DNA from: Escherichia phage vB_EcoM-ZQ1 | Reading direction: 5' to 3' (one strand) | DNA: 64,000 nt | Sequence record: MW650886.1 | Part shown: piece by piece, positions 1 to 64,000 of the stretch | Position numbering within the stretch: position 1 is the stretch's first letter | How the letters are laid out: every line of letters starts with the position of its first letter | Made by a program: the position numbers and the translations under genes | Notes under the pieces: model-generated | What the model saw: only the letters and a program-made list of their open reading frames with translations | Databases searched by the model: none | Told to the model about the DNA's origin: nothing

Positions 1-20
1 ATACCGCGCCGTTCAATGAA

Positions 21-1388
21 TTGTCATCGCCGTTCTCTATGGAGATCTTCTATGACTGGGGTGAGTCCAGTAATTTGACCATTTCAGAAATCCAGAAGTG
101 GATTGATCGCGGCCAGCATGTTACTGTGGTGATCGAAGATAGTGTTCGTGCTCGTAACCTGAAGATCAAGCAGCTGAAAGATACAGGGACGATAGTCATC
201 GTGGCCAAGCCGAACACATCCTATGTCACCAAGCGCAACCAATCTAAGGACAACCCTGCGTTCAAGAATTCTCAGGCTCTCTATGATTTCTTTGAAACTT
301 GGATTGGTAAAGAAGAAACGACGGTTGATTATCTGTGCTTCGCTGACAAGTTCGTCGATTGGCTGAGTGCGGTGCTGGAGCCTGCCGAAGTCAAGTTCAT
401 GAACGAACTGACGTATGTCACACCCCCGGTCACCAAAGACCCTGGCCTATTTCCGTTCACGCGCAGCAACTTCGACATATACCAGTCTGAAGAACTGACG
501 GGCGACCAGATCTCAGATATCATCAACAAGGGCGAGCGCATCGTCTATATTGAGGTGTCTGGTTATGAGTGTATCCATCAGGTGATGGGCAGAACGTTGA
601 CCGCAGCTGCGGCGCGAGGCATCCGCGAGTCTCTCTACAAACATGCCGTTCACGCGGATGAAGATGGCAAGCCGGTGTATATCAGCGATATGTTGAACGT
701 TCACAACCGAATCTTCTTGGCTCGCCGTAAATCCGTGCCAATGATGAAGAAGTTCCCAGAGGTCTTCATACCGATTGATGAGATTCTGAAGATTATGTTG
801 GAGAATGCCAGGCCGATGCTGGAACGCCACAACGCGATACGGTTGCTGAAATCTCATCAGAGGCTTCACCTTGGTTCTAATCGCCTGAAATACGGGTGTC
901 ATCTGGTAAAACAGGCGTTCGGTGAAGGGGAAGACGGGCGTTATAATCAGCTGGTTAATCGGTATAACCAAATGCTGGATTATGTTGACGATATCTTGGA
1001 CGAACAAACTATCCGCCATTATCAGGCGATGTCGAAGCGTAATGTTTCTCTTCATGAGGTTCGCCGCTTCAAACATTTCCAGGATACGATCAGCACTCTG
1101 AATCTGAATCTGTATACCAATGAGCGGGATGAAAGGGTGTTCCGCGCAGAACAACGCATGTTGCAAATCTTCAGTCACGCATCGGAAGTTCTGAGGATTC
1201 ATGGATTCGTGCCGTTTGATTTACTGAAGACGCCAACACGGAACGCGAAAAAGGCGAACCGCATGACCGTAGAACGTCATCGTGTTGTCCGGTTCTTGAA
1301 AGAGAATTACAAACCAAGCGCCCTGAACCCGATTGAAAATTCTTCGGATTACTTGGACGTTATTTCAAATTCCATCATCAGGGCATAA
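21..1388 (+). CDS. hypothetical protein; start uncertain (frame is open to the window edge, TTG at 21, first ATG at 39), possibly 5'-partial
   Basis: 455-codon ORF with no in-frame stop upstream within the window; no recognisable catalytic motif. Confidence 0.5.
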   Translation: MSSPFSMEIFYDWGESSNLTISEIQKWIDRGQHVTVVIEDSVRARNLKIKQLKDTGTIVIVAKPNTSYVTKRNQSKDNPAFKNSQALYDFFETWIGKEETTVDYLCFADKFVDWLSAVLEPAEVKFMNELTYVTPPVTKDPGLFPFTRSNFDIYQSEELTGDQISDIINKGERIVYIEVSGYECIHQVMGRTLTAAAARGIRESLYKHAVHADEDGKPVYISDMLNVHNRIFLARRKSVPMMKKFPEVFIPIDEILKIMLENARPMLERHNAIRLLKSHQRLHLGSNRLKYGCHLVKQAFGEGEDGRYNQLVNRYNQMLDYVDDILDEQTIRHYQAMSKRNVSLHEVRRFKHFQDTISTLNLNLYTNERDERVFRAEQRMLQIFSHASEVLRIHGFVPFDLLKTPTRNAKKANRMTVERHRVVRFLKENYKPSALNPIENSSDYLDVISNSIIRA

Positions 1389-1419
1389 TAGTCCTGTTAA
1401 CCAACGTGGGAACTACAAG

Positions 1420-2985
1420 ATGAACAAGATTGACGAAAAGATCCTGAAGCATTTGAAGGAAGGCAAAAGCCAGAGCGCAATTGCTACTCTGTTGGGCATA
1501 CCCCGCTCGACTGTACAACGTGTTTCCGACAAGGAAATCGGTGTTGACCCTACTTCGCTGAAATCTCTGACAACAGATCAGATCGCCAATATCCAAAGGG
1601 ATTCGGCGGCAGGTAATGTCAGCAATGCATTCTTGGCCAAGGTGTACGGTGTGTCCGCCAAGACCATTGCTCGCGCTCTGTTGGTCCGCATTACCGAGGA
1701 GGAAAACAAGGTAACTGTGATCTCTCCTATCAAGCCGGAAGAGCAGGAAGTATTCGAGGTCCAACCGGGCGGCACGGCCAAAGACAAAGATGGCACAGAA
1801 TGGTATGTTGGGGCATATCTGCCGAACCACAACAAGTATCTGTGTCTCACTAACGACGACAATTTCAAAGGGGCTTTCTTTGAAAAGTCTGAATTGACTC
1901 CTGTGGAAGGTGATAGTCGTGCTTTCGATGTTGAAGATATCGGCAAGATGGCAGAAATTTCTGTGGCGCTGTCAGAAGGTGCGGACAAAGTCCCGGGCAA
2001 CGTTGAAATCAGCGTTGTGGTTGACGGGGAAACCTATCCTATCCGTGGATCCTTGGATGCCCGTCGCCGTGTTGGTTACTTTGATGGCATCCTCGGTCGC
2101 ACCCTGCGCCTGGCTCTGTCTTCTGTAGAATTCGCCGTCGCTGTCAAAGACGTTGAAGAAGTGGCTGATGATAAGAAGACCAAGCAGGACTTCGGCGCGA
2201 AAGACCTGGACGTGTTCCTGAACGAACACCAGATCCTGATTCTTCCTGACAGCGTTGTTATCGCGATTGACGGCAAGCCGGAAACGATCACCACTTCACA
2301 CCCGGCCTATGACCGCATCGTACAGGCGATCAAAGACAAAGACGTGAAACTGGCATACTCGCTGATGCGCCCCCGTGAAGCCATCGCGAAGTACGCTGCT
2401 GGTCTAGTAGACGTGTCTGACAACCGTGTCCGCTGGTCCGGTCATGACATCACAGGCACATCCATCGCCAAGCGTGTACTGGCGCTGATGCTGAAGGGTG
2501 ACTTCCACAACCTGGACCGCATGGCGAAGTTTATGGACAAAATGTTCCAGAACCCGTCAGCTTCTCTGGTTCAGTCTGGGCGCATCTATGAGTTCATGGC
2601 GTACTCTGACATCGAAATTGACGACGACGGTGACATCATCCTCTACAAATCGGTGCGCGGCAACTACATGGACAAGCACAGCAACACGATCAGCAACGCC
2701 CCAGGCACTATCGTGCGGATGGCTCGCTCATTCGTGAACGACAACAACTCTGAACTGTGTTCATACGGTTTGCACGTTTGCTCCCTGGCCTATCTGAAAC
2801 AGTGCTTCGGTTCTGTTGGCCAGCGTGTCGTTCGCTGTAAGCTGAACCCGCGTGACATCGTGTCGGTCACCGATGATTTTGGTTCAAGCAAAATCCGCTG
2901 CTGTGAATACCTGGTGTTGGATGACTACACCGCTGAGTACAACCGCCAGCACAAGTCTATTGACGTGACAGGTCTGTACAAGTAA
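1420..2985 (+). CDS. hypothetical protein with N-terminal helix-turn-helix-like segment
   Basis: ATG at 1420 follows the stop of the upstream gene (1386-1388); N-terminus ...SQSAIATLLGIPRSTVQRV... resembles an HTH; rest unassigned. Confidence 0.5.
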   Translation: MNKIDEKILKHLKEGKSQSAIATLLGIPRSTVQRVSDKEIGVDPTSLKSLTTDQIANIQRDSAAGNVSNAFLAKVYGVSAKTIARALLVRITEEENKVTVISPIKPEEQEVFEVQPGGTAKDKDGTEWYVGAYLPNHNKYLCLTNDDNFKGAFFEKSELTPVEGDSRAFDVEDIGKMAEISVALSEGADKVPGNVEISVVVDGETYPIRGSLDARRRVGYFDGILGRTLRLALSSVEFAVAVKDVEEVADDKKTKQDFGAKDLDVFLNEHQILILPDSVVIAIDGKPETITTSHPAYDRIVQAIKDKDVKLAYSLMRPREAIAKYAAGLVDVSDNRVRWSGHDITGTSIAKRVLALMLKGDFHNLDRMAKFMDKMFQNPSASLVQSGRIYEFMAYSDIEIDDDGDIILYKSVRGNYMDKHSNTISNAPGTIVRMARSFVNDNNSELCSYGLHVCSLAYLKQCFGSVGQRVVRCKLNPRDIVSVTDDFGSSKIRCCEYLVLDDYTAEYNRQHKSIDVTGLYK

Positions 2986-3002
2986 CCAAACCCCATCCAC
3001 CA

Positions 3003-3027
3003 AGGAGGCTTCGGCCTCCTTTCAGTT
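3003..3027 (+). terminator. GC-stem hairpin with UUCG tetraloop (aggaggc-TTCG-gcctcct) followed by a short T-rich tract
   Basis: 7-bp perfect stem read directly, 18 nt after the stop at 2985; U-tract is weak. Confidence 0.5.
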
Positions 3028-3209
3028 CGAAGGCGAGACCAGGGAATACTCCCACAAGAACTTTCCTCCCCGTGATGTTCATGACCAACAGTTCGTGAAA
3101 TTGTTCTGTCGCTGTGGTGGTTGCGACTTCACAGACGAAGGATACGCGATGCACGTATACTGCTGCAATTGCTGTGGTAAATACGTAACAGTCTATAGGA
3201 GAACCAAAC

Positions 3210-3635
3210 ATGGCGAAGAAACCTGAAGTCAAGAAAGTTGAAATTAAAACCGAAGCCCCAGTCGATGACATCCAGGCGAAGGAGGAAGGTGTGTTGCCTA
3301 CCTACCTACAACGCGCCATCGATAACATCCCTCCAGGGGGAGACGGAGGCGTCGTCTACGCTGGCGGGTACGGTTGGGTGTGCGAATACCAAGACGGCAC
3401 GAAGGAACTCCTCCAGGAGCTTCCAGGGCTGGCTGCGACCCTCAAGCGTTATGGTCGCGACAAGTTCGGCAAGCCGTTTGAAACCGGGGCTGTGATTGAA
3501 ACCAACATCACAGTCGAGACTCTGAACCTGCTGGGTGAAGATGATCTCAAGTTGTTGGCTGCGCCGCTGGGTATCACAGAAGAAGATCGCATTCAGCTGA
3601 TTGCGAAGCTGATCGAAAAATTGCAGATTAAATAA
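3210..3635 (+). CDS. hypothetical protein
   Basis: 141-aa ORF; AGGAGA Shine-Dalgarno about 8 nt upstream of the ATG. Confidence 0.5.
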   Translation: MAKKPEVKKVEIKTEAPVDDIQAKEEGVLPTYLQRAIDNIPPGGDGGVVYAGGYGWVCEYQDGTKELLQELPGLAATLKRYGRDKFGKPFETGAVIETNITVETLNLLGEDDLKLLAAPLGITEEDRIQLIAKLIEKLQIK

Positions 3636-3665
3636 GCCGGTGTACAACAGCTGAACTTATTCAAT

Positions 3666-4058
3666 ATGCCTATCGTTGACGAAAGCAACTTGATGGATTA
3701 TGCACTGAGGCATTATATTGTAGATTCTGTCTCGTGGGATGAACTGCTGGTAGACATTCAGCGGATTTCGCTAATTAATCAATCATTGAAGAGATTTGTC
3801 CCTGGTAAGAGTCCTCGGTTGATTCTCAATCAATTGATTACTGTCTTCAATACGTTCGAAACAGAGGCTGCTTGTCGCATGCTCGTTTTGAAGGTGGATA
3901 AGCCCCAGTTGCCACGCCTCAAGGCTGCTTTGTTGACATTAGGCGTATGGCGCGATGATTTATGTTCCGGTTCATACGAACCAGATAATGAGCTGATGAT
4001 GGCTCTGAACAACGATTTGGATGAGTGGAGGAAACCATGCCAACGATCACTGTATTAG
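3666..4058 (+). CDS. hypothetical protein
   Basis: 130-aa ORF, co-directional and tightly packed with neighbours. Confidence 0.45.
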   Translation: MPIVDESNLMDYALRHYIVDSVSWDELLVDIQRISLINQSLKRFVPGKSPRLILNQLITVFNTFETEAACRMLVLKVDKPQLPRLKAALLTLGVWRDDLCSGSYEPDNELMMALNNDLDEWRKPCQRSLY

Positions 4059-4846
4059 TAGCACCGGAAGTTGTTCGCAACAAACCGGAAACTGAGCGTC
4101 TTCACACTGTAACAGGTACTGCTCGGGGTTGGGAAAAGACCAGTCTTAACCAAGACCCAGACGAGATCCTGACTGAGTGTAAAGGTCTGGATGCACTGCT
4201 GACCAAGAGCAATTTGCAGGCCGATGGCGTCACCAAAGTGGATCCAACCAAGCCCGTTGGCTTCCAGCTGTCTTATGAAATCCACGACCCAAGCGCTGTG
4301 CTGACCACTGGCCTGACCATCACCCCTGAAACTGCTAATGGTGAAGTCGGTCAGGTTGTTGAACTGAAGGCGGTCGTCGCTCCGGAGAACGCGACCTACC
4401 AGGGTGTCAACTGGTACTCTGGCGATCTGACCAAAGCTGTGCATATCGGTGGTGGTAAATTCAAGCTGCTGGCGCCGGGTTCAGTGACTGTTTACGGTGT
4501 AACCATCGAAGGTGACCACACTGACTCTACCGTCATCACAGTGGCTGGCGCTCTGTCTCTGTCTACCGATCTGGCTGCTTCTCAGGATGTAACAACAGGT
4601 GAATCCGCAACCTTCACCATCGCTGCTACAGGCGGCACTACCCCATACACACATACTTGGTACTTCTCTGATGTCCCTGGTGGTGAAGGTGAGGTGATCG
4701 ATGCTGGCACTAACCCCACTGCTGCAACTGCGAGCCTGGTTATCACCACAGTTGCTGCCGAAAACGAGGGTGAGTACTGGTGTGTTGTTGAAGACGCTGA
4801 CGGCCACTCTGTGACCTCTACTCGTTGCGAAATGGCTGCGGTCTAA
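4037..4846 (+). CDS. Ig-like domain protein (Hoc-like fold candidate)
   Basis: ATG at 4037 preceded by GGAGGA; C-terminal half has Ig-type pattern ...TFTIAATGG...YTHTWYF...EGEYWCVVEDADG... (G-x-Y-x-C motif). Confidence 0.5.
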   Translation: MPTITVLVAPEVVRNKPETERLHTVTGTARGWEKTSLNQDPDEILTECKGLDALLTKSNLQADGVTKVDPTKPVGFQLSYEIHDPSAVLTTGLTITPETANGEVGQVVELKAVVAPENATYQGVNWYSGDLTKAVHIGGGKFKLLAPGSVTVYGVTIEGDHTDSTVITVAGALSLSTDLAASQDVTTGESATFTIAATGGTTPYTHTWYFSDVPGGEGEVIDAGTNPTAATASLVITTVAAENEGEYWCVVEDADGHSVTSTRCEMAAV

Positions 4847-4848
4847 TC

Positions 4849-5082
4849 ATGAAAGGCTTCCAGGACTTCCTTGAAGACTCGGCAGCCCCCGGAACCACGA
4901 CCGCCGATGTGGGGAAACCCGAAGGCGGTATGGTGAAAGAGCCTGTCAAGAAGCCCAAGGATCTTGAGGAAGAACAAGAGCAGACCTCCTTCCAAAAGAT
5001 CTTTGGAAACATCTTCAAAGACCTCGACCTGAAGAATGCGCGAAAGTGGAACTTCAGGACAGGCAAATATGAAGAGGAATGA
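4849..5082 (+). CDS. hypothetical acidic/lysine-rich small protein
   Basis: ATG at 4849 directly after the stop of the upstream gene (4844-4846). Confidence 0.4.
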   Translation: MKGFQDFLEDSAAPGTTTADVGKPEGGMVKEPVKKPKDLEEEQEQTSFQKIFGNIFKDLDLKNARKWNFRTGKYEEE

Positions 5083-5110
5083 GCCATGAACGCGATGATC
5101 ATGGGTTAAC

Positions 5111-5133
5111 AAAAGAGGCTCCGGCCTCTTTTT
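5111..5133 (+). terminator. rho-independent terminator (agaggc-TCCG-gcctct then TTTT)
   Basis: perfect 6-bp GC stem, tetraloop and T-run about 30 nt after the stop at 5082; a TATAAT hexamer follows at 5152-5157. Confidence 0.6.
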
Positions 5134-5200
5134 CATTTCCAGCATTTAGTGTATAATGGACCCGTTCCCCATGAGCGGAACCTAACTGAGGATACACCAA

Positions 5201-5701
5201 ATGAAATCCATGGTCAAACGTAAAGTTGAAATCTCCCTGACTGCCCATATTGAAATGGTCCAACAACTTATCCTGGATGCGTATGAAATCCAGAAAGATC
5301 GCCAATCGAGGGGAGGTGTGACGGACCCCACCTGTCCTGGAAACATACTGTACTATCGCATGCTGCGCCAGACTGGGCACACCGCCGCGCTGAAGAAGAT
5401 TCTGTCCTATGATTTCCAGACAGAGAACAACCTCAACATCATGGGCGTCTTCCATAGCGTTAGTGAACGCGATTCTTTCTTCCGCTCCCGAGCAGGCGCG
5501 GATGTATCATTGCCCGATGTAGACAAGAAACAGCACACGACAACCATCTCCCATTACATGGGCACGGATATCGATAAAGCAAACATCATCGTGTTCTCTG
5601 ATACGTTGCATGACCCCAAGCGCCTTGCATCTGCGCATGAAATGCTGCGGGAAGGTCGCAGCACCCTCACTAATTTGACTTTAGTAGTGTTTCTGGGCTA
5701 G
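5201..5701 (+). CDS. hypothetical protein
   Basis: 166-aa ORF; GAGGA upstream of the ATG. Confidence 0.5.
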   Translation: MKSMVKRKVEISLTAHIEMVQQLILDAYEIQKDRQSRGGVTDPTCPGNILYYRMLRQTGHTAALKKILSYDFQTENNLNIMGVFHSVSERDSFFRSRAGADVSLPDVDKKQHTTTISHYMGTDIDKANIIVFSDTLHDPKRLASAHEMLREGRSTLTNLTLVVFLG

Positions 5702-5746
5702 ATAGTTACAGGGGAGGAAACTCCCCGCTTCAACCAGGAGGCGCAT

Positions 5747-5944
5747 ATGTTCAGGTTCAAGATCTACAAAGAACGAAACTCGTTCAAATTCGGTGTCGTC
5801 GCTGGGGTGTGTTTCTTCCTGACGATCGAAAACGTGATCGGGCTGCTCACAATACCACAAATGCAGATAACCCGATTTGTCCTTGCTATCGTATTCGCCG
5901 CTATCGGCTTGGCCTGTAGTTATATGGGCTGCATGAAGAAGTAA
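5747..5944 (+). CDS. small membrane protein (two predicted TM helices)
   Basis: 65-aa ORF with two hydrophobic stretches (VVAGVCFFLTI...; FVLAIVFAAIGLA). Confidence 0.4.
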   Translation: MFRFKIYKERNSFKFGVVAGVCFFLTIENVIGLLTIPQMQITRFVLAIVFAAIGLACSYMGCMKK

Positions 5945-5986
5945 TTTCACTACACACAGCAATACTTTGATTTGAGAAACTACATC

Positions 5987-6475
5987 ATGATGCTGTTAAT
6001 GAGCGTTCCACAGAACAAGATGACCCCTGCAACAGAGGGCAAGAATCACTTCAACATCTACAGCCGGAGCCAGACGGAACTCGGGCGCTTCCTCTCGCAT
6101 TTTACCCATCATCCAATGACTACCCATGAACATGGTGTGTTTAACTCCATGGAGGGGTACTGGTATTGGCTGAAGTATAGGGATGACAACCTGCGCCTGC
6201 TCGACGGTTATGAGGCCAAGCAATATGGACAGGGATTGGCGGCTTCCCGCGTCATTGTCCTGGACCCGTCTACCGAAGAATTCAAGCGCGATATCCTATT
6301 TGCAACTAGCATGAAACTCCAGACAATGCCTGAACGTCTGAAGATCAGATTGGCGTACAGTCGCCTACCCCTGATCCATGCATATGTTCAGAACGGGAAA
6401 TACAGTTTTCAAAACTCTATGGACTATATCATTGCCCACATTAATCGTCTCCGCATACAAGGAACTTTGAAATGA
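5987..6475 (+). CDS. hypothetical protein
   Basis: ORF track begins at TTG 5972; first ATG is at 5987. Confidence 0.45.
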   Translation: MMLLMSVPQNKMTPATEGKNHFNIYSRSQTELGRFLSHFTHHPMTTHEHGVFNSMEGYWYWLKYRDDNLRLLDGYEAKQYGQGLAASRVIVLDPSTEEFKRDILFATSMKLQTMPERLKIRLAYSRLPLIHAYVQNGKYSFQNSMDYIIAHINRLRIQGTLK

Positions 6476-7053
6476 AATTTCTACACACTATCGTCGACAC
6501 TTCTTATGACTGCACTGCTCATACCCCAGACCGTTCGCCTGTGTTTGTTCTGAACAAACTAGGTGAAGAGATCTGTGAACTGTCTGATGTGTTTCATGGC
6601 ATAGTATCTTCCGAGCCGTTGAATGGCGAAGTTGCTGATGTCATTATCTCTGCTATTGACCTTCTGTACGTCATGGATTATGACGACGTCCAATTGCGCG
6701 GCTCTCTGAACAAGGCCGAAATGATCGACTCTGTCATCAACCACATGGCGACAGTGAACGATATTTCTTCTAATCTGTTGGAAGAAGACTGGTTCCGTCT
6801 GATTGATCGTGATCCTCAAAAGCATCTGAATCTTATCCATCATTATCATGGCCGGATTATCCGATTGTGCAACCAGCCTTATCGCAGTCAAGACAGATTG
6901 GATCAACTCGTCAATGACCTAATCAAGCATGTTGCGCGCATGGGGTGTGGGGAAGGGGCGATACGTGGATCCTCTTTGATGGCCACTCGCATTAAAGTGG
7001 AGCACGCTATTGAACACAAGGTTGAAAAGTGGCGTACTGAATTTGGCTTATGA
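6472..7053 (+). CDS. MazG-like all-alpha nucleoside triphosphate pyrophosphohydrolase candidate
   Basis: ATGA overlap with the upstream gene; motifs LGEEICELSD (E-E-x-x-E) and GEVADVIISAIDLL (E-x-x-D) typical of MazG/HisE-type NTP-PPases. Confidence 0.4.
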   Translation: MKFLHTIVDTSYDCTAHTPDRSPVFVLNKLGEEICELSDVFHGIVSSEPLNGEVADVIISAIDLLYVMDYDDVQLRGSLNKAEMIDSVINHMATVNDISSNLLEEDWFRLIDRDPQKHLNLIHHYHGRIIRLCNQPYRSQDRLDQLVNDLIKHVARMGCGEGAIRGSSLMATRIKVEHAIEHKVEKWRTEFGL

Positions 7054-7319
7054 ATAACATACAACCTTGGGAACACCCGACTGTCGTAAAGACGGGTAAA
7101 TCCCGACAATGGCTCTTGGCTGGTGAATTCTTTGAATGGTGGTATAGTAACGGTGAAGACAAAGTGAAGAACCGTTATTGTTTAATGTTGAAAGAAACCG
7201 GGTTAAGCTCTGTGTGTTCTAAGGCCACAGCACAAACTTGTATATCTAAATTTCAGAAAGGTTGGATACCAAAAGAAGATTCCGCCTGGTTGAAATTTTA
7301 CGGAGATAATAATGGTTGA
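7050..7319 (+). CDS. hypothetical protein
   Basis: 89-aa ORF, ATGA-coupled to the upstream gene. Confidence 0.4.
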   Translation: MNNIQPWEHPTVVKTGKSRQWLLAGEFFEWWYSNGEDKVKNRYCLMLKETGLSSVCSKATAQTCISKFQKGWIPKEDSAWLKFYGDNNG

Positions 7320-9210
7320 TGTAAACAGAAAATACAAAAAGCTCTCACACATCGAGCATATACTCCTTCGCCCAGAGCGCCATCTAGGGAGTATCCGTTC
7401 TTCTGTCGGGATGGCTTGGGTATATGATCTCAGCAAAGACAAAGTTGTGTTTAAAGACAATTTTGAATATAACCCCGCTCTTATCAAACAGTTTGATGAA
7501 ATCATCACCAACTGTGTTGACCACAGCAAGACCCCTGAGGGCAAATCCCTGACGGAAATCACCGTCACAGTTTCCCCGATGAACGGTCAAATCATCGTTG
7601 CTGACAACGGGGGTATCCCTGTGGTCAAGCATGAATCTGGTATGTGGTTGCCAGAAATGTTATTTTCAGAATTGTTTGCTGGATCGAACTTCAACGACGA
7701 AGACGAAGAGTACAACAACCAGAAGTCCGGTGGTCAGAATGGCGAAGGGGCGTCCCTCGTCAACGTGTTCTCCAAATGGTTCCGCGTCACGACTAATGAC
7801 GGCAAGAAGTCTTATACTCAGACGTTTGAAGACAACATGAGCAAGAAATCTAACCCAGTCATCAGCAACGTGAACAGTCCTGGCACATCCATCGCCTGGA
7901 TCCCTGACTATGCTCGTCTGGGCGTCAAAGGACTTGACCAGAACAACCTGCTGATGATCTATCGCCGCGCGTTTGAAGTGGCTGCGTGTAACCCGCGCCT
8001 GAAGATTGTTCTCAACGGGAAGCAAATCCGGATTGACCGCTTTGGCCATTTCGTTGATTACTTCCATGCTGGCTCGGCTGTTGACGAAACCGGGGATTGG
8101 TCTGTTGCTGTAGCCCCTTCATCCGGTACGTTCATGCACGCATCATACGTGAACTCTATTGCCACCCACATCGGTGGTCCTCACGTTGATTATGTTGCCG
8201 ACCAGATCGTGGCAGCGATTCGTCCCCAGCTGGTGAAGAAGTTCAAGACCGAGCTGAAGCCAGCAATGATCAAGAACCACATGTCCTTGTTCATCGCTGC
8301 CGACATCAACAACCCGCGCTTTGACAGCCAGACCAAGGAGCGCATGACCACTCCTGTCAGCCAGTTCGGTACGTCGTACAAGCCCAGCGATAAACTGATC
8401 CGCAAGGCGCTTGAGTTCGTTACGGCTGGTCTGAGCAAAGAACTGGCTTCCCTACGCAATGAGCAGGATGATGCTGAGTTTGAAAAGGCCAAGAAGGATA
8501 TCAGCAAGCGGGATTATCGTGAGATTGAGAAGTATTACCCGGCGACCGCCCGTGGTGACCGCAGCGGATGCTCCTTGCTGCTGACCGAGGGTGATAGTGC
8601 ATCCAACCCTATCCTGAACGCCCGTGACACCAAGAAGATCGGGTTGTTCCCGCTTCGTGGTAAGTTCATCAACTGCCTGAACGCCCCGCGCTCAAAGGTG
8701 ATGAACAATGAAGAGTTCAAGAACCTGTGTACGATCCACGGCGGCGCAGTGCCAGGCCAGCCCCTTGATATCACCCGTTACCCACAGACTGTTGTGGCTA
8801 CCGATGCGGACGATGACGGCATCCACATCCGTGGGTTGTTGATCACCCTGTATTGCACCTACTGGCCGGAGTACGTCCGTCAGGGCAGGCTGAAGCTCCT
8901 GCGCACCCCTTACATGCGTGTGTGGTGTGGTAAGGTGATGCATGAGTTCATGAACAACGCCGAGTATGAGGAGTTCCTGAAGACTCCCGATGCCAAGAAG
9001 ATCACGAAGAAGAAATATCTGAAAGGTCTGGGTGGTAACAGCACTGAAGACTTCAAACGTATTCTAAACAACCTGGATGCGTATACTACGACAGTCACGC
9101 TGGACGATGGCTACCAACAGTCACTGAAGAATGGCTTCGGTGATGAGGCCGCCGATTACCGCAAAACCTGGTTTAGCGATGTTTGTCTATTTGAGACTGA
9201 GGATGAATAA
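7312..9210 (+). CDS. DNA topoisomerase II large subunit (T4 gp39-like, probably including the gp60-equivalent region)
   Basis: 632 aa; GyrB-type ATPase N-terminus (LSHIEHILLRPERHLGS), Toprim-like region (LLLTEGDSAS...DADDDG). Confidence 0.85.
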   Translation: MVDVNRKYKKLSHIEHILLRPERHLGSIRSSVGMAWVYDLSKDKVVFKDNFEYNPALIKQFDEIITNCVDHSKTPEGKSLTEITVTVSPMNGQIIVADNGGIPVVKHESGMWLPEMLFSELFAGSNFNDEDEEYNNQKSGGQNGEGASLVNVFSKWFRVTTNDGKKSYTQTFEDNMSKKSNPVISNVNSPGTSIAWIPDYARLGVKGLDQNNLLMIYRRAFEVAACNPRLKIVLNGKQIRIDRFGHFVDYFHAGSAVDETGDWSVAVAPSSGTFMHASYVNSIATHIGGPHVDYVADQIVAAIRPQLVKKFKTELKPAMIKNHMSLFIAADINNPRFDSQTKERMTTPVSQFGTSYKPSDKLIRKALEFVTAGLSKELASLRNEQDDAEFEKAKKDISKRDYREIEKYYPATARGDRSGCSLLLTEGDSASNPILNARDTKKIGLFPLRGKFINCLNAPRSKVMNNEEFKNLCTIHGGAVPGQPLDITRYPQTVVATDADDDGIHIRGLLITLYCTYWPEYVRQGRLKLLRTPYMRVWCGKVMHEFMNNAEYEEFLKTPDAKKITKKKYLKGLGGNSTEDFKRILNNLDAYTTTVTLDDGYQQSLKNGFGDEAADYRKTWFSDVCLFETEDE

Positions 9211-9211
9211 T

Positions 9212-10543
9212 ATGGTTGCCAAGAGCATTACTGTAACGGACTTTGTCAACACTGACCATAAACAGTTTTCTGTGGTCAACAGCATCCGTCAAATCCCTCA
9301 GCTGATTGACAGTCTCAAGCCAAGCCAGCGCAAGATCCTTTTCGCTGCTCTTGAGTACAACAAGGAGGAGATTGTTGACCGCCTTGGTATGTTCGCCGCC
9401 GCTCGGACCAACTACAAGTCTGGTGGGGAGAACATGAGCGGCACTATCGTGAACATGGCCCAGGGGTTCCCAGGTACGAACAACATCCCGTACTTTGACC
9501 GCGATGGCCAGTTTGGTTCTATCATGGGGCGTGATGCTTCATCTGCCCGATACATATCCGTCGCTGTATCTGACGTTATCCGCAAGATCTTCCGCAAGGA
9601 GGATGAGGGTATCTTGGAATACAACTACCTTGGTGAAGAAAGGCTGGAGCCGAAGTTCTTTCTACCCATCCTGCCCATGTTCCTGGTGAATGGGATCAAT
9701 GGTATCGGCACCGGATATTCCACCGACACCCCGTGTCATTGCGTTAAGTCCGTGCTGAATGCCCTGAGAGCGCTTCTCCGTGGCGAAGACCCGAAAGACT
9801 TAAAACCGTACTGGAACGGCTTCAAAGGAGAGACAGGCTATACTGAGGAAGGAAGAGCATACAGTCGCGGCATCTTCCGTCGCGTCAATGCCACCACCCT
9901 GCATATCACCGAAGTCCCAGTGGGCTGGTTTGCCAAAACCTATGAGACCAAGGTGTTGCTGCCTCTGTACAAGGCAGGTATCCTCACCGAGTACGCCAAC
10001 GACACGACGGAAGATGGCTGGGATATCACGGTTGTGTTTAAGCGCGGCGAACTCTCTAAGCTGAGTGACGAGCAGGTTGAGCAGATGTTCAAACTGTATT
10101 CAGCTACCAAGCCTGTGTGGACAGCATGGGATGAAGACGGTGTTATTCATCGTTATTCTGGTTGGCGGGACATGTTGCTACCGTTCTTCAATTATCGCCT
10201 ATCACGGTACGAAGACCGTCGCCAGTATCTGTTGAAGGACATGGCAGACAGGATCCGCAAGCTGGGTGACCGGGCGGTGTTCATTGAATGGGCGACGCGT
10301 GTTGATCTCCGCCAAAAGATTGACGTGCTGAAGTCTCTGTTCATGCAGGACTACCCGGACTTTGGTGGTGATCTTGACGAGTTGTTCAAGATGCCTCTGT
10401 CGTCTATTACTCTGGACGCCCGTGAGCGCCTACTCAAGCAGATTGAGAACCTTGAAGCACAACATAAGGAATTAAGTAAGAAAGAGGACATCGATCTTTA
10501 CACTGAAGACCTTGATGACCTTGAAAAGGCTCTTGGCCTATAA
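9212..10543 (+). CDS. DNA topoisomerase II medium subunit (T4 gp52-like, GyrA-type)
   Basis: ATG at 9212 just after the gp39-like stop; N-terminal LKPSQRKILFAA resembles the GyrA/ParC breakage-reunion motif. Confidence 0.8.
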   Translation: MVAKSITVTDFVNTDHKQFSVVNSIRQIPQLIDSLKPSQRKILFAALEYNKEEIVDRLGMFAAARTNYKSGGENMSGTIVNMAQGFPGTNNIPYFDRDGQFGSIMGRDASSARYISVAVSDVIRKIFRKEDEGILEYNYLGEERLEPKFFLPILPMFLVNGINGIGTGYSTDTPCHCVKSVLNALRALLRGEDPKDLKPYWNGFKGETGYTEEGRAYSRGIFRRVNATTLHITEVPVGWFAKTYETKVLLPLYKAGILTEYANDTTEDGWDITVVFKRGELSKLSDEQVEQMFKLYSATKPVWTAWDEDGVIHRYSGWRDMLLPFFNYRLSRYEDRRQYLLKDMADRIRKLGDRAVFIEWATRVDLRQKIDVLKSLFMQDYPDFGGDLDELFKMPLSSITLDARERLLKQIENLEAQHKELSKKEDIDLYTEDLDDLEKALGL

Positions 10544-10547
10544 CATC

Positions 10548-10565
10548 GGAGGGGTTCGCCCCTCC
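10548..10565 (+). promoter_or_regulatory. intercistronic UUCG-tetraloop hairpin (ggagggg-TTCG-cccctcc) with no U-tract, directly upstream of the next RBS
   Basis: 7-bp perfect stem read directly; followed by GGAGGG RBS and the ATG at 10585. Confidence 0.5.
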
Positions 10566-10584
10566 TCACCCGGAGGGTTGCGCT

Positions 10585-10872
10585 ATGTTCTATCTCCGTT
10601 CTGCAGCACCTGTGGTATTCATCATTTCCCTATTTGATTTCTTGGTTCCTCGCTTTATCAAAGAAGAGGTAGCGTTTGGTCTCTATGGTGAGACGGAAGA
10701 CCCAGAGGTCGATGAATATTACCCAATGTGCGCCCTGAAAGATATCGAGGAAGGGGAAGATGTTGCAATGGTCGGCACCATGCGTTCTTTCAATCTGTTT
10801 GGGCTTGCACTCTTTCCGAAACTGGTTGGTGAACTGCGCCCCTACGATCCTGAAGCCACTGTAGATGGTTAA
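10585..10872 (+). CDS. hypothetical protein
   Basis: 95-aa ORF with a strong GGAGGG RBS. Confidence 0.45.
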   Translation: MFYLRSAAPVVFIISLFDFLVPRFIKEEVAFGLYGETEDPEVDEYYPMCALKDIEEGEDVAMVGTMRSFNLFGLALFPKLVGELRPYDPEATVDG

Positions 10873-10919
10873 TCATAACATAGCTTCTGAGCCCTAAACT
10901 TCTGTCTACGGATGATTCC

Positions 10920-11129
10920 TTGTATTTTCATTGTCCTGGGTGTGGTATACTTCATCTATATCGCATTAAGGGCGAAACCCAAGGTCCGATGTGGATGTGG
11001 AACAACAATGTTATTGAGCCTACGTTCACACCGAGCCTGCTGGTGAATGCAACTGATCCAGCATTATTTTGCCATCTGTTCCTGACCGACGGCAAATACA
11101 ATTCCTCGGAGACTGTTTCCATGATCTGA
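10920..11129 (+). CDS. hypothetical small protein
   Basis: 69-aa ORF with CPGCG near the N-terminus; ORF only. Confidence 0.3.
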   Translation: MYFHCPGCGILHLYRIKGETQGPMWMWNNNVIEPTFTPSLLVNATDPALFCHLFLTDGKYNSSETVSMI

Positions 11130-11188
11130 AGAACCAGACAGTGGATATGGTCGACATCTCTGAACCTGAAATTTGGATTGAATAGATT

Positions 11189-11599
11189 ATGAAATTACTG
11201 GGATATTTTCGTGAACTCCCAACGGGAACTGAAGGCAAGTTGTTCTCACAGGTGAAGGGGGATGACATTGGTGATACGATGATTCCCCTGTACACTCGTG
11301 AACTTCCTGTCGAAGGTGCCTGGGAGCGCCGTGTGGTCGCTGCCGCCAACAAATATGGTGATGTAATCGTCGTTGCTGACCGTCACCACAGCCGATTCAT
11401 GAACAGCCAGCTCAAGATCCTGAAAGAAGCAGGCGTCATTAAATCCACCCATACCCGCGAACAGGGCTTCATCGACAACCAGGGCAACTTCCTCACTCGT
11501 GAAGAGGCGTGCATCGTAGCCCGTGAAGCTGGACAGATCAATCAGGTGCGCCTGAAGACAACCCCTTTCCGCGAACTCTTTTCCGAAGACCTCTATTGA
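11189..11599 (+). CDS. hypothetical protein
   Basis: 136-aa ORF. Confidence 0.45.
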   Translation: MKLLGYFRELPTGTEGKLFSQVKGDDIGDTMIPLYTRELPVEGAWERRVVAAANKYGDVIVVADRHHSRFMNSQLKILKEAGVIKSTHTREQGFIDNQGNFLTREEACIVAREAGQINQVRLKTTPFRELFSEDLY

Positions 11600-11605
11600 A
11601 GAAAA

Positions 11606-11625
11606 AGGCGGTATTATTACCGCCT
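11606..11625 (+). promoter_or_regulatory. stem-loop (aggcggta-TTAT-taccgcct) after the stop at 11599; possible terminator or RNA-stability element
   Basis: 8-bp stem read directly; downstream tract only partly T-rich. Confidence 0.4.
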
Positions 11626-11649
11626 CGACCCCTTGTTTGGTAACATCAA

Positions 11650-11892
11650 ATGAGCCCAGAATTTGAAAATCTGTTCGAGCGATGCTTCGAACCAGGTTCT
11701 GTGTCCGGTTACATGGACCGCCTTTGCACTGCCATTGTAATACGCCTTGCTGCCAAGGGTATCGTTGTCAACACCATTATCAACAATGGGAACAACTTTA
11801 TCATGCAGATGACTGATTATCACCACCGCACAGGCATCATCCAGGTGTCATGTGTTGACAACAGCATTATTGAATGGAGACAGTACGCATGA
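11650..11892 (+). CDS. hypothetical protein
   Basis: 80-aa ORF. Confidence 0.35.
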   Translation: MSPEFENLFERCFEPGSVSGYMDRLCTAIVIRLAAKGIVVNTIINNGNNFIMQMTDYHHRTGIIQVSCVDNSIIEWRQYA

Positions 11893-12488
11893 CAACTTAT
11901 GTAATCAATGGTGGTGATCTACTGAAAGCCGCCTGTAGCTTCAATCTGATCGACATCTTTGCCCACGGTGCCAACTGTTGGTCTACCATGGGCGCGGGCA
12001 TTGCTCTGCACATCGGTAACAACTTCCCAGCCCTGCGTGAAGTCGATGCGAACGACCCTCGTGGTCCAGAGCAACGCCTGGGTGGCATGTCCTATGCATT
12101 TGACCACAGCACTGGTGTCTGGGGCGCGAACCTCTACACTCAGTTTTATCCAGGTCCGAACGCTCGCATGCCGTCTGTCATCAGTTCTGTTCAGATGTTG
12201 TTTGAGCAGGTTCACGAAATTGTGGAAGCAACTAAAGACGAAACCGTCTATGTCGGCCTGCCTGCTATCGGTTGTGGTATTGGTGGTCTGAACCTCTACA
12301 GTGTAGTGCGCCATATCAATCGAATCTCTGAAAGCGTGTATGAAGAGACCCGCCGTCGTGTCGTCCCAGTCTTCTATATCAGGGAAGGAGACGGATTCGA
12401 TGATGATCTGATGGAACTTTCTCATCTGGACACAGAAGGTATCATGATTGTCGAAGATGAGCAAGAAATCATCGACGAGGAGGCGTAA
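11889..12488 (+). CDS. macro-domain protein (ADP-ribose binding/hydrolase family)
   Basis: ATGA overlap at 11889; motifs DIFAHGANCWSTMGAGIALHI (N-A-A-N ... G-G-G-V-like) and GLPAIGCGIGGL match the macro-domain signature. Confidence 0.65.
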   Translation: MTTYVINGGDLLKAACSFNLIDIFAHGANCWSTMGAGIALHIGNNFPALREVDANDPRGPEQRLGGMSYAFDHSTGVWGANLYTQFYPGPNARMPSVISSVQMLFEQVHEIVEATKDETVYVGLPAIGCGIGGLNLYSVVRHINRISESVYEETRRRVVPVFYIREGDGFDDDLMELSHLDTEGIMIVEDEQEIIDEEA

Positions 12489-13121
12489 ATGTACAAGTCT
12501 AATTTCCTTGCAGTTGCCGACAGCGAAACCCTGGGGCGCTGGGATGATGCAGTCATGCTGTCTTGGGCACACACCATCGCCGACCTGACCAAGCGTTATA
12601 CTCTTCAGCAGCTGGTTGAGGAGCGCACGACGTTCATTAAGCTGAATGTCAAAGAGCAGATCGAACTCGGTCGCGTGAAGGACCAGGGGACGGTAGAATG
12701 GTGGTTGGGGACGGGTAAACGTAACCCGTGTGATGCGGCTCGCGCCGTCAGTCTGTACCCCAAGGAAGATGACATCTCTATCTTCCAGCTGGCCGATGAA
12801 ATCCGCAAGGGTTGTCATCGTCTTGGGGTAGACCCGCGCTCGGTTGACTGGTGTGATCGCAACCTGTTTGATCTGCGCAAGGCTCAGCACATCATTGAGG
12901 TGACATGTAAGCAGGACTCCAACGAGCCTTGGGATTACCACCACACCTTCGACATCGTGAGCTGGCTGAAGGGTGTTGGGCAGCAGGATCGGTATGCTGG
13001 CATCAAGGCATGGGAACTGGAAGGTATGGTCTATCATGACCCTCGTTATGACGCTGCGCTTGACTGGCTGCGTATTCAGAAGACCATGGAAGATCTGATG
13101 GGTCTGGAGGTTGTGGGATGA
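12489..13121 (+). CDS. DEDDh-type 3'-5' exonuclease (DnaQ-like; T4 DexA-like candidate)
   Basis: N-terminal AVADSET (D-x-E Exo I motif) and C-terminal YHDPRYDAALD (H-x4-D Exo III motif). Confidence 0.6.
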   Translation: MYKSNFLAVADSETLGRWDDAVMLSWAHTIADLTKRYTLQQLVEERTTFIKLNVKEQIELGRVKDQGTVEWWLGTGKRNPCDAARAVSLYPKEDDISIFQLADEIRKGCHRLGVDPRSVDWCDRNLFDLRKAQHIIEVTCKQDSNEPWDYHHTFDIVSWLKGVGQQDRYAGIKAWELEGMVYHDPRYDAALDWLRIQKTMEDLMGLEVVG

Positions 13122-13420
13122 TTGTATTCACTGTCATCGGTGTGATCGTAACAGCTGGGGTGTTCACAGCCATATTGGGCTACCTGTACTTCATGTTCCT
13201 TCATCCGTTATTTCAGGCGTTCAGTCTCACGAATTGGTACTTGGCCTGCCTAAAGGCCGACGGCGGCGTGAACATGGCCTCTCTTCCTTACTGGCGGCTG
13301 GTAGCGCATTACTACTCGGTCGGTGGCTGGCCTGGGGAAAGGACATGGAACTCTATCGGTGAGTGGTATGGAATAGGTCGATGGCGTATATTCCCTGATG
13401 AAGACGATCAAGCCCCGTGA
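13118..13420 (+). CDS. small membrane protein
   Basis: ATGA overlap; N-terminal hydrophobic helix IVFTVIGVIVTAGVFTAILGYLYF. Confidence 0.4.
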   Translation: MIVFTVIGVIVTAGVFTAILGYLYFMFLHPLFQAFSLTNWYLACLKADGGVNMASLPYWRLVAHYYSVGGWPGERTWNSIGEWYGIGRWRIFPDEDDQAP

Positions 13421-13430
13421 GGGGCTTTTC
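13411..13430 (+). terminator. rho-independent terminator (agcccc-GTGA-ggggct then TTTC), GNRA-type loop
   Basis: hairpin overlaps the stop codon at 13418-13420; argues against the 13398 start of the next ORF. Confidence 0.55.
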
Positions 13431-13484
13431 TATATCCTGGATAGAGTATCATTGGTTCACCAACGAATCCTCGGGAGAGGTGAT

Positions 13485-13826
13485 ATGAAACGTTCGGTTG
13501 TTGTAAATGACATCACGAGATTGATAAACCTTGTCAAAGATGTGTTTCCACAACAGGTGGATGTCGAGTACGTGGGGAAGAACGGGAAGTGCTATCAGGT
13601 TGCTCTACTTCTGAAGCACGTGTATCCCCAAGCAGAGATACATTACAGTCAGACCGAAGGTCATGTGTATACTCTGATTGATGGGCATTACTACGACATC
13701 GACGGCATCCACTTCAGTGTCCCACCGGATACGTGTTTGCTCGAACACAACAGAGGCCATAAACCCCATCGCTGGCATAAAGGGTTTGTGAACGTACCGA
13801 TTTTAGAATGGTTGAGGAGACCATAA
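13485..13826 (+). CDS. hypothetical protein
   Basis: ATG at 13485 preceded by GGAGAGG and downstream of the terminator; the ORF-track start at 13398 lies inside the terminator. Confidence 0.4.
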
Positions 13827-14386
13827 TGGCAGGAATTGTGAAGTATCTGGGAGACACCCACCTTGGGCACAAGAAGATCTTCAAGCCCCGTGGGTTCGAT
13901 ACCCAAGAGGCGCATGATGCTGCAGTTATCGACAGTATCTTTCAGGGGCTGAAGTCTCGAGACGTCCTTGAACTTGCAGGCGACATCTGCTTCATCGGGG
14001 CTGAGGGGTTCATTCGCCTGATGCGCGAGGGTGCCAAGCGGAATATTGATGAGTTCAAGCGCCGCCCGGTTCCCGATGACTGGCGACCGAACTTTATCAT
14101 CAGGGTGGCGCAAGGCAACCATGACAGATTCAAGATGTTGATGCAGCTGTATCAAGAGGGATGGATTAGCTCCTTTGGTGCGATGTATGAGCGTGATACC
14201 CCGGTTGGTTGTGTGCTGACCACTCACGTTCCTTATCAATTAGGCCGCTGGGCTTATAATATCCATGGTCATCTTCACAGTAAAATGCGTGAAGAACGTG
14301 AATACCTGAACTGCAGCTGGGAACAATTCAAGCGCCCTGTGACATTGGCCGAGCTGCTCTACACCAATCTGGGGATTGAAATATGA
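13826..14386 (+). CDS. calcineurin-like metallophosphoesterase
   Basis: TAATG overlap start at 13826; motifs YLGDTHLGH (GDxHG), AGDICFIG (GDxx), QGNHD (GNHD/E), HGHLH. Confidence 0.65.
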
Positions 14387-14700
14387 AAATTTATTTTCCT
14401 GGCCAAAAGGTGCCTTCTGAAGTGCAGAAGGTCACAATCACAGGCTACCGGAAAGGGGATCCATATCTGCGCTTCTCCTCTCCATGTATCGTGAAGCAAA
14501 CTAAAACGGGTTATTATATCAGGCCGATTGTGTTGATGGGCTGTGTAATGACATTCAGAGCTTCCTGTGAACACGTTCTTATACAAGGAAGTCCGAACAT
14601 CGAAGGTGGAGAAACCCACATGAACTGCAAGCCGATTATCCCGACATGGTTGATTATTGGTGTGCTTTCCGTTTTAGCTCTGAAAGGAGTATTGTCATGA
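14383..14700 (+). CDS. hypothetical protein with C-terminal TM helix
   Basis: ATGA overlap; C-terminal [17 protein letters not shown] is hydrophobic. Confidence 0.4.
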
Positions 14701-15035
14701 AAAAGCCGCGTATTACAGGACACCAACTCTTGGTTCTCTACGGGATGGAGAACTTTGAGAAAGGTCATTGCCGTTATGGTGAATGGTACTTGCATCCCAA
14801 ATCCTGGACCAATGACAAGGGCAACACCGTCTGGACGTTCCAGGTATGCCCGAACACTGGTGGTTTCACCTCCGTCAAAGGCGACCCATGGGACACCCGC
14901 ACAGGGGCTTCCCTGCTAGCCAAGGGGTTGATCGAACCAGCTGGCTCAATGGTTCATGACGGTTCTTACGTGAACTGGCCGAACACTGAGGTGACGTTCT
15001 ATCGCCTGACTGAACTCGGTAAATCTTATCTCTGA
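14697..15035 (+). CDS. hypothetical protein
   Basis: ATGA overlap at 14697 (MKKPRITG...). Confidence 0.4.
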   Translation: MKKPRITGHQLLVLYGMENFEKGHCRYGEWYLHPKSWTNDKGNTVWTFQVCPNTGGFTSVKGDPWDTRTGASLLAKGLIEPAGSMVHDGSYVNWPNTEVTFYRLTELGKSYL

Positions 15036-15060
15036 ATAAAGATTCAGCGGTTATTGAAGA

Positions 15061-15091
15061 AGGGGGAGTATATACTTCCCCTTAGTTTATT
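15061..15091 (+). terminator. rho-independent terminator (9-bp stem, ATAT loop, then TAGTTTATT)
   Basis: hairpin read directly about 25 nt after the stop at 15035. Confidence 0.55.
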
Positions 15092-15105
15092 AAGAGGAAC
15101 CGGAA

Positions 15106-15420
15106 ATGACCCCATTAAAAGAAATGTATGAGCGTCTGGCTGAACTACAGGCGAAGGAAAAGCGCTTCTCAGAAGAAGAGTCTGAAATCGCCGAGCTGAA
15201 CAACCTGATTGCCACTCGTGAGAAGTACCTGCATCGCTACATTAATCACCCGCCGCGCATGGTAGACCGCGTCAGCACTATCATGGACCTGGATGAAGTT
15301 ACTCCTGGCAAAGAAATCATTGTCAGGGAAGTCCACCAGATGGTCGCCATGGGTCAGATCTTTGGTCGTGCAGACCAAGACGACATGATCTTCCTCCTTG
15401 AAAAGAAACTGGTGATGTGA
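15106..15420 (+). CDS. hypothetical protein
   Basis: 104-aa ORF with AAGAGG RBS. Confidence 0.45.
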   Translation: MTPLKEMYERLAELQAKEKRFSEEESEIAELNNLIATREKYLHRYINHPPRMVDRVSTIMDLDEVTPGKEIIVREVHQMVAMGQIFGRADQDDMIFLLEKKLVM

Positions 15421-15926
15421 TGGCTATCAAACCCCGTATGTTATTTGCGCATATGCGCTCGGCTCATGCATACGCTCTGTCCAGCTATGCCCAGCGCCTG
15501 AAGGTCGGCTGTGTTATCGTTGACCCGCGTGTTGACCAGCCCCTGTCTATCGGTTGGAACGGGACTGCTCCTGGCGCTCCTAATGTCTGTGAGAAGGAAG
15601 TAGACGGTCAACTGGTATCGGTGGGTGTTATCCACGCCGAGGAGAATGCTCTGAGCAAACTCCCCCAGCACACTGAAGACTGTTGTGGCCTGGTGATGTT
15701 TGTCACTCATAGTCCATGCCCAGAGTGCACCCGTCGTATTATCGGCAGTGGCAAGATCGCTAAAGTATTCTATGACCGACCATATCGTATCATAGACGGC
15801 ATTATTGAAATGCTGGCTGCTGGGATTGAAGTGTATCGCATGGTCGATCAGATTGTTGTAGTCCAGCATTCTGTGAAGAACGGCGAACTGGTATCCACCC
15901 CTGTTTTAGTGAACCCTGACAAATAA
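15420..15926 (+). CDS. dCMP deaminase (cytidine/deoxycytidylate deaminase zinc-binding family)
   Basis: HAEENAL (H-A-E) and SPCPEC (P-C-x-x-C) zinc-binding motifs; start overlaps the upstream stop (GTG at 15417, ATG at 15420). Confidence 0.8.
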   Translation: MAIKPRMLFAHMRSAHAYALSSYAQRLKVGCVIVDPRVDQPLSIGWNGTAPGAPNVCEKEVDGQLVSVGVIHAEENALSKLPQHTEDCCGLVMFVTHSPCPECTRRIIGSGKIAKVFYDRPYRIIDGIIEMLAAGIEVYRMVDQIVVVQHSVKNGELVSTPVLVNPDK

Positions 15927-15936
15927 GGAATTTATC

Positions 15937-16344
15937 ATGCGTTATGTAGATCGTATGCTCGGCAAAGACGAGCACGTTATTGCCTTCACCCGCCCGACTT
16001 GGTGGAGCGGTTTTTGGATTTACGTTCTGGTTATTTTAACGTTTATCCCAACATTTGGATTCAGCTTGTTATTTCTGATACCAACAATTTTAAATGTATT
16101 GACAACTGAATTCGCTGTGACTAACAAGCGTGTCATCGTCAAACGTGGTTTCATCCGTCGTGATGCTGATGAGTTGCGCATCGGTAAGGTGGAGACAGTG
16201 AAGGTTGATCAGTCCATCACAGGCCGCATCTTGGGCTTCTCAACAATCAGCGTGATCGGTACGGGCGGCACCCGCCTGCTGGCCAAGGGTTGTGCTGGTG
16301 GTAATGCGTTCCGTCAGAAGATCTACGATCACCTAGAAGACTGA
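15937..16344 (+). CDS. membrane protein with bacterial PH-like domain (YdbT/DUF304-like architecture)
   Basis: two TM helices (WWSGFWIYVLVILTFIP...LLFLIPTILNVL) followed by a soluble domain; family assignment is from pattern recall only. Confidence 0.4.
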   Translation: MRYVDRMLGKDEHVIAFTRPTWWSGFWIYVLVILTFIPTFGFSLLFLIPTILNVLTTEFAVTNKRVIVKRGFIRRDADELRIGKVETVKVDQSITGRILGFSTISVIGTGGTRLLAKGCAGGNAFRQKIYDHLED

Positions 16345-16346
16345 TT

Positions 16347-16559
16347 ATGATCACTTCAGGTTACACCATCGATCTTTATTGTGAATGCTCAGATTGCAAG
16401 GCATGCAGTTGGGCTTGGGAAGAGCATCACACCAAGCGCGGGTTCAAACAATACACTGGTGAGACTTGGGGTGATTGTGTCAGGCAGGCTCGGGCTGATG
16501 GTTGGCAAATCGGGCGCGACAGACATACCTGTTACGCCCCTGGTCACAAGAGAAGTTAA
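16347..16559 (+). CDS. small cysteine-rich protein (possible zinc-binding)
   Basis: 70 aa with CECSDCKAC ... CY cysteines. Confidence 0.4.
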   Translation: MITSGYTIDLYCECSDCKACSWAWEEHHTKRGFKQYTGETWGDCVRQARADGWQIGRDRHTCYAPGHKRS

Positions 16560-17170
16560 GGTAAGAGCAGTCCATCATCCCGCTCCGTTGGGGCGGGTTT
16601 AATCTCCTTCCGCATCTGTTCCTTCAGCACCCTGACACGCTCAGCATGGCGACGGTCTTGCATCTCCATATCCCGTTTCTTTTTCGACTTCAGCTCAAAC
16701 TGTTTACGAACATCCGGATCTTCACCCGGAACAAGATGCTCTTCGGTCCATATAATGAACTTCCAGTTCTTCTTGGCACACAGTTCGCGGGTGGCCTCCC
16801 ACTTGGCAGAGTTGACCAACCAGGTTCGCATCGCATTGTTGAATGTCGACTCCTTCATGTTCGGAGTCTTCTTCGGCTGCTTGATCTGGTCTTTGGGCTT
16901 GATCTCAATGAGGGTGACCTGTAGTTCCTCTTGCCCTTCACGGCGCGTCCAGACCTTGAGGTCCATGAAGTAACGATGGGTGCGCCCGTCGACTGGGGAA
17001 ATGTAAGGGATTACGGTCTCCTCACTAGACCACTTTACTATCGCGGAGTTCATATCACAGAACTTGAAAGCCACCAACTCCAGCGAAGAGCGGAAGATGA
17101 TGTTATTCACATTCCCCTGATACTTCTTGGGATTAACTGGGGTGTACTTCCCCTGAAGATAGTTGCTCAT
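16556..17170 (-). CDS. PD-(D/E)xK nuclease-like protein; possibly a gp4-like head completion nuclease
   Basis: lone reverse-strand gene; motif YFMDLKVW ... LIEIKPK (D ... E-x-K); sits divergent to a structural gene block. Confidence 0.4.
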   Translation of the reverse strand: MSNYLQGKYTPVNPKKYQGNVNNIIFRSSLELVAFKFCDMNSAIVKWSSEETVIPYISPVDGRTHRYFMDLKVWTRREGQEELQVTLIEIKPKDQIKQPKKTPNMKESTFNNAMRTWLVNSAKWEATRELCAKKNWKFIIWTEEHLVPGEDPDVRKQFELKSKKKRDMEMQDRRHAERVRVLKEQMRKEIKPAPTERDDGLLLP

Positions 17171-17220
17171 AATCTAGTCCTAAATAGCTATAACACTCTA
17201 TCTATTTAAGGGCTGAGACC

Positions 17221-18189
17221 ATGGCCGACTTCAAGAAGACAATCGATAAGATCAAGGTTCTGAACACGAAGGGATTGTCCCAGGCTCAGAAGCAATTGTC
17301 TTATCCCCTAGACGTTACTGGGGGTAAGACCTTGGGACACTATGTCCTATTCAACATCAACCGTATCTCCGGTTCATCTTATGGCAACACGGCTACTCAG
17401 ACTATCGAGAACCCAATACAGAACCCTCTGGGGAATACTCCTGTGGTCTATGGGTCCAAGTCTGGTTCCATCACCAAATATGCATGGGCGCGTCACGTTC
17501 GTTCAAACGAGTCTATCGTACTTTGTATGCCTGAGTCCATTACAACCAACTATGGTGTTGGCTGGAACGGTAGCGAGCTGGGGCTGGCTGGTATGGGGGC
17601 ACAGTTCCTTTCCCGCGCCGCCCAAGACATGACTCAGTTTAAACTGGGTGATGCGCTCAACGTCGGGAAGGAGATGGGGCGATTCGCTGCCACCAAGGCT
17701 ATCCAATCTGCGTCGGAGGCTATTCCATTCCTGCCGAGCATTAACGCTCATGACACCCTTGAGTTGTTCACAGGCACCATGACCAACCCATATGTGGAGA
17801 TGATCTTCCAGGGTGTTCGCAACCGTGAGATTCCATTTACATTCAAATTCACGCCGCGATCTCAGAAGGAAGCCAAGATGGTCCGTGAGATCATCCGCAT
17901 GTTCAAGATGCACATGTACCCAGAGTACAAGTACAACAAGAATTCCAGCGCGTTTTACTTGCATCCTTCAACATTCGACATTACGTTCATGGTCAATGGG
18001 GAGCGTAACCAGTGGCTGCACCGCATCTCCACTTGTGTGCTTTCCAACATGTTCGTCAACGAGACGCCGGACAGTTCATACGCGGTTCACAAAGATGATG
18101 GTATCGTGTCCACGCAGGTTGACATGACCTTCATCGAACTGGAGCCTCTGCATAAAGGGCGCTTTGAAACCGAAGGCGATAGCTTCTAA
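17221..18189 (+). CDS. virion structural protein (baseplate/tail-tube-associated, gp48/gp54-like candidate)
   Basis: 322 aa; first gene of a co-directional block ending in a tape-measure-like protein; assignment by position and weak resemblance. Confidence 0.35.
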   Translation: MADFKKTIDKIKVLNTKGLSQAQKQLSYPLDVTGGKTLGHYVLFNINRISGSSYGNTATQTIENPIQNPLGNTPVVYGSKSGSITKYAWARHVRSNESIVLCMPESITTNYGVGWNGSELGLAGMGAQFLSRAAQDMTQFKLGDALNVGKEMGRFAATKAIQSASEAIPFLPSINAHDTLELFTGTMTNPYVEMIFQGVRNREIPFTFKFTPRSQKEAKMVREIIRMFKMHMYPEYKYNKNSSAFYLHPSTFDITFMVNGERNQWLHRISTCVLSNMFVNETPDSSYAVHKDDGIVSTQVDMTFIELEPLHKGRFETEGDSF

Positions 18190-18200
18190 GAGAGGATGCC

Positions 18201-18755
18201 ATGAAATATTTTGAGAAGTTTCCACTTGTTTGGCATCAATTGCAAGATGTCCAAGAGAATGATCAGGTGCTGTTACAGAACTTAACGCGCCGGGTGATGA
18301 TCTTACAGAAAATTAAGGACATCGAAGGGCTTCTCCTGCCGTATACGATCCAAGATGGGGAAACCCCAAGGTCTTTCGCAGAACGCGTTTACGGATCCTT
18401 CGAGTTGTTTTGGATACCTTGTCTGATAAACGGCATCATGGACATCAATAAGGACTGGCCGAAACCGGAACGCCGTATTGTTGAAGAACTGACTGCAGAT
18501 TATGGCATCGATGGTATGTGGGATACAGCCTATTATGTCGACCAGTTCAACAATGTGACCGACGCCCGTGCTATCAAATTTGCATATAACCTAGACCTGG
18601 ATGAGCCGTCCATAATTGCTAACTATGGTCTGACGGCAGTTTCATACCATGATGATGCAATCAGTAAGAATGAAGCCAAACGGAACATCCAAGTACTCGA
18701 CCCAGATTATGTGTCTTCGTTTGTCAATCAGCTGGAGCAGGAGTTGGCGAAATGA
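18201..18755 (+). CDS. hypothetical structural-module protein
   Basis: 184 aa, tightly coupled within the structural block. Confidence 0.35.
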   Translation: MKYFEKFPLVWHQLQDVQENDQVLLQNLTRRVMILQKIKDIEGLLLPYTIQDGETPRSFAERVYGSFELFWIPCLINGIMDINKDWPKPERRIVEELTADYGIDGMWDTAYYVDQFNNVTDARAIKFAYNLDLDEPSIIANYGLTAVSYHDDAISKNEAKRNIQVLDPDYVSSFVNQLEQELAK

Positions 18756-20140
18756 TCGAAAACAGAGAGACCCAAGACGGTATTGTAACACCGTCAACAA
18801 CATTTGACCTGAAGTATATGGCGATACTCCCTCATACACCCCAGGGCGGATCACCAACGCCATATGACCTGACGGCGTTGTTTGAGGAGTTCAACGTCTT
18901 CCAGGATCTGGGTCTTGAAGGGAAGTCATCTCCATCACTTACAGCCAATGTCTTGATAAAAGAGGGGTGGGACATTCTTGACACAATGCCTATCTTGGGT
19001 GGTGAAGAAGTTGTGGTGTCATTCAAGAGTCCGGCGGCCTCGGAATACACCACTCTCTCCCTGCGCGTAGCGCGTGTTGGGCGCGTAGCTGATGAGTCCA
19101 ACAGCTCGTCCAAGAAAGCATTCTGGTTGCACATGGTGACCACCGATGCCTATAAGGACAGCATGATCCGATGCTCCCTCGGTCTTGACGGTTCGTATTC
19201 TGACATGGCGAAGACAATCTTCAATCAGCTGGAGTCGCGCACCAAGTTCGAAGACATCGACCCGTCATATGGAATTCAAGAGCGGTTCGCCACCCCGCTC
19301 TGGCCTGTGCTGCGATCTATTGATTATATGGCGAGCCGTTCTTATGACGAATTGTTCATGCCATTCGTGTTCTATGAAGACTTCAATGGCTATCACTTCA
19401 AGAGCCTGACGACGTTGTTCAACCAGGGTAGCCAGTCATTGACAGCAGAAGAGAAGCAGGAACTAGCTCAGCAGAACAAGTTGTTCCGTGATCCTCAGGA
19501 CGCGCCGCTCATGCAGGATAACAACTTCAACTCTGAGCGCTTTATGCGCACGATCATCAAGGCAGAGAAGAAGCTGGCGCGTGACCAGTTCATGGCAAAC
19601 TACCGCGATGTCCTGGCAGTGAACGAGCGCGTCTACGACTTTGAGACCAAGACAGTCACCCCAACACAGCGCATCTATACTGAGTGGTTTGCAGAGACGG
19701 CTCACCTTGATCCGTTCCCGATGTTCTCAGATGAATTCAATCGTCAGAACGTCCGTTACATTGAAGCCCAGCCGGATGGAGCGGAGCAGATTGATTATGC
19801 TCGTCGTGTTATCAACTTCAGTCTTGCCAGCACTGTGATGCGCGTGTTGCTCGTTGGTGATAACCGCCTGAACGTCGGTCAGGTGTTCTACGTCGAAGAC
19901 CAGTCCAACCGTCCTAAGAAGAACGAAAACCTGGCAGAGTTAAGTAAGCTATCGACAGGCCACTATATCGTGACCAAAGTGCGTCACAAGATTTCCCGCC
20001 TGACCAAAGATTATCAGTGCATCGCTGAGATTGCCAAGGACAGTTTGCTGGAGCAGGTGCTTCCACCTCAGACCAATCAGACAACTGCTTCCACCACTAC
20101 TCCTCAGGCGATTGAGAAAGGCCAAGCACAGAAGGTTTAA
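18752..20140 (+). CDS. hypothetical structural protein (baseplate hub candidate)
   Basis: 462 aa, ATGA-coupled, immediately upstream of the tape-measure-like gene. Confidence 0.35.
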   Translation: MIENRETQDGIVTPSTTFDLKYMAILPHTPQGGSPTPYDLTALFEEFNVFQDLGLEGKSSPSLTANVLIKEGWDILDTMPILGGEEVVVSFKSPAASEYTTLSLRVARVGRVADESNSSSKKAFWLHMVTTDAYKDSMIRCSLGLDGSYSDMAKTIFNQLESRTKFEDIDPSYGIQERFATPLWPVLRSIDYMASRSYDELFMPFVFYEDFNGYHFKSLTTLFNQGSQSLTAEEKQELAQQNKLFRDPQDAPLMQDNNFNSERFMRTIIKAEKKLARDQFMANYRDVLAVNERVYDFETKTVTPTQRIYTEWFAETAHLDPFPMFSDEFNRQNVRYIEAQPDGAEQIDYARRVINFSLASTVMRVLLVGDNRLNVGQVFYVEDQSNRPKKNENLAELSKLSTGHYIVTKVRHKISRLTKDYQCIAEIAKDSLLEQVLPPQTNQTTASTTTPQAIEKGQAQKV

Positions 20141-20151
20141 CGAGGTGACCC

Positions 20152-22098
20152 ATGGCACAGGAAGCAACGAACAATGATGTTGTCAAAGTTCTAGACAAGA
20201 TCAAGGCGGAGATGATGCAGCGCAAACAACTCCGCGCTCAGAATGAAACCAACAAACAGCTTGACCGGATGAACAAGAATCTGGCCAAGCTGGAATCTGC
20301 CACTAAACAGGGCACCAAGGCCGAGTCCAAGCCATTTGAAATCCGTATCCCGACAGTCAATGAGATCGTCATGGGATTCGCTCGCATGTCTCCGATCTTC
20401 ACCCGCGACTTCAGCGTATGGATGAAGGATACTGTCGATGTGGGTAACGAAGGCAATCGGGAACTGGAGAATATTGCAGGCAAGATTGACCGCCTCGGTG
20501 AGATCACCCGCATGCCAACAGATGACACGTCCCTGGAGTATCTTAACCTGATCTCAGACCAGCTGAAGTCTGCCAATGATGACACCCTCAAGCGCATGGA
20601 CGAGCAGAGTGTGTCTCTGGTCCGCGTGGGATCATTCTTGAACATGATCGACGGAGTGATGATCGAGGTTCGTGACGATGTTGCTGAACTGAAAAAGAAC
20701 TCCGATGACACCCTTACTCGATTGTCTAGCATTGAAAACAAGATTGGGCGCACGGGCGGTCATATCGTTGGAGTGCTGACACGCATCTTTGATGAAGACC
20801 AGAAGTGGCGTGAGAAGGACGAGATGCGCCGTGGGGAAACCGACAAAGAAACGGGTGGTCATCCTCAGGCGGGTTCTGTTATACCCAAAGACGATGACCA
20901 GAAAGACGATTCCTCCGGTATCGGGGCTGCTGTGGCGGCCATGCTTGGCCTGAATGCACTGAAGGGCTTCTTGCTCAAGCCGTTCAAGATCATCGGTGGT
21001 GTTGTCGGGACTTTCCTCGGCATGTTCTCCAAGCTGGGAGAAGGTATCACCAAACTTCTGGGTCCATTTGGGAAGGTGTTTAAGTTCCTGAAAGTCGGCC
21101 CACTGGCTCTCCTGTCTATGATCTGGGACTTCGGTAAAGGCTTCATTGATGCGAAGGAGATCCTGGGTAAAGGTGCTGTCACGATAGTTGACCGAGTACG
21201 GGCGGGGATATCAGAACTGGTTGGTGGATTTGGTGATCTATTTGACTGGGTGTCCAAGATCTTTGGCTTCGATACCAAGGCGGGAGAAACCCTGCGCAAA
21301 TACACCCTCATGATCACTGAGGCTCCCGCTCGTTGGCTGAATGGTATTATCGACTGGATTAGCAACGACTTGTTTGCAGGGATCGGGAGAGACACGTCTC
21401 TTACGGATATCCCTGGCAAGTTAGCAGACAACCTACAGTCCGAGTTGATGAAGCTGGTAGACTGGATCACAGGGGGTATCAGTAGTGTGATCGACGAGGG
21501 CATGGGTGTGGCCAACAAGGTCATTGACGATATCAAGAAGGGATTTGCCGAAAATGTGAAGAAACCTTTCTTCAACATGCTGAACACAATCACCAATGCG
21601 ATGTTCGATATCGTTGACAAGTTCGTCAGCATCATCCCTGACGCTCTGGGTGGACAGGCTGCGAAGCAGAAGATGGATGAGGCTCGCCAGTCTATGCTGA
21701 TTGACACTGATGAGAATCCATCTCCTAATGTGACAGAGACCCAGCAGCCACAGACGCCAGCACAACCGAACATCGATCCACAAACGCTGACTCCAATACC
21801 TTCTGGTGCGTCTTCGGATGACAAGAATATGACTAATGACCGCACCTCTCAGCTGAAAGCTGCGTATGGTTCTATCGGGGGTGGTACTCTGGGCGGGGCC
21901 ATGCCATCACAAGGGAGGGCGCTGTCTAATATTGAGCAAGTACAAGGCGGCTATTCACCGCCTCCAGCCAGCGTCGTGATGCCAGTACAGCAGAATGTGG
22001 ATGCTTCTAAGAGGATCAACACGACCAATAACTTCAACAGCTCATATCTTGAGCCTGAGAACAAAACAGATAATTCCCGCATCCTGTGGGAATGGTAA
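20152..22098 (+). CDS. tail tape-measure / baseplate hub protein (T4 gp29-like candidate)
   Basis: 648 aa; coiled-coil-like N-terminus, Gly-rich hydrophobic central segment (GIGAAVAAMLGLNALKGFLLKPFKIIGGVVGTFLGMF), Ser/Thr/Pro-rich C-terminus. Confidence 0.45.
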   Translation: MAQEATNNDVVKVLDKIKAEMMQRKQLRAQNETNKQLDRMNKNLAKLESATKQGTKAESKPFEIRIPTVNEIVMGFARMSPIFTRDFSVWMKDTVDVGNEGNRELENIAGKIDRLGEITRMPTDDTSLEYLNLISDQLKSANDDTLKRMDEQSVSLVRVGSFLNMIDGVMIEVRDDVAELKKNSDDTLTRLSSIENKIGRTGGHIVGVLTRIFDEDQKWREKDEMRRGETDKETGGHPQAGSVIPKDDDQKDDSSGIGAAVAAMLGLNALKGFLLKPFKIIGGVVGTFLGMFSKLGEGITKLLGPFGKVFKFLKVGPLALLSMIWDFGKGFIDAKEILGKGAVTIVDRVRAGISELVGGFGDLFDWVSKIFGFDTKAGETLRKYTLMITEAPARWLNGIIDWISNDLFAGIGRDTSLTDIPGKLADNLQSELMKLVDWITGGISSVIDEGMGVANKVIDDIKKGFAENVKKPFFNMLNTITNAMFDIVDKFVSIIPDALGGQAAKQKMDEARQSMLIDTDENPSPNVTETQQPQTPAQPNIDPQTLTPIPSGASSDDKNMTNDRTSQLKAAYGSIGGGTLGGAMPSQGRALSNIEQVQGGYSPPPASVVMPVQQNVDASKRINTTNNFNSSYLEPENKTDNSRILWEW

Positions 22099-22758
22099 TC
22101 AGACTCCGTGGGCTTGTATTAGCTCACGGAGTCTCTGTTTTGAATATGTGGTATCCTCATCCGGAACCACAGCATTCGTCTTCCTGAGCAAGAACGCCTC
22201 TGAGTTCCAGTAGATGTCATCACGCAGAATCGTATCGTATAGATGAATGAAACCAACGATCTTGTTCAGACCGACAAGGAACCAAATCGGGAACTTCTTG
22301 ATGATGATGTCTGTCAGCAACGGTGGATGACCTGTACCCGTCCCCTTGATGTACTCAATGAAGGTGCAGTTGCGCTCCCTTATGGCAGGGATCATCTCCC
22401 GCTCGAACTCCTCAAGGAAGTTATATGTAAAGTTCTCGTACAGCTTACGGTATTCATCATAATTGGCCTGAGCCTGGCGTGTAAGCAATGTCGTCACCCA
22501 GGTCTTGGGTGATTTGATGAAGTTGGCAATGATGTAGTTCTCTACCACTTCACCCTGTGATGACTCGAACCGACGGGCAAGGCGAGCAAACTGTTTGCAC
22601 ACGGCCTCCTTCGCCAAGAACGTCTCGAACTTGTAATTCATCGGTCCATACAAGCTGTAATCGAAGTCCTTAGTGGTGAAGTGCAGCTTGATCGCCATGA
22701 AGACACAGTAAACGTTGAACGCCCGCTCGAACTCCATCTTCTGCCACTCTGTTAGCAT
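22099..22758 (-). CDS. gp59-like helicase loader candidate
   Basis: 219 aa; loose N-terminal resemblance to T4 gp59 from recall, and position in a replication-gene neighbourhood. Confidence 0.4.
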   Translation of the reverse strand: MLTEWQKMEFERAFNVYCVFMAIKLHFTTKDFDYSLYGPMNYKFETFLAKEAVCKQFARLARRFESSQGEVVENYIIANFIKSPKTWVTTLLTRQAQANYDEYRKLYENFTYNFLEEFEREMIPAIRERNCTFIEYIKGTGTGHPPLLTDIIIKKFPIWFLVGLNKIVGFIHLYDTILRDDIYWNSEAFLLRKTNAVVPDEDTTYSKQRLRELIQAHGV

Positions 22759-22994
22759 TTGCGTTCCTCTTCTTTAATAAATTGCAATAACTCTTCCATC
22801 AGCCCTTTCTTCTTGATGAACTGTAACACCAGGATGAAGCGACGGAAGGAGCGGGGGACAACACGATAACCCTTCGCCCAGTAGTTCACAACATTAGAAC
22901 AATCCAATAAACGAGCCAGCCCAGATTGTGACACCCCGAGGCTCAGCAGAACCTTGTACATGTACTTCTTGTCATTTACCGGAAGCTCTTTCAT
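22752..22994 (-). CDS. XRE/Cro-type helix-turn-helix protein
   Basis: LLSLGVSQSGLARLLDCSNVVNYWAKG matches the HTH_XRE pattern; start uncertain (ORF-track start 23006 overlaps the upstream gene). Confidence 0.4.
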   Translation of the reverse strand: MKELPVNDKKYMYKVLLSLGVSQSGLARLLDCSNVVNYWAKGYRVVPRSFRRFILVLQFIKKKGLMEELLQFIKEEERKC

Positions 22995-23229
22995 TCTTAA
23001 ACTCATGATATTTGTCCGCTAATGTCTTATAATATTTGTTAGGATTATACTCCTGTTTGGAATAGTGAAGAGTAAGGGAAGCACTCAGACCTAGGATAAT
23101 CACGACAACGAGCGCCTTGTGGTTATTGATCTCGGGAATAGCTATCCACACCAGCAACAACACAAGCGAGCTGATAATCAAGGACAGCAAGAACGTTAAT
23201 GCAATCACCAATGCGAATAGCTCGTCCAT
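22972..23229 (-). CDS. small membrane protein (two TM helices)
   Basis: FALVIALTFLLSLIISSLVLLLVWIAI and ALVVVIILGLSASLTL hydrophobic helices. Confidence 0.4.
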   Translation of the reverse strand: MDELFALVIALTFLLSLIISSLVLLLVWIAIPEINNHKALVVVIILGLSASLTLHYSKQEYNPNKYYKTLADKYHEFKNERASGK

Positions 23230-23233
23230 CAGA

Positions 23234-23455
23234 TCACACCTCTTTGTGATTCTTCATCTTGCGGACAGTGCCCACAAACCCAAGATCCTTCCCGCAATGG
23301 GTGCAGATAGCATGGCAAGCATGGTTCTCACGATAGGTGCTGTGTTTGCAGCGCCATTGCTTGAACGCCGAACGGGCAACTGGGATCAAGGCGATCAAGA
23401 AGACGATGCCGGACATCTGAAGTTCAACCAAGAACTTCGCCCACCAGAAACTCAT
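23234..23455 (-). CDS. small membrane protein with C-terminal CxxC...CxxC
   Basis: ATG at 23455 sits 4 nt after the ligase stop (23460-23462); TM helix then CKHS...CHAICTHCG. Confidence 0.35.
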   Translation of the reverse strand: MSFWWAKFLVELQMSGIVFLIALIPVARSAFKQWRCKHSTYRENHACHAICTHCGKDLGFVGTVRKMKNHKEV

Positions 23456-23459
23456 ATAC

Positions 23460-24890
23460 TCACCCATTACCCTTCTCCAACAGGAATGCGATGTTTTCAA
23501 TGTACGCTTTCTGTATCGCATAGACTTCATCCAGTGTGTTGGCCACTTTCTTGTCAATGCGGACTTCTACAAGGCGAGGTAGGAACAAAGACTTCATCGC
23601 ATCATCTGTCTTATCCTGTACGCCATTGGAGAGCACTGCGGCGATTTTGCCAATGTAGTCGCCCTGGTTCTCCCACATATGGCGTCTCAGCTCATCTGAG
23701 ATCCCTGATACGCCAACAACAAGCAGGCTGTCGGAAGTTTTACAAATCAGTGAGCCAAAAGTCTTGGCGTGTTTGCCTTTCTTGTCGGCCTCGTTGAATC
23801 CCACGATTTCAAGGTCACACTCAACCTCCATCTTCAGCTTCAGACCTTCAGAAGAAGTACCATCTTCCCACGGCATGTCTGCGGCCTTACATATCGTGCC
23901 TTCTTCTTTGCGAGCCAGCGCGTCTTTGAAGTGGTCGACGGCTTCGGCAAATGAGTGAACAACACGAGTTTCTTGAACCTGAACCAGACCGTCGTCTTCA
24001 TCAAACAGTTGCTGGATGATATCGAAGCGGCGCTCATACGGGGTATCCACGCGTTGGGCGTTGAACCATTGTTCATACGGCACAACATCCCACACCCGGT
24101 AGATCACCCGATAACGATCTTCTAGGGGTTCTCCTGTCTGAATCACGCTGTTGAGTTTACCGTTACCGACAGCACGAGGCAGGATGGTATTCGACTTGAG
24201 GTCAACAACGAGAAGTTCACCATGGAACACACTCTCACCAATCCCCGTATCGTAGATCAGGTCTTTGAACACCAGTGAAAGGTTATCAACAGAACCACCT
24301 GCGATAAGGGAACCGGAGCGAGAGCGAATCTCAGGCTCTTTATTGTACCGACATATGATGTTGGCGAACATACCGTCTGACTTCAGCTGGCTGTAGACGC
24401 CACGCTTGAAGTCCATCTTCTTCAGCAGGTCAATTGTCATGTTGTCATAACGATGATACGGAAGAATGTTGATCAGGCGTCCAGTGCCTCCGGCGGCGTT
24501 GAATGCAGCGTTGATACCCTTCTCAGCGATACCCGCCTTGATATCACGGTCTAGGATCATCTGAATGAGTTCGTGGTATTGGGGATCCATCTTCAGGGCG
24601 ACAGAGGCCAACAGGGCATCAGCCTTTTGGCCACTGACAAGGCGCTGTGCCATCTGGTCGAGGACGTCATAGACTTCGCTGATGTCATCAGTCTTCTCAC
24701 GGACGAGCATGCGAGGGTACGCGCTGAGCTTCAACTCAGTCCGATAGAACGACGTCATTGGGTCATAGACATACTGCAGGAAGTCTGCCAAGTCTGGGTT
24801 GTTCTTGAATGCTTCGGTCAGCACGGCTTTCTTCGCATTGCTGCCTTTGGTTTCGCGAAGTCGGTGGACTGTTTCAAGGATAGGGATCAT
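23460..24890 (-). CDS. ATP-dependent DNA ligase (T4 gp30-like)
   Basis: 476 aa; nucleotidyltransferase motif I LKSDGMF (K-x-D-G); size matches T4 DNA ligase. Confidence 0.8.
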   Translation of the reverse strand: MIPILETVHRLRETKGSNAKKAVLTEAFKNNPDLADFLQYVYDPMTSFYRTELKLSAYPRMLVREKTDDISEVYDVLDQMAQRLVSGQKADALLASVALKMDPQYHELIQMILDRDIKAGIAEKGINAAFNAAGGTGRLINILPYHRYDNMTIDLLKKMDFKRGVYSQLKSDGMFANIICRYNKEPEIRSRSGSLIAGGSVDNLSLVFKDLIYDTGIGESVFHGELLVVDLKSNTILPRAVGNGKLNSVIQTGEPLEDRYRVIYRVWDVVPYEQWFNAQRVDTPYERRFDIIQQLFDEDDGLVQVQETRVVHSFAEAVDHFKDALARKEEGTICKAADMPWEDGTSSEGLKLKMEVECDLEIVGFNEADKKGKHAKTFGSLICKTSDSLLVVGVSGISDELRRHMWENQGDYIGKIAAVLSNGVQDKTDDAMKSLFLPRLVEVRIDKKVANTLDEVYAIQKAYIENIAFLLEKGNG

Positions 24891-24902
24891 GTGGTGTCTC
24901 CA

Positions 24903-24935
24903 GGGTTATATGTGCTGCTATTATAACCCTGGGGA
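24903..24935. repeat. 33-bp near-perfect palindrome (ccagggttata-N11-tataaccctgg) upstream of the ligase start
   Basis: 11-bp inverted arms read directly; no adjacent U-tract on either strand. Confidence 0.6.
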
Positions 24936-25004
24936 CTTCAATAGATTATTGGTGGGTGTGGGATCTTGCTTAGCCGATAATGACCGCAAATGTTTCTGTA
25001 TCCA

Positions 25005-25565
25005 TCATGAACCCTCCGCCCAGACAAAGCCGTATTTGTTCAGTAGATCCACGGTTTCACCACGAGCGCGAGCCACGATAGATTCTACTGATTCTTCCAC
25101 CTCGAGTGGTGGGCAACCAGCCTTTTCGTACGTGTTAAGCAAGAGAGCAAGTTCTTTTACGAACTCTTCTTGTTCCTCTCCTCCAAAGAACCACATCCGC
25201 AGATCGTCGCGTTCCCCGTGCTTGTTCAGAGAAGCCATATTCACGTACACGTAATCGTTTTTCTGAACAACGTCATTTATCTCCGGCCAATGCAACCCAG
25301 TCATCGCATAATTGAAGAATTCCGAAGGGGTGACTTCATCCGACAAATAATACAAACGGAAGTCACCGCTGGGGCCATGTTTGCAAGTTCTATCCAGCAT
25401 TATTTTGTGGATGTCAACACGGTCTCGCTTCAAGACTTCCCGTTTCTTCAGTCGACCTCTCAGCCAGGCACTGCCAATACACAAAAGAACGAAAGCAGTA
25501 GCACCAGTGAGTATGTTGAAAGAATCAATAATGTTCATAAGATCCCCGAAGTGATAAAGGGGCAT
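25005..25565 (-). CDS. membrane-anchored protein (N-terminal TM helix, soluble C-terminal domain)
   Basis: GGAGGGG RBS upstream of the ATG at 25565; N-terminal NILTGATAFVLLCIGSAWL is hydrophobic. Confidence 0.45.
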   Translation of the reverse strand: MPLYHFGDLMNIIDSFNILTGATAFVLLCIGSAWLRGRLKKREVLKRDRVDIHKIMLDRTCKHGPSGDFRLYYLSDEVTPSEFFNYAMTGLHWPEINDVVQKNDYVYVNMASLNKHGERDDLRMWFFGGEEQEEFVKELALLLNTYEKAGCPPLEVEESVESIVARARGETVDLLNKYGFVWAEGS

Positions 25566-25579
25566 AAGCCCCTCCGATG

Positions 25580-26188
25580 TTATTTGCTCAGGCTGGCGAG
25601 GTAGTTGTCGGCTTCGATAGACGACGGGCTGTTGGCGGAGTAGCTCGAATCAGCGATTTCGGTTTCGCGCAGGATGGCATCGATATCGATGGTGGTCATA
25701 CCAGCGGCATAATCGATATCTTCAGGGAGCACCAGACCCAGGTCGTTCGTCTCTTTCTGAACACGAACCAGCTCGAGATTGGACTTGACTTCGTCCAGTT
25801 TGTCACCCAGCTGGATGATCGCACCGTTCAGTTTGTCGCTGCTTGCTTCGATGTCCTTCACCTGAGCCAACAGGGCTTCACCGATACGGCGGCGATGCAG
25901 AATAATCAGGGCGTCGGCGCGGGTTGGTGTGACACCACGAGCGATGGCGTCCTTCAGAACTTCTTCGCGCTTGGCGGCTTCACTCAGGTTCTGTTCTGCG
26001 GTCTTCTTCAGTTTGACGCCGTTGCGGACGTTGGTGACACGGGCTTCCTCCAGGCGACGGATTTCGTCAGACAGCTTGCGAGCAGCCAGGTTCAGGCGCT
26101 TTTCGGTGTCGGTCAGTTTATCCAGACCTGCGGTGACGTTGGCTTCAACAGTGGTGAAGATGCGTTTCAGTAAGTTTTTCAGTGACAT
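25580..26188 (-). CDS. PspA/IM30-family (phage-shock protein A / Vipp1-like) protein
   Basis: 202 aa; N-terminal amphipathic helix then long heptad-like coiled coil (LKNLLKRIFTTVEANVTAGLDKLTDTEKRL...) resembling PspA; GAGGA RBS. Confidence 0.55.
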   Translation of the reverse strand: MSLKNLLKRIFTTVEANVTAGLDKLTDTEKRLNLAARKLSDEIRRLEEARVTNVRNGVKLKKTAEQNLSEAAKREEVLKDAIARGVTPTRADALIILHRRRIGEALLAQVKDIEASSDKLNGAIIQLGDKLDEVKSNLELVRVQKETNDLGLVLPEDIDYAAGMTTIDIDAILRETEIADSSYSANSPSSIEADNYLASLSK

Positions 26189-26205
26189 CAGTGTGTAGTC
26201 CTCAG

Positions 26206-26547
26206 TTATTTCTTCGGGGGTTCAATTGAGGTGAAAGAATCCTTCCAACTCTTGAATTTTTCAACTAGGGCTTCTTCACCCAGCTCGTCATTTGACACGC
26301 TGTGAATATAGGCGAATGCTCCATAGCCGGATCCTGGCATAGCCTTGCAGATGCGCAGACTGACCAAAGAATCTCCTACGGAAACAAGATAGTGGTCACG
26401 ACGATTGTTCAGGGCATAGTGGTTGTCATGAAACTTGTCGATAACAACACAGTTCTGAGGTTCGACGTCAATCGGTAGCCCGTTGGCTTCGGATCCACCG
26501 CGCCCAAGCACGCAGCCTGGGAATAATGTTTCTACGAGTGTGGTCAT
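26206..26547 (-). CDS. hypothetical protein
   Basis: 113-aa ORF, co-oriented with the PspA-like gene. Confidence 0.45.
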   Translation of the reverse strand: MTTLVETLFPGCVLGRGGSEANGLPIDVEPQNCVVIDKFHDNHYALNNRRDHYLVSVGDSLVSLRICKAMPGSGYGAFAYIHSVSNDELGEEALVEKFKSWKDSFTSIEPPKK

Positions 26548-26776
26548 GGTCTGTTCCTTCTGTAAGTTCCCATGTATTATATGGGTGAATCGTTTAATGA
26601 ATTATTTGTTATGGAAACCCAGAGCCTTGTAGACTTCTTCACGATTTTAATTTCGGCCTGAGCCTCTGTGTGATTAATCCGGCGCTTGTGTTGTCGGGCG
26701 TCAATGGCATCGATTAGACAACGGATCTCAGCGCATCAGGGGCTTACCCAACAGCCAGTTGAAATACTCGCGCATG

Positions 26777-26989
26777 TCACTTCCTCATCAGTGAGAGCAG
26801 ATTGACCGTAGCCGGGCGCGCATCAGGGGCGTAGAAGACGTCCTGAGAGTGCCTCTTACAGCACGGGCAATCCTTCGTGGCGATTACACAGGGAGCCTTG
26901 CTTACGGCAAATCCGGCGGCTTCGGCTTCCTTCACAGTGGTGAATGGCATGTAAGCACTTGTGCCCTGCCCTCCGCATGAACATTCCAT
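26777..26989 (-). CDS. small cysteine-rich protein
   Basis: 70 aa with CSCGG ... C ... CPCC; start overlaps the upstream micro-ORF stop (TGATG). Confidence 0.4.
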   Translation of the reverse strand: MECSCGGQGTSAYMPFTTVKEAEAAGFAVSKAPCVIATKDCPCCKRHSQDVFYAPDARPATVNLLSLMRK

Positions 26990-27105
26990 CAGCGTTTCCT
27001 CTTAAAGGGGATGACCAGGGCTATGATGAGAAGCATAGCTGTAATCATCCCACATGCTATCAGACCAAAGGCGAACGACTTCAGAACAAACTCAATCAAA
27101 TTCAT
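26989..27105 (-). CDS. micro-ORF encoding a 38-aa hydrophobic peptide (absent from the ORF track)
   Basis: hand-translated MNLIEFVLKSFAFGLIACGMITAMLLIIALVIPFKRKR; ATGA-coupled to the upstream gene stop and TGATG-coupled to the downstream start. Confidence 0.3.
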   Translation of the reverse strand: MNLIEFVLKSFAFGLIACGMITAMLLIIALVIPFKRKR

Positions 27106-28328
27106 AACTTCCTCAATTTGGCTCTGGTGACCTGAGTTTGTTTAACGCCGTTGTACTCAGTCAGTTCTTTGACACGACCACGGATGATCATATCGCCCTG
27201 CAAGAACTCTGTATCCATATAAGAGGTCTTCCAGGTAATTGTATTGCCTTCTGCTGTTTTGAAAGTAAACAGGTAGCTATCACCATATTCATTGGAGAAG
27301 AGGAAGGTGCGCTTGTCGAACCTGACTTGCACTTCCAGCATTTCACCGACTTCTCCCACCCATTTGTTCTCCGCCTTGCGGTCAGTACGAGGACGATGGA
27401 TGTAATCGTAATACTTCTTGGCACCCCAGCGGACTGTGTTGTTATCCTTGATGAGGTGATAGCCGGGTTCACACATGCGTTTCAGGCGAACATTGAACTC
27501 ATTAGATTCGGACAGCGCACTGATGAAGAGCTTCATATGGTACATTTCCGACTCGGCGTCTTCACGGTATTCGTGTGCCTTGTTTACGAAATACTCTTCA
27601 TCGGAACCTGCTTTTGGTTTCTGGTGAGACCGGACATAGCCCAGTACTTTGTCAAACAGTTCAGACTTGATATCCACGCCTGCCAGCATCACCTGGAAGC
27701 ATGCGCGCAGGTAACTGTGGGTGTCGGTGAAGCGCTCATTTTGGACGCGATATATACCCTCTGGGTCGTCCTCGTCTGGCATGAAGAACTCTTGGATTTC
27801 CAGATAGTAAGACATAATCGCGTCAAGGGACTTCTGATGAGGCACATAATGATGCATACAGGTGCTACCAATCAGCATCTGGGTATGCGTTTCCTCATTT
27901 TCAATCACATACGTGTTCTTGCGACGGATGGCTAGATTGCAATGCTGACACCAAGAGACGTTCTCTGTCTCGAAGCGACGGATGAAGTCAGGATTGATGT
28001 TGTCGGACAGGCGGTTAAGAATAACCTTTGGATATTCGTGATTGAACTGACCGATGATCTTCCAGCCACCATAAGAGATGGGGCGGTCAATGCCTTCGCC
28101 TTCGAGAGTGACAGGTTTCCACCAGTGAGTAAGGATCTCACCAGTGAAGTCGCGGGTGTGGGTTTTGAAGGGTTCACCATAAGTCACAGTCGGAAACGGA
28201 ACACCCAACCTTTCGGCAGTGCGCTCGAGCTTCTTCAGTCGCTCAACTACCAACCCTTCATTGTCGATCGGAATATTGAATGTTTTGACGTTCATTTCCA
28301 GCCTCATGATGTAGTTGTAACTCTTCAA
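27102..28328 (-). CDS. hypothetical protein (408 aa) with Cys/His cluster
   Basis: long ORF; WCQHCNLAIRR...STCMHHYV cluster; no enzyme family recognised. Confidence 0.55.
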   Translation of the reverse strand: MKSYNYIMRLEMNVKTFNIPIDNEGLVVERLKKLERTAERLGVPFPTVTYGEPFKTHTRDFTGEILTHWWKPVTLEGEGIDRPISYGGWKIIGQFNHEYPKVILNRLSDNINPDFIRRFETENVSWCQHCNLAIRRKNTYVIENEETHTQMLIGSTCMHHYVPHQKSLDAIMSYYLEIQEFFMPDEDDPEGIYRVQNERFTDTHSYLRACFQVMLAGVDIKSELFDKVLGYVRSHQKPKAGSDEEYFVNKAHEYREDAESEMYHMKLFISALSESNEFNVRLKRMCEPGYHLIKDNNTVRWGAKKYYDYIHRPRTDRKAENKWVGEVGEMLEVQVRFDKRTFLFSNEYGDSYLFTFKTAEGNTITWKTSYMDTEFLQGDMIIRGRVKELTEYNGVKQTQVTRAKLRKL

Positions 28329-28375
28329 TACAGATTAAATATTAGGCGATTATTTCTTGAAAGTAAAGTTATTGA

Positions 28376-28403
28376 AGTAAAAAGCCCAGTACTTGACTGG
28401 GCT
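28376..28403 (-). terminator. rho-independent terminator on the minus strand (8-bp stem then TTTTTACTT)
   Basis: agcccagt / actgggct stem read directly, downstream of the stop at 28422. Confidence 0.55.
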
Positions 28404-28421
28404 TCTTGGTGTTCGATTGGC

Positions 28422-28736
28422 TTATTCGCCACTGACATTCGGATCTCGATCGGGCTTGGCGTTCGGGAACAGGGACTCGTAGAGATCCTGATACTTCTCG
28501 CTCGTTTCGATCGTCTTATGGTAAGTTCCATTGGCGCGGTCGGATACAACCTTGCGCAAGTCGCTGGCCTTGATACCCGTATCTTTCGCCAGCTCGGCCA
28601 GAGTCTCAGTAATGAAAGTCTGTTCCGACTTGATGCGGACCTGGGCGGCACGACAGTTTTCAATCGCACCTATCAGCTTGCGACGGGATTCAGGATCAGA
28701 TGGTAGTACATAAAAGCCGATTTGTTCTACAGACAT
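28422..28736 (-). CDS. hypothetical protein
   Basis: 104-aa ORF. Confidence 0.45.
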   Translation of the reverse strand: MSVEQIGFYVLPSDPESRRKLIGAIENCRAAQVRIKSEQTFITETLAELAKDTGIKASDLRKVVSDRANGTYHKTIETSEKYQDLYESLFPNAKPDRDPNVSGE

Positions 28737-28751
28737 TTGGTGTTCCTCTTG

Positions 28752-29087
28752 TTAAGATCTCATACCTTGTGGGATCAGATTAGTCCCGCAACGGCGTAAA
28801 AAGAAGTTTACGATTGAGTGATACTGGAACTTCGGGATGATCTCTACACCATCTTCCGTCGTATACCATTCCACTGTGTTGGTGCGCACTGGAAGGGGGA
28901 ATGACGGCAGATCCAGCTGTACGAGTTCACCCTCTTGGCATATCATACCAATTCCATATTCCTCCCAGATTTTACGATTGCTGAAGAACTCCAGAGTCTG
29001 CTCCGGACTCAGCTCAATCGCTTGTTTGGTGTGGCACACCTGTTTGGCGGCCTGCACCAGGCCAGCCATAAAATCATTGTGTGACAT
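28752..29087 (-). CDS. hypothetical protein
   Basis: 111-aa ORF. Confidence 0.45.
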   Translation of the reverse strand: MSHNDFMAGLVQAAKQVCHTKQAIELSPEQTLEFFSNRKIWEEYGIGMICQEGELVQLDLPSFPLPVRTNTVEWYTTEDGVEIIPKFQYHSIVNFFLRRCGTNLIPQGMRS

Positions 29088-29151
29088 GATGTGCTCCTGG
29101 TTTATATTCAGATCATAAAATTATACCCTATGACCCGCTTTATTGAATTAC

Positions 29152-30576
29152 CTAGAATTTCCAATTATTGACTGTTTGGGCTTTCTGCTCATCGCTGGCA
29201 GCAGCTCCGGACTTGTTGAGGTCATGTTTGATGTGTACGTTTTCGACATATTTGGCCTCAGCCTCAGTCAGGTCCTTCTTAACTTCATTCCAGTCCAGGT
29301 CAAACAGGATCTGTTTGTCTTGGTCCATACCAAACAGGAATGATTTCAGCTTCTGCTTGTTGGCATAACGGTTCTTGAGTATTGAGGCTCGGGCTTTCTT
29401 GACCGCCGCCAGTTCGTCGGGAGCATAGAATGCCATGATGAAGTCGGCCACCTTCGGAATACCGATAGCATCTGCCAAATCACTGATTCCACCATCAGTG
29501 CTATTCTGATTCTCACGATTGAACTGCATACCAGTCCATACAGGGACATCAAACTCAAATCCCAGCGCACGAAACTCACGAGCCACAGACGTGTAATAGA
29601 CGTTCGTGTTCTGCATCAGGTGGGCAGGCAGGCGCGAGGAAGCAGCTTCGCCAAGATAGTCAATAACGATAACATCAGGAGCACGACCAGTTGCCTGGAT
29701 GTACTCAAGGATATCGCGGCGGAATAAACCCGTGTGTCCAGCACCGGAAGGATATTCCTTGATGACGATATCACCCTTGGGCGCACCATCTTGGCGACTG
29801 CGGAGCTTCTCTATCGTTGCAATATACTCGTGCCTTGTGAGTTTCTCTAAAGACTCAAAGTCGCGACGCATGATACGGGCATCAAGACGGTGTCGCCAGA
29901 CGTTCTCGGCCACTTCAAGGGTGAAGACAAAGACGTTCAGCCCCTGCTCCGAGTACCCTGCGGTCAGGTCAATCAGCGTTGTGGTCTTACCTGCGTTGAT
30001 CGCGCCTGTTACGATGTTCAGTGTCTTCTTACCAACGCCACCACGTGTCGCCTTATTGAATATCTCAACTGCGAACGGGATCTTGGCCTCGTTGGAGTTC
30101 ATGTGGTCATACTGCTCTGCCGCCATCTCCCAATAGATGTGACCGAGGTATGAATCAAACCGGATCGCCAGGGCTTCCTGCAACATGGTCGGGATGTTGT
30201 TCATCTCGTCCTTGCGCTTCTCGTCACCGTAGATGTTGACGGCAGTCTTGATTGCGTTGTGTACGGCCTTTTGCCGCGCCCAAGCCTCGGTTTCCTTCGC
30301 CAGCCACTCTTCATTGAAGGTGTTGTCGTTGATGTTCTCCAGGGCAGATACCGCCTGGTCAAACACATATTCGTTCAGCTTTGTCCGTTCAAGAATTATA
30401 GATAGTGCTTCGACAGACGGGCGGGCATTGTACTCTGAGGTATAACTGTCAATCAGACCAAAGATGACCTTTTCGCCTTCGTTGTCAAAATAATCGGCTT
30501 TCAGGTACGGCAGGATCTTTCTTTGGTAATCTTCATTGTAAATCAACTGTGAAAGCACGACAGATTCGAGTAACAT
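29152..30576 (-). CDS. replicative DNA helicase (T4 gp41-like, DnaB family)
   Basis: 474 aa; Walker A GAINAGKTT; size and downstream-of-uvsX position match T4 gene 41. Confidence 0.85.
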   Translation of the reverse strand: MLLESVVLSQLIYNEDYQRKILPYLKADYFDNEGEKVIFGLIDSYTSEYNARPSVEALSIILERTKLNEYVFDQAVSALENINDNTFNEEWLAKETEAWARQKAVHNAIKTAVNIYGDEKRKDEMNNIPTMLQEALAIRFDSYLGHIYWEMAAEQYDHMNSNEAKIPFAVEIFNKATRGGVGKKTLNIVTGAINAGKTTTLIDLTAGYSEQGLNVFVFTLEVAENVWRHRLDARIMRRDFESLEKLTRHEYIATIEKLRSRQDGAPKGDIVIKEYPSGAGHTGLFRRDILEYIQATGRAPDVIVIDYLGEAASSRLPAHLMQNTNVYYTSVAREFRALGFEFDVPVWTGMQFNRENQNSTDGGISDLADAIGIPKVADFIMAFYAPDELAAVKKARASILKNRYANKQKLKSFLFGMDQDKQILFDLDWNEVKKDLTEAEAKYVENVHIKHDLNKSGAAASDEQKAQTVNNWKF

Positions 30577-30582
30577 TGGCCA

Positions 30583-30912
30583 CTACCCCACCAAAAATTT
30601 ATTATATTCCTGAGCATTACGCTGCATGAGGTCTACAAGGATATCCCCTGACACCTCAGTGAACAAGTCATTTTCTTTCAAATTCACAAACATCAGACGC
30701 AATGGTTTCTTCAATATATCAGTCACGAAAGACAGGCGGGGTTCGCCGTCCACTTCGTTGATGGCCACCTTGCCGAACCTGAATTGAACACCACGGAATT
30801 TGCCAGAAGTGATCTTGATGATCGCCAGCTGATCAGCACCAGGGTCGATGATTGTGTAGTTATTGGGGGAGTCTCCTCCCCCTCCACTGTTATTCGCTTG
30901 TGTTAATAACAT
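30583..30912 (-). CDS. hypothetical protein in the position of T4 gene 40
   Basis: small ORF between uvsX and gp41; ORF-track start 30963 overlaps uvsX, a later ATG is more likely. Confidence 0.4.
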   Translation of the reverse strand: MLLTQANNSGGGGDSPNNYTIIDPGADQLAIIKITSGKFRGVQFRFGKVAINEVDGEPRLSFVTDILKKPLRLMFVNLKENDLFTEVSGDILVDLMQRNAQEYNKFLVG

Positions 30913-31975
30913 GGTCCATTTGCTCCAGCATGTTAGCAGGCATAACAGTACCGTTAGAAACACCGAACATTTTCTTCACGTCATCGGCGAAGTTGACATT
31001 CTCCAGCAGCGGATACCAGAAATCATCATCCATCTGACGCTTCTGATATTTCTTTTCCTTCTCAGGATCGAAACCACCCTTGGTTGTACGCACATACCAA
31101 CCGGAAGACGGCATATCAACATAACCCAGAGCACGAGCGATCTCAAGCAGGCCGCTCCAGCGATCAATACCGCCGTTGTACAGTACCGTCACAGGGAGCT
31201 TGGCTTTCTCTTTGACATGGCGACCTTTCATGATGCTTATGTTGAAGTTCCAGCCCAGCAGATCTTTGTCTTCCTTCACCTGAGAACGGGTGATAAACCA
31301 GATCAAGTTGGAGGATAAGAAGCCCTGCTTGCCGCCTTTGATGTTAGGCTCGGCATATTGGTTGCCGATCTCATCGTAATAGGAGTTGATCCAAACACAC
31401 ACGAGATTTTTGCTATTGATTTCAGGAGTCATGACACGCCAGAAGCTGTTGAGGGCACGGGCGCGGGTCATGTCTTGAGTGTCGTTCCCTTTGATCGCAT
31501 CTTCAACTTCCTTGGTGGAGGGAAGTTGGCTGATAGAGTCGATGAAGATTATAACATGGTCGCCTTTCTTGACTTCCTGTAGGATCTGCAGCAAGCGGAT
31601 CTTGGTCTGTTCAACGTTGTCGATCGGTACGTACAGGACGCGGTCCATGTCAATGCCCATAGAGGTCCAGTAATCAGCGTTGGCACCCTTTTCCGAGTCA
31701 GCAAATACACAGATAGCATCAGGGAACTTGTCCATATAAGCCTTGACATCGACCAGGCCGAACATCGTTTTGAAGGTACGGGAATCACCCACCATCATCT
31801 TGATACCGGAGATCAGGCCGCCGTCAATACGCCCAGACCATGCGATATCGATCAGGGGAATACCAGTAGAACAGATGATAGACGGTTCCAGAGCGTCGGA
31901 TTTGGACAGCACTGAAGCCTGGTCATCGTGTTTCTTAGCAACCTTCAGCATGCGATCCATTAATGAACTGGCCAT
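30890..31975 (-). CDS. uvsX: UvsX recombinase (RecA/Rad51 family)
   Basis: 361 aa; extended collinear similarity to T4 UvsX from recall (GIPLIDIAWSGRIDGGL..., ICVFADSEKG..., VIIFIDSISQL..., MTRARALNSFWR...). Confidence 0.9.
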   Translation of the reverse strand: MASSLMDRMLKVAKKHDDQASVLSKSDALEPSIICSTGIPLIDIAWSGRIDGGLISGIKMMVGDSRTFKTMFGLVDVKAYMDKFPDAICVFADSEKGANADYWTSMGIDMDRVLYVPIDNVEQTKIRLLQILQEVKKGDHVIIFIDSISQLPSTKEVEDAIKGNDTQDMTRARALNSFWRVMTPEINSKNLVCVWINSYYDEIGNQYAEPNIKGGKQGFLSSNLIWFITRSQVKEDKDLLGWNFNISIMKGRHVKEKAKLPVTVLYNGGIDRWSGLLEIARALGYVDMPSSGWYVRTTKGGFDPEKEKKYQKRQMDDDFWYPLLENVNFADDVKKMFGVSNGTVMPANMLEQMDHVINTSE

Positions 31976-32502
31976 TTCACTTCCTCTTTGTTGTTAATCG
32001 TCGTTAGTAAGTCTACACCCATAACCTTCTGGGACAAAATGTTAACCGCCTCTTGGATGCTCTTCAGGGACATTGTCTCAACAAGTGACGATGCGTCATT
32101 ATGCCGGTCGGTTAGGTACATATTGCGCAGATTGTTGTAGTTCGTGCGGTTGATGCACGCAGTGTTCAGTGCTATATTCAGGATATACATCATCTGTTCA
32201 ATGGTTATATCCTTTGGTATAGCGTGGATGTAATAGATCGAGCCTTCAAAATAGACGTCTACCAGTTCATCTGGTATCTTGGCCCCACCACCGGCATAAT
32301 CTTCGATCATCCTGAACAGAGACTCTGGTTGCTCGCTGGCGATCTTATGCGTAACAGTCGCCGAAAGACCGTCGCCCGGTTTAACAGGCCTGGTGTATTC
32401 GGTAAGGAATACATTATGTCCGCCGCCGATGATGTGCTCGGCGAATTTGGAGGATGCCTGAGCAGCGTTCTCCGCATGGTATGAAACGACGACTGTAAAC
32501 AT
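31960..32502 (-). CDS. hypothetical protein (in the position of T4 beta-glucosyltransferase, no recognisable similarity)
   Basis: 180-aa ORF coupled between the NTP-PPase-like gene and uvsX. Confidence 0.45.
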   Translation of the reverse strand: MFTVVVSYHAENAAQASSKFAEHIIGGGHNVFLTEYTRPVKPGDGLSATVTHKIASEQPESLFRMIEDYAGGGAKIPDELVDVYFEGSIYYIHAIPKDITIEQMMYILNIALNTACINRTNYNNLRNMYLTDRHNDASSLVETMSLKSIQEAVNILSQKVMGVDLLTTINNKEEVKWPVH

Positions 32503-33056
32503 TAGAACTCCAGGGTCAGAGGGGTTTCTGCGGACTTGTCGTAATCCGCACCACCAGAAGCACGCAGACGATTGCGATCGTTCTTGCGTTTGTGTGCCAG
32601 TATGTAAGTCTCAATGTCGATCTCCATATAAGAACACGCAGACGACAGGAAGAACATGAGAGTCTCAACGCAAGGATCGTTCATGAATTGCCCAAGGCGG
32701 TACGTAACATTGCGATGCCCTACAACACCCAAAGCAGATGGGGTGAATTCGCGATTACTAAGGACTTCAAATTCTTCTTCGATCTCACCTTTGGTGCGGT
32801 CCACAAGGATGAAGCACAACATGAAGTGTACCACGTCCACCAGCTCATAAACTGCGTTCGTATGGTCAAACCCGATGTCGTTGCCATAGACCTTCCAGTC
32901 ACGGGTGGTTTCATCAAGGAACTCTGCCCACTCACGATAGATAGAGTTGATGACTGCGTTCTGACTCCATACATTCTTCCACTCTTCCCCAAAGTAGGCC
33001 ACGTTAGTGGCCTTTTGGAGTTCGAGCAGGCTTTTGATATGTCCTGCTGTGATCAT
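32502..33056 (-). CDS. all-alpha NTP pyrophosphatase candidate (dimeric dUTPase/dCTPase-like)
   Basis: acidic helix motifs (FGEEWKNVW ... YREWAEFLDE); ATGA-coupled to dNMP kinase; family assignment tentative. Confidence 0.4.
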   Translation of the reverse strand: MITAGHIKSLLELQKATNVAYFGEEWKNVWSQNAVINSIYREWAEFLDETTRDWKVYGNDIGFDHTNAVYELVDVVHFMLCFILVDRTKGEIEEEFEVLSNREFTPSALGVVGHRNVTYRLGQFMNDPCVETLMFFLSSACSYMEIDIETYILAHKRKNDRNRLRASGGADYDKSAETPLTLEF

Positions 33057-33622
33057 TTACGTTCTCCGTAGAATTTAACGAACGGTTCCCAACCATCAAA
33101 TGGATTGAGGAATTCGTAGTCCACTTTCATTTGGTCAATGAAAGCCTCTATATCGTCCTCTATGATACCAGCACGGTCGGCCTTTGAAATACGGGTGATA
33201 GGGCATTTCGTACTCAGCGCCCATTCATATTCCTGAGGGGTACGCAGATCACTCACGATATAATGGACGTGGGGGTTCTGCTCTACCAGAGGAAGCTGGA
33301 AGCGCTTGAAGAATGCCAGGAACAGATCGGGTTGTACGTAACGCAAGCCCGTATCGCTGCCTAGATGAAGCCAGATCTGCCGTGGAGTTAAGCCCTTGGG
33401 ATTATCAGGGTGCACGTAAGGAACGTCCTTCACGGCATCCTCTACCTCCGCTGGGAGCCATGGGTAGATGTAGTTGGCTACACGGCGCAGTTCATCAGAG
33501 AAAGAAAGGCGCTGTATGTCCATATCACCCTGTAAGTGGTGGTAACTGATCAGGGACTCCAAACAGAAGTCCTTACCGGAGCGCTTGCGCCCCGTAAAGA
33601 ATTCAAGATTTGGGTACATCAT
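33053..33622 (-). CDS. deoxynucleoside monophosphate kinase (T4 gp1-like)
   Basis: N-terminal P-loop FFTGRKRSGKD resembles the T4 gp1 signature. Confidence 0.7.
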   Translation of the reverse strand: MMYPNLEFFTGRKRSGKDFCLESLISYHHLQGDMDIQRLSFSDELRRVANYIYPWLPAEVEDAVKDVPYVHPDNPKGLTPRQIWLHLGSDTGLRYVQPDLFLAFFKRFQLPLVEQNPHVHYIVSDLRTPQEYEWALSTKCPITRISKADRAGIIEDDIEAFIDQMKVDYEFLNPFDGWEPFVKFYGERK

Positions 33623-34665
33623 ACTACACCTTCCAGGAACTTAGGATCAATGATCTTGCGGTCAACCGGGGAATGGGTGAGCGCGGTGTTCAAGCCATGA
33701 TCCTGAATCAGGTCCAGGTTAATGAGCTTTTCGTTCAGTTTACAGTGCAGACAGTACGCCATCTGTACAATCAGGCCGCGATCCGCATCGTATTCCTTCA
33801 GGTGAGCAACCACAGTTTCCCACGGGCTACCGATATCACAGTGATGAAGCACACCAGTGAACAGATTGCGGATATGGTTCTGGTTGGTCACGTTCGTGAA
33901 GTGAATCATGGAGTTGATGAACCCAGCTTCTACTTTGGTGTCCTTCGTGATCTTTCCCAGCTGCTTCTGGCTGACTTCATTGTTGTAGTAATGAAGATTG
34001 TTAGAGAATAGCTTGTACTGACCGACATCAACATCCAGCACCCGAGCAATCACTTCCTGAAGAATAGAGAACTCAATGAAGTTAATTGAACTCATCCCCC
34101 ACAGAACATCCTGTGAGCGGTTGATGACCGTCAGGTTCAGACGACCTTCAACGATGGCGAACAACAGAGCCAGGTTACACACCATGTCCTTAGTCTTTGC
34201 TTCGCCGCTCTCGCTGAACTTCGCCAGACCAGCATCCGAATCTAGAGCCGGGTCATAGATGGTGAGGTACGCCTGGCGAGTGTTTGGGTTCTTGCGCAGG
34301 CGGTTGATAACGCTATCCAGCTGGCCATGGGCGTACAGACGCGGACCATAAGCAGCTCGCCATGTTACCCCATCATCCGAAAAGTTAGCAGCGCGAGGCA
34401 ATACGCGTGACAGGAACTTTATGTCGTTGCGACCTGACAACACCCAGAAGGTCTCGCCGATGGCAGCGATAGCCGATGAGTTGCGACCTTCAACGGAGAG
34501 CCAGCGGTCACGAATATCGGAAACAGTGATCGTCACACCATCAAGGAAGCGGGTGCTATCAGTATTGATTTCAGCATTACCAGGATCAGATTCGATCCCG
34601 AATTCACGGATAGCCAAGACAGCCTGCTTCAGCATGTCATTGTTGTTAATTGCTTTGATTTCCAT
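33619..34665 (-). CDS. thymidylate synthase / pyrimidine hydroxymethylase family enzyme with about 100-aa C-terminal extension
   Basis: ThyA-fold motifs: ETFWVLSGRND, RKNPNTRQAYLTIYDP, catalytic-Cys region DMVCNLALLF (VCN instead of PCH), NRSQDVLWGMSSINF (R-S-x-D ... N); occupies the T4 gene 42 position. Confidence 0.75.
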   Translation of the reverse strand: MEIKAINNNDMLKQAVLAIREFGIESDPGNAEINTDSTRFLDGVTITVSDIRDRWLSVEGRNSSAIAAIGETFWVLSGRNDIKFLSRVLPRAANFSDDGVTWRAAYGPRLYAHGQLDSVINRLRKNPNTRQAYLTIYDPALDSDAGLAKFSESGEAKTKDMVCNLALLFAIVEGRLNLTVINRSQDVLWGMSSINFIEFSILQEVIARVLDVDVGQYKLFSNNLHYYNNEVSQKQLGKITKDTKVEAGFINSMIHFTNVTNQNHIRNLFTGVLHHCDIGSPWETVVAHLKEYDADRGLIVQMAYCLHCKLNEKLINLDLIQDHGLNTALTHSPVDRKIIDPKFLEGVV

Positions 34666-35336
34666 CAGATACTCCCAAAATCACGACAGAGGAATGCCAT
34701 CACAGCCTGGTCTACTGTTAGGCCGTGAGACTTCATCATACCCGCAGCCACCGTAGGGAACAAGTCTTTATGTCGTTGACGATGGTCATGAACTCTCTCC
34801 CACTTCTCGACCACCAGACTTTCATTGAAGTCCACACCGCCGTTACGTGATTTAACACGAGCGATACACGTTTCAAGAGGAGTGTCCATAAAGAGCACAA
34901 CCAATTCACGTGGTGGGCGTGTCAGACGGGGGATCCAAGAACTCAATAATGTGGATGGAATGATACCTTCGAAAATCACATCATATTTCAAGTATTCTGG
35001 TTGGTCAGCAATAGACAACGCGAACAACATCTGCTCAGTGTCCTTCAGGGAATCAACCCCCTTGGACTTCGACTTGTCATATTTACCGATACAGACCACG
35101 TTGAACGAAGGACAGACAGTCAGCATGACCTTGCCGTTATGGGTCACGACATACGCCTGAGGATCCCTCTCCGCCAGCTGAGACGGCACAGTGGATTTAC
35201 CGCTACCATTGGAGCCTTTGACGTAGTAGATTTGCCCTCGTGCTGGGTAGATCCCCTTTACGACGGGTGGTTTAAAGAATGTGTGGACGGGGCGCTTCAT
35301 CAGCCCCTTCAGGGAGTAGGACATAAACTGCTCCAA
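34665..35336 (-). CDS. P-loop kinase of unassigned specificity
   Basis: Walker A YYVKGSNGSGKST; coupled by 1-nt overlap to the ThyA-family gene. Confidence 0.55.
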   Translation of the reverse strand: MEQFMSYSLKGLMKRPVHTFFKPPVVKGIYPARGQIYYVKGSNGSGKSTVPSQLAERDPQAYVVTHNGKVMLTVCPSFNVVCIGKYDKSKSKGVDSLKDTEQMLFALSIADQPEYLKYDVIFEGIIPSTLLSSWIPRLTRPPRELVVLFMDTPLETCIARVKSRNGGVDFNESLVVEKWERVHDHRQRHKDLFPTVAAGMMKSHGLTVDQAVMAFLCRDFGSI

Positions 35337-35340
35337 TAAA

Positions 35341-35365
35341 CAAAAGGAGCTGCTATTATAGCAGC
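35341..35365 (-). terminator. rho-independent terminator on the minus strand (gctgcta-TAA-tagcagc then TCCTTTT)
   Basis: hairpin read directly, downstream of the stop at 35400. Confidence 0.5.
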
Positions 35366-35399
35366 CCCTTCATCTATTGAACAGTTTCTGAACTTAAAT

Positions 35400-36236
35400 T
35401 TACACAGCTTTCGCTTCAGCCAGAGCCTGTGGAAGCCATTCATTGATCGCCTTAACCAGAGACTCAGCATCAGACTCTTTGATCTTCTGACGTTTGGTGA
35501 AGGACTTGCCGTTCACATACAGACTGAAGCCCCAGCCACCGGAAACGATAGGCGCAACGTCGACATACGTATTGGTGCGGGCGTGAAGGTTTTCAGGGTT
35601 AGCCAGTTCGGTGACCGGGAACTGGAACCAACGCATGTCTGGGTTCACGTAGCTCAGGAACACGCTGGGAACAACACCAGCTTCAATCGCCGCCAAGACC
35701 GGACCGTGATCAGAAGCGCGAGCCACGTCAACCATTTCCTCACGTTTGGTGTGACGGCGTTTACGCTCTACCAGCGCCGCCTGCGGGGTCAGGGTCTTAC
35801 CCTTCGATGCTTCTTTCAACATAGAAGACGCCAAGGAACCGATTTTCGCGTCGGACGGCTGATTGCCTTCTTCCAGCGCCGCGTTGACTGCATCTTCAAC
35901 CGCGTCTACCGGGGCGTCGGACACTGAGGCTTCACATGCATCGGCAGAGATCGGTGCTTCAGCATCAATAGTTTCAGCGACTTTCAGGGATACTTCAGCT
36001 TGGGCTTGCTCTTGGGCTTGCGCCAGAGCCTGCTGAGTTTCTTCCTTCTCTTCGGCGCTCAGACCTTCAATCAGTTCGAAGCCGTTGGCAGCCTGAAGAA
36101 CACCTTCAACCATACGGCGCAGGGTAACGTTTCCGATGATCAGACCTGCTTCTTTGATTTCAGCCTGAATAGCAGCAACGTCTTTGCCTTCAATTTCAAT
36201 TTTGGTTCCAGAATCCACATGAAGAATATATGACAT
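35400..36236 (-). CDS. hypothetical protein with acidic Ala/Glu-rich linker
   Basis: 278-aa ORF; no assignable domain. Confidence 0.5.
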   Translation of the reverse strand: MSYILHVDSGTKIEIEGKDVAAIQAEIKEAGLIIGNVTLRRMVEGVLQAANGFELIEGLSAEEKEETQQALAQAQEQAQAEVSLKVAETIDAEAPISADACEASVSDAPVDAVEDAVNAALEEGNQPSDAKIGSLASSMLKEASKGKTLTPQAALVERKRRHTKREEMVDVARASDHGPVLAAIEAGVVPSVFLSYVNPDMRWFQFPVTELANPENLHARTNTYVDVAPIVSGGWGFSLYVNGKSFTKRQKIKESDAESLVKAINEWLPQALAEAKAV

Positions 36237-36307
36237 AATAAAAAACCCTTTCGTTATTAAGACCGTATCCGCGGCATATTGTTGTTCTGACTGTGTAGTG
36301 AGAACAT

Positions 36308-36335
36308 AATATACTGCATTTTCATAGATGTAAAC
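36308..36335 (-). promoter_or_regulatory. T4 early-type promoter candidate (GTTTAC -35, 16-nt spacer, TATATT -10) on the minus strand
   Basis: hexamers read on the reverse complement, about 70 nt upstream of the start at 36236 in an AT-rich region. Confidence 0.4.
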
Positions 36336-36426
36336 TACTTTTTATTGAAAAGAAAGTTAACACCTTAGTGTTATAAGGTGCGCGACCAAGCGGAGCGCGA
36401 ACTTGCGTGAATATTAACTTTCTACG

Positions 36427-44405: not shown

Positions 44406-46016
44406 ATGTTAGACAATATGAGATGGTTTTACGGCACCGTTGAAGATGTCAACGATCCAGACCAAAACGGGCGAGTTGCTGTTCGCATATATGGCGTACA
44501 CACCGACGATCCCGTCCTCCTGCCTACGGACAAACTCCCATGGGCGAAGGTACTGATGCCTGCTTCAAACGCCTCCTCTGCTGGTTTAGGTTGGTCTCCA
44601 ACGGGTATCATTCCTGGTACTGAGGTTATGGGGTTCGCCCTTGACGAAGCATACCAGAATTTACGCATCACCTGGACTTGGACTGGTTCAAGTCCTACTG
44701 ATGGTGCCGACACAAACCCACTGGCTCTCGGGCAGGTCGTTCAATCTGTGGAACGTCAGGCGTACAACGCCGTCACTGACGTTCCTGTGAAACAAGAAGA
44801 CGAACCACAACCAGATCCACAACCACCTGTTGGCGGGTATGATCCAGAGAAGTGGATGACAATCGCTCGTGGCGAATTGGGTATCAAGGAGTACGCTGGA
44901 AAGTTCAACAACAACCCGCGCATTATAGAATATCACAAGACAACCTCCCTTGGTGCTTCTGAAGATGAAGTGTCGTGGTGTGCGGCGTTCGTGGGTTGGG
45001 TTATGATACAGGCTGGATACACGTCTACACGCTCCGCTCTTGCCCGATCTTACCTTACATGGGGCACTCCACTGTCAGCACCACAATATGGCGCTATCGT
45101 AGTCTTCCGGCGTGGTAACAACCCTACATTTGGACACGTAGCGTTTGTGCAGAAGTTCGATGCAAACTATGTCTGGTGTATTGGTGGCAACCAATCCGAT
45201 TCAGTGAAGGTTAGTCGTTTCAGACGTTCTTCGGTCTTGGGATATCGTTGGCCTGGTCCTGCTAACACAGCCACAGCCGTGCCTGCGCAGCAGAATGGTA
45301 AATGGTCAGAACCTATCCCAGATCGTACTCCAAAGGAACAACCGACTCCGGCTCCTACTGGGCGAGTACAGGATATTGACAACACTGGAGAAACCATGGT
45401 TCCGGCTGCGGGTGGCTCCAAATACCCGTACAATAACGTCATGGTGTCCCGAGCTGGGCATATTATGGAAGTGGATGACACCCCTGGTGGTGAACGTCTT
45501 CATTGGATGCATAAGTCTGGGTCTTACAAGCAAATGTTGCCGGATGGTGATGTGGTCAACAAGTCCGTCAAAGACCACTATGACCTGACGATGTTCAACA
45601 AGCGTTATTATGTCGGCGGGGACCACAACCTGACGGTCAAAGGAACTGAAGTTCAGCGCAAGACAGGTGAGGTCTATCATTTGCATTCCAACAACTACTC
45701 AAATGTGGTTGCGGGCACAGCGCTGATGAAATTCAGTGACCTAGCGGAAATGCAAGCGCAGAATATTCTGCGCATTATCTGCGAGACTCTGGAGGTCGGC
45801 GGGACATTGAAGGTTCCTAAGATTCTAACGACTGAGATCATCGCTGACAAACTGACTGTCGCTCAGACGATCAATGGTAACATCATATATGCCGAAGGTG
45901 CTGGTCGCGCTTCTTCTCTGTCAGGTGCAACCCCTGCATCCCCTACGGGTCCGGGTGAGATTGACATCAAGGCAGAATTAAAAGACAATGGTGGTAATTT
46001 CGGCACCAAAGAGTAA
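44406..46016 (+). CDS. baseplate central hub / cell-puncturing protein (gp5-like) with CHAP/NlpC-P60-type peptidase domain
   Basis: N-terminal gp5-type OB segment (WFYGTVEDVNDPDQNGRVAVRIYGVHTDD...LPWAKV); central Cys/His peptidase-like region (SWCAAFVGWVM ... GHVAFV); C-terminal repeat-rich region. Confidence 0.65.
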   Translation: MLDNMRWFYGTVEDVNDPDQNGRVAVRIYGVHTDDPVLLPTDKLPWAKVLMPASNASSAGLGWSPTGIIPGTEVMGFALDEAYQNLRITWTWTGSSPTDGADTNPLALGQVVQSVERQAYNAVTDVPVKQEDEPQPDPQPPVGGYDPEKWMTIARGELGIKEYAGKFNNNPRIIEYHKTTSLGASEDEVSWCAAFVGWVMIQAGYTSTRSALARSYLTWGTPLSAPQYGAIVVFRRGNNPTFGHVAFVQKFDANYVWCIGGNQSDSVKVSRFRRSSVLGYRWPGPANTATAVPAQQNGKWSEPIPDRTPKEQPTPAPTGRVQDIDNTGETMVPAAGGSKYPYNNVMVSRAGHIMEVDDTPGGERLHWMHKSGSYKQMLPDGDVVNKSVKDHYDLTMFNKRYYVGGDHNLTVKGTEVQRKTGEVYHLHSNNYSNVVAGTALMKFSDLAEMQAQNILRIICETLEVGGTLKVPKILTTEIIADKLTVAQTINGNIIYAEGAGRASSLSGATPASPTGPGEIDIKAELKDNGGNFGTKE

Positions 46017-46089
46017 GTTGGTATAAGTTTGGTGGTAGAGGGGCAGCACGTCTCTCTGCTCCTTATAGGCATCCTGAGAGGATCGCGAA

Positions 46090-46470
46090 ATGAAAGAGTA
46101 TAAAGATGTCGATCTGAAGTTCGGCATGCATCCAGTGACCAAAGATGTCACCATGAAATCAGGTGTGTATGCTGTCTTACAATCCGTGCGGAATATCGTC
46201 ATGTCTTCAGTCGGGGACTGGCCCACTTATCCTGGGATCGGCGCGGGGCTTTATGGGCTGCTGGGTGAAAACACGACACCGACTATCCAGGTAGATGTGA
46301 AGAACAAAGTAGAGGACGCCATCGCCCTGTATGAACCCAGAGCAGAGGTAGAAGAAGTCACGGTGAGTCTGTCAGAGGATTACCACTCTCTGGGCGTGAC
46401 CATCACATTCTATGTGGTCAACAATCCAGATCCAATAACAGACACCGTGTGGTTGAAAAGGACGAATTAG
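46090..46470 (+). CDS. gp25-like baseplate wedge protein (GPW/gp25 family) candidate
   Basis: 126 aa, size and position next to the hub protein; weak pattern match. Confidence 0.5.
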   Translation: MKEYKDVDLKFGMHPVTKDVTMKSGVYAVLQSVRNIVMSSVGDWPTYPGIGAGLYGLLGENTTPTIQVDVKNKVEDAIALYEPRAEVEEVTVSLSEDYHSLGVTITFYVVNNPDPITDTVWLKRTN

Positions 46471-46557
46471 AATTTCTTCCTGAATGCCGGAGCCACGACT
46501 AACATGAAGTGGGGACTGCCAGCTGCATGCCCAGCTCTTTGTAATCTTGCATGAGGA

Positions 46558-47019
46558 CTACTCCGCCAGGGTGATCACAACCATATTTAAGACTGTGTCG
46601 ATAGCTCGGCCTGTTTCCTCTTCATGGAGGGTTTCGGCGCGGAGGTGCACGTCGGTGATGAAATTGTCGATGTGCATTGAAGTCAGGTACGGGCGGTGCT
46701 GGGATAATGGACGGTTGGCCATCACATAATTGCGCAGTGTGTTGAAGTCCTGATGAGAGCATTCTGTGGTATCGATACGGAGGAAGCGTTCGTTGTGTCT
46801 TGTCTTCAACTCAGTTGCTTTCCCGAGGTAGACCAGAGGTCCATTGCGACCGATACGGAACATGACATCAACAACAGACTTGAAGATTTCGCGTTCAATC
46901 AGTGCGGTGGGTGACCAGCAGATCTCTTCTTTGTCGTCGGCGTACAGGGTGTCGATCACCAGAGGAAGCTGAATGTAACCGAAGTTGTGCAGTGGGTTGG
47001 TAAGTACCTTGTTTGTCAT
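46558..47019 (-). CDS. GIY-YIG endonuclease candidate (T4 DenA / endonuclease II-like)
   Basis: LVYLGKATELKTRHNERF resembles the GIY-YIG core of T4 DenA; sits downstream of nrdA-nrdB as in T4. Confidence 0.45.
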   Translation of the reverse strand: MTNKVLTNPLHNFGYIQLPLVIDTLYADDKEEICWSPTALIEREIFKSVVDVMFRIGRNGPLVYLGKATELKTRHNERFLRIDTTECSHQDFNTLRNYVMANRPLSQHRPYLTSMHIDNFITDVHLRAETLHEEETGRAIDTVLNMVVITLAE

Positions 47020-47087
47020 GATATAGTTCCCGCTTTCAATTTGTGGCGAATGCCAATGAATTACTGGGAAGTATAAGCGCAGGGATT

Positions 47088-47118
47088 ATAGAAGTAAAGC
47101 CCCTCAATGAGGGGCTTT
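47088..47118 (-). terminator. stem-loop after the glutaredoxin gene on the minus strand
   Basis: long stem aaagcccctc...gaggggcttt followed on the minus strand by TTTACTTC. Confidence 0.45.
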
Positions 47119-47124
47119 GGCTTG

Positions 47125-47349
47125 TCAGCGTTTAAGGCTGGCGGCGAGTCCATTAACGTCGGTCACGGTCTGGTCAGCGAGAACGATTACAGGCATCGAC
47201 ACGCGCGGCTTACCTGTCAACTGCTGAAGTTCTTCCAGCCGGTAATCTTTGTCCAGCTTGAGGATCTTGTGTTCCAGCCCTTTCATTTTGCACAGATTTT
47301 CGGCTGTTACACACTGAGCGCAACCTTGTTTGGAATAGATCGTAATCAT
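47125..47349 (-). CDS. glutaredoxin-like protein (NrdH / T4 NrdC-like redoxin)
   Basis: 74 aa; N-terminal IYSKQGCAQCV (C-x-x-C); immediately downstream of nrdB. Confidence 0.7.
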   Translation of the reverse strand: MITIYSKQGCAQCVTAENLCKMKGLEHKILKLDKDYRLEELQQLTGKPRVSMPVIVLADQTVTDVNGLAASLKR

Positions 47350-47358
47350 TTCTCACCT

Positions 47359-48462
47359 TTAAGCGAATTTGAGGCCATCGGATACCGAACCAGTCAGTAC
47401 ACCCATCAGATAATCAGGAGCTTCCGCTTCCTGCAACGCGTACTGCATTGCCTTATTATCTAGCCAGTCATTAATCCATGGGACTGGGTTCTCCTTGCGA
47501 GGTTCACCGGGATATGGATGCCCGATAGCGCCCATCCGGTGGGTTGCCAGCCAGTCTACCATCTGATGAAGGATCTTGGCGTTCAGCCCCAGGATGGAAC
47601 CGTCTTTGAATAGGTAGTTCGCCCACTCCTTCTCCTGATGGACCACGTCCAGGAACATCTGGGTCATCTCACCACGCAGTTCCTCACGGATGATTGCAAA
47701 GTCGGGGTCCATACCAGGCAGGCGGTTTAGAAGCGTCTGGGTCAGGATCAGGTGATCCTGCTCATCACGGGCGATCTGTCGAATGATTTTGGCATTGCCT
47801 TCCATCTTCTTCTGGAACTGTGTGAATGCCCAAGAGCATGCAAAGGACACGTAGAAGCGGATGCCTTCCAGTGTGTTGGCAGCAAACAGAGCACGCCAGA
47901 ATGCGCGTTTGGCATTCATCAGATCTTCTCGGGTGAAGATGCGTCCGGCCATACGCATGCCACTGTACTGTACCATGTCATCGTAGTACACACTGATCTG
48001 GTGAGCACAGTCCACGATCTCCACAACATCCAGTACGTGGTCAAACACGATACCTGGATCGTTCACAGTATTGCGCAAAATGTGGGTGTACGATAAAGAG
48101 TGAATGGCTTCCTGGCGCGTCCATTCAAGGACAGCAAACTGCATTTCAGGGGTAGACGCCCATGGACCAAACGCCTCGAACGGAGCCGCACCCTGGATAG
48201 AGTCCAGCATGGTCTGGCGCTTCAGGTTGCTGAAGTAGACATGTTTCTCTGCTTCGTTCAGAGTAGCGAAGTCTGCCTTGTCCTTGGTGATGTCCACCTC
48301 TTCAGGACGCCAGAACTGGCTGAGACCTTTCTCATACCACTTCTGTACGAATGGCCAGGCCACGACATCGTAACGCTGGATGCTCACTGGGTCACCGAAG
48401 AACGGTAGACCAGTGTTGTCCGAGCTTGGGTCGAATACGGAGAATTGTTTCTGTTCGCTCAT
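47359..48462 (-). CDS. nrdB: ribonucleotide reductase beta subunit (class Ia)
   Basis: 367 aa; ferritin-like diiron pattern (EAIHS ... EGIRF ... DEQDHL) and adjacency to nrdA. Confidence 0.85.
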   Translation of the reverse strand: MSEQKQFSVFDPSSDNTGLPFFGDPVSIQRYDVVAWPFVQKWYEKGLSQFWRPEEVDITKDKADFATLNEAEKHVYFSNLKRQTMLDSIQGAAPFEAFGPWASTPEMQFAVLEWTRQEAIHSLSYTHILRNTVNDPGIVFDHVLDVVEIVDCAHQISVYYDDMVQYSGMRMAGRIFTREDLMNAKRAFWRALFAANTLEGIRFYVSFACSWAFTQFQKKMEGNAKIIRQIARDEQDHLILTQTLLNRLPGMDPDFAIIREELRGEMTQMFLDVVHQEKEWANYLFKDGSILGLNAKILHQMVDWLATHRMGAIGHPYPGEPRKENPVPWINDWLDNKAMQYALQEAEAPDYLMGVLTGSVSDGLKFA

Positions 48463-48481
48463 GTTTCTTTCCTGATTAATA

Positions 48482-48501
48482 AGGGGTGATCTCTCACCCC
48501 T
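48482..48501 (-). promoter_or_regulatory. intercistronic hairpin between nrdA and nrdB (aggggtga-TCTC-tcacccct)
   Basis: 8-bp perfect stem read directly, just upstream of the nrdB RBS. Confidence 0.45.
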
Positions 48502-48532
48502 GATGATATAACGGTAGTAGGTTTAGACCAAT

Positions 48533-50815
48533 TTATACAATACAACTATCACAACCAGGTTCCTCAGCCTGCTTCAGCTCTTCGTCTTCCTTGGCGTCCT
48601 TGTTTGTGTTATAATACAGAGTCTTGCCACCCCACATATAGAACGACAAGATATCCTGCATCATCTTGGCGCGAGGGATCTTGCTGTCAGGATACTTCTC
48701 TGGGTCATACCACGTGTTGGTACTGATGGACTGGTCAACCCAGCGCTGGATGACAGCAGCGGTCTTCAGGTACTCAATACAGTCCAGGTCCCACTTGAGG
48801 TCATACATCGGCCCAAGGGTCTCAACGTCCGGGACGACCTGCTTATAAGTGCCGTCCTTGCTACCCTTGATGCTCACCAAGCCCTTCGGTGGCTCAATGC
48901 CGTTCGTTGCGTTGAGGACCTGTGAGGAGCTTTCGGTAGGGGCTACTGCCAGCAGGGTGGCGTTGCGGATACCATAGGTCTTCAGATTGTCCTTCAACTC
49001 ATCCCAATCCAGCCCATATGCCATCCCTTCTGGCTTCTTGCCATTTGGTAGGATATCAAGTGGAAGCGGCTGAAGGTCGGCGGTGACCTGCCCATTATTG
49101 TGGATGGTTCTGCGTTTACACGCCCCGAACTTCATAGCCAGACGGTTGGACGCCTTGACCAGATAGAAGTGCAGGTGTGCCATCCACGCATCTAGCATTT
49201 CAAGACCAGCTGGTGAGCCATAGCCCGTGAAGTTCTTGGCCAAGAAGTGAGCCACGTTCACGATACCAACACCCAGAGGACGATAGTCTTCAACAGCCTT
49301 GCGAGCCTGAATCGCTGGATAGTCCTGATATTCCAACAGCATGTCCAGCGCAGATACCAACACGAACGCCACGTCTTCCATTTCCGTAGGATCTTCGAAC
49401 GCCGTCAGGTTGAAGGAAGCCAGGGTGCACAGAGCCACGCGCCCGTTTTCATCGTTGTACTGCTCAAACTCACGGGTCGGCAGGGCGATTTCTAAACAAA
49501 GATTTGAAGAATAAATCGTGTCTAGGTTGAATGGACTGTATTCATTCATGTGATCGACAAACGCGATGTAGATGCGGCCTGTGTCTGAACGCTGGTCTAA
49601 CAGCATCTGGAACACCTCTTCTGCCTGCAACTTTTTAGCACGAACCAAACCAGCATCAGCGGCCTTGATCATGTTCTCATACAGAGTACGGAACTTGTCA
49701 ACGTCAGCGAAGTATGCTTCATACATTTCGCGGTTGTCTTTCGGGTCGAACAGATACAGAGGCTGCTTGGCAACAAGGCGCTCAAACATCACGCGGTTGA
49801 TCTGAATGCCATAGTCGATACGGCGTTCGCGGTTTTCTTCAGTACCACGGTTGTTCTTCAGAACAACGACGTCATCGAACTGGTAATGCCACAGAGGGAT
49901 GTACGCTGTTGCTGCACCACCACGAATGCCGCCCTGAGAGCACGATTTGAGTGCCCCAGTGAGATACTTGATGAACGGGATCAGGCCTGTGTGAACCATC
50001 TCTCCGCCGCGAATAGGACTACCAATCCCACGGATTGCCCCGACATCGAAGCCGATACCCGCACGTTTGGACACATAGTCAACGATGGTCTTGGCTGTTG
50101 CGTTGATAGAGTTCAGGGTGTCATCAGTCTTGATTAACACACAGGAACTGAACTGACGGGTAGGAGTACGAACACCTGCCATAATCGGGGTGGGAAGACT
50201 GAACTTGCCTGTGCTGGCATATTCATAGAACTTTTTCACCATCTCCAGGCGGCTGTCTTTGTCCCAGTTAGAGAACAACGCCATGGCGATGCCCATGTAC
50301 ATGACCTGAGGGGTTTCGTAGAAGATCTTGCTGTCTTTCTTGGAACGGTCGCGCAACAGGTACTTCTCAGTCAGCTGACCCATGGCCGCCCACGTGAAGT
50401 TCTTATCGCGTTTGTGATTGATAACATCGTTCAGCTCGTTGAACTCTTCGATCGTGTAGAGATCAAGGAACTCACGATCATACACGCGCTGTTTGATGTT
50501 CTTGATGAAGATGTCCAGCAGGTGAGGCGGCTTGTACTGGCCGTAGACAGCCTTGCGCAGATCATACGACTTCAGACGAGCAGCCACATATTGGTAATTG
50601 GGTTTGTCTACAGAGATCAGTGAAGCCGCAGCCTGGATGAGGATATCCTGAATGCGATCTGTTCTCATGTTGTCGGTGAACTGAATCTTCGATGCAGCGA
50701 TCACCTCTGACATTGACACACCAGACAGGCCATCACATGCGCGGTCTACGACCGTGTGTGGTTTCTCAATATCAAATGGGACAGAAGATCCGTCACGTTT
50801 TATAACGTTAATCAT
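48533..50815 (-). CDS. nrdA: ribonucleotide reductase alpha subunit (class Ia)
   Basis: 760 aa; ATP-cone-like N-terminus (VIKRDGSSVPFDIEK), glycyl-radical-fold catalytic region, C-terminal redox cysteines (EEPGCDSCIV). Confidence 0.9.
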   Translation of the reverse strand: MINVIKRDGSSVPFDIEKPHTVVDRACDGLSGVSMSEVIAASKIQFTDNMRTDRIQDILIQAAASLISVDKPNYQYVAARLKSYDLRKAVYGQYKPPHLLDIFIKNIKQRVYDREFLDLYTIEEFNELNDVINHKRDKNFTWAAMGQLTEKYLLRDRSKKDSKIFYETPQVMYMGIAMALFSNWDKDSRLEMVKKFYEYASTGKFSLPTPIMAGVRTPTRQFSSCVLIKTDDTLNSINATAKTIVDYVSKRAGIGFDVGAIRGIGSPIRGGEMVHTGLIPFIKYLTGALKSCSQGGIRGGAATAYIPLWHYQFDDVVVLKNNRGTEENRERRIDYGIQINRVMFERLVAKQPLYLFDPKDNREMYEAYFADVDKFRTLYENMIKAADAGLVRAKKLQAEEVFQMLLDQRSDTGRIYIAFVDHMNEYSPFNLDTIYSSNLCLEIALPTREFEQYNDENGRVALCTLASFNLTAFEDPTEMEDVAFVLVSALDMLLEYQDYPAIQARKAVEDYRPLGVGIVNVAHFLAKNFTGYGSPAGLEMLDAWMAHLHFYLVKASNRLAMKFGACKRRTIHNNGQVTADLQPLPLDILPNGKKPEGMAYGLDWDELKDNLKTYGIRNATLLAVAPTESSSQVLNATNGIEPPKGLVSIKGSKDGTYKQVVPDVETLGPMYDLKWDLDCIEYLKTAAVIQRWVDQSISTNTWYDPEKYPDSKIPRAKMMQDILSFYMWGGKTLYYNTNKDAKEDEELKQAEEPGCDSCIV

Positions 50816-50851
50816 GGTGTTCCTCGGGTTTGTTTACGCAGGTTTTATTAT

Positions 50852-50878
50852 ACGCCGCCCTCGTAGATTGAAGGCGGC
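50852..50878 (-). promoter_or_regulatory. GC stem-loop followed by a TATAAT-containing A/U-rich tract between phoH and nrdA
   Basis: cgccgcc / ggcggcg 7-bp stem with a 13-nt loop; could be terminator, promoter or both. Confidence 0.35.
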
Positions 50879-50898
50879 GGGGAGGGTTGGTGAGTTAC

Positions 50899-51741
50899 TT
50901 AAATGTCGTACAGATCGTTGACTTCCAGCATCAGGCGGGTGAAGTCGCCGCGCCCGTTGCGGTCAGACTTGTCGAACTCGATGATACTGAAAGGCTGAAC
51001 CCATTCAGGGTACTCATCACCGACGCCAACACCATCGATCTTCAGGGTTCCGGCCTCCAGCTTGGCGTTGAAGTCGCGGAAGGAACTGACGTACTTTTCA
51101 AGGGCGCTGTCGCGCAGGCGCTTGTTGGACTGTTTGATGTCACCGTTGACAAAGATGTAAGTCGAGTCAGATGCGCGGGTCAGTAGGTTCTTCAGCTGCT
51201 CCATATCACATTCCTGCGCTTCTTCAATGATCAGGAAGGTGTCGTCGAAGGTCATCCCCTTGATGGTCTCCAGATCCTGGATCTCAATGATCCGCTTCTC
51301 CCACAGATAGTTGAAGAAACCGTCGCTACCTGTGTCAGTCTTCAGCACCTTCTTCAGCGTCTGAATCAGGGGCATCAGATATGGCATCAGTTTTTCGTAT
51401 GTGTCGCCAGGGCGGAAGCCTGCAGTCTGGCCTGTTGGCAGCGGAGAGCGCGTGATGACGATCTTACTGACCACTTTATCGATCAGGAGCTTGGCGGCGG
51501 CTGAGGCACCACAATACGATTTACCTGTGCCTGCCGGACCGATTGCGATGGTGAGGTTTTCTTCAAGAGCAGATTGATACGCGAGGTTCTGATTTTCTGA
51601 GAGGCCATTGAACGGAGCGATTCTGAAGTCACCTTTAGAGAACTTCATCCAGTCATCTTCTTTCTGGATTGTCTCTTTCTTGCGTGCTGACTTGGTCTTG
51701 CCCGCTGGCTTCTTACTTACAACTTTGGTGGCAGATTGCAT
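50899..51741 (-). CDS. phoH: PhoH-like ATPase
   Basis: Walker A GPAGTGKSY and overall PhoH-like layout. Confidence 0.8.
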   Translation of the reverse strand: MQSATKVVSKKPAGKTKSARKKETIQKEDDWMKFSKGDFRIAPFNGLSENQNLAYQSALEENLTIAIGPAGTGKSYCGASAAAKLLIDKVVSKIVITRSPLPTGQTAGFRPGDTYEKLMPYLMPLIQTLKKVLKTDTGSDGFFNYLWEKRIIEIQDLETIKGMTFDDTFLIIEEAQECDMEQLKNLLTRASDSTYIFVNGDIKQSNKRLRDSALEKYVSSFRDFNAKLEAGTLKIDGVGVGDEYPEWVQPFSIIEFDKSDRNGRGDFTRLMLEVNDLYDI

Positions 51742-51812
51742 GGGAACCTTCCTATATCTCAGGGTGTCATCACCTCTAATTAAGGTGACAACCCCAGCAT
51801 ACCTGAGGATTG

Positions 51813-51838
51813 GATAAAGAAAAGGCCGTTTCCGGCCT
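51813..51838 (-). terminator. rho-independent terminator on the minus strand (aggccg-TTTC-cggcct then TTTCTTTAT)
   Basis: read directly, downstream of the endolysin stop. Confidence 0.6.
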
Positions 51839-51843
51839 TTGAG

Positions 51844-52638
51844 TTAACTGAAACTCTTGTATGCTGCTGCGAGCTTCTTGTCGTACTGGTTCTTGGCATA
51901 CGCCGGACCATTATAGCGCCGTGCAAATTCAGACCAGTTCTTGTCCTTCAGAGCCTTCCAGAGCTTGGCGTCAGCCTTGATGAACTTCACGAATGCCATC
52001 AAATGAGCACGTTCTCCTGTCAGGAAGTCGTTGAACATCTCCTTGGCGTTGGCATATCCACAGACCTGGCAGTTGAATCCCATGATCTGGAAGAGACCGT
52101 AAGAGGCGCTCTCGTACGCACAATCCTCATCGATGTTGATGGCCGCATGAAGTCGATCCAACTCCGCGTCGCCTCCCGTGTACCCGCCTGCGGAAGGACT
52201 GACCAACGTCGGGTACATATGTCCCATGGCATTCGCCCGAGCCTGTCCGAACTTCGCCATCAGCTTCTTATACATGATGTGACGCTCAAATAATGTCTTG
52301 ATCTTACCTGACTTGGTGAAGCCCGTGCCGCGCGACTCAACCTGATTCACCGCCTTGACAGAGGCAAGGTCAACACCCAGATCATTAGCAGCATCAATCA
52401 GGTCTGACTCAGTTAAATGATCCTGATGGGCGTCTCCGGCGTTGCGAATAGCATAGGAGGTCTTTGGACCCACGATACCATCAATGACAAGCCCCGCACC
52501 CGCCTGAACAGTCTTGACGGCGTTCTCTGTTGCCTTACCAAAGATGCCGTCAGCGACGAGGGTGAAGCCGATTTTGTTGAGGCTATCCTGAAGTGCCTTC
52601 ACTTCAGTACCACGGTTGCCAAATTTTAGAATGGCCAT
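51844..52638 (-). CDS. endolysin: N-terminal peptidoglycan-binding repeats plus C-terminal muramidase-like domain
   Basis: ATG at 52638 with GGAGG RBS; two PG_binding_1-like repeats (GTEVKALQDSLNKIGF ... FGKATENAVKTVQ); C-terminal catalytic-like domain (YGLFQIMGFN). Confidence 0.65.
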   Translation of the reverse strand: MAILKFGNRGTEVKALQDSLNKIGFTLVADGIFGKATENAVKTVQAGAGLVIDGIVGPKTSYAIRNAGDAHQDHLTESDLIDAANDLGVDLASVKAVNQVESRGTGFTKSGKIKTLFERHIMYKKLMAKFGQARANAMGHMYPTLVSPSAGGYTGGDAELDRLHAAINIDEDCAYESASYGLFQIMGFNCQVCGYANAKEMFNDFLTGERAHLMAFVKFIKADAKLWKALKDKNWSEFARRYNGPAYAKNQYDKKLAAAYKSFS

Positions 52639-52700
52639 AAGAAAATACCTCCACAATGAATGTAGAGGTATTTAAAGTGAAAGTGAACTGACTTTGAGGA

Positions 52701-53000
52701 TTACATGGTTTCCAGCATAGAATTCAGCTTAACGATCTGCATTTCAATATTTTTCTTTAGACTCAGATACGCTTCAACTGGGGAAGCGGTTGGGCCAGTC
52801 TGATATTTTCCTGCTTGAGCTGACCAACACCGAGTGGCTTTCCAATAAAAGAGGAATACAGTGGATTCAACGCTTTCTATTTCGATAGCACCAACACCGA
52901 GTGGGCAATATTTGCGTATACCGTATCTCCACTGCTTACCAGTCTCTTTTTCCAGGGCTTGGCAAGCAACTGAACCAATTTGTTCTAGAGTAAGTTTCAT
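52701..53000 (-). CDS. hypothetical protein
   Basis: 99-aa ORF. Confidence 0.4.
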   Translation of the reverse strand: MKLTLEQIGSVACQALEKETGKQWRYGIRKYCPLGVGAIEIESVESTVFLFYWKATRCWSAQAGKYQTGPTASPVEAYLSLKKNIEMQIVKLNSMLETM

Positions 53001-53185
53001 CGCACTACCACCACTGGCATGATTTCTCTGAATGACTCGCGCACCTCAGTGTCGTACCCGTATTTCTCAAGGATTGCCATCATCGCCTGCTCAAGTTCCT
53101 CTTGGAACTGAGGAAAGACTTTGTTCGGGATGCGTTCAACAACCCAGAGAGCGCCCGCAGACGCCTGAATGACTGCTCGTGCCAT
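52997..53185 (-). CDS. hypothetical protein
   Basis: 62-aa ORF, ATGA-coupled. Confidence 0.35.
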   Translation of the reverse strand: MARAVIQASAGALWVVERIPNKVFPQFQEELEQAMMAILEKYGYDTEVRESFREIMPVVVVR

Positions 53186-53199
53186 GAGGATGGCCTCCT

Positions 53200-53236
53200 A
53201 CCAAAAACCTGAAAGGAGGGGAGTTGCCTCCCCCTT
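53200..53236 (-). terminator. rho-independent terminator on the minus strand (GC stem then TTTCAGGTTTTTGG)
   Basis: hairpin read directly, just downstream of the stop at 53245. Confidence 0.55.
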
Positions 53237-53244
53237 GCTACCGC

Positions 53245-53733
53245 TTATGCCAGTTTGCTCACCAGAGCTTCAACTGCGTCGGCGCTCAGTTTACCCATTT
53301 TGACGTACTGAGCTTTTGCTTCGCCACCAACAGCTTTCACGATGTCGGTGTTGTCGTACCCCTTCTTAGGGAAGACCATCACAGAGAAGGAACCGTTGTT
53401 CAGCGGGTTCAGCTGGATGCGACCTTTACCGACTACGATGGTGCCGTAAGTTTCGGTGCTTGCTTCGACAATGTGGATGTCGTGACCCAGGTTTTTCAGC
53501 ATACCAACTTTGTCGGCAGTCTTAGCAACCACAGCTTTATCAACCACAACCTGCTCTACCAGGGTGAAGCCGTTAGTCACTTTCACTTTACCGTTCAGCA
53601 GGTTCATGAAGGAAGTTTTACCACCAGTGAAGCCAGCTGCCTGAGCGATGCGGAACATTTCAACTTTAGCAACTTCGGTGTTCAGTTCGAAAGAGATGGT
53701 GCCGTTGGTGATCAGAGTTTTGGTAGTAGCCAT
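53245..53733 (-). CDS. hypothetical protein, monocistronic with its own promoter and terminator (likely highly expressed)
   Basis: ATG at 53733 (MATTKTLI...) with GAGGA RBS; promoter-like hexamers upstream, terminator downstream. Confidence 0.45.
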   Translation of the reverse strand: MATTKTLITNGTISFELNTEVAKVEMFRIAQAAGFTGGKTSFMNLLNGKVKVTNGFTLVEQVVVDKAVVAKTADKVGMLKNLGHDIHIVEASTETYGTIVVGKGRIQLNPLNNGSFSVMVFPKKGYDNTDIVKAVGGEAKAQYVKMGKLSADAVEALVSKLA

Positions 53734-53806
53734 GATGTAATTCCTCATAATGTAGTTGGTGCGTTTCACTTTTCATTCGGCGGTGTGTTGCCGCCCTATG
53801 TGAACT

Positions 53807-53835
53807 ATAATAGTGCATCATTATTGAAGAGTAAA
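53807..53835 (-). promoter_or_regulatory. promoter candidate (TTTACT -35, 17-nt spacer, TATTAT -10) preceded by a strongly AT-rich tract
   Basis: hexamers and spacing read on the reverse complement. Confidence 0.4.
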
Positions 53836-53867
53836 GTCTTTTTCAATAATTTTTAAAAATTATTTTT

Positions 53868-53902
53868 GAAGTATTTTAAAAGGCCTCGTCGAATGAGGCC
53901 TG
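53868..53902 (-). terminator. rho-independent terminator on the minus strand (aggcctc-N7-gaggcct then TTTTAAAA)
   Basis: 7-bp stem read directly, downstream of the stop at 53930. Confidence 0.5.
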
Positions 53903-53929
53903 GAGGGAAGTAATGTGAAGTAAAAAGTT

Positions 53930-54136
53930 TTAGTTCGGGCGAAATCTTACAAACTCGCGAGCCAATTCGGCTTGCTCATCACTGATGGGAACCCCATGGA
54001 AGTCCGCCTGACCATTCTTCCAGCCGTGGATGAAACTCGGAGATTCTTCCCCAGATAAGACATACCCCTCACGAGATTTCAAGTACCCCCGCACGATCTC
54101 TCCGTCGTCCAGTTTGTTCAGTTCTTCTAACGTCAT
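53930..54136 (-). CDS. hypothetical protein
   Basis: 68-aa ORF, ATGA-coupled to primase. Confidence 0.35.
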   Translation of the reverse strand: MTLEELNKLDDGEIVRGYLKSREGYVLSGEESPSFIHGWKNGQADFHGVPISDEQAELAREFVRFRPN

Positions 54137-55191
54137 CGCACTTTCCTCAGTTCAGCGAATTGTAATGATGCGGCCATACCTTGGTAAACGTTCTTGGCGA
54201 TCAGCTTCAGGAGGTCTTGTATGGACATGTTGCCCTTTGATGGCATGACCATGTCGTTGATATCCTTCCAAGGAACGTCTGGTGGGAACAGTACAACCTT
54301 GACACCTTTATCTATCATCTTCTGAATACCGTCACACACCTGCGGGTTCCGGTACTGATTATCAGGGATATAAATGTCACCCTTCACGCTCAGTAGATCA
54401 GCGTCGGCCGATGCAAGACAGTTGGGTAGGAACAGGCTGTCAATCGGACCTTCCACAACCAGCTTGGTCTTGTGAATGTTCACCCGGTCTTCACCATACA
54501 CCTTAGTGTCTTCATCCTTGGGCTTGACTGTTGCGTAGCGTAGTGCCGCATTCTTGTCGAATGCACGCCCCTGAACGATCTTCATGCGACCATCCTGAGT
54601 CCAGAACGGAATCACCAGCCGCTCGTCATCGGGGATCTTCAGCTGCTTCTCAGGGTTCGTTTCGAACTGGAGTAGATCCTGGCGGAAGTGTTGTGTGTAA
54701 TACAGGAGGGACAAAGTGCTCTCCGGCAGTCCACGCCACTGTACGTACTGTCGAGCCTTATGGTCAGGCGGTAGCAGATCAAGCCGTAGCATATTGCCGA
54801 GGAGGCTCTCGTCGCGTTTCGCCGCCACTGAGCCAATACGGGCGGTCTGTGTCAGCTTTGGCAGCGGCTTCAGGGAAGGAAGTGGTCTGCCCGACGTATC
54901 ACCCAGCAGACGGAACTTCTCCATGTTGTACTCTGTTGAGAGGCGTTCGTCGAACTTCTTCAGCCAGAACTCAAATGACCAGCCATTCATGTTATGGCAA
55001 TTGTGACATTTAAACCGGAAGCAGTCATTATCTCGATCGAAGAAAAAATAACCTCGTCGCTTATTAGCACTTTTGAGAGAATCTCCACACAGGGGACAAC
55101 GGAAGTTTGCGACAGCACCAACGCGCTCCCACTTGAATTTATCGAGTCTGGGAGCAACGTAATTTATGAATTGTTCATCAAGAAATTTCAT
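54133..55191 (-). CDS. DNA primase (T4 gp61-like)
   Basis: N-terminal zinc ribbon FRCPLCGDS ... FKCHNCHN matching the T4 gp61 pattern, then a Toprim-like region. Confidence 0.8.
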   Translation of the reverse strand: MKFLDEQFINYVAPRLDKFKWERVGAVANFRCPLCGDSLKSANKRRGYFFFDRDNDCFRFKCHNCHNMNGWSFEFWLKKFDERLSTEYNMEKFRLLGDTSGRPLPSLKPLPKLTQTARIGSVAAKRDESLLGNMLRLDLLPPDHKARQYVQWRGLPESTLSLLYYTQHFRQDLLQFETNPEKQLKIPDDERLVIPFWTQDGRMKIVQGRAFDKNAALRYATVKPKDEDTKVYGEDRVNIHKTKLVVEGPIDSLFLPNCLASADADLLSVKGDIYIPDNQYRNPQVCDGIQKMIDKGVKVVLFPPDVPWKDINDMVMPSKGNMSIQDLLKLIAKNVYQGMAASLQFAELRKVR

Positions 55192-55367
55192 TAGATCTTC
55201 TGCCTCTGGAACACTTCGGTCACAGTATAGTCTACATCACGACTTTGAGCTATACACAGTGCTCGACAAGCCCTCTATACAAAATATTTGTTTACCAGCC
55301 GTGTTGTGTTCGAAGTGGGCGAAGCTGTCCAAGAGATTCATGTAGCTGCGCATGTGACGGGGTAAAG

Positions 55368-55411
55368 ATTTTGCTCATTGTCCTTTCCTTTCGGTGGATA
55401 ATGAGCAAAAT
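55368..55411. repeat. perfect 12-bp inverted repeat (attttgctcatt / aatgagcaaaat) with 20-nt spacer
   Basis: read directly in the 244-bp intergenic region upstream of the primase gene. Confidence 0.6.
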
Positions 55412-55435
55412 TATATGCCTTTATTTTGTATTGAC

Positions 55436-55787
55436 TTACGACAGCTGCTTCAGTTTGTAGATCGTCTGATAGCACAGCGTCTTGATTTCATCAAGTGTGT
55501 TCTGAAGGTGGGAGTCACACTGCTTGTAGATGCCATCTACGTCTATCACCACACTGTTAATATAGGAGATAGGGTCTGGGTTGTACAATTTGATATTCTC
55601 GAATGATGGAACATACTGGCCACCCGCACCGATGTATGCTTCGGTAAACGTGTCCAGCAAGTCCTCTAGATCCCCGTAGAACTCCCCGAGTGCCTTGTGC
55701 TTGGCATAGGACGTTGTAACGAAGTGTAAGGCATGAGAGTGGGCTATAGCAAGCAGTCCACGGTTGATGAAAATACTCGCATTGACC
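55436..55787 (-). CDS. hypothetical protein (possible four-helix ferritin/Dps-like fold; weak)
   Basis: ATG at 55787 with GAGGA RBS; ORF-track start at 55843 lies inside a terminator hairpin. Confidence 0.4.
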
Positions 55788-55799
55788 ATGATGTTGTCC

Positions 55800-55832
55800 T
55801 CAGAAAAAGAAATCCCCCTGTATTTAAGGGGG
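55800..55832 (-). terminator. rho-independent terminator on the minus strand (atccccc-loop-gggggat then TTCTTTTTCT)
   Basis: read directly, downstream of the stop at 55875. Confidence 0.55.
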
Positions 55833-55874
55833 ATTGTAATCACTGCTTGACAAGAACCATCTTGATGGTTTCAC

Positions 55875-56180
55875 TTAGTCTTTGTCGGCAGACTTGCCAA
55901 AGAAGAATTCGAAACCGTCATGGACAGCAACGACTTCCTGACCTTGGGAGATACCGTGAGTCTGGTCTGGGGTCAGCTTCACCTTGATGGTGTTGCCATC
56001 GGTTAACTCCAGGTTGTAGACATCCGCCTGATTGTCAGGAGTGATCTGGGTCACGGTAGCGCCGGAACACCACTGAGTGCCATCAGCTTGTTTGGTGATG
56101 GATACGGTCTTACCCTGGACACCAGCATGGGTCTGAGGTTTAGCGGCTTGTTCTTTAAAATATTCGATAAACGGTTTCAT
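55875..56180 (-). CDS. late-promoter-driven small protein (virion component candidate)
   Basis: 101 aa; exact TATAAATA about 24 nt upstream, GGAG RBS, own terminator downstream. Confidence 0.45.
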   Translation of the reverse strand: MKPFIEYFKEQAAKPQTHAGVQGKTVSITKQADGTQWCSGATVTQITPDNQADVYNLELTDGNTIKVKLTPDQTHGISQGQEVVAVHDGFEFFFGKSADKD

Positions 56181-56204
56181 CTTAATCTCCTCGGGGATTT
56201 AAGT

Positions 56205-56212
56205 TATTTATA
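56205..56212 (-). promoter_or_regulatory. T4 late-promoter box TATAAATA (minus strand)
   Basis: exact match on the reverse complement, immediately after the upstream terminator hairpin. Confidence 0.5.
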
Positions 56213-56229
56213 AGCCCCCGAAGGGGCTT
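56212..56229 (-). terminator. hairpin terminator after the 1096-aa gene (agcccc-TTCG-ggggct on the minus transcript)
   Basis: stem and UUCG loop read directly 8 nt after the stop at 56237; weak U-tract. Confidence 0.45.
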
Positions 56230-56236
56230 TTGATGA

Positions 56237-59200
56237 TCAGATCTTAATCTGCATGTTGCCACCCAGGGACTGCTCGTACTCGCTGTATGCGCCTTCCCCG
56301 TAGTCTCGTGCCCACTGGTCAGACTGCTGGGCGCTATCCAGAGTCATCAGGTTTGGTTCAGTCGGGTTGTAACCCTTGGACTTCGCATCCCGGTACAGAG
56401 TCTGCAGGTACTGGTTGGCGCGGTCAATCTGAGCTTTGAACTCGCGATATGCCCCTTCAGTTGTGTTGCGGCGGAAGGTGATATCCCAGTCCACGTTCAG
56501 AGTCTGACCATCACGGCTTGCATAGATCTGCCAATCCAGGTCGCGGCCTTTTGGTGCGTTGTCGCGGATGGAGTCGGCGTATGCCGCAAGGTCGTCCTTC
56601 GGATTGTGCGACGTGCTTTTCAGAAGTAGTGCATGACCCATACCACCGTTTGGCTCAAGAGACCATTTTCCTGTTTCTCTTCCCAGGCGTTCTATGTTGT
56701 TGAGTTGGTTTATCGACAATTCAGAAGAGTCAAATAATACCACATCACGTTTTTTGGGGGTTCTCACATAAGGGGTGAGATCAATGTCGATCATCCGGTT
56801 TATAAATTCTACCACTTCAGCTTGTTTCTTTGGCAATGTGGTATTGATATCCGGCTTGTTTGCCACTTTCTCTAGGCGTTTATTTTCTGCGCTTATCATG
56901 GACAGCATAATTTGTGTAACTTTGCCGTCAGACAAGTTGTAATCATTCCAAATCACTTCACCTTTATCCGTGATGGTTATATCGTTCAAGAACACCTGGT
57001 TTGGGTTGTATGACTGACTTTTCAACTGTTGGAGGTTTCTGGAAAGATATACCATTTTTGATGAAATCTCATCAATCACACTCTGGACCATATCTTTGTT
57101 TAAAGGAAGTTCATATGTCTTCGGATTGTTCAGGGTACGCCCTTTCTGAGAGACAATTGGGGTGAATGCAACTTTACCTTTGTCGTAGTAATAGGTCACG
57201 TTGGTTATCATAGAAGTACCGGCGTATTTTCCCGTTTCGGGGAAATTGACATCCCACCGAATGGACATGCCGTTGACAGTCTCACCAAACACCATGGCGT
57301 TGCTTGGTATCTTCAGGGTTCCAGAGTTGACCAGATCAGCGCCTTGGGCATTCAGGTCGATAGAACCATAGATAGCCCCGGTAATACGATCTTTCAACAT
57401 CAGGGTCTTGTCGCCCTTCTCTGGGATGATTTCCAGCGGGTGCTTGCCACGCGGAGGTTCTTTGATGAGTTCCAGTAGAGCAGTTTTCCCTGGTTTCACA
57501 CGATTCAGGACAGCGTCGGACACTGTCAGAGTCCAGTTTGCGGTTTCCACATAACCCCAGCCCCGAGAACGGCGAATGGCTTTGATAGGATATGGAGCGC
57601 TTGTTGGCACTGCGCTAATTTCCCATTTGCCAGTGTACTGGGTCTTGGCAACCTCAAAGATGGACGCAATTACTGCATTGGCGACGTCACGGGCGCTACC
57701 TTTGGCCACGTTCTCCTCTTCAGCAATTTCGCTGAAAACTGAGTATTGAACGAAACCAGCGAGGACGTTTGTGAAGTTGACAACGATAACCAACCCGCCT
57801 GCTGTCGTGTAACGACCAGCGCCCACACGACGGATGTTTTCACCAGGAAGAATAGAAGTGTCCAACCCAACGTTGGTATCAATGATACCCAGAACACGAG
57901 CGATGAAACCACTGTCACGTAATTGATCAACACTGGTTGCACCCTCGGTCGAATCCGATGCGGATTTAGACACTTTGTTCAACTTGATAGAGACAAGGGT
58001 TTCCCCGTTGACACCGATGATATCCCATTCAGTACCCTGCTCGTTCGAGGTGCGGGCAATCTTGCGCTTTGAATTGATGGCACCTTCGTAACGCCCGTTC
58101 TTGACCACAACAGAGGCAGTAGCAGCATCAGTCGCACTTGCTGCATTTGAAAAGTCTGGGTCAGAAATACTGATGTCGACGTCACCGTTTTGAGAACGCA
58201 TGCGAACACCGTTTTTGAATCGTTCAACGTTTACTTCTCGAGCACCAAGTCGTTTGGCATCAATAACAGCAGTTCCAGAACCGATAATGTTGGCTGGGTT
58301 ATTTCTGTCTGAACTGTTTTGAGAACCTTTCCAAAATTTTGTAGACGCCATGGTGAAATCATTCAGGATATTGATAGGGACTTGCGGTAATTTCAACTGA
58401 CGAGCAATGAAATCAGCACTTTGCCCACGCACAGGTTTCTCATTCATGTATGCGCCAACATACACGCCCGGCTCATTGTAGTGGGGAGCGATATTTGCCG
58501 TGTTCGTGCGGCCTCTCTCCTTACCAGCCCATAACAACATGGGCTGATCCCCGTTTGAAGTTAATTTCCATCCGTTGCCATTGCTGGTGTCATTGCTGGT
58601 GTCATTGCTGGTGTCAACGTCCACCACCAGAATTATCTGAGCACCTTTCTTGAAAGTGTACTGATCGTACATACCTTTCTTCTGTTTGGTCATGGACGCA
58701 CCGACCAAGTCTTGGTTGGTGAAGCCGCGCTTCATATTCCAAGATACCTCAGTCCCGTCTGGATATTTGTCAAAATCATAACCATAGAATGTGGCTACTT
58801 CTTTCGAACCGCTTATCAGACGGACGTAATTTCCACGAATCGGGTCTCGCCCGCTCTTCAACTCCAGACCAGTGTCCGAGCTGTTGTACCACTCGCGGTT
58901 GACTTCTATTTCAGAAGAACCAGCCCCAACTCCCACATCCGGAGTATTGTTCTGAACCGGAACGTCACCGACTTTGTCTGGATCATCCCAGGTGATACCC
59001 TGCATCTTCGGACCGTCGAATACCTGAGCCGGATCTTTACCCTTACGAACTAGCCACACATAACCACGGTCAGGAACAGGCGCGTAGGTCAGGTCCATGA
59101 CGTTCAGTTTCTGCTTCAGGCCGGACTGGCGGATGATCTTAGGAATCAGGGTCATACCGCGATCCAGCGCTTTCTTAGAGAAGTTGACAGCAAAGCCATC

Positions 59201-59527
59201 GATGGTCTTACCCAGAGGGGTCGCCATGAATTGTTTGGTCGCTTCGATCATGGAAGCGATAACGCGCATTGGGTTCTTGAAGCGAGCGATGGCGTCAGGA
59301 TAGACGGAGCCGCGCTTCTGGCCGATGAAAACCTGACGAACGCTCTTGCCCAGCCCCTGAGGAGTATAGAACTGAATGCGGTATTCCTTATCATCTTCGT
59401 CGACGAAGGTAAAGAACACATCGCCTGCGTTCTTCTTACCCATGGTCAGCTCATACGGAGCGGAGTTGAACGCTTCGTCTAACTGATCTCTTTCCTGCAT
59501 GAACTGGAGGAAACTTAGCTTTGACAT
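56237..59527 (-). CDS. large hypothetical protein (1096 aa), possibly virion-associated
   Basis: long uninterrupted ORF with AGGAGAT RBS; contains in-frame (TSND)n repeat; no catalytic motif recognised. Confidence 0.6.
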   Translation of the reverse strand: MSKLSFLQFMQERDQLDEAFNSAPYELTMGKKNAGDVFFTFVDEDDKEYRIQFYTPQGLGKSVRQVFIGQKRGSVYPDAIARFKNPMRVIASMIEATKQFMATPLGKTIDGFAVNFSKKALDRGMTLIPKIIRQSGLKQKLNVMDLTYAPVPDRGYVWLVRKGKDPAQVFDGPKMQGITWDDPDKVGDVPVQNNTPDVGVGAGSSEIEVNREWYNSSDTGLELKSGRDPIRGNYVRLISGSKEVATFYGYDFDKYPDGTEVSWNMKRGFTNQDLVGASMTKQKKGMYDQYTFKKGAQIILVVDVDTSNDTSNDTSNGNGWKLTSNGDQPMLLWAGKERGRTNTANIAPHYNEPGVYVGAYMNEKPVRGQSADFIARQLKLPQVPINILNDFTMASTKFWKGSQNSSDRNNPANIIGSGTAVIDAKRLGAREVNVERFKNGVRMRSQNGDVDISISDPDFSNAASATDAATASVVVKNGRYEGAINSKRKIARTSNEQGTEWDIIGVNGETLVSIKLNKVSKSASDSTEGATSVDQLRDSGFIARVLGIIDTNVGLDTSILPGENIRRVGAGRYTTAGGLVIVVNFTNVLAGFVQYSVFSEIAEEENVAKGSARDVANAVIASIFEVAKTQYTGKWEISAVPTSAPYPIKAIRRSRGWGYVETANWTLTVSDAVLNRVKPGKTALLELIKEPPRGKHPLEIIPEKGDKTLMLKDRITGAIYGSIDLNAQGADLVNSGTLKIPSNAMVFGETVNGMSIRWDVNFPETGKYAGTSMITNVTYYYDKGKVAFTPIVSQKGRTLNNPKTYELPLNKDMVQSVIDEISSKMVYLSRNLQQLKSQSYNPNQVFLNDITITDKGEVIWNDYNLSDGKVTQIMLSMISAENKRLEKVANKPDINTTLPKKQAEVVEFINRMIDIDLTPYVRTPKKRDVVLFDSSELSINQLNNIERLGRETGKWSLEPNGGMGHALLLKSTSHNPKDDLAAYADSIRDNAPKGRDLDWQIYASRDGQTLNVDWDITFRRNTTEGAYREFKAQIDRANQYLQTLYRDAKSKGYNPTEPNLMTLDSAQQSDQWARDYGEGAYSEYEQSLGGNMQIKI
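58579..58614. repeat. 12-bp tandem repeat, three perfect copies (cattgctggtgt), in frame inside the 1096-aa ORF, encoding (TSND)3
   Basis: copies at 58579-58590, 58591-58602, 58603-58614 with partial copies flanking. Confidence 0.8.
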
Positions 59528-59602
59528 TTTATATCTCCTGATTGAATTAATGGCGGTTTCTTCTAATTAGCGAAACCAAAAGGGAGCGTCAGCCCCCTTA
59601 TC

Positions 59603-59959
59603 TTATTTTTGAACTTGGGCTACAGACATCGCCCAGAGCGGGAGGGTGTGGGGGTCCAGGGCTTCCAGTAGATATTCGACGCGCTCTGACATGATACCTT
59701 CAGGGAAGTTTACTTCTTCTGGTTCGTTGTTGGCCGTCCAACCCAATGTCAGTCCTTCAGCGTGATGGATGATATAAACGAAGTCGTCTGGTTCGTAGTC
59801 CTTTTCCATCAGGGCGAAGAAATCTTCCATTTCTTCGTCGGAGAAGTAGTAGATGCGAGGTACAGAGCCGTCAGCAAAGTGCTCAGCACCCTGGAAGGCA
59901 AACATGTCATCGGCGGTGAAGTTCTTGAGTTGTGTCATGATATAGTTCCTGCTTTTCAA
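59603..59959 (-). CDS. hypothetical acidic protein
   Basis: 118-aa ORF; alternative start at 59938. Confidence 0.4.
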   Translation of the reverse strand: MKSRNYIMTQLKNFTADDMFAFQGAEHFADGSVPRIYYFSDEEMEDFFALMEKDYEPDDFVYIIHHAEGLTLGWTANNEPEEVNFPEGIMSERVEYLLEALDPHTLPLWAMSVAQVQK

Positions 59960-60014
59960 GTTGGTGTCGTACTGCTTATGGAATGAAGTATAGGAAAGGA
60001 TATTGAAGAAGTAA

Positions 60015-60033
60015 AGGGGCGAAAGCCCCTTTT
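60015..60033 (-). terminator. hairpin terminator (aggggc-GAAA-gcccct), GNRA-type loop, T-rich on the plus side
   Basis: read directly, just downstream of the stop at 60045. Confidence 0.5.
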
Positions 60034-60044
60034 ATTGAATTATT

Positions 60045-60683
60045 TTACGGCGTCGGATTCACAACCGGAATGTGGGATCGAATACCTGCGATGATGTCCT
60101 TCAGCCGAGGATTCCATCCACCCACCAAACGGGGGAGAGCGATAGCGCCAGGCTGGACCAAAATGATGTCGCTGCCTGTGATATTGTGCTGAGGGAACTG
60201 AGCAAGGTACTGCTCCATGGCGACACCCTCATCAATCAGAACAGGACCGACATCAGATGACGCGTAGGTTGCACCCAGACCGTCAACGCCCCATGCCAAG
60301 ATACCCCAGTCAGGGATGTTGGCTTCAGATGTGATGGTGAATCCAAACACGGTGTTCAGCGAAGTAAAGGAATAGACATCGTGGGTGATGTCATACACCA
60401 GATACCCCTTGGCCAGCATATCGGCAAAGATCGCGTCCGTATCGCCAACAGCCGGAGTCGGCACAGTAAACAACAGCTCGCCATCAGGAGGAGCAGGATA
60501 CGTGCCGAGGGCATAGAGGCACCATGCATCAATGCACTTCTTAATGAACGCCTCTGGCGCGACATAATCAGCAAGGCGAACCGTACCTGAGTACTCTGAT
60601 ACGATAATGCCTTCCTTCGCACCCTGTAGAGCAATGAAGACCAAGATATGTTCATATCCGGCCTGAGATGGAGTGATGTTCAT
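60045..60683 (-). CDS. hypothetical protein
   Basis: start set at ATG 60683 (MNITPSQ...), TGATG-coupled to the upstream gene stop; ORF-track start 60779 overlaps the upstream CDS. Confidence 0.4.
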   Translation of the reverse strand: MNITPSQAGYEHILVFIALQGAKEGIIVSEYSGTVRLADYVAPEAFIKKCIDAWCLYALGTYPAPPDGELLFTVPTPAVGDTDAIFADMLAKGYLVYDITHDVYSFTSLNTVFGFTITSEANIPDWGILAWGVDGLGATYASSDVGPVLIDEGVAMEQYLAQFPQHNITGSDIILVQPGAIALPRLVGGWNPRLKDIIAGIRSHIPVVNPTP

Positions 60684-61297
60684 TATCTTGTCCTCTTCAG
60701 TTTCTCTATTGTGTGCTTGTTCATGGCGATCACCTGAGGATCTACCTCGGAGATGGTCCGGCCTTCGAAAGACACACATTTCTGAAGATATTTAGCTTTC
60801 TTCACGACGTCGGCAGCATAAGCGTTCGATGCAGGATTACGGGCGAAGCCAGCATTGTAAGAGGAGAGGGATTTGCGGATATTCTGATTGTGATAGGTCA
60901 GCCAGAACTGCATCTCATCGAGGGCGGCTTGCGCGGCATATTCTTGGTCGGTCAGCAACTTTATGGCGACATTGGCATAGCACTTGCGATTCTTACAACC
61001 TTCGCGATCACCAACTGTCTTCACCTTGTTCTGAAAGGCTCCCATGTTGGCCGCCTTGAGACCGTATCGCATTGACACTACATCTTCACCAGCGCGGCTC
61101 TCTCGCCAAGATATGGCGGCCAGAGTGTAGCCAAGATCTTGTGTCTTGCCTACGTGATAGGCGGTTGCCATCGTATTAAGTTGTTGCTCGGAGAAATTAT
61201 AAACACATTGACTTGTATTTTGGGAAGCGTGCACATTCCCGCTGGCAATGGTAAAGGTCACGGACAAGGCCATGGCCTTCAACGTTGTCATCGTCAT
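60683..61297 (-). CDS. soluble lytic transglycosylase (SLT-domain) with N-terminal signal peptide
   Basis: N-terminal signal-like MTMTTLKAMALSVTFTIASGNVHAS; SLT motifs ISWRESRAGED (E-S) and SSYNAGFA (Y-N-x-G). Confidence 0.55.
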   Translation of the reverse strand: MTMTTLKAMALSVTFTIASGNVHASQNTSQCVYNFSEQQLNTMATAYHVGKTQDLGYTLAAISWRESRAGEDVVSMRYGLKAANMGAFQNKVKTVGDREGCKNRKCYANVAIKLLTDQEYAAQAALDEMQFWLTYHNQNIRKSLSSYNAGFARNPASNAYAADVVKKAKYLQKCVSFEGRTISEVDPQVIAMNKHTIEKLKRTR

Positions 61298-61349
61298 GAT
61301 GGCGTTCCTTATGTTTGTCGACTTGCAGCTCGATTGAGCCTCCTGACAG

Positions 61350-61386
61350 GGGTTAAAAGATAAAGGGCACGTGATATTTAGTGCCC
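61350..61386 (-). terminator. rho-independent terminator on the minus strand (gggcac stem then TTTATCTTTTAAC)
   Basis: read directly, downstream of the stop at 61394. Confidence 0.5.
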
Positions 61387-61393
61387 TTCAGCC

Positions 61394-61678
61394 TCATTCG
61401 TAGATGAGGTGGTAGGATTCCTCGATACACTCCAGCCAGCCATAGACGAACTGTAGAGGGTCATCCCATGCCGTCTTGGTCGCGACGGTAAAGTTGCCGT
61501 CCAGGATCTGCATATCTTGGTACTTGTTGAAAGCGAGTACAGCATCAACCACAATCAGGCCGCCCTGCTCAAGATAACGATTCGGAGTGACGGCCACTTG
61601 GTAACGAGGATTCCTGTGATTCCATATCTCCACAGCAATGTCACAGGAATCCTGAATTTCATCTTTGGTTTCTGACAT
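61394..61678 (-). CDS. hypothetical protein
   Basis: 94-aa ORF. Confidence 0.4.
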   Translation of the reverse strand: MSETKDEIQDSCDIAVEIWNHRNPRYQVAVTPNRYLEQGGLIVVDAVLAFNKYQDMQILDGNFTVATKTAWDDPLQFVYGWLECIEESYHLIYE

Positions 61679-61988
61679 ACGTTTGTCTCAGGTGTTCAGT
61701 AAAGGATTTACCCAGCTTGCGGAATAGTTTAATACGACCAATGACTTTGACGTAAACATCTCCGTGGCAGGGGCGTGGCTTACACCAGCACCCCAATACC
61801 TTCCCGTCAAGCTCAAGGAGTTCATCCTCGGTGATATCCCCTTCAATCAGGCGCACATACAGGTCTTCTTCAAACAGTTCGATACAGACGCCTCGTCCAT
61901 GGTCTTTGACCTCAAATGGGTTCCCCCATTTACCAGGCCGACCAATGTAGACGTCATATGGCTCCTTCTTGAAGTGGACGACTTTCAT
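61659..61988 (-). CDS. conserved hypothetical protein (GRPGKWGNPF motif)
   Basis: 109-aa ORF; ATGA-coupled to the upstream micro-ORF. Confidence 0.4.
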   Translation of the reverse strand: MKVVHFKKEPYDVYIGRPGKWGNPFEVKDHGRGVCIELFEEDLYVRLIEGDITEDELLELDGKVLGCWCKPRPCHGDVYVKVIGRIKLFRKLGKSFTEHLRQTYVRNQR

Positions 61989-62149
61989 TTCAGGATTTGA
62001 CCTGCAAGTAGATAACAGAACCAGACAGAGAACCCGAGATACCCCAGTGCTTTCAGGTAGTTTTTCCTTTCGACTTCACGAGAAAATGCAATGATGTCAA
62101 TGATGCATGCAAAGACCAGGATTGCGAGTTTAATTTGTTCGTAGTTCAT
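61985..62149 (-). CDS. micro-ORF encoding a 54-aa two-TM membrane peptide (absent from the ORF track)
   Basis: hand-translated MNYEQIKLAILVFACIIDIIAFSREVERKNYLKALGYLGFSVWFCYLLAGQILK; starts 2 nt after the gp46-like stop, ends in ATGA overlap. Confidence 0.3.
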   Translation of the reverse strand: MNYEQIKLAILVFACIIDIIAFSREVERKNYLKALGYLGFSVWFCYLLAGQILK

Positions 62150-62151
62150 GA

Positions 62152-64000
62152 TCAATCCTTCTTGATAACTTCAGTCAGGCCGTTTCGCAGGCCGTAGCGA
62201 ATGTTGTGTTGGAAGTATTCCTGGAACTCCTGTTCGCGCTGGCTAATAACAAACAGGTTGTTCCCGCCGAACTTATGCTTCAACATCTCAACCGATTCCT
62301 GCACCCCGCGCTCGCTCATGTTCTCAAGGATCTCGTCCAGCACGAACAGGTTACATTGTACAGACGCCTTGAGGTTAGCCACATCGCGCAGAGCTAATGT
62401 CACAGCCAGGTTCAGACGACTGCGCTGGCCAGTAGACAGGGAGAAGATACTCTGTCCTTTGCGGCCTGCTGCGCTCATGGTGATCTCAAAGGTATCGTCA
62501 ACAACGATGTCCAGGAACATGTTGAGGGCTTCAAGATACTCGTTGATCTTGCTATTGAGGAATGGCAGATACAGGGCGATGATACGCGCCTTGGTCTGGT
62601 CATCTTTCAAGAAGAACAGCAGGTGCTGTAAGTCCTGGAGTTCTTGGTCGGCATCCTCGCGGCGCTGGTATAGATCCTCCAGTTCACCTTCCAACGCAGC
62701 GATGGAGTTCTCCAGGTCGGTGGTAGGTGTTGGCTTTACAGCCAGTTTACGCTCCAGATCGGCAATAGACGCCACGAGAGGAGCACGACGGGCTTTCAGC
62801 TCGGCGATCTTATCATCGACGGCTTTAATCCCGCTAACGGCATTCTCTCGCGTCTGTTGCAGCGACGCAGTGATGTCTTCAAAACGAACGTTCATTGCCT
62901 TACGGATGTCAAGGATCTTCTGTTGGCATTCACGGTTCAGCGAATTACACTCAATCGTGGCGACATCATGAAAACCTTGAATATCACGGCGCAGCTGCTT
63001 GATGTTGTCAACGATTTCGTCGGCCTGCTTGCGCATTGCATCAAGTTCAGCATCCAACACAGCAATGTCAGCAACCAGCTTGTCGTCCTGGGCTTTGTGG
63101 TCATCGATCAACACAGTGACTTCGGCGGTGACTTTATCCAGCTGGTCCAGCTTCGCCTGTAGATCCTGAATCCGAGGATTGTACTCGCTTTCAATGCGCG
63201 CCTTGGTATCGTCGGACACCAGTTGGGTACATGTTGGGCAAGTCCCCATGTCGTGGAAGCGCTTGATGGCCGACTGATGCCCCTCCATTTCAGTCTGGAA
63301 CTTGATACGGAAGTTCTCACCCTGCTGGCGGCGCTGAATAGCAGCGTTCAGGGTGTCCAGGTTTGTGTTGCGCTTGGTGAGCAGGGTGTTCTTGCGTTCG
63401 GCCACTGTAAAGGCGCGGTCACGCAAGACCTGAAGTTCATGCTCCGCAGTAGACACTTCGATGCGCTCATAATCATCGGCCTTTTCCTGAGCGGCATCCT
63501 TCACCGCCTGGATCTTGGCATCAAAGTCTTTCTTGACAGCCTCGATCTCTACCATGGATTCATCATGCAGGCGGCTTTCCACCGTCTTCATTTCCTGGGT
63601 GGCTTCAAACTCCACAGCCGTGAGGCGGGTGCGCTCCTCATTCTGCGCGGCAATGTCAGCATCCAGGGAATTCAGGGCTTCCTGTTGCTGTACAAGGATA
63701 TCGGCCGACTGCTGTTGGATCAGGGCGTTGGATTGCTCGATCTGCTGAAGCTGCGTCTTCTTGTTGGTGTGGTCAACAACCTTCAGTGCGCATTCGTTAG
63801 ATATAGAGTCCAGAGTTGCATTTGTCCTTTTGATGGCGGCCTTGACATCTTCGTTCATCAGGCTGAAGAAGCCCAAGTCCCAGATAGTCTCCACCATGGC
63901 GCGGCGGTCGGCTGTGTACATCTCCGTGAACGGAATGAACTTCTCTTTACCCAACACCAGAGAGTTCTCAAACATCTTCTGGTCTACACCGATGAGGTTC
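62152..64000 (-). CDS. recombination/repair ATPase (T4 gp46-like, Rad50/SbcC family), 5'-partial (N-terminus beyond the window end)
   Basis: long coiled coil, ABC signature LSTGQRSRL and D-loop LFVLDE at the C-terminus; no Walker A within the window, so the N-terminus lies upstream. Confidence 0.75.
   Translation of the reverse strand, partial: NLIGVDQKMFENSLVLGKEKFIPFTEMYTADRRAMVETIWDLGFFSLMNEDVKAAIKRTNATLDSISNECALKVVDHTNKKTQLQQIEQSNALIQQQSADILVQQQEALNSLDADIAAQNEERTRLTAVEFEATQEMKTVESRLHDESMVEIEAVKKDFDAKIQAVKDAAQEKADDYERIEVSTAEHELQVLRDRAFTVAERKNTLLTKRNTNLDTLNAAIQRRQQGENFRIKFQTEMEGHQSAIKRFHDMGTCPTCTQLVSDDTKARIESEYNPRIQDLQAKLDQLDKVTAEVTVLIDDHKAQDDKLVADIAVLDAELDAMRKQADEIVDNIKQLRRDIQGFHDVATIECNSLNRECQQKILDIRKAMNVRFEDITASLQQTRENAVSGIKAVDDKIAELKARRAPLVASIADLERKLAVKPTPTTDLENSIAALEGELEDLYQRREDADQELQDLQHLLFFLKDDQTKARIIALYLPFLNSKINEYLEALNMFLDIVVDDTFEITMSAAGRKGQSIFSLSTGQRSRLNLAVTLALRDVANLKASVQCNLFVLDEILENMSERGVQESVEMLKHKFGGNNLFVISQREQEFQEYFQHNIRYGLRNGLTEVIKKD

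What the first reader, a model, noticed from the sequence alone, without database searches (positions are those of the whole stretch)
6472..7053. Two separate all-alpha NTP pyrophosphatase candidates
Both 6472-7053 and 32502-33056 carry acidic helix motifs of the MazG/dimeric-dUTPase superfamily. T4 has one such enzyme (dCTPase gp56). Two copies would be consistent with excluding two different canonical dNTPs from phage DNA, which fits the modified-pyrimidine hypothesis.
Basis: inference. Interest (0 to 1): 0.4.

Follow-up and report, generated by a model that had tools for sequence, protein, structure and literature searches.

The report
Two all-alpha nucleotide pyrophosphatases, one duplicated
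This phage, from a family that replaces thymine in its DNA, really does carry two unrelated nucleotide-triphosphate-cleaving enzymes of the same all-helical superfamily: one is an ordinary dUTPase built into the base-modification operon, and the other is an uncharacterised enzyme made by fusing two copies of a small MazG-like protein.

Summary
The window comes from an Agtrevirus-like Ackermannviridae phage, a family known to replicate with 5-hydroxymethyl-dU in place of T.

The new point is that ORF1 is a tandem duplication of a ~105-residue MazG-like unit. The N-terminal half keeps the metal site. The C-terminal half has lost it but keeps the NQPxR and KxxKW motifs.

The single-unit ancestor sits upstream of topoisomerase II in T4-like phages, including one that carries a true gp56. 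ORF1 is therefore not specific to hmU phages, and "two excluded canonical dNTPs" is unlikely. Which enzyme removes dTTP remains untested.

The parts
6472..7053 (+). ORF1, 193 aa. An uncurated all-alpha NTP pyrophosphohydrolase candidate formed by tandem duplication of a MazG-like unit.
6484..6699 (+). ORF1 N-terminal MazG-like unit (residues 5-76). It carries the presumed metal-binding residues E32, E33, E36, E53 and D56 (bases 6565-6639).
   Evidence: The profile of the short family A6 hits residues 5-76 with i-E 1.1e-15. hhalign of the N-half against A6 gives E 4.3e-25. The acidic residues are invariant.
6805..7044 (+). ORF1 C-terminal degenerate MazG-like unit (residues 112-191). The acidic positions are replaced by H124, Y125, R128 and L146. 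It retains N134-Q135-P136-x-R138 and K183-x-x-K186-W187.
   Evidence: The A6 profile hits residues 112-191 with i-E 8.6e-4, and 34 of 35 family members show two hits. hhalign of the C-half against A6 gives E 1.2e-13 with a residue-by-residue register. The retained residues are invariant.
32502..33056 (-). ORF2, 184 aa. A dimeric (all-alpha) dUTPase of the dUTPase_2 family.
33053..33622 (-). dNMP kinase, presumed 5-hmdUMP kinase. Its stop overlaps the ORF2 start by 4 nt.
   Evidence: PHROG 139 at 1.2e-47. Coordinates.
33619..34665 (-). Thymidylate synthase homologue of the dUMP hydroxymethylase type.
   Evidence: Pfam PF00303 at 1.1e-15. PHROG 3676 at 4e-183. The family is assigned to hmdU synthesis in PMC3184105.
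34665..35324 (-). 5-hmdU DNA kinase (HMUDK).
   Evidence: Pfam PF18748 at 1.5e-108.
31960..32502 (-). Phage ACT-like domain protein, immediately downstream of ORF2. Function unknown.
   Evidence: Pfam PF24021 at 3e-78.
15417..15926 (+). dCMP deaminase, a second supplier of dUMP.
   Evidence: Pfam PF00383 at 9.1e-16.
7312..9210 (+). Topoisomerase II large subunit (gp39-like). It is the positional anchor shared with the single-unit MazG-like genes of T4-like phages.
   Evidence: ORF found. Annotation of relatives. Synteny shown.

Best explanation
The window belongs to an Ackermannviridae (Agtrevirus-like) phage that replicates with 5-hmdUTP instead of dTTP. It encodes two enzymes of the all-alpha NTP pyrophosphohydrolase superfamily that are unrelated in sequence and have different histories.

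(1) ORF2 is a canonical dimeric dUTPase, in the same Pfam family as T4 gp56. Its start and stop codons overlap those of its neighbours in the hmU module. It most likely hydrolyses dUTP/dUDP to dUMP plus PPi/Pi on a Mg2+ cluster held by E42, E45, E71 and D74. That would feed the adjacent dUMP hydroxymethylase and keep uracil out of DNA. It may also hydrolyse dTTP, as Kutter et al. proposed.

(2) ORF1 is a single-chain pseudo-dimer made by tandem duplication of a ~105-residue MazG-like unit. In T4-like phages that unit is a separate small gene just upstream of topoisomerase II. The N-terminal repeat keeps the metal-binding EExxE...ExxD residues. The C-terminal repeat has lost them but keeps the NQPxR loop and the KxxKW helix end, which the N-terminal repeat has lost. 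The result is probably one composite active site per chain and an overall fold like a dimeric dUTPase monomer. ORF1 is most likely an active (d)NTP pyrophosphohydrolase whose base specificity differs from ORF2, because I see no counterpart of ORF2's QxxxN and HF motifs in it.

Shown here: gene reality, folds, motifs, the duplication and the synteny. Inferred: catalysis, substrates and the composite site.

My estimate for which enzyme removes dTTP: ORF2 about 45%, ORF1 about 25%, neither or another mechanism about 30%.
For: - Identity of the phage: 97-99% nucleotide identity to Agtrevirus genomes.
- ORF2 context: start/stop overlaps with its neighbours. The module hydroxymethylase, dNMP kinase, dUTPase, small ORF, UvsX is conserved in PhiW-14 (E 6e-22) and in Vibrio phages (E 2e-33).
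- ORF1 conservation: invariant acidic and basic residues down to 24% identity.
- ORF1 duplication: both halves match the short family A6 (E 4e-25 and 1.2e-13). 34 of 35 family members give two hits, and the best control hit is 0.2.
- A6 is MazG-like: it matches solved MazG-like proteins (2GTA at 3e-4, 5IE9, 1VMG, 2Q73, 7ODY), and one member passes the Pfam MazG cut-off.
- Position of the single-unit genes: directly upstream of gp39 in Aeh1 and in three metagenomic T4-like contigs.
- Literature: ViI-type phages first make DNA with 5-hmdU fully replacing T, and hmU phages need dTTP removal (PMC8989533). CBA120 does not incorporate 3H-thymidine (PMC3184105).
Against: - No enzymatic data exist for either protein.
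- ORF1 has no direct significant match to any curated family or to any PDB sequence (best E 0.12-0.24).
- Foldseek E-values against PDB were not significant (0.2), although the top hits were dimeric dUTPases.
- The composite-site idea rests on sequence register and an AF2 model whose coordinates I could not inspect.
- The C-half match in the window protein alone is modest (i-E 8.6e-4). It becomes strong only at family level.
- The A6 sequences were selected by similarity to the ORF1 profile, so a small selection bias towards the C-terminal KxxKW motif is possible.
- The statement that ORF1 lacks uracil-binding residues rests on a helix-by-helix correspondence, not on a structural superposition.
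Confidence: 0.7

Rival explanations
1. One reading: each enzyme excludes a different canonical dNTP (for example dTTP and dCTP) from phage DNA.
For: There are two superfamily members in one genome. T4 gp56 excludes dCTP and belongs to ORF2's Pfam family.
Against: Only thymidine is replaced in this family, and CBA120 does not substitute cytosine (PMC3184105, PMC11721090). ORF2 conserves the residues that align with the dUTPase motifs of 1W2Y. The ORF1 lineage occurs in T4-like phages regardless of modification type.
Confidence: 0.07
2. Division of labour within the hmU pathway. ORF2 is a strict dUTPase/dUDPase, and ORF1 is the missing dTTPase that empties the dTTP pool while sparing 5-hmdUTP.
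For: A dTTP-removing activity is required (PMC8989533, PMC3184105), and its gene was not identified in PhiW-14 (PMC5977210). ORF1 keeps a full catalytic motif but lacks counterparts of ORF2's QxxxN and HF motifs. The duplicated form is confined to Ackermannviridae, all of which carry the hmU module. PhiW-14 also carries a separate MazG-domain protein, gp207.
Against: The ancestral single-unit gene is present in phages not known to use hmU. PhiW-14 gp207 is not detectably homologous to ORF1. No ORF1 homologue was found in the rIIB-proximal region of a Vibrio phage that has the hmU module, though only 27 kb of it was examined. From my own knowledge, not checked here: in Bacillus phage phi-e one enzyme is reported to do both dTTP and dUTP hydrolysis.
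Confidence: 0.25
3. ORF1 is no longer an enzyme. It would be a structural, regulatory or moonlighting protein (some records call it 'viral tegument-like protein'), as dimeric dUTPases of staphylococcal phages moonlight in SaPI derepression.
For: There is no curated family match. It evolves faster than ORF2 (dN/dS 0.21 against 0.08). One of its repeats has clearly lost the catalytic residues. Its neighbour is annotated as a virion structural protein in one record.
Against: All five acidic residues, together with R21, K29, N134, Q135, R138, K183, K186 and W187, are invariant across homologues of only 24-29% identity. That pattern is typical of an active site. The 'tegument-like' name is an unsupported annotation label.
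Confidence: 0.08
4. The two ORFs are chance open frames, or recent paralogues from a gene duplication.
For: None beyond their similar length and helical composition.
Against: Both show purifying selection and are conserved in hundreds of genomes. hhalign finds no similarity between the two families (E 0.15 and 0.056).
Confidence: 0.01

Closest known systems
Dimeric (all-alpha) dUTPases, Pfam PF08761: C. jejuni 1W2Y, L. major 2YAY, S. aureus phage 5MYD, and T4 gp56 dCTPase/dUTPase
   Different: ORF2 sits in an hmU operon, not at the gp56 locus. ORF2 and gp56 are similar only around motif 3 (E 0.005). ORF1 has no sequence match to PF08761, and profile-profile comparison with ORF2's family finds nothing. 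I found no counterpart of the QxxxN and HF motifs in ORF1.
Short MazG-like NTP pyrophosphohydrolases: B. subtilis YpjD 2GTA, 5IE9, S. solfataricus 1VMG, integron iMazG 2Q73, cyanophage S-2L MazZ 7ODY
   Same: Each half of ORF1 is homologous to a ~105-residue phage family (A6). That family matches these solved proteins and the Pfam MazG model. ORF1 shares their EExxE...ExxD metal motif.
   Different: Those proteins are single units that assemble as oligomers. ORF1 is two fused units with complementary loss of motifs. It is about 193 aa long and does not itself reach any MazG model threshold.
E. coli MazG (3CRA), a chain with two tandem MazG domains
   Same: Two MazG-like units sit in one polypeptide. 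From my own knowledge, not tested here: only one of the two E. coli domains is needed for catalysis.
MazG-like gene upstream of gp39 in T4-like phages (Aeromonas phage Aeh1 Aeh1p006 and metagenomic relatives)
   Same: It occupies the same genomic position (immediately before the topoisomerase II large subunit) and carries the same unit (A6 profile E 5e-31; ORF1 N-half profile E 1e-18).
   Different: It is a single unit, in Aeh1 with an unrelated 58-residue N-terminal extension. It is not duplicated, and its hosts are not known to use hmU.

Membership tests
All-alpha NTP pyrophosphohydrolase superfamily (MazG / HisE / dimeric dUTPase) | All-helical bundle fold matching solved members | tested here: met
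All-alpha NTP pyrophosphohydrolase superfamily (MazG / HisE / dimeric dUTPase) | Conserved acidic metal-binding residues on two adjacent helices (ExxE ... ExxD) | tested here: met
   ORF1 E32, E33, E36, E53 and D56 are invariant. ORF2 E42, E45, E71 and D74 are invariant and aligned to 1W2Y.
All-alpha NTP pyrophosphohydrolase superfamily (MazG / HisE / dimeric dUTPase) | Mg2+-dependent hydrolysis of the alpha-beta phosphodiester of (d)NTPs | not testable with these tools
   This needs a recombinant enzyme assay.
Dimeric dUTPase (Pfam PF08761 dUTPase_2): ORF2 | Score above the curated Pfam gathering threshold | tested here: met
   36.9 bits against a cut-off of 22.9. All but one of the 42 listed homologues carry a precomputed PF08761 hit.
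Dimeric dUTPase (Pfam PF08761 dUTPase_2): ORF2 | Family sequence motifs: QxxxN in helix 1, ExxE plus WK, ExxDxxHF, and a C-terminal K/N/R cluster | tested here: met
   Q14, N18, E42, E45, W54, K55, E71, D74, H77, F78, K156, N159 and R163 are invariant. The first three motifs align to 1W2Y. The roles of individual residues are from my own knowledge.
Dimeric dUTPase (Pfam PF08761 dUTPase_2): ORF1 | Sequence match to the family model or to solved members | tested here: not met
   No Pfam hit at E up to 1. No PDB dUTPase hit by phmmer or by profile. hhalign against ORF2's family gives E 0.15 and 0.056.
Dimeric dUTPase (Pfam PF08761 dUTPase_2): ORF1 | Uracil-recognition motifs (QxxxN, HF) | tested here: inconclusive
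   By helix correspondence the equivalent positions are T10/S11/Y12 and I59/S60. The former are not conserved in the wider family. No structural superposition was available to confirm the correspondence.
MazG (Pfam PF03819): ORF1 | Match to the MazG domain model | tested here: inconclusive
   A direct match fails: 0 hits for ORF1, and the best hit among 10 family members is 0.024. The link through intermediates is strong: ORF1 halves to A6 (E 4e-25 and 1e-13); A6 to YpjD 2GTA at 3e-4; the A6 member P0108 scores 25.7 bits on PF03819 against a cut-off of 22.
T4 gp56 dCTPase/dUTPase orthologue: ORF2 | Orthology to gp56 and dCTP hydrolysis | tested here: not met
   Same Pfam family, but pairwise similarity is limited to 17-21 residues and the genomic context differs. 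A real gp56 orthologue is 65% identical to T4 gp56. dCTPase activity was not tested.
5-hmdU (thymidine hypermodification) nucleotide pathway | Presence of dUMP hydroxymethylase, dNMP kinase, 5-hmdU DNA kinase and dCMP deaminase | tested here: met
   PF00303 and PHROG 3676, PHROG 139, PF18748 at 1.5e-108 and PF00383. The pathway is described in PMC8989533.

The most novel reading that the evidence does not exclude
ORF1 defines a previously undescribed architecture. It is a single-chain pseudo-dimeric MazG in which the two repeats have lost complementary motifs and rebuild one active site, converging on (or tracing the origin of) the dimeric-dUTPase fold. In Ackermannviridae this remodelled enzyme would have become the long-sought dTTP pyrophosphatase that clears dTTP but spares 5-hmdUTP, working beside the dUTPase of the hmU operon.
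Probability: 0.2. Interest if true: 0.6.

Novelty: new variant of a known kind. Interest (0 to 1): 0.35.

Why it matters
Phages that swap thymine for 5-hmdU must remove dTTP and supply dUMP. The dTTPase activity has been known biochemically for decades (PhiW-14 and the Bacillus hmU phages), yet its gene was not identified in the PhiW-14 genome paper (PMC5977210).

This work narrows the candidates in Ackermannviridae to two defined proteins. It shows that the operon-embedded dUTPase is the one that travels with the hydroxymethylase across distant phages.

It also shows that the second protein, labelled inconsistently in public genomes as 'hypothetical', 'tegument-like' or 'MazG-like', is a fused double MazG unit with one intact and one degenerate site. 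That gives a concrete, testable example of how an oligomeric MazG can become a dUTPase-like single chain, and it gives clear mutagenesis targets.

The practical gain is modest: better annotation of a core gene in about 280 therapeutic-candidate phage genomes.

Tried and rejected
- **Recent paralogy of ORF1 and ORF2.** Rejected. hhalign gave E 0.15 (A1 against A2) and 0.056 (the broader alignments A3 against A5).
- **A third copy in the window.** None found. The only extra hit (15106-15420, E 0.16) is a coiled-coil-like 104-aa ORF with no Pfam match.
- **An ORF1 orthologue in PhiW-14, which has biochemically shown dTTPase activity.** None found. Its MazG-domain protein gp207 is unrelated at HMM level.
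- **An ORF1 homologue in a Vibrio phage with the hmU module.** None found in the 27 kb examined. The whole genome was not searched.
- **Aeh1 as a second phage with two all-alpha enzymes.** Rejected. Its dUTPase is the trimeric beta-fold type. A metagenomic T-even-like contig does carry both gp56 and the MazG-like unit.
- **Literature on ORF1.** No paper in the library characterises it. The LIMEstone proteome paper does not mention it.
- **Internal N-half against C-half similarity of ORF1.** Not detectable directly (E 0.089). The duplication is visible only through the intermediate short family.

Full report
**What is there.** ORF1 is 6472-7053 on the + strand (193 aa). ORF2 is 32502-33056 on the - strand (184 aa).

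The window is 97-99% identical at the DNA level to Agtrevirus-type Ackermannviridae phages: Escherichia phages A221, PC3 and RPN242, Salmonella phage vB_CECAV_050 and Enterobacter phage fGh-Ecl02. Both genes are core to that family. tblastn finds full-length homologues of ORF1 in about 276 phage records and of ORF2 in about 348.

Both are under purifying selection. dN/dS against the Dickeya phage LIMEstone1 orthologues is 0.21 for ORF1 and 0.08 for ORF2. Local profile searches of all six reading frames found no third copy in the window.

**ORF2 is an ordinary dimeric dUTPase inside the hmU operon.**
- It passes the Pfam dUTPase_2 gathering threshold (36.9 bits against 22.9) and hits PHROG 173 at 6e-40.
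- A profile of its family hits the Campylobacter jejuni dUTPase 1W2Y at 3.4e-6. The alignment matches Q14, N18, E42, E45, W54-K55, E71, D74 and H77-F78.
- T4 gp56 falls in the same Pfam family (25.4 bits) and shares the ELVDxxHF motif. The two are otherwise barely alignable, so ORF2 is a family member and not a gp56 orthologue.

On the minus strand, ORF2 overlaps its neighbours' start and stop codons. The gene order is:
1. 5-hmdU DNA kinase (PF18748, 1.5e-108)
2. thymidylate synthase homologue of the dUMP hydroxymethylase type
3. dNMP kinase
4. ORF2
5. ACT-like protein
6. UvsX

A dCMP deaminase lies at 15417-15926. The core of the module (hydroxymethylase, dNMP kinase, dUTPase, small ORF, UvsX) recurs in Delftia phage PhiW-14 (gp231-235; ORF2-family HMM against gp233 gives 6e-22). 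It also recurs in a group of about 66 Vibrio phages (E 2e-33). This clade of dimeric dUTPase therefore travels with the hydroxymethylase.

Kutter et al. (PMC3184105) already listed a dUTPase/dUDPase in CBA120 and showed that the phage does not incorporate 3H-thymidine. They proposed that this enzyme is also a dTTPase/dTDPase. Lee et al. (PMC8989533) state that ViI first makes DNA in which 5-hmdU fully replaces T, and that hmU phages deplete dTTP with a dTTPase and a dTMPase.

**ORF1 is the less obvious protein.** It matches no Pfam or NCBIfam model. No member of its wider family reaches a Pfam threshold. Its best PDB sequence match is the cyanophage MazG-like MazZ at E 0.12-0.24. PHROG 1247 ('MazG-like pyrophosphatase') matches at 2e-34. 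Public records call it hypothetical, 'viral tegument-like' or MazG-like.

An exhaustive profile search of 1.84 billion representative proteins found only 35 relatives. The full-length relatives, at 24-29% identity (for example Serratia phage phiMAM1 MAM_191), occupy the same position between the rIIA/rIIB region and topoisomerase II. Across that divergence the following residues are invariant: P19, R21, K29, E32, E33, E36, E48, E53, D56, D63, N134, Q135, R138, K183, K186 and W187. The acidic set is the EExxE...ExxD signature of the superfamily.

**ORF1 is a tandem duplication of a MazG-like unit.** The weaker hits of the exhaustive search are proteins of 96-118 aa. Aligned together as A6, they share these motifs:
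- P-x-R
- K-L-x-E-E-x-G-E
- N-x-P-x-K
- E-P-L-x-G-E-x-A-D
- a C-terminal K-x-x-K-W

Profile-profile comparison shows that both halves of ORF1 match this unit. Residues 5-95 match at E 4.3e-25 and residues 112-193 at E 1.2e-13, in a register that runs residue by residue. The two halves do not match each other directly (E 0.089).

An HMM built only from the short proteins hits 34 of 35 ORF1-family proteins twice. Controls (ORF2's family and reversed sequences) give nothing better than 0.2.

The two halves have lost complementary motifs:

| Feature | N-terminal half | C-terminal half |
|---|---|---|
| Acidic metal-binding positions | kept (E32, E33, E36, E53, D56) | mostly replaced (H124, Y125, R128, L146; D149 stays acidic) |
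| N-x-P-x-K loop | lost | kept (N134-Q135-P136-x-R138) |
| K-x-x-K-W helix end | lost | kept (K183-x-x-K186-W187) |

I infer one composite active site per chain.

The short family is itself MazG-like. Its profile hits YpjD (2GTA, 3e-4), 5IE9, 1VMG, iMazG and MazZ, and one member passes the Pfam MazG threshold.

The short genes lie immediately upstream of the topoisomerase II large subunit in T4-like phages. Examples are Aeromonas phage Aeh1 Aeh1p006 (A6 profile 5e-31) and three metagenomic contigs. ORF1 occupies the same position, which supports descent by in-place duplication and fusion.

The superfamily assignment and the modified-pyrimidine context are right. The inference that two enzymes mean two excluded canonical dNTPs is not supported, for four reasons:
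- Only T is replaced in this family (PMC3184105, PMC11721090).
- dUTP is not a canonical dNTP.
- The two proteins are not duplicates of one another.
- The ORF1 lineage exists in T4-like phages whatever their modification. Aeh1 has a trimeric dUTPase. Contig L021 has a gp56 orthologue 65% identical to T4 gp56 together with the MazG-like unit.

That last point also lowers, without excluding, the attractive idea that ORF1 is the dTTPase. PhiW-14, where dTTPase activity was shown biochemically and no gene was assigned (PMC5977210), has the ORF2-type dUTPase plus an unrelated MazG-domain protein, gp207.

**Mechanism I commit to.**
- ORF2 hydrolyses dUTP/dUDP to dUMP on a Mg2+ cluster. This feeds the hydroxymethylase next to it and sanitises the pool. 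It possibly also cleaves dTTP.
- ORF1 is an active (d)NTP pyrophosphohydrolase with a single composite site and a base specificity different from ORF2's. It acts early in infection (inferred from its position in the rII-topoisomerase gene block) on the dNTP pool.
- My split for the dTTP-removing activity is ORF2 about 45%, ORF1 about 25%, and neither about 30%.
- Catalysis and substrates are inferred. Folds, motifs, the duplication and the synteny are shown.

**Novelty and score.** ORF2 is already known and annotated. ORF1's superfamily label already exists in some annotations. I did not find its double-unit architecture, its complementary motif loss, its dUTPase-like fold or its positional ancestry described in the searched literature. 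I rate the finding as a new variant of a known kind, of modest interest.

Noticed in passing
window 7050-7319 (+): The ORF between ORF1 and topoisomerase II is only the C-terminal 89 residues (188-276) of the 276-aa HNH homing endonuclease found at this site in all close relatives. Exactly 561 bp (187 codons, including the HNH motif) are missing. The junction lies at an ATGAA/ATGAAA microhomology, so the remnant starts at the internal Met188 and still overlaps ORF1's stop codon. None of the 50,697 phage records holds this junction as a contiguous sequence.
   Followed up: yes
window 31960-32502 (-): A 180-aa 'Phage ACT-like domain' protein (PF24021, 3e-78) overlaps the ORF2 coding region by one base. 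A small ORF also sits at this position in PhiW-14, and a 204-aa ORF sits there in Vibrio phage K414. ACT domains usually bind small ligands, so it might regulate the nucleotide module. Its function is unknown.
   Followed up: partly
window 34665-35324 (-) and relatives: The 5-hmdU DNA kinase (PF18748, 1.5e-108) is misannotated in public relatives. LIMEstone1 calls it 'putative thymidylate kinase'. Some PHROG-based annotations (P46FS4, Vibrio phage K414) call it 'terminase small subunit'.
   Followed up: partly
window 13808-14386 (+): A 192-aa ORF whose motifs look like those of a calcineurin-type metallophosphoesterase (GDTHLGH ... GNHD ... HGHLH). It is annotated 'phosphoesterase' in relatives and has a counterpart in PhiW-14 (gp216). 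It had no significant Pfam hit in my scan. It could be considered as a candidate dTMPase/nucleotidase of the hmU pathway. This was not tested.
   Followed up: no
window 5900-7400 versus 31900-34700: The best-matching public genome differs between regions: A221 at 99.0% around ORF1, and fGh-Ecl02 at 98.4% with A221 at only 96.7% around ORF2. ORF1 also diverges much faster than ORF2 across the family (about 50-55% against about 60% identity to Kuttervirus-type phages). This suggests mosaicism or uneven evolutionary rates.
   Followed up: no
L012 29562-30581 (PhiW-14 gp207) and 30638-31315 (gp208): PhiW-14 encodes a 339-aa protein with a C-terminal MazG domain (PF03819 at 26.8 bits, PRA-PH at 30.5 bits). 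Next to it is a gene shared with the hmU siphoviruses M6 and YuA (per the record's note). It is a possible candidate for the unassigned PhiW-14 dTTPase.
   Followed up: partly

What the first reader, a model, noticed from the sequence alone, without database searches (positions are those of the whole stretch)
10548..10565. Recurrent GC-stem UUCG-tetraloop hairpins at gene boundaries
At least five hairpins share the same architecture: a 6-7 bp GC-rich stem closed by a UUCG loop on the transcribed strand (3003-3020, 10548-10565, 44042-44059, 39241-39256 on the minus transcript, 56212-56229 on the minus transcript), plus a UCCG variant at 5114-5129. Stable UUCG hairpins are characteristic of T4 intercistronic regions. 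The one at 10548 lacks a U-tract and abuts the next RBS, so it is more likely an mRNA stability or processing element than a terminator.
Basis: partly seen in the sequence, partly recalled or inferred. Interest (0 to 1): 0.4.

Follow-up and report, generated by a model that had tools for sequence, protein, structure and literature searches.

The report
Phage terminator and intercistronic RNA hairpins
The recurrent UUCG-capped GC hairpins are real and conserved, but they are ordinary transcription terminators and between-gene RNA hairpins of an Ackermannviridae (Ag3-like) phage, and most of their counterparts were already catalogued for a close relative in 2011.

Summary
All six hairpins are at the stated coordinates. 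The five UUCG hairpins have 7-8 bp perfect stems and the UCCG hairpin has 9 bp. Folding energies are -11.7 to -14.6 kcal/mol. Each hairpin lies 0-28 nt after a stop codon and reads UNCG on the transcribed strand. Dinucleotide shuffles give 0.01-0.1 UUCG hairpins where five are observed.

The window is not T4. It is an Ackermannviridae phage, 96-98% identical to Ag3-type phages. The UUCG set is a subset of about 20 strong intergenic hairpins whose loops are mostly UNCG (6) or GNRA (6).

Four of the six (3003, 5114, 39241, 44042) have U-tracts and are canonical intrinsic terminators. Orthologues of three of them (3003, 39241, 44042), and of several non-UUCG hairpins, are listed as rho-independent terminators in the Ag3 genome paper.

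Two (10548, 56212) lack a U-tract in every relative examined. They are conserved in position, with compensatory stem changes, but with variable loops. At 10548 the loop is UUCG, UGAAUU or CAAAA depending on genus, and the closing pair is G-C, not the hyperstable C-G. 56212 directly abuts a T4-type late-promoter motif, TATAAATA.

These two are probably not terminators. An RNA-stability or insulator role, or control of the next ribosome-binding site, is inferred and not shown. The finding is ordinary and of low interest.

The parts
3002..3021 (+). cUUCGg hairpin 16 nt after the rIIB stop; intrinsic terminator. The tail here is UUUCAGUU; relatives have UUUUCUUU.
   Evidence: -13.9 kcal/mol. The UUCG loop is conserved across Agtrevirus- and Kuttervirus-like loci, with a compensatory stem variant in L016. 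Ag3 orthologue Torf002.
5111..5132 (+). cUCCGg hairpin with a strong U-tract (UUUUUCAUUU); terminator. Directly followed by a sigma70-like promoter at 5130-5157.
   Evidence: The loop flips between UCCG and UUCG among relatives. The promoter equals Ag3 Porf009.
10548..10565 (+). gUUCGc hairpin 4 nt after the stop of topoisomerase II medium subunit (gp52). It has no U-tract and lies 19 nt before the ATG of a small membrane-protein gene.
   Evidence: -14.6 kcal/mol. Position is conserved in 4 genera, with two compensatory pair changes in Taipeivirus. The loop is variable. Not in the Ag3 terminator list.
10572..10577 (+). Shine-Dalgarno GGAGGG of the downstream gene (ATG at 10585). It can pair with the 3' arm of the hairpin (alternative hairpin 10560-10577).
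   Evidence: (-10.4 kcal/mol).: -13.9 kcal/mol when the 5' arm is blocked.
39239..39258 (-). cUUCGg hairpin 5 nt after the gp32 (ssDNA-binding protein) stop, with U-tract UUUUUAUUUU. It lies between convergent gp54 (+) and gp32 (-), so it is probably bidirectional.
   Evidence: Compensatory change GCCAUC/GAUGGC to GCCCUC/GAGGGC. UCCG in the 54%-identity loci. Ag3 Torf073/074.
44041..44060 (+). cUUCGg hairpin overlapping the stop codon of a 49-aa ORF after gp26, with U-tract UUUUUAUUG; terminator.
   Evidence: Ag3 Torf083.
56212..56229 (-). cUUCGg hairpin 7 nt after the stop of a 1096-aa ORF. The tail is UUAUAAAU, which is not a real U-tract.
   Evidence: Conserved in most relatives, with some loops UGCU, CGCA or UGCG. 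Not in the Ag3 terminator list.
56205..56212 (-). TATAAATA (T4-type late-promoter consensus) abutting the 3' arm of the 56212 hairpin, 25 nt upstream of the orf101 ATG.
   Evidence: One of only two exact copies in the window; the other is upstream of gp54.
5711..5726 (+). Related hairpin GGGGAG-GAAA-CUCCCC; no U-tract here.
   Evidence: Ag3 Torf009.
11606..11625 (+). Related hairpin AGGCGGUA-UUAU-UACCGCCU; no U-tract.
   Evidence: Ag3 Torf021.
13410..13427 (+). Related hairpin AAGCCCC-GUGA-GGGGCUU with the stop codon in the loop; U-rich tail.
   Evidence: Ag3 Torf027.
30865..30882 (-). Related hairpin GGGGGAG-GAGA-CUCCCCC 8 nt after the UvsX stop; no U-tract.
48482..48501 (-). Related hairpin between NrdA and NrdB. 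The loop is GAGA here and UUCG in Kuttervirus-like relatives.
   Evidence: Ag3 Torf093.
51821..51840 (-). Related GAAA-loop terminator after the endolysin gene, with a U-tract.
53218..53233 (-). Related hairpin GGGGAG-GCAA-CUCCCC; no U-tract. It is part of a conserved cassette that precedes variable ORFs.
   Evidence: Ag3 Torf100-like.

Best explanation
The six hairpins are RNA elements that mark the 3' ends of genes in an Ag3-like Ackermannviridae phage. They fall into two functional groups.

Group 1 (3003, 5114, 39241, 44042) are canonical intrinsic (rho-independent) terminators. Each has a GC stem capped by a stable UNCG tetraloop and is followed by a U-tract. The nascent hairpin forms in the RNA exit channel while the weak rU:dA hybrid lets host RNA polymerase release. 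39241 sits between convergent gp54 and gp32 and probably works in both directions. 39241 and 44042 start 0-5 nt after a stop codon, so their efficiency should depend on how closely ribosomes follow the polymerase.

Group 2 (10548, 56212) are conserved stop-proximal hairpins without a U-tract. They should let most polymerases read through. Their most likely role is post-transcriptional (inferred, not shown): a block to 3'-to-5' exonucleases that stabilises the upstream cistron, and a fixed local structure that insulates the next ribosome-binding site. 56212 also marks the boundary in front of a late promoter.

The UUCG loop is one of two favoured stable caps, the other being GNRA. Evolution swaps them freely, so the stem and its position are what is selected, not UUCG itself.
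For: Shown:
- The window is Ackermannviridae, 96-98% identical to fGh-Ecl02, A221 and Ag3.
- All six hairpins lie 0-28 nt after stop codons on the transcribed strand.
- About 20 of 34 strong hairpins lie in the 6.6% non-coding sequence.
- On the transcribed strand the loops read UNCG x6 and GNRA x6, against one hairpin that reads as the reverse complement of such a loop.
- In the other 91 kb of the closest genome, two more UUCG hairpins (after the tail-sheath and major-capsid genes) and two GNRA hairpins also read correctly on the transcribed strand.
- The tails of 5114, 39241 and 44042 have five U directly after the GC core, and 3003 has three.
- The hairpins are conserved across genera with compensatory changes: 39241 GCCAUC to GCCCUC; 3003 GGAGGC to GGGGC; 10548 GGAGGG/CCCUCC to GGGGGC/GCCCCC.
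- Loops are interchangeable: UCCG/UUCG at 5114, GAGA/UUCG at 48482, UUCG/UGAAUU/CAAAA at 10548.
- Ag3 Table S2 lists orthologues Torf002, 073/074 and 083 as rho-independent terminators, as well as Torf009, 021, 027 and 093. It does not list the 10548 or 56212 orthologues.

From the literature:
- At least 3 U next to the hairpin are needed for intrinsic termination, and hairpins lacking U-tracts did not terminate in vitro (PMC3993855).
- UUCG and GAAA loops are known caps of rho-independent terminators and of T4 mRNA hairpins (PMC3972237).
- Ribosomes repress terminators a few bp after a stop codon. Efficiency fell from about 90% to under 10% when the distance changed from 28 to 5 bp (PMC4824070).
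Against: - No transcript 3'-end data exist for this phage family in the held literature, so no termination or stabilisation event has been observed directly.
- The 3003 tail in this particular phage (UUUCAGUU) is weaker than in its relatives.
- For 10548 and 56212 the stabiliser or insulator role is inferred only from position, conservation and the missing U-tract.
- The simple consensus terminator scan did not flag the U-tract hairpins at 3003 or 5114, although its rule is crude.
- Phage modification of host RNA polymerase could alter the requirements for termination.
Confidence: 0.75

Rival explanations
1. The 10548 hairpin is one arm of a translational switch. The SD-like 5' arm (GGAGGGG) acts as a decoy that holds the anti-SD-like 3' arm (CCCCUCC). 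When a ribosome terminating on the gp52 stop codon, 4 nt upstream, melts the 5' arm, the 3' arm re-pairs with the real Shine-Dalgarno (GGAGGG, 10572-10577). This would transiently shut off initiation of the downstream membrane-protein gene.
For: - The alternative hairpin 10560-10577 is a perfect 6-bp stem of -10.4 kcal/mol.
- With the first 16 nt after the stop blocked, the 3' arm pairs with the SD region in the window (-13.9), L003 (-13.7) and Taipeivirus (-13.8). In IME250 this alternative is already the minimum-energy fold.
- The arrangement of G-rich arm, C-rich arm and SD recurs in four genera.
- The 53218 hairpin also has a CCUCC-type segment pairing with the downstream SD.
Against: - Any C-rich arm will show some complementarity to a G-rich SD, so the pairing may be incidental.
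- The alternative is weak in Ag3-like and Limestonevirus loci (-8.9), and in Kuttervirus L007 it is not chosen at all.
- No covariation specifically supports the alternative helix.
- G-then-C stems are simply the most stable short stems, and they also occur where no SD follows closely.
Confidence: 0.12
2. All six hairpins, including 10548 and 56212, are transcription terminators. The two without U-tracts would work as non-canonical or factor-assisted terminators or attenuators on phage-modified host RNA polymerase.
For: - They have the same architecture, stability and stop-proximal position as the U-tract hairpins.
- Ag3 annotators listed several weak-tail hairpins of the same type (Torf009, Torf100) as terminators.
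- 56212 sits just upstream of a promoter motif, where a transcription-unit boundary is expected.
Against: - There is only one U (10548) or two (56212) next to the stem, and none of four genera restores a U-tract at 10548.
- Hairpins lacking U-tracts did not terminate with purified polymerases, even with NusA or NusG (PMC3993855).
- 10548 starts 4 nt after a stop codon, where ribosomes suppress hairpin folding (PMC4824070).
- The next gene has its own SD 6 nt after the hairpin and no room for a promoter, so termination there would silence it.
Confidence: 0.08
3. The hairpins act mainly at the DNA level as recombination junctions, like the PeSL terminator/promoter cassettes of T4-like phages that mediate modular gene shuffling.
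For: - 5114 is a stem-loop immediately followed by a sigma70-like promoter (Ag3 Porf009), which is the PeSL layout (PMC4122927).
- Homology to relatives breaks at the 3' edge of the 3003 hairpin.
- The 53218 hairpin cassette is conserved while the ORF after it differs between phages.
- RB49/phi1 PeSL stems are G(n)-loop-C(n), similar to GGGGAG/CUCCCC.
Against: - The strand-specific UNCG/GNRA loops and the compensatory stem changes point to selection on the RNA.
- 10548, 39241 and 44042 lie between conserved core genes with no indels.
- Shuffling at such sites would be a by-product of repeated terminator sequences, not an alternative to their RNA role.
Confidence: 0.05

Closest known systems
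Rho-independent terminators catalogued for Shigella phage Ag3 (Anany et al. 2011, Virol J 8:242, Additional file 2 Table S2)
   Same: They are orthologous sequences in a phage about 96-97% identical. Torf002 gggggcttcggcctcc (= 3003), Torf073/074 gccctccgaagagggc (= 39241, bidirectional) and Torf083 atcccgcttcggcgggat (= 44042). Torf009, 021, 027 and 093 match the non-UUCG hairpins.
   Different: The table omits the orthologues of 10548, 56212 and 5114. It relied on poly-T-anchored prediction, and no loop-type or conservation analysis was made.
E. coli-type intrinsic terminators with UUCG or GNRA tetraloops (d'Aubenton Carafa et al. 1990; Tuerk et al. 1988, as cited in PMC3972237)
   Same: GC-rich stem, stable tetraloop cap, U-tract, and position just after a stop codon on the transcribed strand. 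This holds for 3003, 5114, 39241 and 44042.
   Different: 10548 and 56212 lack the U-tract. 10548 also has a G-C rather than a C-G closing pair.
C(UUCG)G hairpins of T4 intercistronic regions (Tuerk et al. 1988; from my own knowledge, as the paper is not held)
   Same: The same loop and closing pair in four of the five UUCG hairpins, an intercistronic location, and a phage that shares T4-like replication and late-transcription genes (gp32, gp52, gp55, gp33, gp45).
   Different: This is a different virus family (Ackermannviridae, 49% GC). The hairpins are not homologous to those of T4. UUCG is a minority loop here (7 in about 153 kb), alongside the more numerous GNRA loops.
PeSL composite terminator/early-promoter cassettes of T4-like phages (Arbiol 2010; Comeau 2014, PMC4122927)
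   Same: 5114 is a stem-loop directly followed by TTTTCA-N16-TATAAT. G(n)-loop-C(n) stems occur, and some hairpins sit at indel or variable-ORF junctions.
   Different: 10548 has no promoter: only 19 nt separate it from the next ATG. Most of the hairpins lie between conserved core genes.
Intercistronic stem-loops that stabilise upstream mRNA against 3' exonucleases (for example REP elements in the E. coli malE-malF operon; from my own knowledge)
   Same: A stable hairpin without a U-tract lying between co-transcribed genes (10548, 56212, 5711, 30865, 53218).
   Different: These are single short hairpins, not repeated REP units. No half-life data exist for them.

Membership tests
Intrinsic (rho-independent) terminator | GC-rich RNA hairpin on the transcribed strand downstream of a gene | tested here: met
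   All six have 7-9 bp perfect stems with energies of -11.7 to -14.6 kcal/mol and lie 0-28 nt after stop codons.
Intrinsic (rho-independent) terminator | U-tract with at least 3 U directly adjacent to the stem | tested here: inconclusive
   Met for 5114 (UUUUUCAUUU), 39241 (UUUUUAUUUU), 44042 (UUUUUAUUG) and 3003 (UUUCAGUU). Not met for 10548 (UCACCCGG) or 56212 (UUAUAAAU), nor for the 10548 orthologues in four genera. The set is therefore split four to two.
Intrinsic (rho-independent) terminator | RNA 3' ends generated at the U-tract by RNA polymerase release | not testable with these tools
   No transcriptome or Term-seq data for Ackermannviridae were found.
Hyperstable C(UUCG)G tetraloop hairpin (UNCG class) | Loop UUCG (UNCG) | tested here: met
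   Five UUCG and one UCCG on the transcribed strand.
Hyperstable C(UUCG)G tetraloop hairpin (UNCG class) | C-G closing base pair | tested here: inconclusive
   Met for 3003, 5114, 39241, 44042 and 56212. Not met for 10548, whose closing pair is G-C.
T4 intercistronic CUUCGG hairpins | Located in the T4 (Tevenvirinae) genome, or homologous to those sites | tested here: not met
   The window is Ackermannviridae at 49.4% GC. The resemblance is functional, not homologous.
PeSL (promoter-early stem-loop) cassette | Stem-loop immediately followed by a sigma70-like early promoter | tested here: inconclusive
   5114 is followed by TTTTCA-16-TATAAT, a 10/12 match. At 10548 there are only 19 nt to the next ATG and no promoter. 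56212 is followed by a late-type TATAAATA instead.
PeSL (promoter-early stem-loop) cassette | Association with indels or variable ORFs between close relatives | tested here: inconclusive
   Breakpoints are seen at 3003 and 53218. They are not seen at 10548, 39241 or 44042. No genome-wide statistic was computed.
mRNA-stabilising intercistronic hairpin | Stable stem-loop between co-transcribed genes that is not a terminator | tested here: met
   10548 and 56212 lie in 41-nt and 56-nt spacers between same-strand genes and have no U-tract.
mRNA-stabilising intercistronic hairpin | Longer half-life of the upstream RNA segment that depends on the hairpin | not testable with these tools
   This needs RNA decay measurements.

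The most novel reading that the evidence does not exclude
The U-tract-less hairpin after gp52 (10548) is the sensor of a conserved three-part translational switch made of an SD-like decoy arm, an anti-SD-like arm and the real SD. A ribosome terminating on gp52 melts the decoy arm and lets the anti-SD arm sequester the ribosome-binding site of the downstream membrane-protein gene. Expression of the two genes would then be inversely coupled. The same logic might apply to the other GGGGAG/CUCCCC hairpins (5711, 30865, 53218).
Probability: 0.1. Interest if true: 0.45.

Novelty: already known. Interest (0 to 1): 0.12.

Why it matters
The finding matters little beyond annotation. It shows that this phage family marks its gene ends with tetraloop-capped hairpins, as enterobacteria and T4 do. 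UNCG and GNRA caps are interchangeable in evolution. A conserved subset without U-tracts (after gp52, UvsX and others) has been left out of, or mis-stranded in, existing annotations. That subset would be a reasonable target if anyone maps the transcriptome of an Ackermannviridae phage, because it could reveal mRNA-stability or translational control within operons.

Tried and rejected
- An Rfam search of the whole window at gathering thresholds found nothing.
- The built-in consensus terminator scan did not flag 3003, 5114 or 10548. Its rule of 5 T in 8 bases after the stem fails when A/U pairs extend the stem, so I did not rely on it. A second scan failed on a range limit.
- A first ORF-based gene caller truncated genes. 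I replaced it with a tblastn projection of the fGh-Ecl02 annotation.
- The MAFFT alignment of the gp52 junction put the Taipeivirus stem one column out of register. I therefore counted compensatory pairs by hand from the stem base and did not use the count of structure pairs.
- Literature searches found no Ackermannviridae transcriptome or 3'-end map.
- The Tuerk 1988 paper and the T4 genome review are not held. The T4 statement rests on a secondary citation and on my own knowledge.
- Chance was rejected as an explanation.
- I rejected the idea that the hairpins are antisense-strand terminators. At 56212 the plus-strand tail UUUUGAUG looks terminator-like in this window, but it is not conserved in relatives and there are no plus-strand genes nearby. 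The 'terminator' in the Magnus record at the gp52 junction is on the non-coding strand and looks like a prediction artefact.
- RNase III processing was rejected because the stems are too short (7-9 bp).

Full report
**Observation**

All six hairpins exist at the stated coordinates. An exhaustive scan for perfect stems of 5 bp or more around 4-nt loops found exactly five with TTCG or CGAA loops: 3002-3021, 10548-10565, 39239-39258, 44041-44060 and 56212-56229. All five have 7-8 bp stems. The UCCG hairpin at 5111-5132 has a 9 bp stem. Folded as RNA on the transcribed strand, they give -11.7 to -14.6 kcal/mol, with z-scores of -2.7 to -5.7. In 300 dinucleotide-preserving shuffles of the window, the mean count of UUCG/CGAA hairpins was 0.50, 0.11 and 0.01 for stems of at least 5, 6 and 7 bp. 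Five were observed at each threshold. The 10548 hairpin closes with G-C (gUUCGc), not the C-G pair that gives C(UUCG)G its exceptional stability.

**What genome this is**

The window has 49.4% GC. It is 96-98% identical to Enterobacter phage fGh-Ecl02, Escherichia phages A221, PC3 and AV101, and Shigella phage Ag3, with more distant matches to Limestonevirus, Kuttervirus and Taipeivirus. It is therefore an Ag3-like Ackermannviridae phage, not T4. It does carry T4-like genes, including rIIA/B, topoisomerase II, gp32, UvsX, gp41, gp61, NrdAB and baseplate genes. The closest genome also encodes gp55, gp33, gp45 and RegA. I projected the fGh-Ecl02 annotation onto the window by tblastn. This gave 93.4% coding sequence.

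**Placement of the hairpins**

Every hairpin lies just after a stop codon and reads UNCG on the strand of the gene it follows:
- 3003 is 16 nt after rIIB.
- 5114 is 28 nt after a 77-aa ORF.
- 10548 is 4 nt after topoisomerase II medium subunit (gp52) and 19 nt before the ATG of a conserved small membrane-protein gene.
- 39241 is 5 nt after gp32, in the 26-nt gap between convergent gp54 and gp32.
- 44042 overlaps the stop of a 49-aa ORF after gp26.
- 56212 is 7 nt after a 1096-aa ORF.

**The UUCG hairpins are part of a larger population**

Of 34 perfect-stem hairpins with an energy of -9 kcal/mol or lower, about 20 lie in the 6.6% of the window that is non-coding. Read on the transcribed strand, their tetraloops are UNCG x6, GNRA x6 (5711 GAAA, 13410 GUGA, 30865 GAGA, 48482 GAGA, 51821 GAAA, 53218 GCAA), UUAU x2, and a few others. 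Only one (60013) reads as the reverse complement of a stable loop.

The remaining 91 kb of the closest genome provides an independent sample. It holds two more cUUCGg hairpins, after the tail-sheath and major-capsid genes, and two GNRA hairpins. All are correct on the transcribed strand. One further hairpin lies between convergent genes and is ambiguous. This strand specificity points to selection on the RNA, not the DNA.

**Two functional groups**

Counting U residues directly after the GC core separates the six hairpins:
- 5114 (UUUUUCAUUU), 39241 (UUUUUAUUUU), 44042 (UUUUUAUUG) and 3003 (UUUCAGUU) have at least three adjacent U.
- 10548 (UCACCCGG) has one.
- 56212 (UUAUAAAU) has two.

Mechanistic work cited in PMC3993855 states that at least 3 U next to the hairpin are needed. 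That study found no termination at hairpins lacking U-tracts, even with NusA or NusG. The first four are therefore canonical intrinsic terminators, and the last two are not.

**Conservation**

I fetched 51 related loci from IMG/VR using gp52, gp32 and primase as queries, plus five GenBank junctions.

- The rIIB hairpin keeps cUUCGg across Agtrevirus-like and Kuttervirus-like loci. Most have a full U-tract (CCUCCUUUUCUUU). One locus has UCCG, and L016 has a compensated stem (GGGGC/GCCCC).
- 5114 flips between UCCG and UUCG among close relatives. It is followed by a sigma70-like promoter, TTTTCA-N16-TATAAT.
- The gp32 terminator keeps UUCG, or UCCG at 54% protein identity. It shows a double compensatory change, GCCAUC/GAUGGC to GCCCUC/GAGGGC.
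- 44042 is invariant among the closer relatives.
- 56212 is conserved in most relatives. Some have the loop replaced by UGCU, CGCA or UGCG.
- A hairpin at the 10548 position is present 4-5 nt after the gp52 stop in Agtrevirus-like and Limestonevirus (GGAGGGG-UUCG-CCCCUCC), Kuttervirus-like (GGAGGG-UGAAUU-CCCUCC) and Taipeivirus (GGGGGC-CAAAA or UAAA-GCCCCC). Counting from the stem base, Taipeivirus differs by two compensated pairs. None of these has a U-tract. Only the 63%-identity locus L018 lacks the hairpin.

At 10548, therefore, the stem and its position are conserved and the UUCG loop is not. Loop swapping also occurs at the NrdA-NrdB hairpin, which is GAGA here and UUCG in Kuttervirus-like loci.

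**Prior knowledge**

The Ag3 genome paper (PMC3121705) reports 40 intergenic rho-independent terminators. Its Table S2 lists the orthologues of 3003 (Torf002), 39241 (Torf073/074, given as bidirectional) and 44042 (Torf083). It lists another cUUCGg terminator (Torf185), which matches the hairpin after the capsid gene. It also lists the orthologues of 5711, 11606, 13410 and 48482. It does not list the orthologues of 10548, 56212 or 5114, although the promoter after 5114 appears as Porf009.

The LIMEstone paper reports 31 terminators and 33 late promoters. UUCG and GAAA loops as caps of rho-independent terminators and of T4 mRNA hairpins are textbook knowledge (PMC3972237 citing Tuerk 1988 and d'Aubenton Carafa 1990).

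**The two hairpins without U-tracts**

*56212.* This hairpin is followed directly by TATAAATA (56205-56212, minus strand), the T4 late-promoter consensus, 25 nt upstream of the next ATG. It is one of only two exact copies in the window. The other lies 35 nt upstream of the baseplate gene gp54. One-mismatch copies sit 29-35 nt upstream of gp26, gp5 and the endolysin gene. The hairpin therefore marks the end of one unit immediately before a probable late promoter.

*10548.* The spacer is 41 nt: stop, 4 nt, hairpin, 6 nt, SD GGAGGG, 7 nt, ATG. There is no room for a promoter, so the downstream gene must be read from the same transcript. This argues against efficient termination. The hairpin starts so close to the stop codon that a terminating ribosome would cover its 5' arm. 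Ribosomes are known to suppress the folding of hairpins placed about 5 bp after a stop codon (PMC4824070).

The most economical reading is a post-transcriptional element: a barrier to 3' exonucleases, or a fixed structure that insulates the next ribosome-binding site. This is inference only.

**A more interesting possibility**

The 3' arm of the 10548 hairpin (CCCUCC) is complementary to the downstream SD. The alternative hairpin 10560-10577 is a perfect 6-bp stem of -10.4 kcal/mol. I blocked the first 16 nt after the stop to mimic a terminating ribosome. The 3' arm then re-paired with the SD as follows:

| Locus or clade | Energy with 5' arm blocked (kcal/mol) |
|---|---|
| Window | -13.9 |
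| L003 | -13.7 |
| Taipeivirus (already the minimum-energy fold in IME250) | -13.8 |
| Ag3-like and Limestonevirus | -8.9 |
| Kuttervirus-like | -9 to -10, and not chosen at all in L007 |

Any C-rich arm will partly match a G-rich SD, and no covariation specifically supports this second helix. I therefore rate the switch model at about 10%.

**Comparison with known systems**

- Four hairpins meet every testable criterion for intrinsic terminators.
- Five of the six have the C-G closing pair of the hyperstable UNCG class; 10548 does not.
- None is a member of the T4 set, because this is a different virus family.
- 5114 has the stem-loop-plus-early-promoter layout of PeSL cassettes (PMC4122927). 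Some hairpins sit at indel or variable-ORF junctions, but the core-gene hairpins do not.
- Rfam has no matching family.

**Verdict**

The hairpins are a real, conserved and strand-specific feature, but an ordinary one. Most of it is already catalogued in the type phage of the group. Its function remains untested, and the UUCG loop is incidental there.

Novelty: already known. Interest: about 0.12.

Noticed in passing
window 25580-26188 (-), within the insertion 24891-26205: A window-specific insertion, absent from the closest genome fGh-Ecl02, carries two ORFs. The 202-aa ORF matches Pfam PspA/IM30 (PF04012, E 4.9e-11, above the curated cut-off), so it is a phage-encoded phage-shock-protein-A-like gene.
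   Followed up: partly
window 11606-11625 (+); L017, L014 and L018 orthologues: The hairpin after the Arn.3-like gene has a -10-like hexamer in its loop and upper stem. It reads TATTAT here and TATAAT in Kuttervirus-like loci and in the 63%-identity locus (GGGGTATAATGTACCCC). A promoter-like box conserved inside a hairpin is unexplained.
   Followed up: no
window 53186-53244 (-) and ORFs 52701-53185: The hairpin GGGGAG-GCAA-CUCCCC and the following sequence TCCTTATTCAGATTTTTGGTAGGAG are conserved across Agtrevirus- and Kuttervirus-like loci, but the ORF that follows differs from phage to phage. The window's orf62 and orf99 are absent from fGh-Ecl02. This resembles a PeSL-like shuffling junction.
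   Followed up: partly
window 3021-3209: Homology with most relatives breaks exactly at the 3' edge of the rIIB terminator. The window and L003 have about 190 nt of different non-coding DNA, where other relatives run straight into the next gene's SD and ATG.
   Followed up: no
window 5083-5110: [quoted passage not shown] It occurs only in the window and L010.
   Followed up: no
window 38251-38258 (+), 43051 (+), 44364 (+), 52669 (-), 56205 (-): T4-type late-promoter motifs (TATAAATA, at most one mismatch) lie 25-35 nt upstream of gp54, gp26, gp5, the endolysin gene and orf101. Six of the 19 hits in the window fall in such upstream zones.
   Followed up: partly
L054 (Klebsiella phage Magnus NC_049462.1) 507-531: The record annotates a 'terminator' at the gp52 junction hairpin, but on the strand opposite to all nearby genes. 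This is probably a prediction artefact caused by a T-rich flank.
   Followed up: yes
ON212266.1 (fGh-Ecl02) taxonomy line: The closest record is filed under Cvivirinae; Kuttervirus. Here it is about 97% identical to Ag3-type (Agtrevirus) phages and only about 67-70% identical to true Kuttervirus phages such as Vi01. The classification is probably wrong.
   Followed up: no
window 48482-48501 (-): The NrdA-NrdB intergenic hairpin has a GAGA loop here, GAUA in Ag3-like loci and UUCG in Kuttervirus-like loci, all on an unchanged stem. This is a clean example of swapping between stable tetraloop classes.
   Followed up: yes
window 56237-59527 (-): A 1096-aa ORF with no Pfam match. Its counterpart in fGh-Ecl02 is 913 aa and aligns at only 82% over its central part, so this is a variable large protein of unknown function.
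   Followed up: no

Follow-up and report, generated by a model that had tools for sequence, protein, structure and literature searches.

The window, the whole 64,000-nucleotide stretch of DNA analyzed, is a segment of an Ackermannviridae phage genome whose Agtrevirus-like relatives are ~97% identical by sequence comparison. It carries a macrodomain gene located within a run of small co-directional genes that is flanked by topoisomerase II and dCMP deaminase genes (Table 1). The 3.5 kb around this gene show 96-97% identity to Escherichia phages A221, LHE287, and PC3 and ~90% identity to the Agtrevirus phages Ag3, ChubbyThor, and MK-13, and Yersinia phage CAU_YEP3 is collinear with the entire window.

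Table 1. Coordinates of the macrodomain gene, its motifs, and neighboring genes in the window
Feature	Position	Strand	Basis and remarks
Upstream small gene, DUF7234, 80 aa	11650..11892	+	Pfam PF23881, E 2e-40; phrog_5593; stop overlaps the macrodomain start
Shine-Dalgarno sequence GGAGA, 8 nt before ATG 11889	11876..11880	+	Direct sequence reading
Macrodomain gene, AdfM/Tk.4-like, stand-alone DarG-type, 199 aa + stop	11889..12488	+	Coordinates checked by translation
HGANC motif (residues 26-30) and first ADP-ribose/phosphate-binding loop MGAGIA (34-39)	11964..12005	+	Conservation, alignment
NLYTQ strand (residues 81-85), then loop FYPGPNAR	12129..12167	+	Profile-to-PDB and MAFFT alignments
Second loop PAIGCGIGG (residues 125-133), glycine-rich, diphosphate-binding	12261..12287	+	Alignment, conservation
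C-terminal 35-aa extension REGDGFDDDLMELSHLDTEGIMIVEDEQEIIDEEA	12381..12485	+	15 acidic and 1 basic residues, net charge -14
DexA-type DEDDh exonuclease gene	12489..13121	+	phrog_255, E 1.3e-53; starts one base past the macrodomain stop
Metallophosphoesterase gene	13808..14386	+	phrog_547, E 1.3e-43; GDxH, GD, GNHD, and GHxH motifs in the translation

The start codon at ATG 11889 overlaps the stop codon of the upstream gene as ATGA, an arrangement that suggests translational coupling. Because of this overlap, the GGAGA sequence at a distance of 8 nt, and the length of most database homologs (199 aa, with the N-terminus MTTYVI), this start is preferred over ATG 11874, which gives the longest form in the list of open reading frames (204 aa) and lacks a Shine-Dalgarno sequence. 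An antisense ORF of 372 aa at 11919-13037, which matches no family in PHROG and faces two well-supported genes on the other strand, was set aside as a shadow ORF.

At its 3' end, the macrodomain gene terminates with a TAA codon (12486-12488) that abuts the ATG of the exonuclease gene, and the Shine-Dalgarno sequence of the latter, GAGGAGG, sits within the last macrodomain codons. The exonuclease has a weak Rv2179c-like match in Pfam as well as readable DxE and Hx4D motifs, and DexA is the annotation found in the records of its relatives. Both this neighbor and the metallophosphoesterase are as the sequence-only reading had described them. Since another ORF separates the macrodomain gene from dexA in CAU_YEP3, no functional link between the two genes is claimed. 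Neither Rfam RNA elements at gathering thresholds (positions 10000-16500) nor promoter and terminator counts above the shuffled expectation were detected; on account of these counts, the timing is called early in terms of gene order alone.

Fold and family assignment

The gene product is a real stand-alone macrodomain. Its signature is weak at the level of the single sequence, as PF01661 scores 16.1 bits, under the Pfam cut-off of 22. Homologs nevertheless form a graded series that, from ~50% identity downwards, carries PF01661, and the protein matches phrog_335 with an E-value of 8.8e-64. The AF2 model (pLDDT 96.8, pTM 0.92) displays the three-layer alpha/beta/alpha architecture of macrodomains. 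The macro-domain signatures announced for this gene from the letters of the DNA are thus borne out by phrog_335, by the family profile described below, and by the predicted structure, although the single sequence stays below the Pfam threshold.

A family profile built from 47 sequences was run against PDB structures and returned DarG macrodomains at the top, namely those of Mycobacterium tuberculosis (5m3i, 8.8e-17) and Thermus aquaticus (5m31, 1e-15), followed by TARG1 (2.4e-13) and then by BT1257, SCO6735 (9.4e-12), and Poa1p. MacroD-type and viral macrodomains received far lower profile scores than these proteins. The sole match in NCBIfam is the DarG antitoxin equivalog (E 4.3e-8; 32.8 bits versus a cut-off of 250), which is covered only at positions 6-135 of 338, corresponding to its N-terminal macro part. 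PADLOC yielded two matches, of which DarG is the stronger (4.7e-7) and is also the best match of T4 Tk.4. The weaker one, to the ThsA macro model, is at chance level (E 0.013), and nothing beyond it was found to support the earlier proposal that the protein might counter Thoeris, an ADPR-signal-based defense. The closest sequence and structure relatives of the macro protein fall in the ALC1-like (TARG1/DarG) class.

Active site

Conservation was scored across 47 homologs, and residues are given in the numbering of the 199-aa form. Twelve positions are invariant: His26, Gly27, Asn29, Cys30, Gly37, Gly65, Asn81, Leu82, Thr84, Gln85, Gly89, and Pro125. These include the H, G, N, and C of HGANC and one Gly of the MGAGIA loop, in which M, G, I, and A are at least 90% conserved. 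In the MAFFT alignment, which took in DarG, TARG1, and PhiKZ gp104, Asn29 aligns with the conserved Asn of DarG and with N23 of PhiKZ AdfM. The activity of PhiKZ AdfM is lowered by the N23A substitution (PMC13309987), and Asn27 of SCO6735 is the reported equivalent of this conserved Asn (PMC9411070). In the second glycine-rich loop, P125 is accompanied by I127, G128, G130, I131, G132, and G133, each at least 90% conserved, and the loop aligns with PPLGVGNGG of DarG and PRIGCGLDR of TARG1.

Four residues of NLYTQ (N, L, T, and Q) show no variation among the homologs, and Y reaches at least 90% conservation; in the AF2 model the strand ends at Gln85. This segment is aligned on NFPTK of DarG, LITK of TARG1, and MFPTK of PhiKZ gp104, which puts Gln85 where DarG and TARG1 have their catalytic Lys (K80 and K84, respectively). 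Since the HMM-to-PDB alignment and the independent MAFFT alignment agree, the catalytic Lys is replaced by an invariant Gln throughout the T4-type family, and the macro protein lacks the lysine that terminates the central strand in ALC1-like enzymes of the TARG1/DarG type. The lack of the DarG catalytic Lys is a point against a role opposite DarT2. As regards activity itself, the change from Lys to Gln is no argument against it, since SCO6735, an active enzyme, carries at the Lys position a Gln85 that is essential for the hydrolysis of thymidine-ADP-ribose-DNA and is locked by the conserved Asn27 (PMC9411070). A water-mediated mechanism and a longer mobile loop have been described for that enzyme, the former as a proposal of its authors (PMC9411070). 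By transitivity, through the DarG and TARG1 alignments and the structural alignment published for SCO6735 (PMC9411070), we infer that Gln85 of the macro protein corresponds to the Gln of SCO6735. The FYPGPNAR loop also appears ~4 residues longer than its counterpart in DarG, as 16 residues separate the Asn from the R-x-P-S anchor in the macro protein versus 12 in DarG, a residue count for which the aligners set no gap.

C-terminal acidic extension

Ackermannviridae proteins of this family possess a C-terminal extension of ~30-43 residues that T4 Tk.4 lacks. Its charge ranges from -6 to -16 throughout the Ackermannviridae clade, versus no tail or a basic one in other branches of the family, and it diverges faster than the core, with one homolog showing 91% identity in the core and 41% in the tail. 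AF2 predicts the tail to be ordered, forming a helix-strand-helix arrangement with block-mean pLDDT values of 94-98, and the protein of Serratia phage phiMAM1 has the same full-length predicted fold (TM 0.83). Negatively charged mimicry of DNA has been described for the C-terminal domain of DarG and for ICP1 AdfB, which occlude DarT in this way (PMC11481870). From this description comes the idea that the Ackermannviridae macrodomain may have acquired its tail as a module that could imitate single-stranded DNA to occlude DarT2 or another DNA-binding defense enzyme. The protein would then resemble a miniature two-mode DarG, at once eraser and toxin blocker, convergent with the DarG C-terminus and AdfB; this is speculative and stands a slim chance of being correct.

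Characterized relatives

The macrodomain gene is named "Tk.4 protein" in the GenBank records of Ag3 and LHE287 and "putative ADP-ribose binding protein" in that of ChubbyThor. T4 Tk.4 and the macro protein share 33% identity over 115 aa (BLASTP, E 2e-15) and are each other's sole match among the sequences compared; the macrodomain gene is likewise the sole Tk.4 match in the window and the sole one in the complete genome of a relative. An identity of just 33% to T4 AdfM speaks, for its part, against carrying the DarT2 role over. In HIDEN-SEQ, tk.4 was the single hit of a T4 transposon library on a DarTG2 host, and its clean knock-out renders T4 sensitive to DarTG2, for which the gene was renamed adfM, for anti-DarT factor Macrodomain (10.1101/2025.11.20.689424, 2025 preprint). 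The T4 evidence is genetic, and the removal of ADP-ribose from DNA is the inference of its authors (10.1101/2025.11.20.689424). Like T4 AdfM, the macro protein is a stand-alone phage macrodomain, homologous to Tk.4, that bears the HGxNC, MGxG, NLYTQ, and IGxGIG motifs of the family. In contrast, Tk.4 comprises 155 aa without a C-terminal extension, whereas the macro protein has 35 additional, acidic-rich residues; the two belong to different phage families and gene neighborhoods, and the anti-DarTG2 phenotype is that of T4.

PhiKZ gp104, independently given the name AdfM as well, strips DarT2-made ADP-ribose from an oligonucleotide in vitro and rescues DarT2 toxicity (Morgan et al., Cell Rep 2026, PMC13309987). 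This protein, too, is a stand-alone DarG-like phage macrodomain, with 27% identity to the macro protein (E 6e-7) and a key Asn (N23) corresponding to N29; by analogy, its DNA de-ADP-ribosylation activity is predicted to be shared by the macro protein. Unlike the latter, which has Gln, gp104 retains the DarG-type Lys (FPTK). It is also imported into a phage nucleus, a structure that Ackermannviridae are not known to form.

The DarG2 macrodomains, including those of M. tuberculosis (5M3I), T. aquaticus (5M31/5M3E), and Thermosipho DarTG (7OMU), are the best profile and structure matches and have the glycine loops and the Asn in common with the macro protein. They differ from it in the residue at the Lys80 position and in the shorter loop that follows, by the residue count given above; in addition, the macrodomain gene has no adjacent darT, its neighbors being the DUF7234 and DexA genes, and its product has no C-terminal DarT-binding domain. 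SCO6735 of Streptomyces coelicolor (5E3B), which removes ADP-ribose from the thymidines of DNA by hydrolysis and confers protection from DarT (PMC9411070), resembles the macro protein in its ALC1-like class, in the Gln at the catalytic-Lys position, and in the longer loop. It is, however, a bacterial chromosomal protein, with Q-x-G around the Gln instead of QFYPG. TARG1/OARD1 (4J5R) relies on a Lys84/Asp125 dyad, at the positions of which the macro protein has Gln85 and Gly132; protein-linked ADP-ribose, OAADPr, and Appr1p are the known substrates of TARG1 and yeast Poa1p (6LFQ).

A functional parallel is offered by AdfN (T4 30.3), a NADAR orphan antitoxin against DarTG1, which is also an antitoxin-like phage hydrolase that clears ADP-ribose from the phage's own DNA but its fold is unrelated and its targets are guanosine adducts (PMC11825919). 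Homologs of AdfN (30.3) and AdfA (61.2) were found neither in the window nor in the complete CAU_YEP3 genome (tblastn, E <= 1).

Proposed function and alternative explanations

By analogy with these relatives, the macro protein is most likely an ADP-ribosylglycohydrolase, stand-alone and of the ALC1-like class of DarG, TARG1, and SCO6735, and represents the Ackermannviridae counterpart of T4 Tk.4/AdfM. On balance, it probably frees thymidines in single-stranded phage DNA from ADP-ribose, acting as an antitoxin-like hydrolase of the orphan kind. A counter-defense role had been suggested for it by analogy with the antitoxins of DNA-ADP-ribosylating toxins, and the Tk.4/AdfM homology together with the DarG matches now lends this suggestion support.

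From the fold, family relationship, conserved residues, and genomic context established here, combined with the phenotypes and activities reported in the literature for the relatives, we infer a substrate and role as follows. The protein would be produced during infection from the run of small co-directional, non-structural genes and would bind the ADP-ribose with which a host DarT2-type toxin has modified thymidines in the single-stranded DNA of the phage. The MGAGIA and GCGIGG loops would hold the diphosphate, with Asn29 and Gln85 positioning the distal ribose, and the bond between ribose and base would be cleaved by a water-mediated, SCO6735-like mechanism instead of a catalytic lysine. Release of ADP-ribose would restore a replicable template and thereby permit phage growth on DarTG2 hosts. 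The substrate range of a macrodomain is unreadable from sequence, which is a further point against assigning the DarT2 role, as is the sub-threshold Pfam score of the single sequence. The complete CAU_YEP3 genome contains annotated thymidine-hypermodification genes, the base targeted by DarT2 is probably partly modified in Ackermannviridae, and the natural substrate of the macrodomain may therefore differ. A literature search found neither reports linking DarTG2 with Ackermannviridae nor experiments on an Ackermannviridae member.

The identical fold and active-site evidence would also accommodate a de-ADP-ribosylase that acts on some other macromolecule or on a wider set of them, candidates being ADP-ribosylated RNA (e.g., that produced by mRNA-ADP-ribosylating defense toxins), protein targets of host transferases, or other modified bases. 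The close structural relatives TARG1 and SCO6735 do act on proteins as well (PMC9411070), and undiscovered RNA- or DNA-ADP-ribosylating defenses have been raised in the NADAR paper (PMC11825919). This explanation is nonetheless rather unlikely, given that the nearest characterized homolog was specific to DarTG2 in a genome-wide screen (10.1101/2025.11.20.689424) and that the sequence models rank DarG first. Small ADP-ribose derivatives are improbable as the target, whether the protein is pictured as a Poa1p-like phosphatase of ADP-ribose-1''-phosphate (formerly annotated "A1pp phosphatase"), as an O-acetyl-ADP-ribose deacetylase, or as a degrader or sponge of ADP-ribose-derived immune signals, those of Thoeris among them. 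The database names of relatives that include "phosphatase" and "O-acetyl-ADP-ribose deacetylase" were transferred by similarity, and the weak ThsA macro match that would favor signal degradation is at chance level. Poa1p is a close structural match, and many viral macrodomains may favor soluble derivatives according to Iyer et al. (PMC9503650); the phenotype of T4 AdfM, however, concerns a DNA-modifying system, and no gene for tRNA splicing or of the KptA type stood out in the vicinity.

It is very unlikely that DarT2 is blocked mainly by binding, or by binding combined with catalysis, with the acidic tail serving as a mimic of single-stranded DNA. The pronounced negative charge of the tail, maintained in the clade, and its faster evolution relative to the core would suit such a mode, as would the DNA mimicry of the DarG C-terminus and AdfB, and catalytically dead SCO6735, DarG, and TARG1 inhibit DarT by interaction (PMC9411070). 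Yet AF2 predicts a tail folded against the domain instead of a free one, T4 AdfM works without any tail, and no similarity to the DarG C-terminal domain was found, the NCBIfam match being confined to the N-terminal part. The sequence-only reading had also entertained the regulation of phage-encoded ADP-ribosyltransferases, a role in which the macro protein would reverse or tune modifications made by the phage's own enzymes. T4 does combine Tk.4 with three such transferases, Alt, ModA, and ModB; no homolog of these was detected in the window or in complete CAU_YEP3 at BLAST sensitivity (tblastn, E <= 1), a level at which a very divergent transferase could escape, and the annotation of CAU_YEP3 lists no such transferases, which leaves this role extremely improbable.

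Distribution and biological significance

With tblastn, homologs of the macro protein were detected in 2672 of the 50,697 phage records searched, comprising T4-like, Felixounavirus, Pseudomonas, Vibrio, and other phages. Within Ackermannviridae, ~249 records contain the macrodomain gene versus ~283 with the topoisomerase of the family, both at 60% identity or more, and by this sequence count the gene appears close to universal in the family. Such near-universal presence is as compatible with housekeeping as it is with counter-defense. More broadly, macrodomains have been reported in 41% of myoviruses and represent the commonest ADP-ribose-processing domain of phages (Iyer et al., PMC9503650). 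The macrodomain gene is therefore no surprise, as it belongs to a phage gene family that is common, was explained recently, and already has a published counter-defense role; the acidic tail and Gln-type active site of its product are the only features that may be worth experiment.

The analysis carries the T4 finding over to another large family of myoviruses and indicates that the widespread T4-type AdfM family has a Gln-type (SCO6735-like), not a Lys-type (DarG-like), active site. Ackermannviridae include the Kuttervirus and Agtrevirus phages of Salmonella, Escherichia coli O157, and Shigella, which are used for biocontrol. If the proposed function holds, Ackermannviridae would themselves encode an eraser of the ADP-ribosylation that DarT2-type toxins place on DNA, and its presence would help to forecast host range among strains that carry DarTG2.

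Gene content around the macrodomain gene

The small-gene array surrounding the stand-alone macrodomain gene and dexA, the DexA-type exonuclease gene directly downstream, is a hotspot for gene gain and loss. The interval between dexA and the YunG-like gene varies among relatives (window 13111-13485 versus 11493-12781 in L007, a sequence of the collinear Yersinia phage CAU_YEP3), and an additional QueC-like/'alpha hydrolase' gene, absent from the window, lies between these two genes in both CAU_YEP3 and the Agtrevirus phage ChubbyThor. In CAU_YEP3, a further ORF separates the macrodomain gene from dexA. Upstream, the 136-aa phrog_839 protein, for which no Pfam family was found, is labeled 'Arn.3', 'putative tRNA processing enzyme', or 'C-N hydrolase' in relatives.

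The final 35 codons of the macrodomain gene (12381-12485, plus strand) specify an extremely acidic C-terminal extension with a net charge of -14, which evolves far more quickly than the macro core and also contains the dexA Shine-Dalgarno sequence GAGGAGG. Opposite the two genes runs an open frame of 372 aa (11919-13037, minus strand); no PHROG family was found for this antisense frame, and it is most likely a shadow ORF.

A variable segment encoding a PspA-like protein

A segment of approximately 1.8 kb (window 24969-26743) is missing from CAU_YEP3 and found in Ag3, Gloob, and MK-13. Based on its Pfam match, the middle ORF of this variable region is predicted to encode a phage PspA-like membrane-stress protein; an ORF that underlies the match in Ag3 is annotated as 'e.6'.

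Features of the window outside the macrodomain gene and dexA
Feature	Position	Strand	Family search
136-aa protein	11189-11599	+	phrog_839, E 1.1e-50
ORF flanking PspA/IM30 ORF in the segment	25005-25565	-	no Pfam match
PspA/IM30-family ORF, 202 aa (middle)	25580-26188	-	PF04012, 43.1 bits, over cut-off
ORF flanking PspA/IM30 ORF in the segment	26206-26547	-	no Pfam match

Annotated thymidine hypermodification genes in a relative

Genes annotated for thymidine hypermodification are carried by CAU_YEP3 (L005 29277-30512; L006 27639-28841 and 36681-38279; L007 31803-32852), comprising genes for a thymine pyrophosphorylase of the aGPT type, a PLP enzyme, and a P-loop nucleotide kinase, along with a thymidylate-synthase-like gene. 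The L007 interval corresponds to approximately 33600-34665 in the window, where the copy of the thymidylate-synthase-like gene is putative. Because CAU_YEP3 carries these annotated genes, the thymidine targeted by the host toxin DarT2 is probably partly modified in the Ackermannviridae.

What the first reader, a model, noticed from the sequence alone, without database searches (positions are those of the whole stretch)
16556..17170. Lone reverse-oriented PD-(D/E)xK gene at the edge of a structural block
This is the only minus-strand gene between two plus-strand blocks. The D ... E-x-K motif indicates a restriction-endonuclease-fold nuclease. It may be the head-completion nuclease equivalent (T4 gp4-like) or an unrelated nuclease such as a homing or anti-defence enzyme.
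Basis: partly seen in the sequence, partly recalled or inferred. Interest (0 to 1): 0.35.

Follow-up and report, generated by a model that had tools for sequence, protein, structure and literature searches.

The report
T4 gp4-type head completion nuclease gene
The lone reverse-strand gene is the phage's copy of the well-known T4 gp4 head-completion nuclease, already annotated as such in closely related phages, so the finding is correct but ordinary.

Summary
The ORF at 16556-17170 (minus strand, 204 aa) is real. The window comes from an Agtrevirus-type phage (Ackermannviridae), about 98% identical in DNA to Escherichia phages PC3, A221 and LHE287.

- **Already annotated.** The protein is 100% identical to the annotated "head completion protein gp4" of LHE287 and of Shigella phage Ag3, named as such in 2011.
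- **Homologous to T4 gp4.** BLASTP gives E=6e-31 and 38% identity over almost all of T4 gp4. Both proteins hit Pfam PF08722 (TnsA-like endonuclease) and PHROG 218.
- **Conserved orientation.** gp4 is transcribed divergently from baseplate genes gp48 and gp53 across a 50-bp gap, as T4 gene 4 is from gene 53. The gap holds two opposed T4-late-promoter-like TAAATA motifs.
- **Rival readings.** Homing and anti-defence roles are not supported. The gene is single-copy in every hit record listed, sits at the same place in the relatives examined, and has no defence-family match.
- **Mildly new feature.** A 58-residue C-terminal helical, charged tail ends in a conserved LLP. T4 lacks it, and it is under purifying selection.

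Verdict: already known, low interest.

The parts
16556..17170 (-). Complete CDS (204 aa plus stop) of the gp4-type head completion nuclease
   Evidence: ORF list and sequence. 100% identical over residues 1-200 to LHE287 'head completion protein gp4' and 204/204 identical to Ag3 orf00036. BLASTP to T4 gp4 gives E=6e-31.
16733..17170 (-). Residues 1-146: PD-(D/E)xK (TnsA-like) nuclease domain. Catalytic codons are E50 (17021-17023), D70 (16961-16963), E89 (16904-16906) and K91 (16898-16900).
16559..16732 (-). Residues 147-204: lineage-specific C-terminal extension. It has a charged helix (about residues 152-189) and a flexible tip ending in DDGLLLP.
   Evidence: T4 gp4 (150 aa) lacks the extension. 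It is 57-61 aa long and ends in LLP in 27 of 28 close enterobacterial-type homologues. Vibrio-phage relatives have a shorter basic tail. AF2 predicts helix 152-189 at pLDDT about 80 and a tip below 50. Against Ag3, dN=0 and dS=0.40 over the 58 codons.
17171..17220 (.). 50-bp divergent intergenic region with two opposed TAAATA (T4-late-promoter-like) motifs. The plus-strand motif at 17181-17186 faces gp48. The minus-strand motif at 17203-17208 faces gp4.
   Evidence: The T4 gene 4/53 gap (47 bp) and the window's gp2/gp54 gap (53 bp) have the same layout. TAAATA lies 20-40 nt upstream of a possible start in 11 of 17 cases, against 67 of 305 for permuted hexamers; Fisher p=3e-4. Promoter function is inferred, not shown.
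16579..16597 (+). G+C-rich hairpin followed by TTTAATCT, terminator-like for the convergent plus-strand operon. It lies inside the 3' coding end of gp4 (codons K-P-A-P-T-E-R).
   Evidence: Terminator scan. Annotated as a rho-independent terminator at the same place in Ag3. Fold and conservation.
17221..18755 (+). Divergent partners: gp48-like baseplate tail tube cap (17221-18189) and gp53-like baseplate wedge subunit (18201-18755)
   Evidence: PHROG 230 at 7e-114 and PHROG 232 at 1.2e-58. Pfam T4_tail_cap and Phage_gp53.

Best explanation
The gene encodes the orthologue of bacteriophage T4 gp4, the head completion nuclease, in an Agtrevirus-type (Ackermannviridae) phage.

**What is shown here.**
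- It is a single-domain PD-(D/E)xK (TnsA-like) nuclease with an intact E/D/ExK metal-binding active site.
- It carries a lineage-specific charged C-terminal helix.

**What is inferred here.** It is transcribed late, from a T4-type late promoter. That promoter sits opposite the promoter of the baseplate genes gp48 and gp53.

**What is taken from T4 genetics and biochemistry.** After headful packaging and release of terminase, the nuclease acts on the packaged DNA at the portal vertex. This allows neck proteins and the preassembled tail to join. Without its nuclease activity, filled heads do not mature into infectious particles.

The basic C-terminal tail most likely adds non-specific DNA affinity or a docking contact. 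This last point is inference.
For: **Homology**
- 100% identity to the annotated gp4 of LHE287 and Ag3.
- BLASTP to T4 gp4 gives E=6e-31 and 38% identity, covering T4 residues 4-142 of 150.
- PF08722 scores above its gathering cut-off for both this protein (64.7 bits) and T4 gp4 (76.8 bits).
- PHROG 218 'head closure' matches at 8e-58.

**Active site and fold**
- D70 and E89 are invariant, and E50 and K91 are present in 109 of 110 homologues.

**Gene context**
- Divergent pairing with gp53-type baseplate genes occurs in T4, Ag3, Kuttervirus sal1 and Vibrio phage K474. In cyanophage S-SM2 it is linked to gp48 and gp53.
- It is single copy in each of the 40 hit records listed, and gene 4 is listed among T4 core morphogenesis genes (PMC2993671).

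**Expression**
- Opposed TAAATA motifs sit 33 and 35 nt from the two start codons. The T4 4/53 gap and the window's gp2/gp54 gap have the same layout. The positional enrichment has p=3e-4.
- Ag3, whose gp4 is identical, encodes gp55, gp33 and gp45 homologues (PMC3121705). LHE287 also annotates them.

**Function in T4**
- gp4 was predicted to be a PD-(D/E)xK nuclease in 2005 (PMC1189080).
[quoted passage not shown] 2020, Virology 543:7, as cited in PMC7824862, and PMC11895373).
Against: - No experiment exists for this phage's protein. Nuclease activity, late timing and the head-joining role are all transferred from T4.
- The precise DNA substrate of gp4 is unknown even in T4.
- The gp4-side promoter motif (CTTAAATA) has two mismatches to the T4 consensus TATAAATA. 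In Kuttervirus and Vibrio relatives it is degenerate (TAATTA).
- The 58-aa tail has no counterpart in T4, so some functional difference is possible.
- No relative has a solved structure detectable by sequence.
- I could not read the primary paper on gp4 nuclease activity.
Confidence: 0.9

Rival explanations
1. It is a free-standing homing endonuclease or other selfish nuclease that happens to sit beside the baseplate genes.
For: - The gene stands alone in reverse orientation.
- Homing endonucleases do insert in this neighbourhood in relatives. Examples are F-LimII next to the head completion gene of LIMEstone1 and features of Salmonella phage S8 and Dickeya phages.
Against: - Those homing genes are separate GIY-YIG or Hef-like ORFs lying beside gp4. 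They are not gp4 itself.
- gp4 is single-copy in every hit record listed and sits at the same position in Ag3, Kuttervirus sal1, Vibrio phage K474 and T4.
- It is under strong purifying selection: dN=0 with dS of 0.16-0.40 against Ag3.
- Gene 4 is listed as a core morphogenesis gene.
- The window's 50-bp gap has no room for an inserted element.
Confidence: 0.02
2. It is a nuclease with another role, not head completion. Candidates are anti-defence, host-DNA degradation, or resolving branched DNA during packaging as T4 endonuclease VII does.
For: - Kosinski et al. noted T7 endonuclease I, a junction resolvase, as a good structural template for gp4.
- The true substrate of gp4 is unknown.
- gp4 was not detected in virions of LIMEstone1, and it is not listed for Sajous1 although its four neighbours are. 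It may therefore act catalytically and leave.
Against: - There is no PADLOC match.
- The gene is flanked by late-type motifs and late baseplate genes, not by early genes.
- Orthology to T4 gp4 is strong, and the T4 mutant phenotype is a block in head-tail joining.
- A role in processing branched or protruding DNA at the portal would count as a mechanism of head completion. It would not be an alternative to it.
Confidence: 0.05
3. It is a non-catalytic structural 'head closure' or connector protein that merely retains a nuclease-like fold.
For: PHROG and RefSeq label the family 'head closure' in the category 'connector'.
Against: - The full catalytic set E50/D70/E89/K91 is invariant or nearly so across 110 homologues. 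This argues for retained chemistry.
- Nuclease activity was reported as required in T4 (cited).
- The protein was not found by virion mass spectrometry in LIMEstone1.
Confidence: 0.03

Closest known systems
Bacteriophage T4 gp4 (head completion nuclease; genes 4, 50 and 65 are the same gene; NP_049755)
   Same: - 38% identity, E=6e-31, over the whole T4 protein.
- Same Pfam family, PF08722.
- Same conserved E/D/ExK residues.
- Same divergent pairing with a gp53 baseplate operon, across a gap of about 50 bp carrying two opposed late-promoter motifs.
   Different: - The window protein is 204 aa against 150 aa. It has a 58-aa charged helical C-terminal tail ending in LLP that T4 lacks.
- In T4, gene 4 is co-transcribed with genes 2 and 3. 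Here gp4 stands alone, and gp2 lies about 21 kb away, paired with a gp54-like gene.
- The immediate divergent neighbour is gp48, not gp53.
Gp4 head completion protein of Shigella phage phiSboM-AG3 (orf00036, YP_003358517) and other Ackermannviridae (Vi01, LIMEstone1, LHE287)
   Same: - Identical amino-acid sequence in Ag3 (204/204) and 100% over residues 1-200 in LHE287.
- 72-79% identity in Kuttervirus-type proteins.
- Identical gene order, in the sequence listed: dCMP deaminase, membrane protein, small ORF, gp4 (the only reversed gene), gp48, gp53, tail protein, tape-measure-like protein.
   Different: Nothing of substance. There are synonymous DNA differences only against Ag3 (dS 0.16-0.40).
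Tn7 TnsA (PDB 1F1Z, 1T0F), N-terminal catalytic domain
   Same: - Same Pfam family.
- Restriction-endonuclease-like fold with an acidic/acidic/x-K active site.
   Different: - About 16% identity.
- There is no TnsA C-terminal domain, and no TnsB/C/D partners or transposon ends nearby.
- The context is phage morphogenesis, not transposition.
T7 endonuclease I (gp3; PDB 1FZR), junction-resolving enzyme
   Same: Kosinski et al. 2005 reported it as a confident PSI-BLAST and threading template for the gp4 family. It belongs to the PD-(D/E)xK superfamily.

Membership tests
T4 gp4 head completion nuclease family | Significant full-length sequence similarity to T4 gp4 | tested here: met
   BLASTP gives E=6e-31 and 38% identity, query residues 6-146 against T4 residues 4-142 of 150. 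tblastn finds annotated gp4 or head completion genes in 2544 phage records.
T4 gp4 head completion nuclease family | TnsA-like PD-(D/E)xK domain (Pfam PF08722) above the gathering threshold | tested here: met
   64.7 bits against a cut-off of 26.5. T4 gp4 itself scores 76.8 bits. PHROG 218 matches at 8e-58.
T4 gp4 head completion nuclease family | Conserved catalytic residues (acidic, D, E-x-K) | tested here: met
   E50 109/110, D70 110/110, E89 110/110, K91 109/110. All align with the T4 gp4 SET...D...EIK residues.
T4 gp4 head completion nuclease family | Restriction-endonuclease-like three-dimensional fold | tested here: met
   [not shown]
T4 gp4 head completion nuclease family | Genomic linkage to baseplate gene 53 or late morphogenesis genes; single copy | tested here: met
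   T4 has 4 divergent from 53. The window has gp4 divergent from gp48-gp53. The same holds in Ag3, sal1 and K474, and the genes are linked in S-SM2. There is one place per record in every row listed.
T4 gp4 head completion nuclease family | Late expression from a gp55-type late promoter | tested here: inconclusive
   A CTTAAATA motif lies 33 nt upstream of the start. It matches 6 of 8 positions of TATAAATA. The layout is shared with T4 4/53 and the window's gp2/gp54 gap, and the positional enrichment has p=3e-4. No transcript data are available.
T4 gp4 head completion nuclease family | Mg2+-dependent DNase activity required for head-tail joining | not testable with these tools
   Known only for T4-like gp4 from the literature (Benler et al. 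2020, as cited). Biochemistry and genetics are needed for this phage.
Homing endonuclease (free-standing) | Sporadic distribution among otherwise collinear relatives | tested here: not met
   Present once, at the same position, in the Ackermannviridae and T4-like genomes examined. Gene 4 is listed as a core gene.
Tn7-type TnsA transposase subunit | TnsA C-terminal domain and adjacent TnsB/TnsC genes with transposon ends | tested here: not met
   Only the N-terminal nuclease domain matches. The neighbours are phage baseplate and nucleotide-metabolism genes.
Anti-phage defence nuclease | Match to a known defence-system protein family | tested here: not met
   No PADLOC family matches at E<=0.01.

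The most novel reading that the evidence does not exclude
The 58-residue C-terminal extension is a dedicated docking or DNA-clamping module. It is found in this form only in Ackermannviridae-type gp4 proteins among the homologues examined. It consists of a charged helix and a flexible tip ending in an LLP motif, and it is under purifying selection.

Under this reading, the module tethers the nuclease to the portal or neck, or to another phage protein. That would give this lineage a mechanistically different way of delivering gp4 to the packaged DNA end. The DNA encoding the extension also doubles as the transcription terminator of the convergent early/middle operon.
Probability: 0.2. Interest if true: 0.3.

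Novelty: already known. Interest (0 to 1): 0.1.

Why it matters
It matters little beyond correct annotation. The gene is a core morphogenesis gene of T4-like phages, and relatives of this phage have carried the same label since 2011.

Two points have modest value.
- The biochemical substrate of gp4 is still unknown, even in T4. The Ackermannviridae version, with its extra conserved tail, could be a useful second model.
- The compact bidirectional late-promoter layout is shared by T4 4/53 and by the window's gp4/gp48 and gp2/gp54 pairs. It is a neat conserved regulatory module.

Tried and rejected
- **PDB sequence searches.** Searches with the protein and with a 110-sequence profile found no solved relative. 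The fold was therefore tested with an AF2 model instead.
- **Library searches with no result.** NCBIfam has no model for the protein. PADLOC gave no hit. Rfam gave no RNA family in 15500-18500.
- **Sigma-70 promoter scan.** It found nothing around the gene.
- **TAAATAG search.** The 7-mer is not enriched overall (4 found, 3.5 expected). The second pair, at 41994/42036, turned out to be the two arms of a perfect 14-bp hairpin, not a divergent promoter. I therefore switched to a positional test of TAAATA.
- **Clamp-docking idea for the C-terminal DDGLLLP.** I asked whether the motif resembles the C-termini of T4 gp33, gp55 or gp43, which dock on the sliding clamp. The C-termini of LHE287 gp33, gp55, RNase H, gp32, gp59 and others do not resemble it. 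There is no support, so the idea was dropped.
- **Primary paper.** Benler et al. 2020 on gp4 nuclease activity could not be retrieved. It is cited second-hand.
- **dN/dS against distant relatives.** Against Kuttervirus and Vibrio relatives, synonymous sites are saturated. Only the Ag3 comparison is informative.
- **Profile comparison of T4 gp4 with A2.** It is not independent evidence, because A2 contains T4 gp4.

Full report
**Observation**

The motif is real. D70 is encoded at 16961-16963, E89 at 16904-16906 and K91 at 16898-16900, read directly.

The strand claim also holds. The near-identical annotated genome Escherichia phage LHE287 has only plus-strand genes from the window start up to the gene. 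These include rIIA/B, topoisomerase II subunits, DexA and dCMP deaminase. gp4 follows on minus, then four plus-strand genes at 17221-22098, after which a long minus-strand replication block begins.

Two nuances apply. The downstream plus block is only four genes. It is also a small baseplate/tail island, not the main structural module. Its members are a gp48-like tail tube cap, a gp53-like wedge subunit, a tail protein and a tape-measure-like protein (the Vi01 gene order is in PMC10892097).

**Where the window comes from**

Megablast of 14000-20000 gives 98.0-98.5% identity to Escherichia phages PC3, PH4, A221, LHE287 and RPN242, and 92-95% to Salmonella phage SKML-39 and Shigella phage Ag3. 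Ag3 is classified as Ackermannviridae, Aglimvirinae, Agtrevirus.

**Identity of the gene**

- The protein is 100% identical over residues 1-200 to the LHE287 CDS annotated 'head completion protein, gp4'. It is 204/204 identical to Ag3 orf00036, 'Gp4 head completion protein'. The 2011 Ag3 genome paper already names that gene the head completion gene (PMC3121705).
- A direct BLASTP against T4 gp4 (NP_049755, taken from NC_000866) gives E=6e-31 and 38% identity. It covers residues 4-142 of the 150-residue T4 protein.
- Pfam assigns PF08722 (TnsA-like endonuclease N-terminal) at 1.1e-17 and 64.7 bits, against a cut-off of 26.5. T4 gp4 hits the same family at 2e-21.
- PHROG 218 'head closure' matches at 8e-58.
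- tblastn finds the family in 2544 phage records, once in each record listed. These include T-even phages, cyanophages, and Aeromonas, Vibrio and Klebsiella phages.
- Gene 4 is listed among the core morphogenesis genes of T4-related phages (PMC2993671).

**Fold and active site**

In an alignment of 110 homologues including T4 gp4, Y56, Y67, D70 and E89 are invariant. E50 and K91 are present in 109 of 110.

No solved structure is detectable by sequence. This matches the 2005 prediction by Kosinski, Feder and Bujnicki that gp4 is a PD-(D/E)xK nuclease resembling TnsA and T7 endonuclease I (PMC1189080).

**Function**

The function is transferred from T4 and not shown here. T4 gene 4 mutants are blocked at head completion and head-tail joining.

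Benler et al. (Virology 2020, 543:7) reported that gp4 is a non-specific DNase whose activity is needed for morphogenesis. I could not retrieve that paper. I rely on its description in PMC7824862 and PMC11895373.

Virion proteomics of LIMEstone1 did not find gp4 (PMC3296691). The Sajous1 virion list contains the four neighbouring baseplate/tail proteins but no head completion protein from that cluster (PMC10892097). This weakly suggests the enzyme acts and leaves, or is present in very low copy.

**Why the gene is 'backwards'**

The orientation is ancestral, not an anomaly.

- In T4, gene 4 (minus) is divergent from gene 53 (plus) across 47 bp.
- In the window, gp4 is divergent from gp48-gp53 across 50 bp.
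- Ag3, Kuttervirus sal1 and Vibrio phage K474 have the same arrangement.
- In cyanophage S-SM2, gp4, gp48 and gp53 are co-directional in one cluster.

The T4 gap reads CAT...TATAAATAgataataTATTTATA...ATG, that is, two opposed late promoters. The window gap reads CAT...ccTAAATAgctataacactctatcTATTTAagg...ATG.

The window's second head-completion gene is the gp2 DNA end protector at 37535-38239 (minus). It is likewise paired with a lone plus-strand gp54-like gene across 53 bp carrying TATAAATA and the opposed TTAAATA. Motif-to-start distances are 33 nt for gp4 and gp2, and 35 nt for gp48 and gp54.

Across the window, 11 of 17 TAAATA sites lie 20-40 nt upstream of a possible start. For the 14 permuted hexamers the figure is 67 of 305 (Fisher p=3e-4). 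The phage group encodes gp55, gp33 and gp45 homologues.

Late transcription of gp4 is therefore a reasonable inference, but no more than that. The gp4-side motif has two mismatches to TATAAATA, and it is degenerate (TAATTA) in Kuttervirus and Vibrio relatives.

**Rival readings**

- *Homing endonuclease.* The distribution is single-copy and fixed in position in the genomes examined. Selection is purifying, with dN=0 and dS 0.16-0.40 against Ag3. The homing endonucleases reported near this gene in LIMEstone1 are separate GIY-YIG or Hef-like ORFs, and feature names in S8 and Dickeya records point the same way. No such ORF is present in the window's 50-bp gap.
- *Anti-defence or defence.* There is no PADLOC match, and the gene sits in a late-gene context.
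- *Purely structural protein.* This is unlikely given the invariant catalytic set.

**What differs from T4**

The protein carries a 58-residue C-terminal extension, residues 147-204, encoded at 16559-16732. AF2 predicts a single long helix (152-189, pLDDT about 80) followed by a disordered tip.

In the 28 close enterobacterial-type homologues, the tail is 57-61 residues long in all but one. It is strongly charged (15-19 K/R and 8-15 D/E) and ends in DDGLLLP or xSLLP. Vibrio-phage relatives have a shorter, purely basic tail of about 46 residues. Many T4-like and cyanophage proteins have short K-rich tails or none.

Against Ag3, the 58 tail codons show dS=0.40 with no amino-acid change. The tail is therefore translated and constrained. 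Its role is unknown. Non-specific DNA binding, or docking to a morphogenetic partner, is the natural guess. A check for a shared C-terminal motif with clamp-binding proteins (gp33, gp55, RNase H and others) was negative.

**The 3' end**

The gp4 stop codon overlaps the stop codon of the convergent 70-aa ORF at 16347-16559 (sequence TTAA). A G+C-rich hairpin followed by TTTAATCT sits at 16579-16597 on the plus strand, inside the gp4 tail-coding region. Ag3 annotates it as a rho-independent terminator.

The hairpin is identical in Ag3. Vibrio phage K474 has a different GC hairpin plus T-run at the analogous place, and Kuttervirus sal1 has none obvious. No minus-strand terminator was found downstream of gp4.

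**Verdict**

The gene is an already-annotated orthologue of a known, experimentally characterised family. The only mildly new aspects are the conserved C-terminal tail and the terminator embedded in it. Interest is low.

Noticed in passing
window 16347-16559 (+): A 70-aa Cys-rich ORF (PHROG 926, unknown function, E=1.9e-25). Its stop codon overlaps the gp4 stop codon (TTAA). It is annotated in Ag3 (orf00035) but left unannotated in LHE287 and Salmonella phage sal1.
   Followed up: partly
window 16579-16597 (+): A terminator-like hairpin for the convergent plus-strand operon lies inside the gp4 coding sequence. It is identical in Ag3. An unrelated hairpin plus T-run sits at the analogous place in Vibrio phage K474 (L006), and none is obvious in Kuttervirus sal1 (L005).
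   Followed up: partly
window 37535-39237: The gp2 DNA end protector (37535-38239, minus) is divergently paired with a lone plus-strand gp54-like tail tube/baseplate gene (38293-39237). The 53-bp gap carries TATAAATA and an opposed TTAAATA, with the same 33/35-nt spacing as the gp4/gp48 gap. The T4 3-2-4 cluster is thus split into two late-gene islands in this phage.
   Followed up: partly
window 24984-26187: About 1.2 kb is present in the window but absent from LHE287. It carries two minus-strand ORFs: 25005-25565 (186 aa, no Pfam hit) and 25580-26188 (202 aa, PspA/IM30 family, E=4.9e-11).
   Followed up: partly
window 41993-42037: A perfect 14-bp inverted repeat, GTAAATAGCCCATA...TATGGGCTATTTAC with a 17-nt loop, lies between two minus-strand genes. 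It accounts for the only other TAAATAG pair in the window.
   Followed up: no
window 11919-13037 (-) and 20865-21845 (-): Two long antisense ORFs (372 and 326 aa) lie opposite annotated plus-strand genes (the Tk.4/DexA region and the tape-measure-like gene). They are not annotated in relatives and are probably shadow ORFs.
   Followed up: no
relatives: Dickeya phage LIMEstone1 / RC-2014 / XF4, Salmonella phage S8 (hits H5, H67-H70): Free-standing homing endonucleases (for example the SegD-like F-LimII and the Hef-like F-LimIII) are inserted next to the head completion and baseplate genes in some relatives. The window has none at this locus.
   Followed up: partly
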